A stretch of 5,148 nucleotides of DNA from a virus (taxonomy: Duplodnaviria > Heunggongvirae > Uroviricota > Caudoviricetes). Both the position numbers and the translations under genes were made by a program. Position 1 is the stretch's first letter; every line of letters starts with the position of its first letter. The notes beneath the pieces are model-generated. The model saw only the letters and a list, made by a program, of their open reading frames with translations, ran no database searches and was not told the origin of the DNA. This document shows, one piece after another, positions 1 to 5,148 of the stretch. The stretch is from IMG/VR virus record IMGVR_UViG_2651869782_000020. One strand, written 5' to 3'.

Positions 1-255
1 CAGTCGTGGCGAGGTCACGCGAGGCAACAGCGTGAACATGGTATCCGCTTTCAGATTCAGCACATCAGACAGCGACAGACCACGCAGGGATCCAGCCTGC
101 TCAATAGCCCCGGTGATCTCCACATACGTGATTTTTTCGCCACCACGCTCAATTGGTCGGGTCAGTTTTACGCCACGTTCGACAGCCATATCCTCACCTG
201 CCGTCACATCATCCGCCACGGTGTTATTCCGGGTTTCAGTATCGATGTCTTTCAT
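1..255 (-). CDS. Phage tail assembly chaperone gpE (P2 E-like), 5' part only; the 3' end and any E' frameshift extension lie beyond the left window edge
   Basis: ATG is the reverse complement of 253-255, preceded on the minus strand by AAAAGGAGAC (RBS). The frame stays open for all 85 codons to position 1 (MKDIDTETRNNTVADDVTAGEDMAVERGVKLTRPIERGGEKITYVEITGAIEQAGSLRGLSLSDVLNLKADTMFTLLPRVTSPRL). It sits immediately downstream of the tail tube gene, as E does in P2, and its size and composition resemble gpE. The antisense ORF 32-460 in the track is the shadow of this gene. Confidence 0.6.
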   Translation of the reverse strand, partial: MKDIDTETRNNTVADDVTAGEDMAVERGVKLTRPIERGGEKITYVEITGAIEQAGSLRGLSLSDVLNLKADTMFTLLPRVTSPRL

Positions 256-310
256 CAGTTGTCTCCTTTTCAGTCAGAGGCGACGCACTGCGCCGCCTGC
301 ATATTACTTA
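256..310 (-). other. FII-E intergenic spacer with a GC-rich imperfect hairpin (279-297) and the RBS for gpE
   Basis: Positions 279-297 ggcgacgcactgcgccgcc form an 8-position stem with one mismatch and a 3-nt loop. There is no U-tract after it on the minus strand, so it is not a classic intrinsic terminator. Confidence 0.25.
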
Positions 311-823
311 TCAGCCAAGCCCAAGCGCGGAACGGATACGGTCAGGCACAATGTCCTTGCCGTCCTTCCGGTAGATGTGGTTCAACAGGTCGATTTCCCA
401 CAGCGGGCGATCGTTAACGCTCAGCTTGTAGTAGGTGTTTTTGACAGCGTAAGTGTGTGATGTGGCTTCGCCCTGTTTGGCTTCCCCCATATCAATTTCC
501 GTCACACGTCCGCGCATCTCGATTTCATACAGATCGCTTTCTGCATCGGTGTAGTATTCACCCGCAAAACGCAGCAGCGTGCCGTCAATCGTGCCGCCAT
601 ATTTAAGGAACAGCGCACGAACAGCTCCCCCCATAACAAAACTCGCATCAAGCGCGGAGTCGTCCAGACCGAGATCAATACTTACCGCCCCCATCATGCC
701 ACCACCACGATAGCTGTCGGTTTTGCGCGTCAGTTTGGGCGGCGTGACGGATGTCACTTTACCCACTTCGTTTTCACCATCCACAAACAACGTAAAAAAG
801 CGAAGATGTTTTGGTACAGCCAT
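311..823 (-). CDS. FII: Phage tail tube protein gpFII (P2 FII-like)
   Basis: 170-aa ORF whose sequence (for example PKLTRKTDSYRGGGMMGAVSIDLGLDD and RFAGEYY...EIEMRGRVTEIDMGEAKQGE) follows the P2 FII tail tube family pattern as I recall it. The start codon overlaps the FI stop by one base (TGATG on the minus strand), suggesting translational coupling. A GGGAGG RBS lies inside the FI 3' end. Confidence 0.9.
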   Translation of the reverse strand: MAVPKHLRFFTLFVDGENEVGKVTSVTPPKLTRKTDSYRGGGMMGAVSIDLGLDDSALDASFVMGGAVRALFLKYGGTIDGTLLRFAGEYYTDAESDLYEIEMRGRVTEIDMGEAKQGEATSHTYAVKNTYYKLSVNDRPLWEIDLLNHIYRKDGKDIVPDRIRSALGLG

Positions 824-2007
824 CAGGCACCTCCCAGCACCGCAAATGCGGGACCAAAGAATTCATCAGTAAACGTCTGGTAAAGCTCCATGTCTTCCAG
901 TGGCGGAACGGGCGTATATTTGTAGCGAATACGCACACGCCCCTGACGTAAATCCGTGGTGCCGTTATCCACCACGTCATACCAGCACTCCGCGCCAATC
1001 AGTTTCCCGGCAGTAACCAGCGAATCCAGTTTTGCCCTGATGGCACTGATAACATCCTTCACGTTCGCAGGCGTCAGTGGACTGTCGATGGTTTCAAACT
1101 GCGCTTCCGCAATTGAATCAGCCAGCACCTGTGCGGTTCGGGTATACACCTCAAAGATGTAGGCGTTCGTTTCCGGTGTGCGGTTGCCCCAGAAGCGGAA
1201 CCCGTTGCGACGAATAATGGTCGTGATTTCTTTGTTGTTGAGGCTGTTGGCATCGCTGTCTTCGGCCTGCAACGACCAGAACACATGCCTCGACATCCCC
1301 AGCACATTTTTAACCGGAACGTTGGACAGTGATTTGTGCCACCCCTGCTCATGGTCAATGTACGCACGAAGGCCGCACGCATAGGCAGGCGCGGGGAACG
1401 TTTCGTTTTTGCCACTTTTCGGGTTGTAGGCGATGAAGTCCGGCCATAAGAGCATCACCTCACGTTCGTTGAATTTCTGGCGATAGGTAATCGCCTCAGC
1501 CATCGTGTTACAGCCGTGACATGAGGCATACACAAACGCGCGCAGTTTACCTGCAATCACGCACAGGGATTTTGTTACAGCCTCCGTGTCCAGCTCCGGC
1601 GCGGCCAGAATACGCGGACGGTATCCGATGCTTTCATCCTGCTCTGCAACAAGCAGCGCATACATCCCCGTATAGCTGCCGTCATCCTCAGAACCACCGA
1701 TAACCAGTTGATCCTGCGTCTTTCCGTCTTCTTCTTTGTGTTCAGCCACGCGAACGACGATCACCTTTGTGCTCACCTGGTCTGCGATGGCCTTAAGCGC
1801 ACGATAAAGCGTCCCCGTTGTTCCGCATTTTCCCAGCACGTCATTGACGCGGGTCAGCAATGTGGGCTTGTTCAGCGGGAACAGCTTCGCGTCCGCATCA
1901 TCCGCCGTTGCCACGATACCGATAACGCTGGAATCAACATCGTTAATCGCTGTTACCAGGTCGGTATTTTCCGTAACACGGGCACCATGAAAACGAGTTT
2001 CACTCAT
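823..2007 (-). CDS. FI: Phage contractile tail sheath protein gpFI (P2 FI-like)
   Basis: 394-aa ORF with hallmark sheath segments as I recall them (FPLNKP, KLRAF, WPDF, HEQGWHK(S/T)LSNV, IRRNGFRFWGNRT, YTRTAQV, YTPVPPLE). It lies directly upstream of FII on the same strand. An AAGGGG RBS precedes the ATG at the reverse complement of 2005-2007. Confidence 0.92.
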   Translation of the reverse strand: MSETRFHGARVTENTDLVTAINDVDSSVIGIVATADDADAKLFPLNKPTLLTRVNDVLGKCGTTGTLYRALKAIADQVSTKVIVVRVAEHKEEDGKTQDQLVIGGSEDDGSYTGMYALLVAEQDESIGYRPRILAAPELDTEAVTKSLCVIAGKLRAFVYASCHGCNTMAEAITYRQKFNEREVMLLWPDFIAYNPKSGKNETFPAPAYACGLRAYIDHEQGWHKSLSNVPVKNVLGMSRHVFWSLQAEDSDANSLNNKEITTIIRRNGFRFWGNRTPETNAYIFEVYTRTAQVLADSIAEAQFETIDSPLTPANVKDVISAIRAKLDSLVTAGKLIGAECWYDVVDNGTTDLRQGRVRIRYKYTPVPPLEDMELYQTFTDEFFGPAFAVLGGA

Positions 2008-2164
2008 AGCTTCAGCCCCTTGTATCCGTTAAATGATTCAGCAACAATCATCACCCACCACGCGCGTAATCTCACCCCTGCGCTATTCTCCCGCCACGGC
2101 GACAACAAAAAGCAGTAACCCCCTCCGCACGCACATGCGACCATGCCGCACAGGGAGGGAACAG
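2008..2164. promoter_or_regulatory. Divergent intergenic region between FI (minus) and D (plus); presumed to carry promoters for both
   Basis: 157-bp non-coding gap flanked by two divergently oriented start codons, each with its own RBS. No perfect TGT-N12-ACA late-promoter dyad was found by eye, and no promoter was confidently mapped. Confidence 0.3.
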
Positions 2165-3274
2165 ATGACCGACACCACCATGCAATTGCTCAGTCAGGGC
2201 ACAGACCCCGTGAAAATGCCGGATTTTGATATTCTCGCCGAGGGTAAAACGCTGTCCGGCGTGGCAGAACGCCTGATGAGCCTGTCACTGACCGACAACC
2301 GGGGATTTGAGGCGGACCAGCTCACCATCACGCTGGATGATGCCGATGACCAGTTGCAGCTACCGCCACGGGGCGCGCGTCTGACGGTTCTCATTGGCTG
2401 GAAAGGGGAACCGCTGACAGAAAAAGGCACTTACATTGTTGATGAAATCGCTCACGAAGGACCGCCGGACAGGCTGACTGTTTCAGCCAGAAGCGCAGAT
2501 TTTCGGGATGAATTTAATGTTAAACGTGAGGCGTCCTGGCATGATGTGACCGTTGAACGTGTGGTATCCGCCATCGCTCATCGGTACAGCCTGAAACCGC
2601 AAATCAGCGAAATGCTGATGGATATCGAAATCGACCACGCCGACCAGACTGAAGAAAGCGACATGTCCTTCCTTACGCGCATGGCGGAAATGCTGGGCGC
2701 AATCACCACGGTAAAAAGCGGTAATCTGTTATTCATCATGCCCGGCGGTGGCGTGAACGCACAGGGCCAGCCGTTGCCATCGTTCGCCATCACACGCAGC
2801 AGCGGCGATCGCCATCAGTTCCGCATTGCTGACCGCGAGGCGTATACGGGGGTACGCGCTTACTGGCTTGATCTTAATTACGGGAAAAAGAAAAAAGTCA
2901 GCGTGAAACGCCGCAAACCGCCAAAACCCAAAAAGGAGAAAAGCAGCAGCCGTGAAGGTGATTATATGGAAGGCGCGGAAGGCAATGTGTTTGTGTTACG
3001 CAAGACTTATCAGAACGAGCAGGCAGCAAGACGCGCAGCGGCGGCAAAGTGGCAGCAGCTACAACGCGGAGCCGCATTATTTTCCATCACGCTGGTGCGT
3101 GGACGTGCAGAACTCTACCCCGAAATGCATGGCACGGTAACAGGATTTAAAAGCGAGATTGATAATCAGGACTGGATTATTGCGAAAGCCGAGCACACCA
3201 TTGATAACAGCGGCTTTACCACACAGCTTGAGCTTGAGGCAAAAATCCCGGAATGGATAGCAGAAACAGAGTGA
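2165..3274 (+). CDS. D: Phage late control gene D protein / tail protein gpD (P2 D-like)
   Basis: Long plus-strand ORF. The preferred start is the ATG at 2165 (MTDTTMQLL...), which has a strong GGGAGGG RBS 5 nt upstream; the upstream in-frame ATGs at 2033 and 2135 lack an RBS. Length (369 aa) and sequence character fit the gpD family, and it sits directly upstream of ogr as D does in P2. It contains an unusual Lys-rich tract (KKKKVSVKRRKPPKPKKEK). Confidence 0.85.
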   Translation: MTDTTMQLLSQGTDPVKMPDFDILAEGKTLSGVAERLMSLSLTDNRGFEADQLTITLDDADDQLQLPPRGARLTVLIGWKGEPLTEKGTYIVDEIAHEGPPDRLTVSARSADFRDEFNVKREASWHDVTVERVVSAIAHRYSLKPQISEMLMDIEIDHADQTEESDMSFLTRMAEMLGAITTVKSGNLLFIMPGGGVNAQGQPLPSFAITRSSGDRHQFRIADREAYTGVRAYWLDLNYGKKKKVSVKRRKPPKPKKEKSSSREGDYMEGAEGNVFVLRKTYQNEQAARRAAAAKWQQLQRGAALFSITLVRGRAELYPEMHGTVTGFKSEIDNQDWIIAKAEHTIDNSGFTTQLELEAKIPEWIAETE

Positions 3275-3341
3275 GCAACTTAGACATATTAGCTCAAACT
3301 TAAACTGGCAAGTTTACAGTATAGAATTAAACATAAACGAC

Positions 3342-3370
3342 GGTCCGCTCCGTGTCAGAAGCGGACTTTG
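3342..3370. terminator. Putative bidirectional intrinsic terminator between convergent D and the cargo ORF
   Basis: Perfect 7-bp stem GTCCGCT (3343-3349) / AGCGGAC (3360-3366) with a 10-nt loop, followed on the plus strand by TTTG and on the minus strand by a T-rich run (cgtcgTTTaTgTTTaaTT). It lies between the D stop (3274) and the cargo ORF stop (3395). Confidence 0.35.
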
Positions 3371-3394
3371 TCATCCCTATGTAAGGTTGATTGC

Positions 3395-4417
3395 TTAATA
3401 CGCATTTAATTTAAATTTGTATTTGCCTTCTATGTAATGGATAAATTCAATTATGCTTTTTTCTATCGCATCTAATATATGAATATATCCATCCCGATTT
3501 AAGGTCCTATCCAACTCAAAGTGATGAACTATCCCATGTCTATATTGTATGATTTCAGAAATTCGATTCTCAAGAAAATCAACTGATTTTCCAATTCTTT
3601 TTTTCTTATAAAGAATCGCTCTCACATCTATATCCAGCCACTCTTTATATGCTTTGTTTAGGTGGGTTAAGTTTTGAAAAGTGTAATTTCTTGCAATAAC
3701 ACTTTCTATTGAAATATTTCCTTTCTCTATCTCAAGCAGAATATCAAAATCAACTTTTTGCTTATACGATGTTCTTTTTGCTATTGCGAAAGGATCGTAC
3801 TTTATAAGTATTTGAAAAGCTCTAGAGAAAAAGTATTCAAACATAGCAACCGCAAAAGGTACTAATCCATTATATATAACTCTACTGGGATCCATACATT
3901 GCATGTAATCAAAGTATTCGGATAAACCGCCATCTTCCGGTAGGTTTAATTTAATAGAAGGTTCAGGTAAGGCATGTTTAACAGCGGAAATCTCATGATG
4001 GACATGATTAAATATTGAAGAAATGCCACGACTGATCGGACTACTAGAATCCTTCCATAGAGGAGCGTACCTATTTTTCCCATAATCACCTATAAGTGTT
4101 CCACCAAAAAGACTCCTTGCGCCTTTTAGAACATCATTAAGCATTTTTACATCATGCCAACTAGCGCTATATAAATTACGCACATGCAATGCCCATTTAT
4201 TACCAGATATGTGTAATTCGTCATTTGAAACAGGATATATATCAGCCGAAACTCCATCTGTAGATTTGAAGTCCGTATCATCAAACCAAGAGTAATTCAA
4301 CGTTCCTTGGGGCCATTCCCTCAAATGTTTACACCTTTTAAAACCTAAATTTTCAAGGTAATTTTTAAGTTCGTTTCTAGTTGCTTTTTTAGGGTACAGC
4401 GTTATATCTCTTCCCAT
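3395..4417 (-). CDS. Hypothetical 340-aa cargo protein; candidate abortive-infection/defence protein with a C-terminal R-x4-H (HEPN-like) motif
   Basis: An uninterrupted 341-codon ORF in about 25-30% G+C DNA is very unlikely by chance. AGGTGA RBS lies upstream of the ATG (reverse complement of 4415-4417). The RHGIVHH motif was verified at nt 3521-3541 (reverse complement agacatgggatagttcatcac). No resemblance to P2 structural proteins. Confidence 0.8.
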   Translation of the reverse strand: MGRDITLYPKKATRNELKNYLENLGFKRCKHLREWPQGTLNYSWFDDTDFKSTDGVSADIYPVSNDELHISGNKWALHVRNLYSASWHDVKMLNDVLKGARSLFGGTLIGDYGKNRYAPLWKDSSSPISRGISSIFNHVHHEISAVKHALPEPSIKLNLPEDGGLSEYFDYMQCMDPSRVIYNGLVPFAVAMFEYFFSRAFQILIKYDPFAIAKRTSYKQKVDFDILLEIEKGNISIESVIARNYTFQNLTHLNKAYKEWLDIDVRAILYKKKRIGKSVDFLENRISEIIQYRHGIVHHFELDRTLNRDGYIHILDAIEKSIIEFIHYIEGKYKFKLNAY

Positions 4418-4549
4418 GCTTTATTCACCTGATATACAATATTTTAAATTTTAACTATTATGAACGTATGAATTTTCACATTGGATGTATGGAAGTTCAA
4501 CAACTATTGAAAGTTCAATTTTCACTCTTCGCACAGAGCGAGCTGTTAG

Positions 4550-4578
4550 TTGGAATTAGGGATCGTACAATCTAGAAT
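4550..4578 (+). promoter_or_regulatory. Putative sigma70 promoter for ogr (TTGGAA -35, 17-nt spacer, TAGAAT -10)
   Basis: -35-like TTGGAA at 4550-4555, a 17-nt spacer, and -10-like TAGAAT at 4573-4578, about 30 nt upstream of the ogr ATG. An AAGGGAGG RBS lies at 4596-4603. Confidence 0.35.
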
Positions 4579-4608
4579 AGCGGCAACACCACGTTAAGGG
4601 AGGTCGCT

Positions 4609-4869
4609 ATGTTCCGTTGTCCGCTTTGTGGCGCATCTGCCCGTATCCGCACAAGTCGTCCGGAAAATGATTCAAACACCGTGCGGCAAAAGTATTACCA
4701 GTGTAACAATCTGGAATGCGGCGTATGCTTCTCAACACTGGAAGCTTTCCATAAATTCACATCGAAACACGCCTCCGGCGTTCACTCTTCAGAAGGTATC
4801 CCGTGGCATGAGCTACCAGCTTCACACAGGGGAAACAATCAGATGAGTTTGCCTTTACCTCAGAATTAA
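4609..4869 (+). CDS. ogr: Ogr/Delta-family zinc-finger late transcription activator
   Basis: 86-aa ORF beginning MFRCPLCGASARIRTSR, with a C-x2-C ... C-x4-C arrangement (C4, C7, C32, C37), the same Cys4 layout as P2 Ogr (MFHCPLC...CQNVNC, as I recall it). Strong AAGGGAGG RBS. It sits downstream of D as in P2 and 186. Confidence 0.85.
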   Translation: MFRCPLCGASARIRTSRPENDSNTVRQKYYQCNNLECGVCFSTLEAFHKFTSKHASGVHSSEGIPWHELPASHRGNNQMSLPLPQN

Positions 4870-5148
4870 CAAGCAGAATTGCCGGAGTAACAAAAAAGCG
4901 ATAGATTACGCGCGGGTGCCTTTCGGCTGATGGTCGGAGGGAATACCCGAAGGCCAGATGTGGAAAGGCCCCGGAAAACACTTTTGTTTAACCGAGGCCC
5001 TAACCGTCTACCCTAAGCAAGTGAAAGGTTAGCGCCTCTCCGGAAAAGGAGCAAGTGCTTGTATGGGTCCACCACATATTGCAATTTTTATTCTCTTTTA
5101 AAATATATTCCACGGGCGTCATTAGTGCGAGCGCCTTGTGGGGTCTTT

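Follow-up and report, generated by a model that had tools for sequence, protein, structure and literature searches.

We analysed a 5,148-nucleotide stretch of DNA (hereafter the window), calling its genes from a six-frame listing of open reading frames (ORFs) together with Pfam. The window contains homologues of the P2-like (Peduoviridae) tail and late genes FI, FII, E, D and ogr, which depart from the canonical co-directional order, with FI, FII and E on the minus strand and D and ogr on the plus strand. The 5' part of the tail chaperone gene E lies at positions 1–255 on the minus strand, with the start (MKDIDTETRNN...) at 255 and the ORF leaving the left end of the window; it matches the 'tail protein' gene located 3' of FII in phages 500465-2 and P88, and its product is 32% identical to P2 E. 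The tail tube gene FII (311–823, minus strand) gives a full-length match to PF04985 (E = 2e-45) and encodes a protein 42% identical to P2 FII, while the tail sheath gene FI (823–2007, minus strand) matches PF04984, PF22671 and PF17482, with 46% identity to P2 FI. A divergent gap of 157 bp (2008–2164) separates the ATG of FI at 2007 on the minus strand from the ATG of D at 2165 on the plus strand. D (2165–3274, plus strand; PF05954) encodes the baseplate hub or 'late control D' protein of 369 aa, which is 49% identical to P2 D over the full length, and the Shine-Dalgarno sequence GGGAGGG of D can be read at 2153–2159 on the plus strand. The late-gene activator gene ogr is located at 4609–4869 on the plus strand (PF04606, E = 5e-14); its product is 42% identical to P2 Ogr and carries a CX2CX24CX4C zinc finger whose cysteines are residues 4, 7, 32 and 37. 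The head-to-head placement of FI-FII-E and D-ogr across positions 2008–2164 had been described in an earlier sequence-only reading of this DNA, and both the ORFs and the Pfam matches agree with it.

Megablast linked the window to P88-like P2-family phages and prophages of E. coli. The nucleotide identity of the window was 99.9% to E. coli H1, 97.8% to phage 500465-2 (Gemsvirus) and 95% to P88, and in the shared parts it was 93.6–97.9% to P88, P884B11 (Xuanwuvirus), PhiR44_2, Chuche and Citrobacter phage phiSM. The late region of P88 and 500465-2 consists of V, W, J, I, H and G on the plus strand, an invertible fibre segment, a DNA invertase gene on the plus strand, U, T, E', E, FII and FI on the minus strand, and D, ogr and hok on the plus strand. 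Both the high identity and the order U-T-E'-E-FII-FI | D-ogr assign the window to the P88-like clade. P88, 500465-2 and phiSM likewise exhibit E-FII-FI | D-ogr-hok, with an identical gap of 157 bp and the same TTCT-N12-ACAA site within it. The sequence-only reading had also pointed to the absence of T and U between E and D, which is correct for the window; in records with 97.8–99.9% identity these genes follow directly 3' of E on the minus strand, immediately beyond the left end of the window, and are thus not missing.

At the right end, homology to all related phages ends at about position 5060, and the last ~89 bases (5060–5148) are the end of an IS481-family element with an 'integrase core domain' transposase, of which E. 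coli genomes carry up to 38 copies each and which also occurs on many plasmids. Insertion of this element at 5060 is found in the window and is absent from P88, 500465-2 and phiSM. The element abuts the start region of hok/mok. A match to the sok antitoxin RNA (RF01794) was observed at 4914–5065 on the plus strand, with 52.4 bits (under the gathering score of 59; E = 7e-10), marking a sok/hok-like RNA region. In P88-like phages, a hok/sok-type toxin-antitoxin locus comes after ogr, and in the window the hok ORF is displaced by the insertion sequence. In E. coli H1 (NZ_CP010160, 872814–885195), the corresponding element is a prophage remnant between pdxB and flk, composed of a partial integrase gene, IS1A, the end of a tail fibre gene, a glycosyltransferase gene, U to FI, D (annotated as a shortened CDS), a gene for a 340-aa protein, ogr and hok, with the head, lysis, baseplate and early genes gone. 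This particular copy may thus reside in a decayed prophage. Separately, two assemblies labelled as Firmicutes, Vagococcus sp. WN89Y and a Planococcaceae metagenome-assembled genome, contain a D that is 97–98% identical to the E. coli-type D, most likely owing to contamination or mis-binning.

Comparison with the relatives indicated that the ATG at 2165 is the conserved start of D, with GGAGG-like runs located 5–8 nt before the aligned ATG in all of them. In the RefSeq record of 500465-2, D is instead started at the ATG corresponding to 2033, giving a protein of 413 aa whose additional coding sequence (21020–21151 in that record, 2033–2164 in the window) covers the promoter gap; this upstream ATG is not conserved. 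The 43-aa 'hypothetical protein' annotated across the gap in the P88 record is not conserved either, and the same holds for the small ORFs that touch the gap in the window (2004–2144 on the minus strand, 1708–2118 on the plus strand, and the extension of D from 2033), which we rejected as coding sequences. The lengths of the gap differ among relatives by non-multiples of 3, so the gap is not coding.

D and ogr are separated in the window by an AT-rich insert at 3285–4572 (1288 bp), with a GC content of 34% compared with 54% for the rest of the window. The insert is positioned between the stop codon of D and the -10 element of ogr, with TAGA direct repeats flanking it at 3281–3284 and 4573–4576, and ogr retains its own TAGAAT -10 element at 4573–4578. 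This 1.29-kb segment is present in 500465-2 and absent from P88, phiSM and one Salmonella relative. It contains the ORF for the 340-aa protein (3395–4417, minus strand; from the six-frame listing), which has a sub-threshold match to RiboL-PSP-HEPN and, at residue 293, an Rx4H motif (RHGIVH). Homologues with 64–87% identity occur in Pantoea, Proteus, Shewanella, Aeromonas, Pseudomonas and Methylococcaceae, the majority of them being scored as PF18735; searches of PADLOC, PHROGs and NCBIfam returned no match for the protein. The ORF is a candidate single-gene HEPN RNase cargo gene for defence or abortive infection. Other variable cargo was observed among the relatives. A different insert of ~1.45 kb occupies the D/ogr junction of the relative in the assembly labelled Vagococcus sp. 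WN89Y (locus L009, 11095–12546), so this junction seems to be a recurrent site of cargo insertion in the clade. The interval from the tail fibre genes to U, which is the Z/fun slot of P2, is also variable, containing the invertase and fibre shufflon in P88 (13600–16420), a family 9 glycosyltransferase gene in E. coli H1 (locus positions 14298–16325) and a gene for a DUF262 protein in ST16-OXA48phi5.4 (28011–30978).

To place this arrangement against P2, we compared it with the annotated P2 record, in which FI-FII-E-E'-T-U-D-ogr are all co-directional, as the sequence-only reading had stated; U and D overlap there by 1 nt, and the ogr transcript and the F operon both stop at a terminator annotated 3' of ogr. 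Relative to P2, the block from FI to U is flipped and the orientation of D-ogr is unchanged, one of the possibilities that reading had named, so that D (together with ogr in the relatives) forms a separate rightward unit. We then collected loci through relatives of the D protein and scored orientation by tblastn, counting a locus where both genes were present. The order U- T- E- FII- FI- | D+ ogr+ was found in 43/43 informative genome loci. These represent over 20 genera of enterobacteria, among them Salmonella, Edwardsiella, Serratia, Erwinia, Pantoea, Enterobacter, Klebsiella, Kosakonia, Brenneria, Pectobacterium and Symbiopectobacterium. All 79 IMG/VR viral contigs (79/79) likewise have the inverted order, with D identity as low as 60%. 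Six ICTV genera are represented, namely Xuanwuvirus, Gemsvirus, Novemvirus (Enterobacter phage phiT5282H), Reginaelenavirus (Klebsiella phages Kp4860-2 and 3LV2017), Reipivirus (Klebsiella phages Kp4846-1 and ST16-OXA48phi5.4) and Senquatrovirus (Salmonella phage SEN5). The head-to-head order is the conserved arrangement of a large, defined P88-like sublineage. With six genera of the Peduoviridae inverted, the canonical order is a feature of P2 itself and not of the family as now classified.

An assembly artefact, with the FI/D junction as a chimeric join, had been offered as one cause of the unusual order, and apart from the order being unusual relative to P2 nothing speaks for it. The identical junction occurs in 65 E. 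coli genomes covering at least 80% of the window, including complete chromosomes, as well as in sequenced phage genomes, in the 43 loci of other genera and in the 79 IMG/VR contigs, which amounts to more than 120 independent assemblies, and the gap can be aligned end to end across all these sequences. We regard the probability of a chimeric join as negligible. Degradation in this copy or strain was another suggested cause; the closest genome, E. coli H1 (99.9%), is indeed an IS1-truncated remnant without head, baseplate and early genes, and the IS481-family element adjoins the hok/sok locus at 5060. However, FI, FII, D and ogr are intact ORFs in the window, and the order is shared by the whole clade, with D as low as 60% identical, and by intact phages: chemical induction yielded P88, which lyses many strains of E. 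coli, and phiSM has been described as spontaneously active (PMC6456863; PMC5285337). Any decay of this copy is therefore later than the order and unrelated to it, and we consider a local origin of the order very improbable.

The position of a DNA invertase gene directly at the U end of the block in P88-type phages raises the alternative that FI to U is a second invertible segment, flipped in a programmed manner by this neighbouring Gin/Cin/Pin-type enzyme. Such Gin/Cin/Hin/Pin-type segments have flanking crossover repeats and occur in both orientations. By contrast, a single orientation was found in all 122 informative loci and in the phage genomes, no inverted repeats flank the block in P88, where we found only the fibre-shufflon repeats and a terminator hairpin, and many inverted members of the clade have no invertase match nearby. 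We consider programmed inversion very improbable as well. The hairpin in P88 (16377–16418) lies between the convergent invertase and U genes and consists of 18-nt arms with 89% complementarity and a 6-nt loop. Both strands carry T-runs, and the structure probably acts as a two-way terminator at the end of the inverted F operon.

Comparison of the late proteins with their P2 counterparts revealed identities of 26–61%, with 32–49% for the six F-operon proteins, and the P2 F operon holds the same seven tail genes plus ogr, 32–49% identical to those of the window clade. With identities in this range, no foreign module has replaced either FI-U or D, and sequence comparison argues that the arrangement is a flip of the FI-to-U block within one lineage and not a mosaic replacement. 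The canonical order is kept in all checked relatives whose D is at most 52% identical, which comprise three outgroups: P2, Salmonella phage RE-2010 (Felsduovirus) and CP019275. We infer a single old inversion of the FI-to-U block that has become fixed, and its single origin is suggested by the gap in D identity (at least 60% versus at most 52%) rather than by a rooted tree. Rearranged tail operons have been described in other P2-like phages such as Stenotrophomonas phage Smp131, where putative TGT-N12-ACA promoters are placed accordingly and one dyad is given on both strands for PP'/PO' (PMC3931495). In Smp131, by contrast, the V and F operons have exchanged members, the hosts belong to a distant group, and the FI-U inversion is absent.

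With FI and D on opposite strands, D cannot be reached by read-through from the FI promoter, and there is no plus-strand gene upstream that could read into D, in agreement with the earlier proposal that D needs a promoter of its own in 2008–2164. Analysis of this gap identified a predicted Ogr/Delta-type activator dyad, TTCT-N12-ACAA, at 2086–2105 (centre 2095.5), which has one mismatch to TTGT-N12-ACAA. Its core, TCT-N12-ACA at 2087–2104, carries TCT in place of the TGT of the TGT-N12-ACA dyad of Ogr/Delta-dependent late promoters and is the sole site in the gap with at most one mismatch to it; a dyad of this quality was present in 2.5% of shuffled gaps. The sequence-only reading was right that the gap lacks a perfect TGT-N12-ACA, and the whole window lacks one as well. 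This lack carries no meaning, because the annotated activator sites of the P2 promoters PF, PO and PV are also not perfect TGT-N12-ACA. A perfect dyad of another type, GTT-N12-AAC at 2028–2045, is located ~30 nt from the FI ATG within the predicted FI leader and is not conserved outside Xuanwuvirus and Gemsvirus; it is probably a chance occurrence.

In an alignment of 44 unique orthologous gaps, conserved blocks alternate with spacers that vary. Conservation is strongest in the block GACAACAAAA (2101–2110 in the window), and the dyad is completed by a triplet, T[G/C]T, located 12 nt to the left of this block. The ACAA half does not vary in any of the gaps (44/44), 42/44 have T[G/C]T as the left half, and the perfect form TTGT-N12-ACAA occurs in 12/44 of these gaps, which derive from genomes, and in 25/68 of those from IMG/VR, with the most distant members among them. 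The distance from the dyad centre to the FI ATG is 78.5–88.5 nt across the clade (88.5 nt in the window), similar to the 82.5 nt of P2 PF, and the distance to the D ATG is 67.5–71.5 nt in 43/44 gaps (69.5 nt in the window), the remaining outlier having no aligned ATG. The invariant half, TTGT when read towards FI, is distal to FI, as in P2 PF, PO and PV, and the same site read towards D (degenerate half, N12, ACAA) resembles P2 PP. Relatives with the canonical order have a perfect TGT-N12-ACA upstream of FI.

The P/O gap of P88 (154 bp) contains TTCT-N12-ACAAcaaaagc, the same form as TTCT-N12-ACAAcaaaaagc in the FI/D gap. A pattern built from both P88 sites was found in two places only in the 24.6-kb genome, the P/O and FI/D gaps, against 0.05 expected; this figure is indicative, as the pattern was derived from the same data in which it was counted and its rarity is partly circular. 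In Kp4846-1, ST16-OXA48phi5.4 and phiT5282H, the pattern occurs exactly twice, again at the P/O and FI/D gaps. SEN5 has perfect dyads in both gaps, and so does Kp4860-2, with one more perfect dyad 3' of ogr. In six complete genomes, the form of the left half-site (TTCT, GTCT or TTGT) is the same at both gaps, which fits one activator reading both.

No sigma-70 consensus promoter was detected by the promoter scan on either strand of 2008–2164, as expected for activator-dependent late promoters. Promoters of the Ogr/Delta-dependent type need Ogr, and its contact with the alpha subunit of RNA polymerase, for transcription, and have no good -35 or sigma-70 consensus and a weak -10. Across the window, the overall counts of the sigma-70 and terminator scans equalled the shuffled expectation and were uninformative except for the -10 element of ogr. 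On the FI side, the hexamer GATGAT (2047–2052, minus strand), located 46 nt from the dyad centre and aligned with the conserved GATTATCA / GATATTC block of the relatives, is the putative -10-like box of a proposed promoter P_F. On the D side, a conserved GC-rich block with a -10-like hexamer, CGCACGCACATG CGACCAT (2126–2144, plus strand), would belong to a proposed promoter P_D, with GACCAT (2139–2144) also 46 nt from the dyad centre. This block aligns with the strongly conserved CGCGCGC(A/G)TGAAAC(T/C)ATCAG of the relatives and resembles GGGAAACTGATG of P2 PO and GCCATCATG of P88 PO at an equal distance from the dyad. A GC-rich CGCGCG run precedes both -10-like boxes. GATGAT and GACCAT are weak hexamers, and their assignment as -10 elements is suggested by spacing and by analogy with P2.

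The geometry of the gap resembles that of the P2 late promoters. In P2 PF, the -10 element GAAAAT is 47 nt and the annotated start 57.5 nt from the dyad centre, compared with 46 nt for the P_F box of the window. In P2 PP/PO, one annotated activator site serves both promoters, and transcription starts 55.5 nt to either side of it, a figure that refers to starts, while the 46 nt on either side of the dyad in the FI/D gap refer to -10-like boxes. Both regions consist of divergent late operons ~155–175 bp apart with one dyad in the middle of the gap, and the distances from the dyad to the ATGs and to the boxes in the window are compatible with the P2 values. They differ in that the FI/D site is situated between tail genes and its function is predicted, whereas PP/PO lies between packaging (P) and head (O) genes.

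We consider it likely that the window is the right-hand late/tail end of a P88-like (Xuanwuvirus/Gemsvirus-type) P2-family E. coli prophage in which, after an old inversion, the gap contains a shared two-way late promoter. In the proposed mechanism, FI-FII-E-E'-T-U would have been inverted together with their late promoter in the ancestor shared by a large enterobacterial branch of the Peduoviridae, with D-ogr remaining in place. One breakpoint would have been upstream of the PF activator site and the other at the U/D boundary, so that the symmetric Ogr dyad of the F promoter came to lie beside D, and the order would have been fixed since then. A single activator site centred at 2095.5 would serve two divergent, activator-dependent, sigma-70-poor promoters: P_F, firing leftward into FI through U from a predicted start at ~2040 on the minus strand, and P_D, firing rightward into D from a predicted start at ~2151 on the plus strand, which leaves a leader of ~14 nt. 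As the site is symmetric and capable of acting in both directions, as in PP/PO, D could have gained late Ogr-dependent expression from its other face. That Ogr binds 2086–2105, that the two promoters share this site and where transcription starts are predictions from the sequence and its likeness to P2.

The main alternative is that the dyad serves P_F only and that D is transcribed from an Ogr-independent promoter, constitutive or driven by another factor, with the D-side block as that promoter or as a leader. In its favour, the invariant TTGT half has the orientation seen in P2 PF, where FI is the primary client, and many members have a degenerate half (TCT or CCT) on the side that points away from D. 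The D-side block CGCGCGCATGAAACTATCAG shows conservation of its own and could instead serve as a leader or as the site of another regulator. Against this, the plus strand of the gap has no sigma-70 consensus promoter, and the distance from the dyad to D varies by no more than 4 nt among over 20 genera, a constraint that would not be needed for an unrelated promoter. The geometry also matches that of P2 PP/PO, with its single site annotated for the two promoters, and D is a structural late protein needed together with FI-U. We consider this alternative unlikely, although appreciably more probable than the artefact, decay and invertase explanations.

Returning to the shared two-way promoter, its rightward transcript may extend beyond D. 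In most relatives, ogr is located ~40–50 nt after D (44 nt in P88), so P_D would transcribe ogr as well. The inversion may accordingly have created a fifth late unit absent from P2, an Ogr-activated P_D-D-ogr unit sharing the P_F site, with the D/ogr junction then becoming a cargo slot that is occupied here by a HEPN-type gene; we give this extension an even chance. If it is true, ogr would be placed directly behind an Ogr-dependent promoter, forming a tight positive-feedback loop, and the clade would illustrate, in nature, how the symmetry of an activator site allows an operon to be divided and inverted while late control is retained.

The gene order itself is already present in annotated public genomes of classified phages. 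In the searchable literature, we found neither an explicit description of the FI-U inversion nor a mapped promoter in the FI/D gap; what we did find was the late-promoter consensus of P2 in its general form and reports of other P2-like phages with rearrangements. Likewise, no mapped start, Ogr binding or expression data for the FI/D gap of any member of the clade were found there. The sequence-only reading had allowed that its suspicion of a rearranged or faulty junction would fall if the orientation were conserved in a defined sublineage with a documented promoter. The conserved orientation stands in full, and the promoter stands in part, as a conserved Ogr-type site for which we found no published mapping. 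The sole new element is the predicted shared FI/D activator site, which is well supported by the alignments and by the likeness to P2.

These results indicate that P2 and 186 are not a template for all P2-family prophages, as a large and common enterobacterial branch, including P88, phiSM, 3LV2017, SEN4/5, phiT5282H and others, is inverted. Since the FI-U inversion is widespread in this branch, the order should not be flagged as misassembly or decay. For annotation, the clade gains a correct start of D (2165 in the window) and a promoter motif. If a single Ogr dyad drives both tail operons, as in P2 PP/PO, this would explain how the inversion has been tolerated.

Follow-up and report, generated by a model that had tools for sequence, protein, structure and literature searches.

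We found that, in a P88-like E. coli prophage related to P2, the junction between the tail gene D and the late-gene activator ogr is a variable cargo hotspot. In the 5,148-nucleotide window (the whole stretch of DNA that was analysed) this junction is occupied by an AT-rich cassette with a single 340-aa gene, whose product belongs to the HEPN superfamily. With moderate confidence, we interpret the insertion as a self-contained mobile moron cassette encoding a prophage-borne HEPN abortive-infection RNase.

Comparison with phage P88 by blastn defined the extent of the insertion. Similarity covered positions 1-3288 and 4573-5062 of the window, which placed the insertion at about 3286-4577; the D-ogr spacer, which measures 42 bp in P88, here holds an extra 1,292 bp. 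GC content drops from 0.50-0.59 to 0.30-0.39 across about 3150-4650, with values of 0.339 for the island, 0.335 for the 340-aa gene and 0.538 for the left flank, in agreement with an earlier note on this DNA that had described an AT-rich stretch of ~1.3 kb between gpD and ogr. The lone, oppositely oriented 340-aa gene reported in the same note was recovered by an ORF scan (3395-4417, minus strand), and the island otherwise contains a strong hairpin and about 190 bp of upstream DNA. When the junction sequences were compared with P88, a short (T/C)TAGA repeat was seen to border the insertion, its first copy, TTAGA, lying at the left junction (3280-3285). Terminal inverted repeats, suspected by eye around the cargos, gave for this island a local alignment score of 5 against a shuffle mean of 6 and were therefore dropped as an explanation for the insertion; the same procedure backed such repeats only for the YecA-type and hyp201 cargos (L016 and L017).

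The gene to the left of the island encodes gpD, the late control D/baseplate hub protein (2165-3274, plus strand; Pfam Phage_GPD, E = 8.6e-17). Its ORF spans 2033-3274 and likely starts at 2165, where MTDTTMQLL matches the start of the P88 D protein. To the right lies ogr, the late-gene activator (4609-4869, plus strand; Pfam Ogr_Delta, E = 5e-14). D and ogr flank the island, as the earlier note had described, but the phage is P88-like (Xuanwuvirus/Gemsvirus) and P2-related, not canonical P2. The FI-FII-E-T-U genes of the P88-like phage are on the strand opposite to D-ogr.

The D-ogr junction is variably occupied: no cargo was present at it in 720 of 1,200 E. coli genomes, and at least seven other cargos were found at the same site. 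These other cargos include DUF2971 (the PADLOC candidate PDC-S31), a PIN_4 protein, DUF3800, a SEC-C protein, IS600 and three unknown single- or two-gene cargos that account for four unannotated proteins. We found the island itself in 65 of 5,426 complete E. coli genomes, and in each of them it lay in the D-ogr context. A tblastn search located the gene in one phage record only (deposited twice) and in no plasmid. Phages that are nearly identical elsewhere differ in whether they carry the gene at this one site, and some have other cargos there instead, as is expected of a prophage moron or hotspot cargo. The foreign composition of the island, its single gene with a terminator of its own, and its absence from P88 and most relatives further support the moron reading. 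Two findings that would have counted against it, conservation of the gene at this position and a match to a housekeeping phage protein, were not seen.

Cargo hotspots have been described at other sites in classical P2, namely old/tin between A and Q and Z/fun in the tail genes (Rousset et al. 2022, PMC9122126; PMC13586616; bioRxiv 10.1101/2024.10.15.618418). These share a principle with the D-ogr site, in that AT-rich one- or two-gene cassettes, many of them defensive, are swapped rapidly at a fixed intergenic position. The D-ogr junction differs from them in location and is not named in any of these three sources, none of which contains the term ogr, and most of its cargos, as observed here in P88-like (Xuanwuvirus/Gemsvirus) prophages, are unannotated.

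The earlier note had found no known family for the 340-aa protein, a view that did not hold up. Members of the HEPN superfamily are recognized by an all-alpha helical-bundle fold and by a conserved Rx4-6H motif with a polar residue following the arginine, and the C-terminal domain (codons 167-333; 3419-3919, minus strand) has both, the motif reading R293-H294-G-I-V-H298 (3524-3541, minus strand). Across 56 sequences with 19-62% identity, R293 and H298 never vary, and conservation of H294 is at least 90%. The Rx4H stretch is among the two least confident blocks of the predicted structure (pLDDT about 68). For the HEPN domain, metal-independent endoribonuclease activity is predicted. The N-terminal alpha/beta domain (codons 1-125; 4043-4417, minus strand) is uncharacterized; D89 is invariant within it, and G55, N94, F104-G105-G106 and G113 are nearly so. 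It appears to be restricted to this family and is predicted to serve as a regulatory or sensor module. Among the best 150 of 341 cluster representatives, we found no case in which it was paired with a different effector. Two sequences that had appeared to be exceptions with regard to this domain, P0123 and P0197, were read as frameshift artefacts.

The only sequence-profile relationship that we found for the protein was with Pfam PF18735 (HEPN_RiboL-PSP), which matched residues 181-329 of 340 over profile positions 29-189 of 191 with 21.4 bits (E = 2.5e-4), under the gathering score of 28.4. Among the relatives, 38 of 56 matched the same model at E<=0.01, the best of them reaching 5.1e-9, and PF18735 is among the precomputed labels of most close homologues. 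The family sits at the margin of the PF18735 model. The RiboL-PSP-HEPN clade has been described as a distant relative of the abortive-infection proteins AbiD and AbiF (Abi_2 group; Anantharaman et al. 2013), and the features for which the clade was named, an endoRNase L-PSP fusion and a ParB neighbor, were absent from the protein and from the nine contexts examined, respectively. Other searches gave little. Neither NCBIfam nor PHROGs contained a usable match, PDB sequence searches yielded only noise both for the protein and for a 35-sequence profile, and Foldseek against PDB and BFVD yielded nothing at E<0.03. PADLOC-DB v2.0, including its PDC candidates, gave no matches to the protein at E<=10 and two stray matches to the 56 relatives. 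We take the PADLOC models to include PD-T7-3 and ApeA. Literature searches on the protein accession, RiboL-PSP and the D-ogr hotspot found nothing relevant.

The gene moves as a unit with its immediate flanking DNA. A GC-rich hairpin lies between the convergent D and HEPN genes (3343-3366) and is probably a bidirectional terminator: it has a 9-bp stem with 6 GC pairs, was called on both strands, and the surrounding 76 nt have a folding energy of -26.5 kcal/mol (z = -5.9 versus shuffles), bearing out the hairpin terminator that had been noticed beside the gene. On the other side, the 118 bp upstream of the gene (4418-4535, minus strand) travels with it between genera: nucleotide similarity to the copies in Hafnia and Mixta (82-84%) extends to 4535. 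The unit common to these copies is 3343/3379-4535, and since similarity in Mixta reaches 3343, the hairpin is included in it. The cassette would thus consist of a promoter region, the gene and a terminator, at about 3343-4535. The AT-rich upstream region that the gene had been said to own was confirmed, while its promoter remains inferential: a simple minus-strand scan of the DNA ahead of the gene gave no consensus sigma-70 promoter, and the candidate picked out by eye, with a -35 TTGAAC (4495-4500), a 17-nt spacer and TGtGAAAAT (4472-4480), is sub-consensus and below the scan threshold. Reading of the sequence also indicated an SD, AGGTGA, at 4425-4430 (minus strand). A direct repeat, TGGAAGTTCAA / TGAAAGTTCAA, with copies 18 bp apart (4490-4518), overlaps the candidate -35 and may possibly be an operator or a duplicated -35. 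For ogr, a promoter scan identified a candidate on the plus strand, TTGGAA-17-TAGAAT (4550-4578), which spans the right island junction. A TTGGA(A/G/T)-17-TA(G/A)AAT arrangement is present ahead of ogr behind seven of eight different cargos, and the empty P88 site retains only its -10.

We propose a mechanism by analogy with HepS, DARNA/PD-T7-3 and ApeA, which are characterized single-protein HEPN defences. The protein would be made in the lysogen from its own promoter and kept inactive until a component of an infecting phage was recognized via the N-terminal domain. An oligomer would then switch so that two Rx4H motifs built a competent site; tRNA anticodon loops or mRNA would be cut, translation would cease and the infection would be aborted, protecting the lysogen population and hence the prophage. 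We infer the RNase activity, its substrate, its trigger and the anti-phage phenotype; the HEPN assignment and the genomic contexts both strengthen the case for an anti-phage role. Against it, several homologue contexts (Aeromonas, Shewanella, Hafnia) have no recognizable defence or mobile-element genes around them, and some copies of the gene, such as the one in strain H1, sit in the remains of a degraded prophage.

The nearest parallel is HepS, a "HEPN solo" abortive-infection protein of the Gifsy-1 prophage that forms an auto-inhibited oligomer, is activated by a phage structural protein and cleaves tRNA anticodon loops (Sargen et al., Nature 2026, PMC13043305). Like the 340-aa gene, it is a single, often prophage-borne gene in a prophage accessory slot, with a canonical Rx4-6H motif and no partner or inhibitor gene; our data did not support homology between the two. 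DARNA, HepS and ApeA all cleave tRNA, the characterized ones being abortive tRNA anticodon nucleases. In DARNA/PD-T7-3 and ApeA, as in the 340-aa protein, one polypeptide joins a HEPN RNase domain, here a predicted one, to a non-catalytic domain, which senses infection in the known systems. DARNA differs in having its HEPN domain at the N terminus (aa 1-159), a helical Pds5-like C-terminal domain, a length of 456 aa and a dodecameric assembly, and the N-terminal alpha/beta domain described here is unrelated to the domains of DARNA or ApeA. RnlA/LsoA (RNase LS) resembles the protein in architecture only (~95 residues superpose; Foldseek E 0.07, TM 0.18).

Among the alternatives, we considered that the cassette might be an addiction module, in which a HEPN RNase toxin is restrained by an unrecognized antitoxin (a peptide that escaped annotation, a small RNA or a factor encoded elsewhere in the prophage) and mainly stabilizes the prophage or the cassette. 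We regard this as unlikely. A small-ORF search, TRF and a repeat search of 3275-4620, and an Rfam search found no second ORF, tandem repeat or Rfam RNA in the island, and none of the tandem RNA-antitoxin repeats of an AbiF-type type III toxin-antitoxin system; likewise, neither an adjacent antitoxin gene nor a Pfam RnlA or HEPN_RnaseLS match was found that would indicate a system of the RnlA/LsoA type. The nine different contexts examined have no conserved partner gene in common, a cross-genus alignment of upstream regions showed no conservation, and the cassette travels as one gene. HepS, moreover, illustrates that a solo HEPN protein can inhibit itself without an antitoxin.

The gene might instead serve the phage directly, with the HEPN domain breaking down host transcripts or cyclic-oligonucleotide immune signals while P88 grows lytically, or opposing P4-type satellites that use ogr-dependent late promoters. 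In keeping with this, the gene adjoins ogr, which regulates the late genes, a review notes that some HEPN proteins deplete cyclic oligoadenylates, and P4 satellites parasitize P2-like phages. However, the gene runs opposite to the phage genes on either side and has an upstream region and a terminator of its own, as is typical of morons expressed in the lysogen. In addition, many homologues are located in non-phage chromosomal islands, no CARF or other ligand-binding domain was detected in the 340-aa protein, and anti-defence genes are rare in P2-like prophages (28 of 1,511; PMC13586616). We therefore consider a role in counter-defence or host takeover improbable, slightly more so than an addiction module.

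Equally improbable, in our estimation, is a lysogenic conversion function unrelated to phages, in which the RNase would tune host RNA turnover, stress response or persistence. The island hosts do span diverse pathotypes (ETEC from pigs, ST131, O55:H7 and APEC), and the Aeromonas and Shewanella homologues lie amid housekeeping genes. Against this, the two-domain family is small, rare and scattered, occurring in 34 of 185,579 species genomes from more than 10 phyla with 56-87% identity, and at every locus examined the gene is AT-rich relative to its surroundings. Such a sparse, patchy distribution with high identity across phyla, together with the swapping of cargos at the hotspot, is the pattern of conflict systems rather than of physiological regulators. 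Where homologue neighborhoods are recognizable, they are also of mobile-element or defence type: a lambdoid prophage near a SIR2_2 gene in Pantoea, an integrase/AlpA/DUF927 island adjoining a UvrD-helicase pair in Pseudomonas, and elsewhere an island next to smpB that carries AbiTii, integrases and a type I methylase. Further neighbors include an HNH gene and a DUF4160/DUF2442 pair.

The gene is under purifying selection. There are 295 homologues of equal length, and dN/dS between two E. coli alleles is 0.13, which together indicate that the ORF is not a chance reading frame. That the island is merely inert foreign DNA, a decaying hitch-hiker with an ORF surviving by chance, might be suggested by the copy in strain H1, which sits in a degraded prophage remnant with IS1 and a truncated integrase and tail fibre, and by the failure of the scan to find a consensus promoter, but this very improbable reading is effectively refuted by the conservation data, as the ORF is full length in all 65 island-bearing genomes (97.6-99.9% identity), complete proteins among the best 150 of 341 cluster representatives keep the two-domain length of 330-350 aa, and the catalytic residues do not vary.

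Prophage hotspots have been the richest source of new bacterial immune systems, and HepS, DARNA and ApeA are the current models of how one polypeptide can both sense phage and execute abortive infection. Beyond the interpretation of the cassette as a mobile abortive-infection moron, we tentatively put forward a broader possibility: that the gene represents a new autonomous single-protein Abi system, in which an undescribed alpha/beta sensor gates a HEPN RNase, and that the D-ogr junction is an unmined hotspot whose PIN_4, DUF3800, SEC-C and four unannotated proteins would be new anti-phage genes, beside DUF2971/PDC-S31. The junction is filled in roughly 40% of P88-like E. coli prophages, and its mostly unannotated cargos could be screened as well. 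The family described here, exceptionally conserved across phyla, offers a compact test case of 340 aa, with a sensor-like domain that has no known relatives and an entry in none of the defence databases searched here, and the gene and its native signals can be cloned as a 1.2-kb fragment. If it turned out to have no defensive function, the protein would represent an unusual example of a widely transferred and strongly constrained HEPN RNase with another role.

The window covers the right arm of an E. coli prophage that is P88-like and related to P2. In a whole-window comparison, 'Escherichia phage 500465-2' (Gemsvirus) was 97.8% identical over 98% of the length; P88, P884B11 and their relatives (Xuanwuvirus) were 93.6 to 97.9% identical and covered only 73% of it, in two pieces. 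An ORF scan with Pfam placed the genes for tail tube FII (311-823) and tail sheath FI (823-2007) on the minus strand and gpD (D; 2165-3274) and ogr (4609-4869) on the plus strand, with the starts of FI and D ~150 bp apart on opposite strands. Annotated records share this P88-like layout, with FI-FII-E-T-U on one strand and D and ogr on the other. The gene order thus differs from that of canonical P2, the setting assumed in the earlier note, although D/ogr adjacency is common to both. In PGAP annotations this D gene often appears as a pseudogene plus a truncated 'VgrG/Pvc8' protein of 266 aa, although its full 369-aa frame is open. Downstream of ogr, annotated records carry a phage-borne hok/sok ('MokW-like') module, which belongs to the P88 phage genome, not to the chromosome; in the window, the Rfam sok model (RF01794) matched at 4914-5065 with 52.4 bits (E=6.7e-10), under its gathering score of 59. 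E. coli loci that are nearly identical elsewhere all differ from the window in its last 89 bases (5060-5148). These bases form the end of an IS481-family insertion sequence, an element with up to 38 copies in a genome and half of them on plasmids, which is placed exactly before the hok ATG; the source strain is therefore unlike all complete genomes at that point.

Between D and ogr lies the AT-rich island that had been noticed from the sequence alone, and its position as given there proved correct. GC content drops from ~0.54 to 0.30-0.39 at ~3150-4650, and the P88 alignment stops at 3288 and restarts at 4573. The distance from the D stop to the ogr start is 1,334 bp in the window versus 42 bp in P88. 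Comparison with P88 defines an island of ~1,292 bp with a short (T/C)TAGA repeat on both sides. It holds, as proposed, a single gene on the opposite strand, a 340-aa ORF at 3395-4417 (-) with a GC content of 0.335; no second credible ORF, tandem repeat or Rfam RNA was found in the island. The hairpin described beside this gene was also recovered: D and the cargo gene converge on a GC-rich, 9-bp stem at 3343-3366, and the 76 nt around it have a fold energy of -26.5 kcal/mol (z = -5.9). The gene does have AT-rich DNA of its own upstream, as claimed, but a promoter there is less certain: a consensus scan found none on the minus strand for the 340-aa gene, and the sub-consensus candidate TTGAAC-17-TGtGAAAAT (4500-4472) was picked out by eye.

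The D-ogr junction proved to be variably occupied among E. coli genomes, with empty, HEPN-island and other-cargo states. A 242-bp probe over the empty P88 junction matched in 1,200 of 5,426 complete E. coli genomes and was unbroken in 720. The island itself was present in 65 of the 5,426, each time as a single chromosomal copy with D and ogr on either side. Other inserts were sought in 60 of the 1,563 records matching D-to-ogr, sampled at even spacing, and then in annotated records. These yielded IS600 and seven other cargos (junctions L013-L019): a 261-aa DUF2971 protein (L013), which matches PADLOC candidate PDC-S31 and is the only alternative cargo with a PADLOC defense-model match; a 500-aa PIN_4 protein (L014:1701-3203); a 389-aa DUF3800 protein (L015:1567-2736); a 379-aa SEC-C/YecA-family protein (L016:1866-3005); a 201-aa protein from O157:H7 (hyp201; L017:1628-2233); a two-gene cargo of 186 and 134 aa (L018:1691-2642); and a 384-aa protein (L019:1593-2747). 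The four proteins of L017, L018 and L019 had no Pfam or PADLOC match.

All cargos have in common the ~20 bp that follow the D stop and the ~35 bp that precede ogr. The conserved ends read TTARATGYATTAGYTCAG on the left and CAGTTGGAnTCTGAGCnAGTACAACTTAGAAT on the right (L013-L019; window 3275-3300 and 4540-4580), and may be no more than a promoter, or else an old hairpin or a site of recombination. They form an imperfect inverted repeat in the YecA-type L016 and hyp201 L017 junctions (score reached by 0 and 5 of 500 shuffles, respectively); the same test found no inverted repeat at the ends of the HEPN island. The right end holds TTGGA(A/G/T)-17-TA(G/A)AAT, a plausible candidate for the ogr promoter. 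Occupied junctions have a good -35 (TTGGAA/G/T) 17 bp upstream of TAGAAT before ogr (window 4550-4578), whereas the empty P88 junction (L002:6256-6297) keeps the -10 with no recognizable -35; the 'empty' state may therefore have arisen by deletion between the TTAGA repeats, and prophages with and without a cargo may express ogr differently. An identical (100%) copy of the gene lies on a 4.2-kb contig (L027) of the 'Planococcaceae bacterium UBA3378' MAG, flanked by a D fragment (98% identical) and ogr (74% identical). The contig almost certainly comes from Enterobacteriaceae and was placed in this Firmicutes MAG by a binning error; it also reveals a second P88-like lineage, more divergent, that has the cassette. 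Papers on P2-family hotspots (PMC9122126, PMC13586616, bioRxiv 10.1101/2024.10.15.618418) describe A-Q (old/tin) and Z/fun in the tail genes, as well as att-int, int-A and 'tail protein to CI', and do not name D-ogr; this hotspot of P88-like prophages appears to be undescribed so far.

The earlier note could place the 340-aa protein in no family, but it is not an orphan and is better called an uncharacterized HEPN-domain protein. Pfam gave a single weak match, to HEPN_RiboL-PSP (PF18735; aa 181-329, E=2.5e-4), scoring 21.4 bits against a gathering score of 28.4; PADLOC, NCBIfam, PHROGs and PDB sequences gave no match. Among 56 relatives (19-62% identity), PF18735 matched 38 (best E = 5e-9), D89, E194, R293 and H298 were invariant, and H294, F247, Q248, G55, N94, F104-G105-G106 and G113 were at least 90% conserved. 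R293-H-G-I-V-H298 (codons at 3524-3541) is the canonical HEPN Rx4H motif. An AlphaFold2 model (mean pLDDT 85.9) shows two domains, alpha/beta (1-125) and all-alpha (167-333), with a long helix (127-149) between them. The PF18735 matches, the motif and the all-alpha fold together identify the C-terminal domain as HEPN and put it on the margin of the RiboL-PSP clade; Anantharaman et al. (2013) locate this clade close to AbiD and AbiF, which are abortive-infection proteins. The N-terminal domain is uncharacterized and confined to this family in the searches done. A search of 5.8 billion proteins returned 295 homologues; among the 120 listed, nearly all were 338-347 aa with 64-87% identity and most were pre-labelled PF18735, from Pantoea, Proteus, Shewanella, Aeromonas, Pseudomonas, Methylococcaceae and Halochromatium. 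When 1.84 billion cluster representatives were searched exhaustively with a profile, only 341 matched at E<=0.001, and the complete proteins among the best 150 were ~330-350 aa and matched both domains.

The gene also occurs far from E. coli. A pattern-based scan of one genome per species (185,579 species) found 34 loci at 56-87% identity, in Gamma- and Betaproteobacteria, Desulfobacterota, Bacteroidota, Gemmatimonadota, Acidobacteriota, Spirochaetia, Cyanobacteria, Patescibacteria and others, with the D-ogr context in the E. coli-like contig only. At every locus examined, the gene has a higher AT content than the DNA around it. Nine homologue contexts had no neighbor gene in common; where recognizable, neighborhoods were mobile or conflict-related, including a lambdoid prophage of Pantoea with a SIR2_2 gene a few genes away; an integrase/AlpA/DUF927 island of Pseudomonas by a UvrD-helicase pair; an island next to smpB that has AbiTii, a type I methylase and two integrases; an HNH neighbor; and a DUF4160/DUF2442 pair. 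Hafnia and Mixta copies show 82-84% nucleotide similarity from 4535 down to 3379 and 3343, respectively, which defines the moving unit as upstream region plus gene, with the terminator in Mixta too. Two E. coli alleles differ by 13 synonymous and 7 non-synonymous changes (dN/dS = 0.13). The gene is functional and rare, under strong constraint and spread by horizontal transfer, and such conservation effectively excludes the very improbable reading of the island as inert DNA. In Aeromonas dhakensis (L005:9064-9957), 40 bp separate the homologue from a downstream 297-aa gene on the same strand; this neighbor has only a faint CBS match and was not seen in other genera. At ~30-60 nt before the start codon, the Aeromonas, Pantoea and Halochromatium loci (L005, L009, L011) share CACAGYCT...ATA...ACTGTYATRTG; this possible promoter or operator, which may move with some cassette versions, is absent from the E. 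coli island.

The earlier reading of the island as a moron is essentially right: it is a compositionally foreign single gene at a variably occupied junction. The data establish its cassette structure, the hotspot, the HEPN identity of the product, the absence of a partner gene, selection and mobility. We favor, somewhat above even confidence, an anti-phage role as a prophage-borne single-protein HEPN RNase that would act through abortive infection. Functionally, the nearest precedents by analogy are HepS, DARNA/PD-T7-3 and ApeA. HepS, a solo HEPN protein from an accessory slot of prophage Gifsy-1, is an auto-inhibited tetramer that siphovirus tail-tip proteins activate to cleave tRNA anticodon loops (PMC13043305); DARNA/PD-T7-3 and ApeA are single-protein HEPN defenses whose second domain detects infection. 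By this analogy, we infer enzymatic activity, substrate, trigger, lysogen expression and phenotype: the N-terminal domain would keep the HEPN domain inactive until it bound a phage-derived trigger, and RNA, probably tRNA, would then be cleaved, stopping translation. The protein would resemble these systems in its working, yet it is a member of none. A toxin or addiction module with an unrecognized antitoxin is unlikely. Slightly less probable still are a counter-defense, take-over or anti-satellite function and, equally, a lysogenic-conversion RNase with no link to phages. RnlA/LsoA are similar in size and domain order, but the 340-aa protein has no antitoxin gene and no RnlA signatures. Membership of a named system was considered and rejected, with no solved-structure sequence match and no PADLOC match; the PF18735 namesake clade has an L-PSP fusion and a ParB operon, whereas this protein lacks both and scores below threshold.

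We therefore file the 340-aa protein as a single-protein HEPN defense candidate in a prophage hotspot, outside the named systems. Cargo genes in P2-family hotspots were already expected; what is new is a protein family with a private N-terminal domain and extreme conservation, absent from the defense databases searched here. The alternative D-ogr cargos (L014-L019) may be a store of further candidate systems.

Follow-up and report, generated by a model that had tools for sequence, protein, structure and literature searches.

HEPN-type nucleases that act alone have been described in several phage defence settings. HepS, a solo HEPN abortive-infection (Abi) protein of the Gifsy-1 prophage, has a single HEPN domain with a canonical R-x4-H motif (R100-H105), forms a tetramer and has no partner or inhibitor; it is inactive by default, and its activation by a phage protein leads to cleavage of tRNA anticodon loops (PMC13043305). 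DARNA/PD-T7-3 and ApeA are single-protein HEPN tRNases, with ssDNA-SSB or deoxydinucleotides as activators. DARNA/PD-T7-3, a 456-aa protein, forms a dodecamer; its HEPN domain is N-terminal and is followed by a C-domain that is large, helical and Pds5-like (10.64898/2026.02.22.705581). AbiD and AbiF are HEPN Abi proteins as well, often found on prophages or plasmids, and are said to be the closest relatives of the RiboL-PSP-HEPN branch (Pfam PF18735, HEPN_RiboL-PSP; Anantharaman et al. 2013, PMC3710099). AbiF-type systems have a co-transcribed upstream ncRNA antitoxin of ∼100-130 nt (PMC12373285), and the RnlA/LsoA (RNase LS) type II toxins have an adjacent antitoxin gene. Anti-phage integron cassettes include HEPN-like ones (10.1101/2024.07.02.601686; 10.64898/2026.03.17.712381), e.g., Esos of V. 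cholerae, and several HEPN-type cassettes have been shown to protect against phages via growth arrest (10.1101/2024.07.02.601686). Our literature searches returned neither a functional study of the RiboL-PSP family nor a characterised PF18735 member.

Cargo gene in a P2-like prophage

The window, i.e., the whole 5,148-nt stretch of viral DNA that was analysed, contains an ORF of 340 amino acids plus stop codon on the minus strand (positions 3395..4417, from the ORF list), hereafter the cargo gene. It is a discrete moron-type insert in a P2-like E. coli prophage, and the insertion is precise. The inserted block of ∼1.29 kb (3285..4572, defined by composition and BLAST) lies between the stop codon of gpD and the promoter region of ogr, and has a GC content of 34%, compared with 54% in its flanks. 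On the left, tblastn identified gpD (P2 late/tail gene D; 2165..3274, plus strand), which is annotated as tail protein or late control D in NC_049343 and P88. On the right is an Ogr/Delta-type zinc-finger late transcription activator (4609..4869, plus strand), annotated as 'ogr/Delta-like zinc finger family protein' or 'transcriptional regulator' in related phages. In P88, Chuche, PhiR44_2, Shae_phiSM and P884B11 the site is empty and gpD and ogr are adjacent; phage 520873 carries a different insert, of 894 bp, at the same nucleotide, as revealed by BLAST.

The enterobacterial version of the gene has its own ∼118-nt leader and a terminator hairpin. A candidate promoter (TTGAAC, 17 nt, TGnGAAAAT as extended -10; 4472..4500, minus strand), read directly from the nucleotide sequence, may drive transcription of the cargo gene. 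It is kept in the Hafnia and Mixta leaders, and is absent from the output of the consensus scan because only 8 of 12 positions match. Downstream of the ORF, the terminator scan found a terminator-like GC hairpin (GTCCGCTTC...GGAGCGGAC; 3343..3366, minus strand) with an RNA fold z of -3.6, which in the flank alignment belongs to a longer imperfect hairpin common to the Mixta and viral-contig copies. The attC scan detected no attC within the window. The downstream hairpin was considered as an attC and rejected, since it contains no recognisable attC and lacks canonical R boxes; it was therefore taken only as a terminator or a possible relic.

Domains of the cargo protein and the RHGIVHH motif

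The protein is built of an N-terminal alpha/beta domain, a linker helix and a C-terminal HEPN domain. Public data contain 346 near-identical copies of the ORF, and full-length relatives extend down to ∼19% identity. Two alignments were used: one of 78 representatives (19-62% identity, median 24%), and one of 89 sequences, consisting of the query and 88 full-length relatives that are 19-86% identical to it, with a mean column identity of 26%. The N-terminal domain (residues 1-125; 4043..4417, minus strand) is without family annotation, and its fold matched no enzyme family, only generic binding-type alpha/beta domains. Its conserved residues are S52, G55, S86, D89, N94, F104-G105-G106 and G113, and two of the polar positions are near-invariant among the 78 representatives (D89, 99%; N94, 95%). 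We propose that it is a putative sensor or regulatory domain. Shuffling of this domain was considered and rejected: the odd-length matches proved to be fragments that arose from frameshifts, and the N-terminal domain was not found fused to any other effector.

A long linker helix (residues 127-149; 3971..4039, minus strand; AF2 model) separates this domain from the all-helical HEPN domain (residues ∼166-340; 3398..3922, minus strand), which has a beta-hairpin insert at residues 272-281. Within the insert between the HEPN core helices is a strongly conserved F247-Q248-N249 (3671..3679, minus strand; 99%, 96% and 70%, respectively, among the 78 representatives). This tripeptide is retained even in the very distant members P0205 and P0238.

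The sequence-only reading of this DNA had pointed to a RHGIVHH stretch as a possible HEPN R-x4-H signature, with the warning that so short a motif can occur by chance. Translation of the minus strand at 3521..3541 agrees with its placement at residues 293-299 of the 340-aa ORF (R293, 3539-3541; H294, 3536-3538; H298, 3524-3526, all minus strand), and we regard it as the predicted HEPN catalytic R-x4-H. The warning was well founded: in 20,000 shuffles of the cargo protein, R-x4-6-H turned up one or more times in 90% and R-x4-H in 54%, and the protein itself has a second instance, R308-H313, which is only 16-18% conserved. The match alone is within chance, and it is their conservation across the family that places R293 and H298 above it. 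In the first alignment, of the 78 representatives, E194, R293 and H298 were 100% conserved and H294 95%; in the 89-sequence alignment E194, R293 and H298 were the only invariant columns, with H294 at 90% or more. The motif is thus conserved among homologues, the lack of which had been named as grounds for abandoning the idea.

HEPN domains are characterised by the R-x4-6-H motif, a polar residue (N, D or H) right after the arginine and a conserved upstream acidic residue, and the motif is described at the end of the helix that precedes the terminal helix (PMC3710099). Here the polar residue is H294, and the invariant acidic residue E194 (3836..3838, minus strand) lies in a long helix (178-207), within the sequence EYFFSR and with no exact E-x3-[KR] context; it is a candidate second active-site residue. 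PF18735 matched the cargo protein at residues 181-329 (model positions 29-189 of 191) with an E-value of 2.5e-4 and 21.4 bits, below the curated gathering threshold of 28.4 bits. The same model matched all 27 close homologues (best E 2.3e-8), most of which carry a precomputed PF18735 match, and 60 of the 89 family members (best E 5.1e-9); by scaling, these two E-values would lie above the threshold. UniRef names some of the close homologues 'RiboL-PSP-HEPN domain-containing'. The cargo-protein family overlaps PF18735, and the cargo protein itself is a sub-threshold member.

The AF2 model built from the 89-sequence alignment had a pLDDT of 95.2 and a pTM of 0.89. It replaced an earlier model from 27 close sequences, in which the pLDDT fell below 50 exactly at the motif helix. 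The motif sits inside the all-helical C-terminal domain, at the C-terminal end of the penultimate helix (282-299), followed by a loop (300-307) and the terminal helix (308-333), so that the surroundings are as helix-prone as had been suggested; ahead of the motif helix is an insert of short helices and a beta-hairpin (237-281). Taken together, the profile match, the published hallmarks with invariant R and H, and the position of the motif in the model support the HEPN reading of the cargo protein.

Searches for a closer relative gave the following. Foldseek against the PDB returned no significant match with either AF2 model. No solved structure was present among the sequence relatives, and a two-profile PDB search gave only stonustoxin and a designed protein, both spurious. 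The query was unmatched among the curated defence models of PADLOC-DB 2.0 and NCBIfam; the 89 relatives gave three isolated weak PADLOC matches (E > 1e-3) and none in NCBIfam, and no annotated PHROG model recognised the family. Membership of the Abi_2/AbiD/AbiF group, which the earlier reading had raised, was not borne out: Abi_2 (PF07751) left the query unmatched at E ≤ 10 and the 89 members unmatched at E ≤ 0.01, and there is no upstream RNA.

Integron cassettes, neighbours and distribution

To detect attC sites we searched for RYYYAAC ... GTTRRRY with a bottom-strand fold showing paired R boxes, an unpaired spacer, a bulged L stem and a variable loop; the scan was run on the bottom strand with R-box pairing enforced, and yielded 22 same-strand matches, against ∼2 expected. 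Judged by these sequence features, homologues of the cargo gene are attC-flanked integron cassettes in at least 11 environmental genomes. In seven loci (L017, L018, L023, L024, L026, L032 and L033) the scan placed attC-like sites abutting the gene, and the L018-type attC is also present in L002, L019, L020 and L021, by sequence identity to L018. An attC lies directly 3′ of the ORF in L018, L024, L017, L026 and L032 by the scan, and in L019, L020, L021 and L002 by sequence. The upstream attC ends 20-32 nt from the ATG in L017, L032, L033 and L023, and further sites lie one cassette away. GTTATAT occurs 38-39 nt ahead of the ATG in 10 loci. The window has GTTAAAAT at the same distance from its ATG, possibly a coincidence. 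The flanks covered were 8 kb at most, and clusters of attC sites that lack an integrase would account for the arrays equally well.

The gene is solitary. An all-vs-all comparison of 135 neighbour ORFs revealed no recurrent neighbour family in 26 loci, and a partner gene or antitoxin beside the cargo gene was rejected on this ground. Beside the gene there is no tandem repeat or repeat array, no Rfam match and, except for attC and the short leader, no conserved non-coding block; the same searches revealed no upstream ncRNA of the RCd22 type. In the cassette copies only 20-39 nt separate the upstream attC from the ATG, too short a stretch to hold an AbiF-type RNA.

The cargo gene is low in GC in every host, and many phyla contain copies that are 51-87% identical. 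Most homologues are found outside phages; a wide variety of bacteria carry them in defence islands and in chromosomal integron cassettes. Among complete E. coli genomes, 65 of 5426 (∼1%) carry the gene, ST131 and ETEC strains among them. The neighbours in a subset of loci include a type VI retron RT, ThsA, type I R-M and a CBASS cyclase, as well as MADS, AriA, LmuA and PADLOC candidate systems. The metagenomic contigs with distant members were short and showed little of the gene surroundings.

Proposed function and relation to known systems

It is probable that the cargo ORF encodes a self-contained, single-polypeptide, mobile defence protein, in which a C-terminal HEPN RNase of the RiboL-PSP-HEPN branch is kept silent, and triggered, by the N-terminal domain, aborting the infection. 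We infer an abortive-infection RNase because the gene is found as prophage cargo, as an integron cassette and as a neighbour of defence genes, and because HepS, DARNA and ApeA behave likewise. An endoribonuclease site that works independently of metal would be made up of R293, H298, H294 and E194; as in other HEPN enzymes, it probably takes a dimer to complete this site. The N-terminal domain together with the linker helix may silence the nuclease and sense an infection cue, in response to which the nuclease would cleave RNA of the cell, of the phage or of both. Comparable enzymes most often attack tRNA anticodon loops. RNA cutting would stop translation and abort the infection, so that both the lysogens as a population and their P2-like prophage would be shielded from phage competitors. 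The gene forms a compact mobile unit: it is an attC-flanked integron cassette in many environmental bacteria, and in enterobacteria a version with leader and terminator hairpin has entered a P2-like prophage as cargo at the gpD-ogr site. Most likely, the cargo gene encodes a suicide nuclease that acts against phages as a single gene, of a type already familiar.

Several other explanations were weighed against this one. If the motif were a chance match and the protein no HEPN enzyme, the frequency of R-x4-6-H in shuffles, the unconserved second instance, the Foldseek searches without a significant HEPN match and the sub-threshold Pfam match of the query would all be accounted for; in the face of the family-wide conservation this is extremely improbable and already largely refuted. 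A subtler alternative is that the HEPN domain is catalytically silent or serves a non-nuclease role, such as ligand or nucleotide binding or scaffolding, with the real activity in the N-terminal domain, where near-invariant polar residues (D89, N94, S52, S86 and FGG) suggest a pocket. Some HEPN domains are indeed non-catalytic, but these typically lose the R-x4-6-H motif (PMC3710099), whereas in the cargo protein no positions are better conserved than the R, the H, the polar residue at +1 and the upstream acidic residue. Since the N-terminal fold, moreover, resembles binding-type domains and no enzyme, we consider a silent HEPN domain distinctly unlikely.

The genomic surroundings bear on two further possibilities. 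The protein might act not as a sensor-effector but as a toxin paired with an antitoxin, either a flanking RNA (AbiF- or type III-like) or a protein encoded elsewhere, and its chief task might be to stabilise the integron array or the prophage by addiction. Against this, no neighbour gene recurs in the 26 loci, the cassette copies have no repeat, Rfam match or conserved non-coding block beyond attC and a 20-39 nt leader, and the query and 89 relatives gave no Pfam match to Abi_2 or RnlA/RNase LS; a lone toxin crossing phyla with no antidote would be lethal unless auto-inhibited. Such a toxin is unlikely. Carriage by a temperate phage, next to late-gene regulators, would also suit a factor that benefits the phage, i.e., an RNase that degrades signalling nucleotides or RNAs of the host or a competitor, or that processes phage transcripts, and some HEPN enzymes do degrade cyclic oligoadenylate signals (10.64898/2026.02.22.705581). 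Most homologues, however, are non-phage genes of chromosomal integron cassettes and defence islands, and the gene is missing from related P2-like phages and is therefore dispensable for the phage cycle, so that a role in counter-defence appears very unlikely.

The preferred reading of an auto-inhibited HEPN RNase has a bolder version, possible and put forward tentatively: the gene may be a so far unnamed single-gene immune system, in which a novel N-terminal sensor with a D89/N94/S52/S86/FGG pocket for a phage product or small molecule triggers the HEPN RNase, and which shuttles between integrons and temperate phages, here as a P2 moron. If true, this shuttling would document direct gene flow from integron cassette pools to phage cargo sites. 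The occurrence of the same gene as an attC-flanked cassette and as gpD-ogr cargo links two recently recognised reservoirs of defence genes, and the gpD-ogr junction is a further variable cargo site in the P2-like phage group. If the proposed function is confirmed, the E. coli pan-immune system would contain one more compact, self-sufficient HEPN abortive-infection protein, encoded by a gene that PADLOC 2.0 and NCBIfam miss although it is present in ∼1% of complete E. coli genomes. The unannotated N-terminal domain is a candidate new infection sensor, and since conservation is very high, with copies in distant phyla 51-70% identical, the protein lends itself to the study of how a toxic nuclease that acts alone is silenced.

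With PF18735 the cargo protein shares a profile relationship over the whole HEPN domain and the conserved R-x4-H, but not the L-PSP fusion or ParB operon that gave the RiboL-PSP-HEPN family its name; Pfam detected no endoRNase L-PSP domain in the query or the 89 relatives, and ParB was not among the most frequent neighbour families. The N-terminal alpha/beta domain, distinct and unannotated, also sets it apart. To the RnlA/LsoA toxins, which are accompanied by an antitoxin gene whereas the cargo gene is not, only one domain aligns, and RNase LS/RnlA gave no Pfam match in the query or 89 relatives. The attC-flanked copies resemble the anti-phage cassettes (e.g., Esos and Taranis; Darracq et al., 10.1101/2024.07.02.601686) and the 'integron cassette HEPN' family (PDB 3jrt), which are likewise single-gene, HEPN-type and attC-flanked. 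DARNA and ApeA follow the same plan, with a HEPN nuclease and a non-catalytic sensing domain joined in one polypeptide, and the same abortive-infection logic; domain order and sensor fold differ from those of DARNA, and the PADLOC PD-T7 and ApeA-type models did not match the cargo-protein family. We regard HepS, also prophage-encoded, a single gene and with an R-x4-H motif, as the best functional analogue. Compared by description, the cargo protein differs from HepS in that its HEPN domain is C-terminal, behind a 125-residue alpha/beta domain, and the host phage is P2-like rather than lambdoid. The mechanism class, a HEPN RNase acting in abortive infection, is well known, and the advance is therefore incremental rather than conceptual: the cargo protein is probably a new candidate within a known kind, the HEPN Abi RNases.

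The R-x4-H motif and its structural setting

The heptapeptide RHGIVHH, assigned by the sequence-only reading to residues 293-299 of the 340-aa cargo protein (window 3395-4417, minus strand), is indeed the minus-strand translation of 3521-3541. As that reading cautioned, so short a motif can arise by chance: R-x4-6-H occurred in 90% of 20,000 shuffles of the protein and R-x4-H in 54%, and the protein itself carries a second R-x4-H (R308-H313), whose conservation is only 16-18%. The motif by itself is therefore uninformative. An exhaustive profile search returned 344 relatives, and many of these run the full length of about 330-370 aa. In an alignment of 89 sequences, the cargo protein and 88 full-length relatives at 19-86% identity, the mean column identity was 26% and only the three columns E194, R293 and H298 were invariant; H294 was conserved in at least 90%. 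A first alignment of 78 representatives (19-62% identity, median 24%) had again given 100% for these three residues and 95% for H294, and very distant members retained R-H-K-I-I-H, the E and an F-Q-N motif. Judged by this conservation among homologues, the R293-x4-H298 instance is real.

The Pfam family HEPN_RiboL-PSP (PF18735) matched residues 181-329 of the cargo protein (model positions 29-189 of 191) with 21.4 bits (E 2.5e-4), under the 28.4-bit cut-off. The same family was matched by 27 of 27 close homologues (best E 2.3e-8) and by 60 of the 89 family members (best E 5.1e-9); isolated members matched HEPN_MAE_28990 or HepT-like_2 instead. A first AlphaFold model, from the 27 close sequences, was poor exactly at the motif (pLDDT below 50 at 272-300). 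The model from the 89-sequence alignment was confident throughout (pLDDT 95.2, pTM 0.89), with an alpha/beta domain at the N-terminus (1-125) joined through a long helical linker (127-149) to an entirely helical C-terminal domain, where the motif forms the end of helix 282-299, ahead of a loop and a terminal helix (308-333). Foldseek returned no significant match with either model, and sequence searches found no solved structure among the relatives. Given the PF18735 matches, the conserved signature and the model topology, the HEPN assignment is well supported by sequence and predicted topology, and only moderately by fold search. The catalytic signature is intact, maximally conserved and, in the model, in the canonical structural position. 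The helical setting is borne out by the model and the HEPN domain suspected from the motif is supported; it is very probably a HEPN domain with a functional-looking site, and that the cargo protein is an RNase is a likely prediction.

The N-terminal domain (residues 1-125; 4043-4417, minus strand) contains D89 (99%), N94 (95%), G55, S52, S86, F104-G105-G106 and G113, among them near-invariant polar residues, and on this pattern looks like a conserved pocket or interface. Searches of Pfam, NCBIfam, PHROGs and PADLOC assigned it to no family, and it was never found joined to another effector among the homologues; apparent other combinations were frameshifted fragments. Its association with the HEPN domain is obligatory.

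A cargo site between gpD and ogr

The window covers the right-hand end of a P2-like prophage (Peduoviridae), with tail tube (311-823, minus), sheath (823-2007, minus), gpD (2165-3274, plus), the cargo ORF, which is low in GC, and a zinc-finger activator of the Ogr type (4609-4869, plus). The mechanical gpD ORF starts at ATG 2033 (413 aa), and phage 500465-2 is annotated likewise; the ATG at 2165, with an RBS in front, gives 369 aa, in agreement with the 366-aa annotation of P88, and the extra 2033-2164 of the longer form would enter the divergent sheath-gene start region. At 4914-5065 (plus), a match to the Rfam sok antitoxin RNA (RF01794; 52.4 bits, E 6.7e-10) slightly missed the gathering score of 59; a host-killing gene annotated as MokW-like (hok/gef) comes next, from about 5060 to the end of the window. 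Since the hok-like gp52 lies directly after ogr in the circular P88 record, this hok/sok type I toxin-antitoxin module is phage-borne and not host flank.

The insert block (about 3285-4572; 1,288 bp, 34% GC) enters ten nucleotides past the gpD stop codon, where P88 (locus L051, 866-880) and four other relatives read GGAACTTAGA followed directly by ATAGCGACAG...ATG(ogr). At the same nucleotide, phage 520873 carries a different 894-bp insert of 39% GC (locus L052, 884-1777), which encodes a 132-aa protein with a hydrophobic helix at its N-terminus. Cargo at the gpD-ogr junction varies among P88-like P2 phages: the site is empty in five phages and occupied by the HEPN module in the window. The P2 hotspots listed in the literature consulted do not include it. 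The insert occurs in 65 of 5,426 complete E. coli genomes, on the chromosome in every case, and also in phage 500465-2.

The block holds a module of about 1.2 kb common to the enterobacterial copies (E. coli, Hafnia, Mixta and two viral contigs), in which the ORF stands between a leader of some 118 nt and a conserved imperfect hairpin of some 50 nt. A terminator-like hairpin lies at the insert end (fold z = -3.6), and in the leader a weak extended -10 match, kept in Hafnia and Mixta, is a candidate promoter. The leader also has a direct repeat, TGGAAGTTCAA / TGAAAGTTCAA (18 nt apart, 4490-4518), both copies of which contain TTGAAC, a -35-like hexamer, on the minus strand; it could be a promoter or operator element.

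Integron-type cassettes, spread and defence neighbours

Comparison of flanks revealed two elements that copies in unrelated hosts have in common, a stretch of about 60-80 nt immediately downstream of the stop codon and a GTTATAT box 38-39 nt upstream of the ATG. In the bottom-strand fold of the downstream element (...ATATAAC-AAACGCG...CGCGGGC-GTTAT), the R boxes are paired, and a small unpaired spacer, a bulged stem and a variable loop complete the structure; this is the layout known for attC sites of integrons. We scanned 388 kb by structure, for a single hairpin with a relaxed RYYYAAC...GTTRRRY and enforced pairing of the R boxes: 22 matches fell on the gene's strand versus about two expected (four in two shuffled copies), and these sit exactly at gene borders. 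An attC follows the stop codon at loci L018, L024, L017, L026 and L032, and one ends 20-32 nt before the ATG at L017, L032, L033 and L023; several loci have a further attC one cassette along, and the L018-type site is common by sequence to L019, L020, L021 and L002. The matches at gene borders and this sequence sharing mark at least 11 genomes as carrying the gene in the form of an integron-type cassette. The scan recognised no attC in the enterobacterial module. The attC behind the gene is 97-100% identical between loci (L018 9030-9090, L020 about 6187-6247, L017 3402-3462), and the coding DNA only about 75% (Halomonas vs Desulfuromusa or Proteiniphilum), so conservation is far higher in the site than in the gene that it mobilises, or the site was exchanged recently.

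No recurring neighbour protein family was found, at five contexts and then at 26 loci, and no repeat array or Rfam family adjoins the gene. The cargo gene is solitary; a partner gene or partner RNA is absent. AbiF has an upstream RNA antitoxin of 100-130 nt that starts 168 nt upstream (PMC12373285); the cassette leader is too short for such an RNA, which argues against one here.

The gene forms an island of low GC in all of its hosts (e.g., 37% vs 61% in Aeromonas, 34% vs 54% in the window). Copies with 51-87% protein identity span Gamma-, Beta- and Deltaproteobacteria, Bacteroidota, Acidobacteriota, Spirochaetia, Latescibacterota and Cyanobacteria, a spread that points to frequent horizontal movement under strong purifying selection. 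A 4.2-kb contig assigned to a Firmicutes MAG ('Planococcaceae bacterium UBA3378', DEQA01000038.1) has along its whole length a 99.5% identical copy of the P2-like segment of E. coli, with pieces of gpD and an ogr homologue; this is most likely mis-binning or contamination, not transfer.

PADLOC and Pfam models, applied to the 135 ORFs around 26 homologues and pooled over loci, identified a type VI retron reverse transcriptase, Thoeris ThsA/SIR2-STALD, type I R-M subunits, a CBASS cyclase, MADS components, PARIS AriA, Lamassu LmuA and several PADLOC candidate systems, as well as integrases and transposases. The context is mobile and defence-associated. The retron enzyme (locus L015, 4965-5954, PDLC02952, E 3e-97) belongs to Hafnia paralvei, where it lies with two small co-directional ORFs 0.3-3 kb upstream of the homologue (8001-9011, 87% identical); this homologue is therefore in a defence island, not a P2 prophage. 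Small anti-phage systems, most of them of a single gene, are now known to reside in integron cassettes, and HEPN-like examples include Esos, Taranis and an AbiU2-type protein (10.1101/2024.07.02.601686; 10.64898/2026.03.17.712381). We lean towards anti-phage defence as the role of the cargo protein.

Proposed activity and relation to known systems

From the HEPN literature (PMC3710099) and from HepS, the Gifsy-1 prophage HEPN Abi protein (PMC13043305), DARNA (PD-T7-3; 10.64898/2026.02.22.705581) and ApeA, we infer that the cargo protein would be synthesised in an inactive form. It would probably oligomerise through its HEPN domains, and a phage-derived cue may be sensed by the N-terminal domain or the linker. 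The active enzyme would then cut RNA, most plausibly tRNA, leading to growth arrest or abortive infection.

Abi_2 (AbiD/F), whose models had been suggested for comparison, does not accommodate the protein: no profile match was found for it or for any of the 89 family members, and membership is not supported. Nor is it an RnlA-type toxin-antitoxin toxin, with no profile match in the same set. PADLOC 2.0 and NCBIfam do not recognise the protein, and no published experimental work on the family was found in the literature. The N-terminal domain is novel and, with the integron-to-prophage distribution, is what stands out most in this protein. The protein belongs at the margin of the computationally defined RiboL-PSP-HEPN Pfam family, but lacks the name-giving L-PSP fusion and the ParB context. 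By analogy, its closest functional likeness would be HepS, a solo prophage HEPN sensor-effector, as is proposed here for the cargo protein.

Follow-up and report, generated by a model that had tools for sequence, protein, structure and literature searches.

A long-form Ogr/Delta-family protein as the probable late-gene activator of a P88-like prophage

The 5,148-nucleotide stretch of Caudoviricetes DNA analysed here (IMG/VR record IMGVR_UViG_2651869782_000020; hereafter the window) corresponds to the right arm of a P88-like prophage of E. coli, and the gene at 4609-4869 on its plus strand very probably encodes the late-gene activator of this P2-family phage (Peduoviridae; Xuanwuvirus/Gemsvirus type), as a representative of the long-form branch of the Ogr/Delta family. 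The open reading frame comprises 86 codons plus a stop and is found in the ORF list with exactly the sequence quoted in the initial annotation, which had recognized it as an Ogr homologue. This identification is upheld by a passed Pfam model, by four conserved cysteines and by the position of the gene downstream of gpD, where the late tail genes end. The protein reaches 52.4 bits against the Ogr_Delta model (PF04606; cut-off 26.3, E 5e-14) with a match over aa 3-49 that covers 45 of the 47 profile positions, so that 4609-4869 is not a chance ORF, and it also matches PHROG 603, a 'transcriptional regulator' family (E 4e-15). The equivalog model of P2 Ogr (NCBIfam NF007241 / PRK09678) was missed, with 44.5 bits against a cut-off of 116 and an alignment confined to aa 1-61 of the protein and profile positions 1-58 of 72. 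The protein is a member of the Ogr/Delta family, but not a P2-Ogr equivalog.

The conserved part of the protein is its zinc-ribbon core (aa 3-49; 4615-4755, plus strand), delimited by the Pfam envelope and by alignments, in which C4, C7, C32 and C37 form a CX2CX24CX4C arrangement followed by a short helix. These four cysteines are invariant in both multiple alignments built with MAFFT, which bears out the retained Cys4 core described in the initial annotation, and an extra cysteine is present at position 40. Across P2 Ogr, 186 B, PSP3 Pag, P4 Delta and the relatives of the window protein, the invariant residues are M1, C4, P5, C7, R14-T15-S16, C32, C37, F41 and T43, and an N-terminal signature, MFxCPxC...RTSR...YxQC...C..F.T, is common to the proven activators and the 86-aa protein. 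When aligned over its whole length with Ogr, 186 B, PSP3 Pag and P4 Delta, the protein is 27-38% identical to them. BLASTP against P2 Ogr aligns aa 1-53 with 42% identity (E 2e-14) and nothing further along. A PDB sequence search with the 86-aa protein returned spurious C2H2 zinc-finger matches only and no structure of the family. Upstream of the gene, a Shine-Dalgarno sequence read from the DNA, AAGGGAGG (4596-4603, plus strand), ends 5 nt before the ATG and is kept in P88 and in a second E. coli prophage, L009. A consensus scan also returned a candidate σ70 promoter for the gene, TTGGAA-17-TAGAAT (4550-4578, plus strand; 9/12 matches), of which only the -10 (TAGAAT) falls in a stretch that P88 also has; this promoter call is weak, since the -35 falls inside an inserted cassette.

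The gene is ordinary and already known. Escherichia phages 500465-2 (Gemsvirus), Chuche and PhiR44_2 and Citrobacter phage ΦSM all encode exactly this protein, the copy of P88 (Xuanwuvirus) is 98.8% identical, two further phages carry copies at 93-94%, and RefSeq holds the same protein as WP_000488107.1, 'ogr/Delta-like zinc finger family protein', annotated in E. coli 503025. Its 90%-identity cluster contains 566 sequences, and 65 complete E. coli genomes contain at least 80% of the window. A profile search yielded 117 clusters, and full-length relatives of 79-99 aa were present in Escherichia, Salmonella, Klebsiella, Enterobacter, Kosakonia, Citrobacter, Serratia, Pantoea, Pectobacterium, Brenneria, Erwinia, Edwardsiella and Symbiopectobacterium, while an exhaustive HMMER scan of 1.8 billion representative proteins found many proteins of 79-98 aa that are 35-59% identical and align up to query residue 81-83. 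Among phage records, the whole protein is matched in 48 of 168 (~29%), and the others (P2, Wφ, PSP3 and P2-like phages of Yersinia and Salmonella) match aa 1-53 only. Ogr homologues of 82 aa, 34-39% identical to P2 Ogr, have been described in Burkholderia phages KS5 (gp8) and KL3 (gp9) (PMC3091744). Given the abundance of 79-99-aa relatives and these published homologues, 86 aa is a normal length for the family. The comparison with the 72 aa of P2 Ogr, which the record NC_001895 confirms, had led to the protein being described as divergent and extended; this is correct relative to P2, but within a large annotated subfamily of 79-99 aa, which counts identical copies in several phages and in hundreds of E. 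coli genomes, both its length and its sequence are typical.

Several irregularities were seen in how the gene is recorded elsewhere. The ogr homologue was left unannotated in the GenBank/RefSeq entries of P88 (34476-34733) and Klebsiella phage 3LV2017 (2501-2746), with the ORF intact in both. Some E. coli copies have no stop codon and read through into '...LSELTGRIAGVTKKR', which yields 97-aa variants (P0003, P0007), and many other database entries of ogr-like proteins are truncated fragments, some of them labelled 'prophage remnant'.

The protein is indeed 14 aa longer than P2 Ogr, but the initial placement of this excess in a longer C-terminal tail holds for three residues only. Two of the extra residues lie in the zinc loop (CX2CX24CX4C vs CX2CX22CX4C, the latter being the published spacing of P2 Ogr; PMC3931495), about 9-11 form a linker insertion after the post-finger helix ('...FTSKHASGVHSSEG', '...FTSK'), and three (PQN) stand at the extreme C-terminal end. 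Judged by these alignments, the extra length is mostly internal and no simple C-terminal add-on. The loop spacing of 24 residues occurs in 31 of 63 long-form homologues, about half of them, and the linker (aa 54-63) is variable and gapped among long-form proteins. The first MAFFT alignment matched the tail 'P-A-S-H-R-G-N-N-Q-M-S-L-P-L' to the ends of Ogr, B and Pag ('RPHPLPSGQQIMWM', 'PPHPTVGGQRPLWL') and put Q78 opposite the Q of '...GQQIMWM' in the P2, 186 and PSP3 proteins; a second, larger alignment placed the short tails of Ogr, B and Pag earlier and did not reproduce this correspondence, which is tentative for that reason.

The tail itself is, by comparison of homologues, conserved rather than degenerate in the long-form branch. 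Its motif IPWHELPASHRGNNQMSLPL (aa 64-83; 4798-4857, plus strand) was defined from 63 full-length long-form homologues together with the window protein and can be written as [IVM]P-x4-[FL]P-x-SH-x-G-x2-Q-[LIM]-x-L. Among these sequences S72 and H73 are conserved in 98%, G75 in 97%, L81 in 86% and I64 in 84%; P65, P70 and Q78 reach 100% in the same 64 sequences, values which are partly circular because the regular expression used to choose the long-form set demanded both prolines and the glutamine. The motif is also visible in unselected representatives that are 35-47% identical, and the proteins of the Klebsiella and Enterobacter phages carry it as 'FIPxDAFPASHYGxxQLxL'. An AF2 model built from an 11-sequence alignment is of modest to low confidence (mean pLDDT 62.9) and places β-strands at residues 10-13, 30-32 and 39-43, a helix at 44-54, disorder at 54-60 and a short strand at 77-81. 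Since this low-confidence model gives residues 77-81 as a β-strand, our best guess is that the tail motif would stabilise the small fold or a dimer. Taken together, the loop insertion, the linker insertion and the conserved C-terminal motif are best read from the alignments as a trait of the subfamily, and not as an oddity of this locus.

The neighbourhood of the gene is that of a P2-type late region with a rearranged tail operon. The window carries, on the minus strand, a tube gene (311-823; Pfam Phage_tube) and the tail sheath gene (823-2007; Pfam Phage_sheath domains, PHROG 23), the first gene of a leftward tail operon presumed to depend on the activator, and, on the plus strand and divergent from the sheath, the tail gene gpD (2165-3274; Pfam Phage_GPD, PHROG 52). 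All of FI-FII-E-T-U-D-ogr lies on one strand in P2, 186 and PSP3; sheath and tube are inverted relative to gpD in the window, as is the entire sheath-tube-E-T-U block in the complete P88 genome (P88 27600-34433), and between sheath and D this leaves a divergent intergenic region of 157 bp. The layout of sheath (minus), D (plus) and ogr (plus) was found in five Peduoviridae genera, each time with a long-form ogr, and was seen in P88, 500465-2, Klebsiella phage 3LV2017 (Reginaelenavirus), ST16-OXA48phi5.4 (Reipivirus) and Enterobacter phage phiT5282H (Novemvirus). The order D then ogr is that of P2, 186 and PSP3; the two genes are directly adjacent in P88 and separated by a 1.28-kb cassette in the window. 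Scans of the window for tRNAs and Rfam families found no RNA genes.

The extent of gpD deserves a comment. The mechanical ORF begins at 2033 (413 aa) and would span the sheath/D promoter region in its entirety; this long form is the one given in the RefSeq record of phage 500465-2, and in some E. coli genomes gpD is annotated as two pieces, a shorter CDS named 'VgrG/Pvc8 family' and a pseudogene fragment. Homology to the gpD family begins only at aa 43-45 of the 413-aa ORF (the PHROG 52 alignment starts at aa 43), and a GGGAGGG ribosome-binding site with an ATG lies at 2153-2167, the ATG being at 2165. On account of this late onset of homology and of the GGGAGGG-ATG, the real start of gpD is probably 2165.

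The cassette between gpD and ogr (3289-4572, relative to P88) is AT-rich, with a GC content of 0.30-0.39 against 0.51-0.59 in the backbone, and its junctions lie in a short near-repeat, CTTAGA / TCTAGA. It holds one 340-aa ORF from the ORF list (3395-4417, minus strand), in which a RiboL-PSP HEPN domain scores below threshold and for which PHROG, PADLOC and NCBIfam gave no match; PADLOC likewise returned nothing for the ogr-like protein. Homologues of this ORF, all named 'hypothetical', keep a steady 338-347 aa and occur, at 64-87% identity, in distant Gammaproteobacteria (Pantoea, Proteus, Shewanella, Aeromonas, Pseudomonas, Methylococcaceae and Halochromatium). Going by these homologues, the cassette looks like a mobile single-gene module with a candidate HEPN RNase gene for defence or abortive infection. 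The slot between gpD and ogr (3275-4608 in the window) is variable: it is occupied by the HEPN-like gene here, by a different hypothetical gene of 384 aa in the related prophage next to ihfA of E. coli AH19B041 (L009 4128-5619), and is empty in P88 (34434-34475), and it may be a hotspot for accessory or defence genes in P88-like phages. On the other side of ogr, the leader of a hok/mok-type toxin locus lies downstream of 4609-4869. Homology to the usual ogr-hok prophage arrangement ends at 5062, and the hok/mokW-like CDS of the relatives begins at ~5060 in window coordinates; the stretch 5063-5148 matches prophages, such as that of E. coli AH19B041, in which an IS481-family transposase gene separates ogr from hok, and the toxin locus is on this ground taken to be interrupted in the window by an IS481-family element at 5063.

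A candidate activator binding site was located between the divergent sheath and D genes, at 2086-2107 (minus strand, centre ~2095.5), D being its presumed second target. It reads TGTTGT-CGCCGTGGCGGG-AGAA, with the core TTGT-N12-AGAA, and is the sole match of the type TGTTGT-N12-AGAA within the window. The P88 genome contains exactly two perfect TGTTGT-N12-AGAA matches, one at the divergent sheath/D region and one at the divergent terminase/scaffold region, the counterpart of P2 pP/pO. Footprinting of the site by comparison over five loci from four genera showed that TTTTTGTTGT-N12-A[C/G]A is kept at sheath/D in P88, L009, Klebsiella phage 3LV2017 and Enterobacter phage phiT5282H, and 3LV2017 has a perfect TGT-N12-ACA, the published consensus of Ogr-type activators (PMC3931495). 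The right half-site is AGA and not ACA in the E. coli phages, and CCA in P2 and 186, where the annotated sites (P2 pP/pO, P2 pF, 186 p12/pV and 186 pJ) read (T/G)GTTGT-N12-CCA. A search for the exact TGT-N12-ACA found none in the window and none at the late promoters of P88. A changed operator was considered as the reading of this blank and dropped, for the exact pattern also misses the annotated B-protein sites of 186 and is thus too strict; the usable form derived from the annotated P2 and 186 sites is TTGT-N12-(A/C)CA.

The position of the candidate site also resembles that of a P2-type operator. Ogr is described as a protein that binds late promoters at inverted repeats whose centre is near -55 and that needs the α subunit of RNA polymerase (PMC3152322). 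At P2 pP/pO the site is centred at 3072, with start sites at 3016 and 3127. The window site has a comparable geometry, its centre being 88 bp away from the start codon of the sheath gene and 70 bp away from that of D. By this analogy we infer that the window site would stand at roughly -55 of each divergent promoter, as at P2 pP/pO and 186 p12/pV. A convincing -10 element was not found on the D side of the window, where transcription starting at ~2151 would leave D a leader of only ~14 nt. No third activator site was found in P88 for a baseplate operon; the matches with one mismatch and the other two TTTTGTTGT matches, considered as further late promoters of P88, lie inside genes or at non-late positions and were taken as chance.

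These elements suggest the following mechanism. The zinc-ribbon protein would bind the TTGT-N12-A(C/G)AA site, and a single activator site between sheath and D would drive both divergent promoters; from about -55, the bound activator would recruit host RNA polymerase through the C-terminal domain of α, and this recruitment would switch on the tail and head operons. Membership in the family, the Cys4 core, the position after gpD and the P2-type dyads at both divergent late regions are the observed supports of this proposal, and the counterpoint is the P2-Ogr equivalog score, far under its cut-off. Phage ΦSM, with an identical protein, is released spontaneously and forms plaques (PMC6456863), and P88, with a nearly identical one, is inducible (PMC5285337).

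The initial annotation had offered a different reading of the divergence, namely that the extended C-terminus makes the contact with RNA polymerase α and that its divergence could alter promoter or host specificity relative to P2 Ogr. The failure of BLASTP to align anything beyond aa 53 with P2 Ogr, the conservation of the tail motif in the long-form clade, which makes a function of the tail probable, the AGA right half-site of the E. coli phages in place of the CCA of P2 and 186, and a leucine (Leu44) at the position of P2 Tyr42 could all be quoted in its favour. Nevertheless, the type, spacing and position of the candidate operator are as in P2, 186 and P4, and because the P2-type site is kept in related phages, in one of them with the perfect consensus, promoter specificity looks conserved rather than altered; the hosts, E. 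coli and Citrobacter, offer the same RNA polymerase that P2 uses, and nothing points to a change of host specificity. The contact attributed to the C-terminal part of Ogr/Delta activators appears to be a misreading of the literature: in the passage of PMC3152322 that cites Wood et al. 1997, the contact is placed on the C terminus of α and is not said to involve the C terminus of Ogr, and a text search of the literature on the carboxy terminus of the Ogr protein found nothing. Suppressors of rpoA109 (L290H) map to the ogr gene (PMC11434276). At the position aligned with P2 Tyr42, 186 B has Met, Pag has Phe and the C-terminal half of Delta has Leu, so the residue there is already variable among proven activators. 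A 1992 study by King et al. is said to have located the rpoA109 suppressors at precisely this Tyr42 of Ogr, next to the zinc finger, and truncation of the Ogr C-terminus reportedly did not abolish or affect activity in work by Gebhardt et al. from 1993 (J Bacteriol 175:7724). An altered specificity is for these reasons improbable.

It could also be asked whether the gene is active at all, or does the work of an activator. An IS481-family element just downstream, at 5063, a foreign AT-rich cassette that parts the gene from D and replaces the would-be -35 sequence of P88, and the many truncated database copies, some called 'prophage remnant', would fit a silent remnant in a decaying prophage. 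Yet the ORF and its ribosome-binding site are intact, the neighbouring tail genes are intact full-length ORFs, and 65 complete E. coli genomes preserve the order D-cassette-ogr with 97.8-99.9% identity; as the ORF is identical to that of plaque-forming ΦSM, and to those of 500465-2, Chuche and PhiR44_2, and near-identical to that of inducible P88, a dead remnant is very unlikely. Least credible of all is a zinc-ribbon protein that merely resembles Ogr and has another job, such as Lar-like restriction alleviation or repression. The Lar restriction-alleviation model TIGR03655 (16.7 bits against a cut-off of 39.6) and other zinc ribbons do respond to the protein, but below threshold, and Ogr_Delta is the sole family model above it; moreover, the N-terminal signature is that of the proven activators, the gene is syntenic with ogr, B and pag, and the P88 annotation showed no other Ogr-family gene that could act as late activator.

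Set beside the known systems, the window protein shares with P2 Ogr, 186 B and PSP3 Pag (72 aa each) the Pfam family, the Cys4 zinc ribbon, the N-terminal signature, the post-finger helix, a gene downstream of gpD and a candidate operator with TTGT-N12 spacing between divergent late promoters. It differs from P2 Ogr in its greater length and in its tail, IP-x4-LP-x-SHRG-x2-Q-x2-L vs 'PHPLPSGQQIMWM' in P2, and the P88-like phages differ from P2, 186 and PSP3 in the inverted sheath-to-U block, which leaves D and ogr divergent from the sheath. The C-terminal repeat of P4 Delta (166 aa) aligns with the window protein over its whole length, longer linker and tail included (30% over 81 aa), and has the same leucine at position 42; unlike the window protein, Delta is a satellite-encoded tandem fusion of two Ogr-like units and lacks the SH-x-G-x2-Q motif. 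The nearest counterparts are the long-form proteins of other Peduoviridae, 98.8-100% identical in P88, 500465-2 and ΦSM and 45-48% identical, with the same tail motif, in the Klebsiella and Enterobacter phages, whose versions differ in being 82-83 aa long and in having the P2-type Cys spacing of 22 residues; no experimental characterisation of these long-form Ogr/Delta proteins was found in the literature. Burkholderia KS5 gp8 and KL3 gp9 resemble the window protein in exceeding 72 aa and in their low identity to P2 Ogr, a likeness taken from the published description (PMC3091744), but they belong to another host group and their gene is not adjacent to gpD.

In all phages checked, the tail motif is found where the tail operon is inverted and the sheath/D late promoter region is bidirectional. 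It is conceivable, though we regard it as rather unlikely, that the motif is a functional module absent from P2 Ogr, which could be a dimerisation strand or a second contact with RNA polymerase, and that long-form activators may differ somewhat from the P2 paradigm, e.g., in having to activate both directions from a single site. It is safe to annotate 4609-4869 as the Ogr-family late-activator gene of a P88-like prophage, and the late region ends with this gene on its right side. The textbook Ogr of 72 aa represents only one branch of the family, and the long-form branch has a conserved tail motif of its own.
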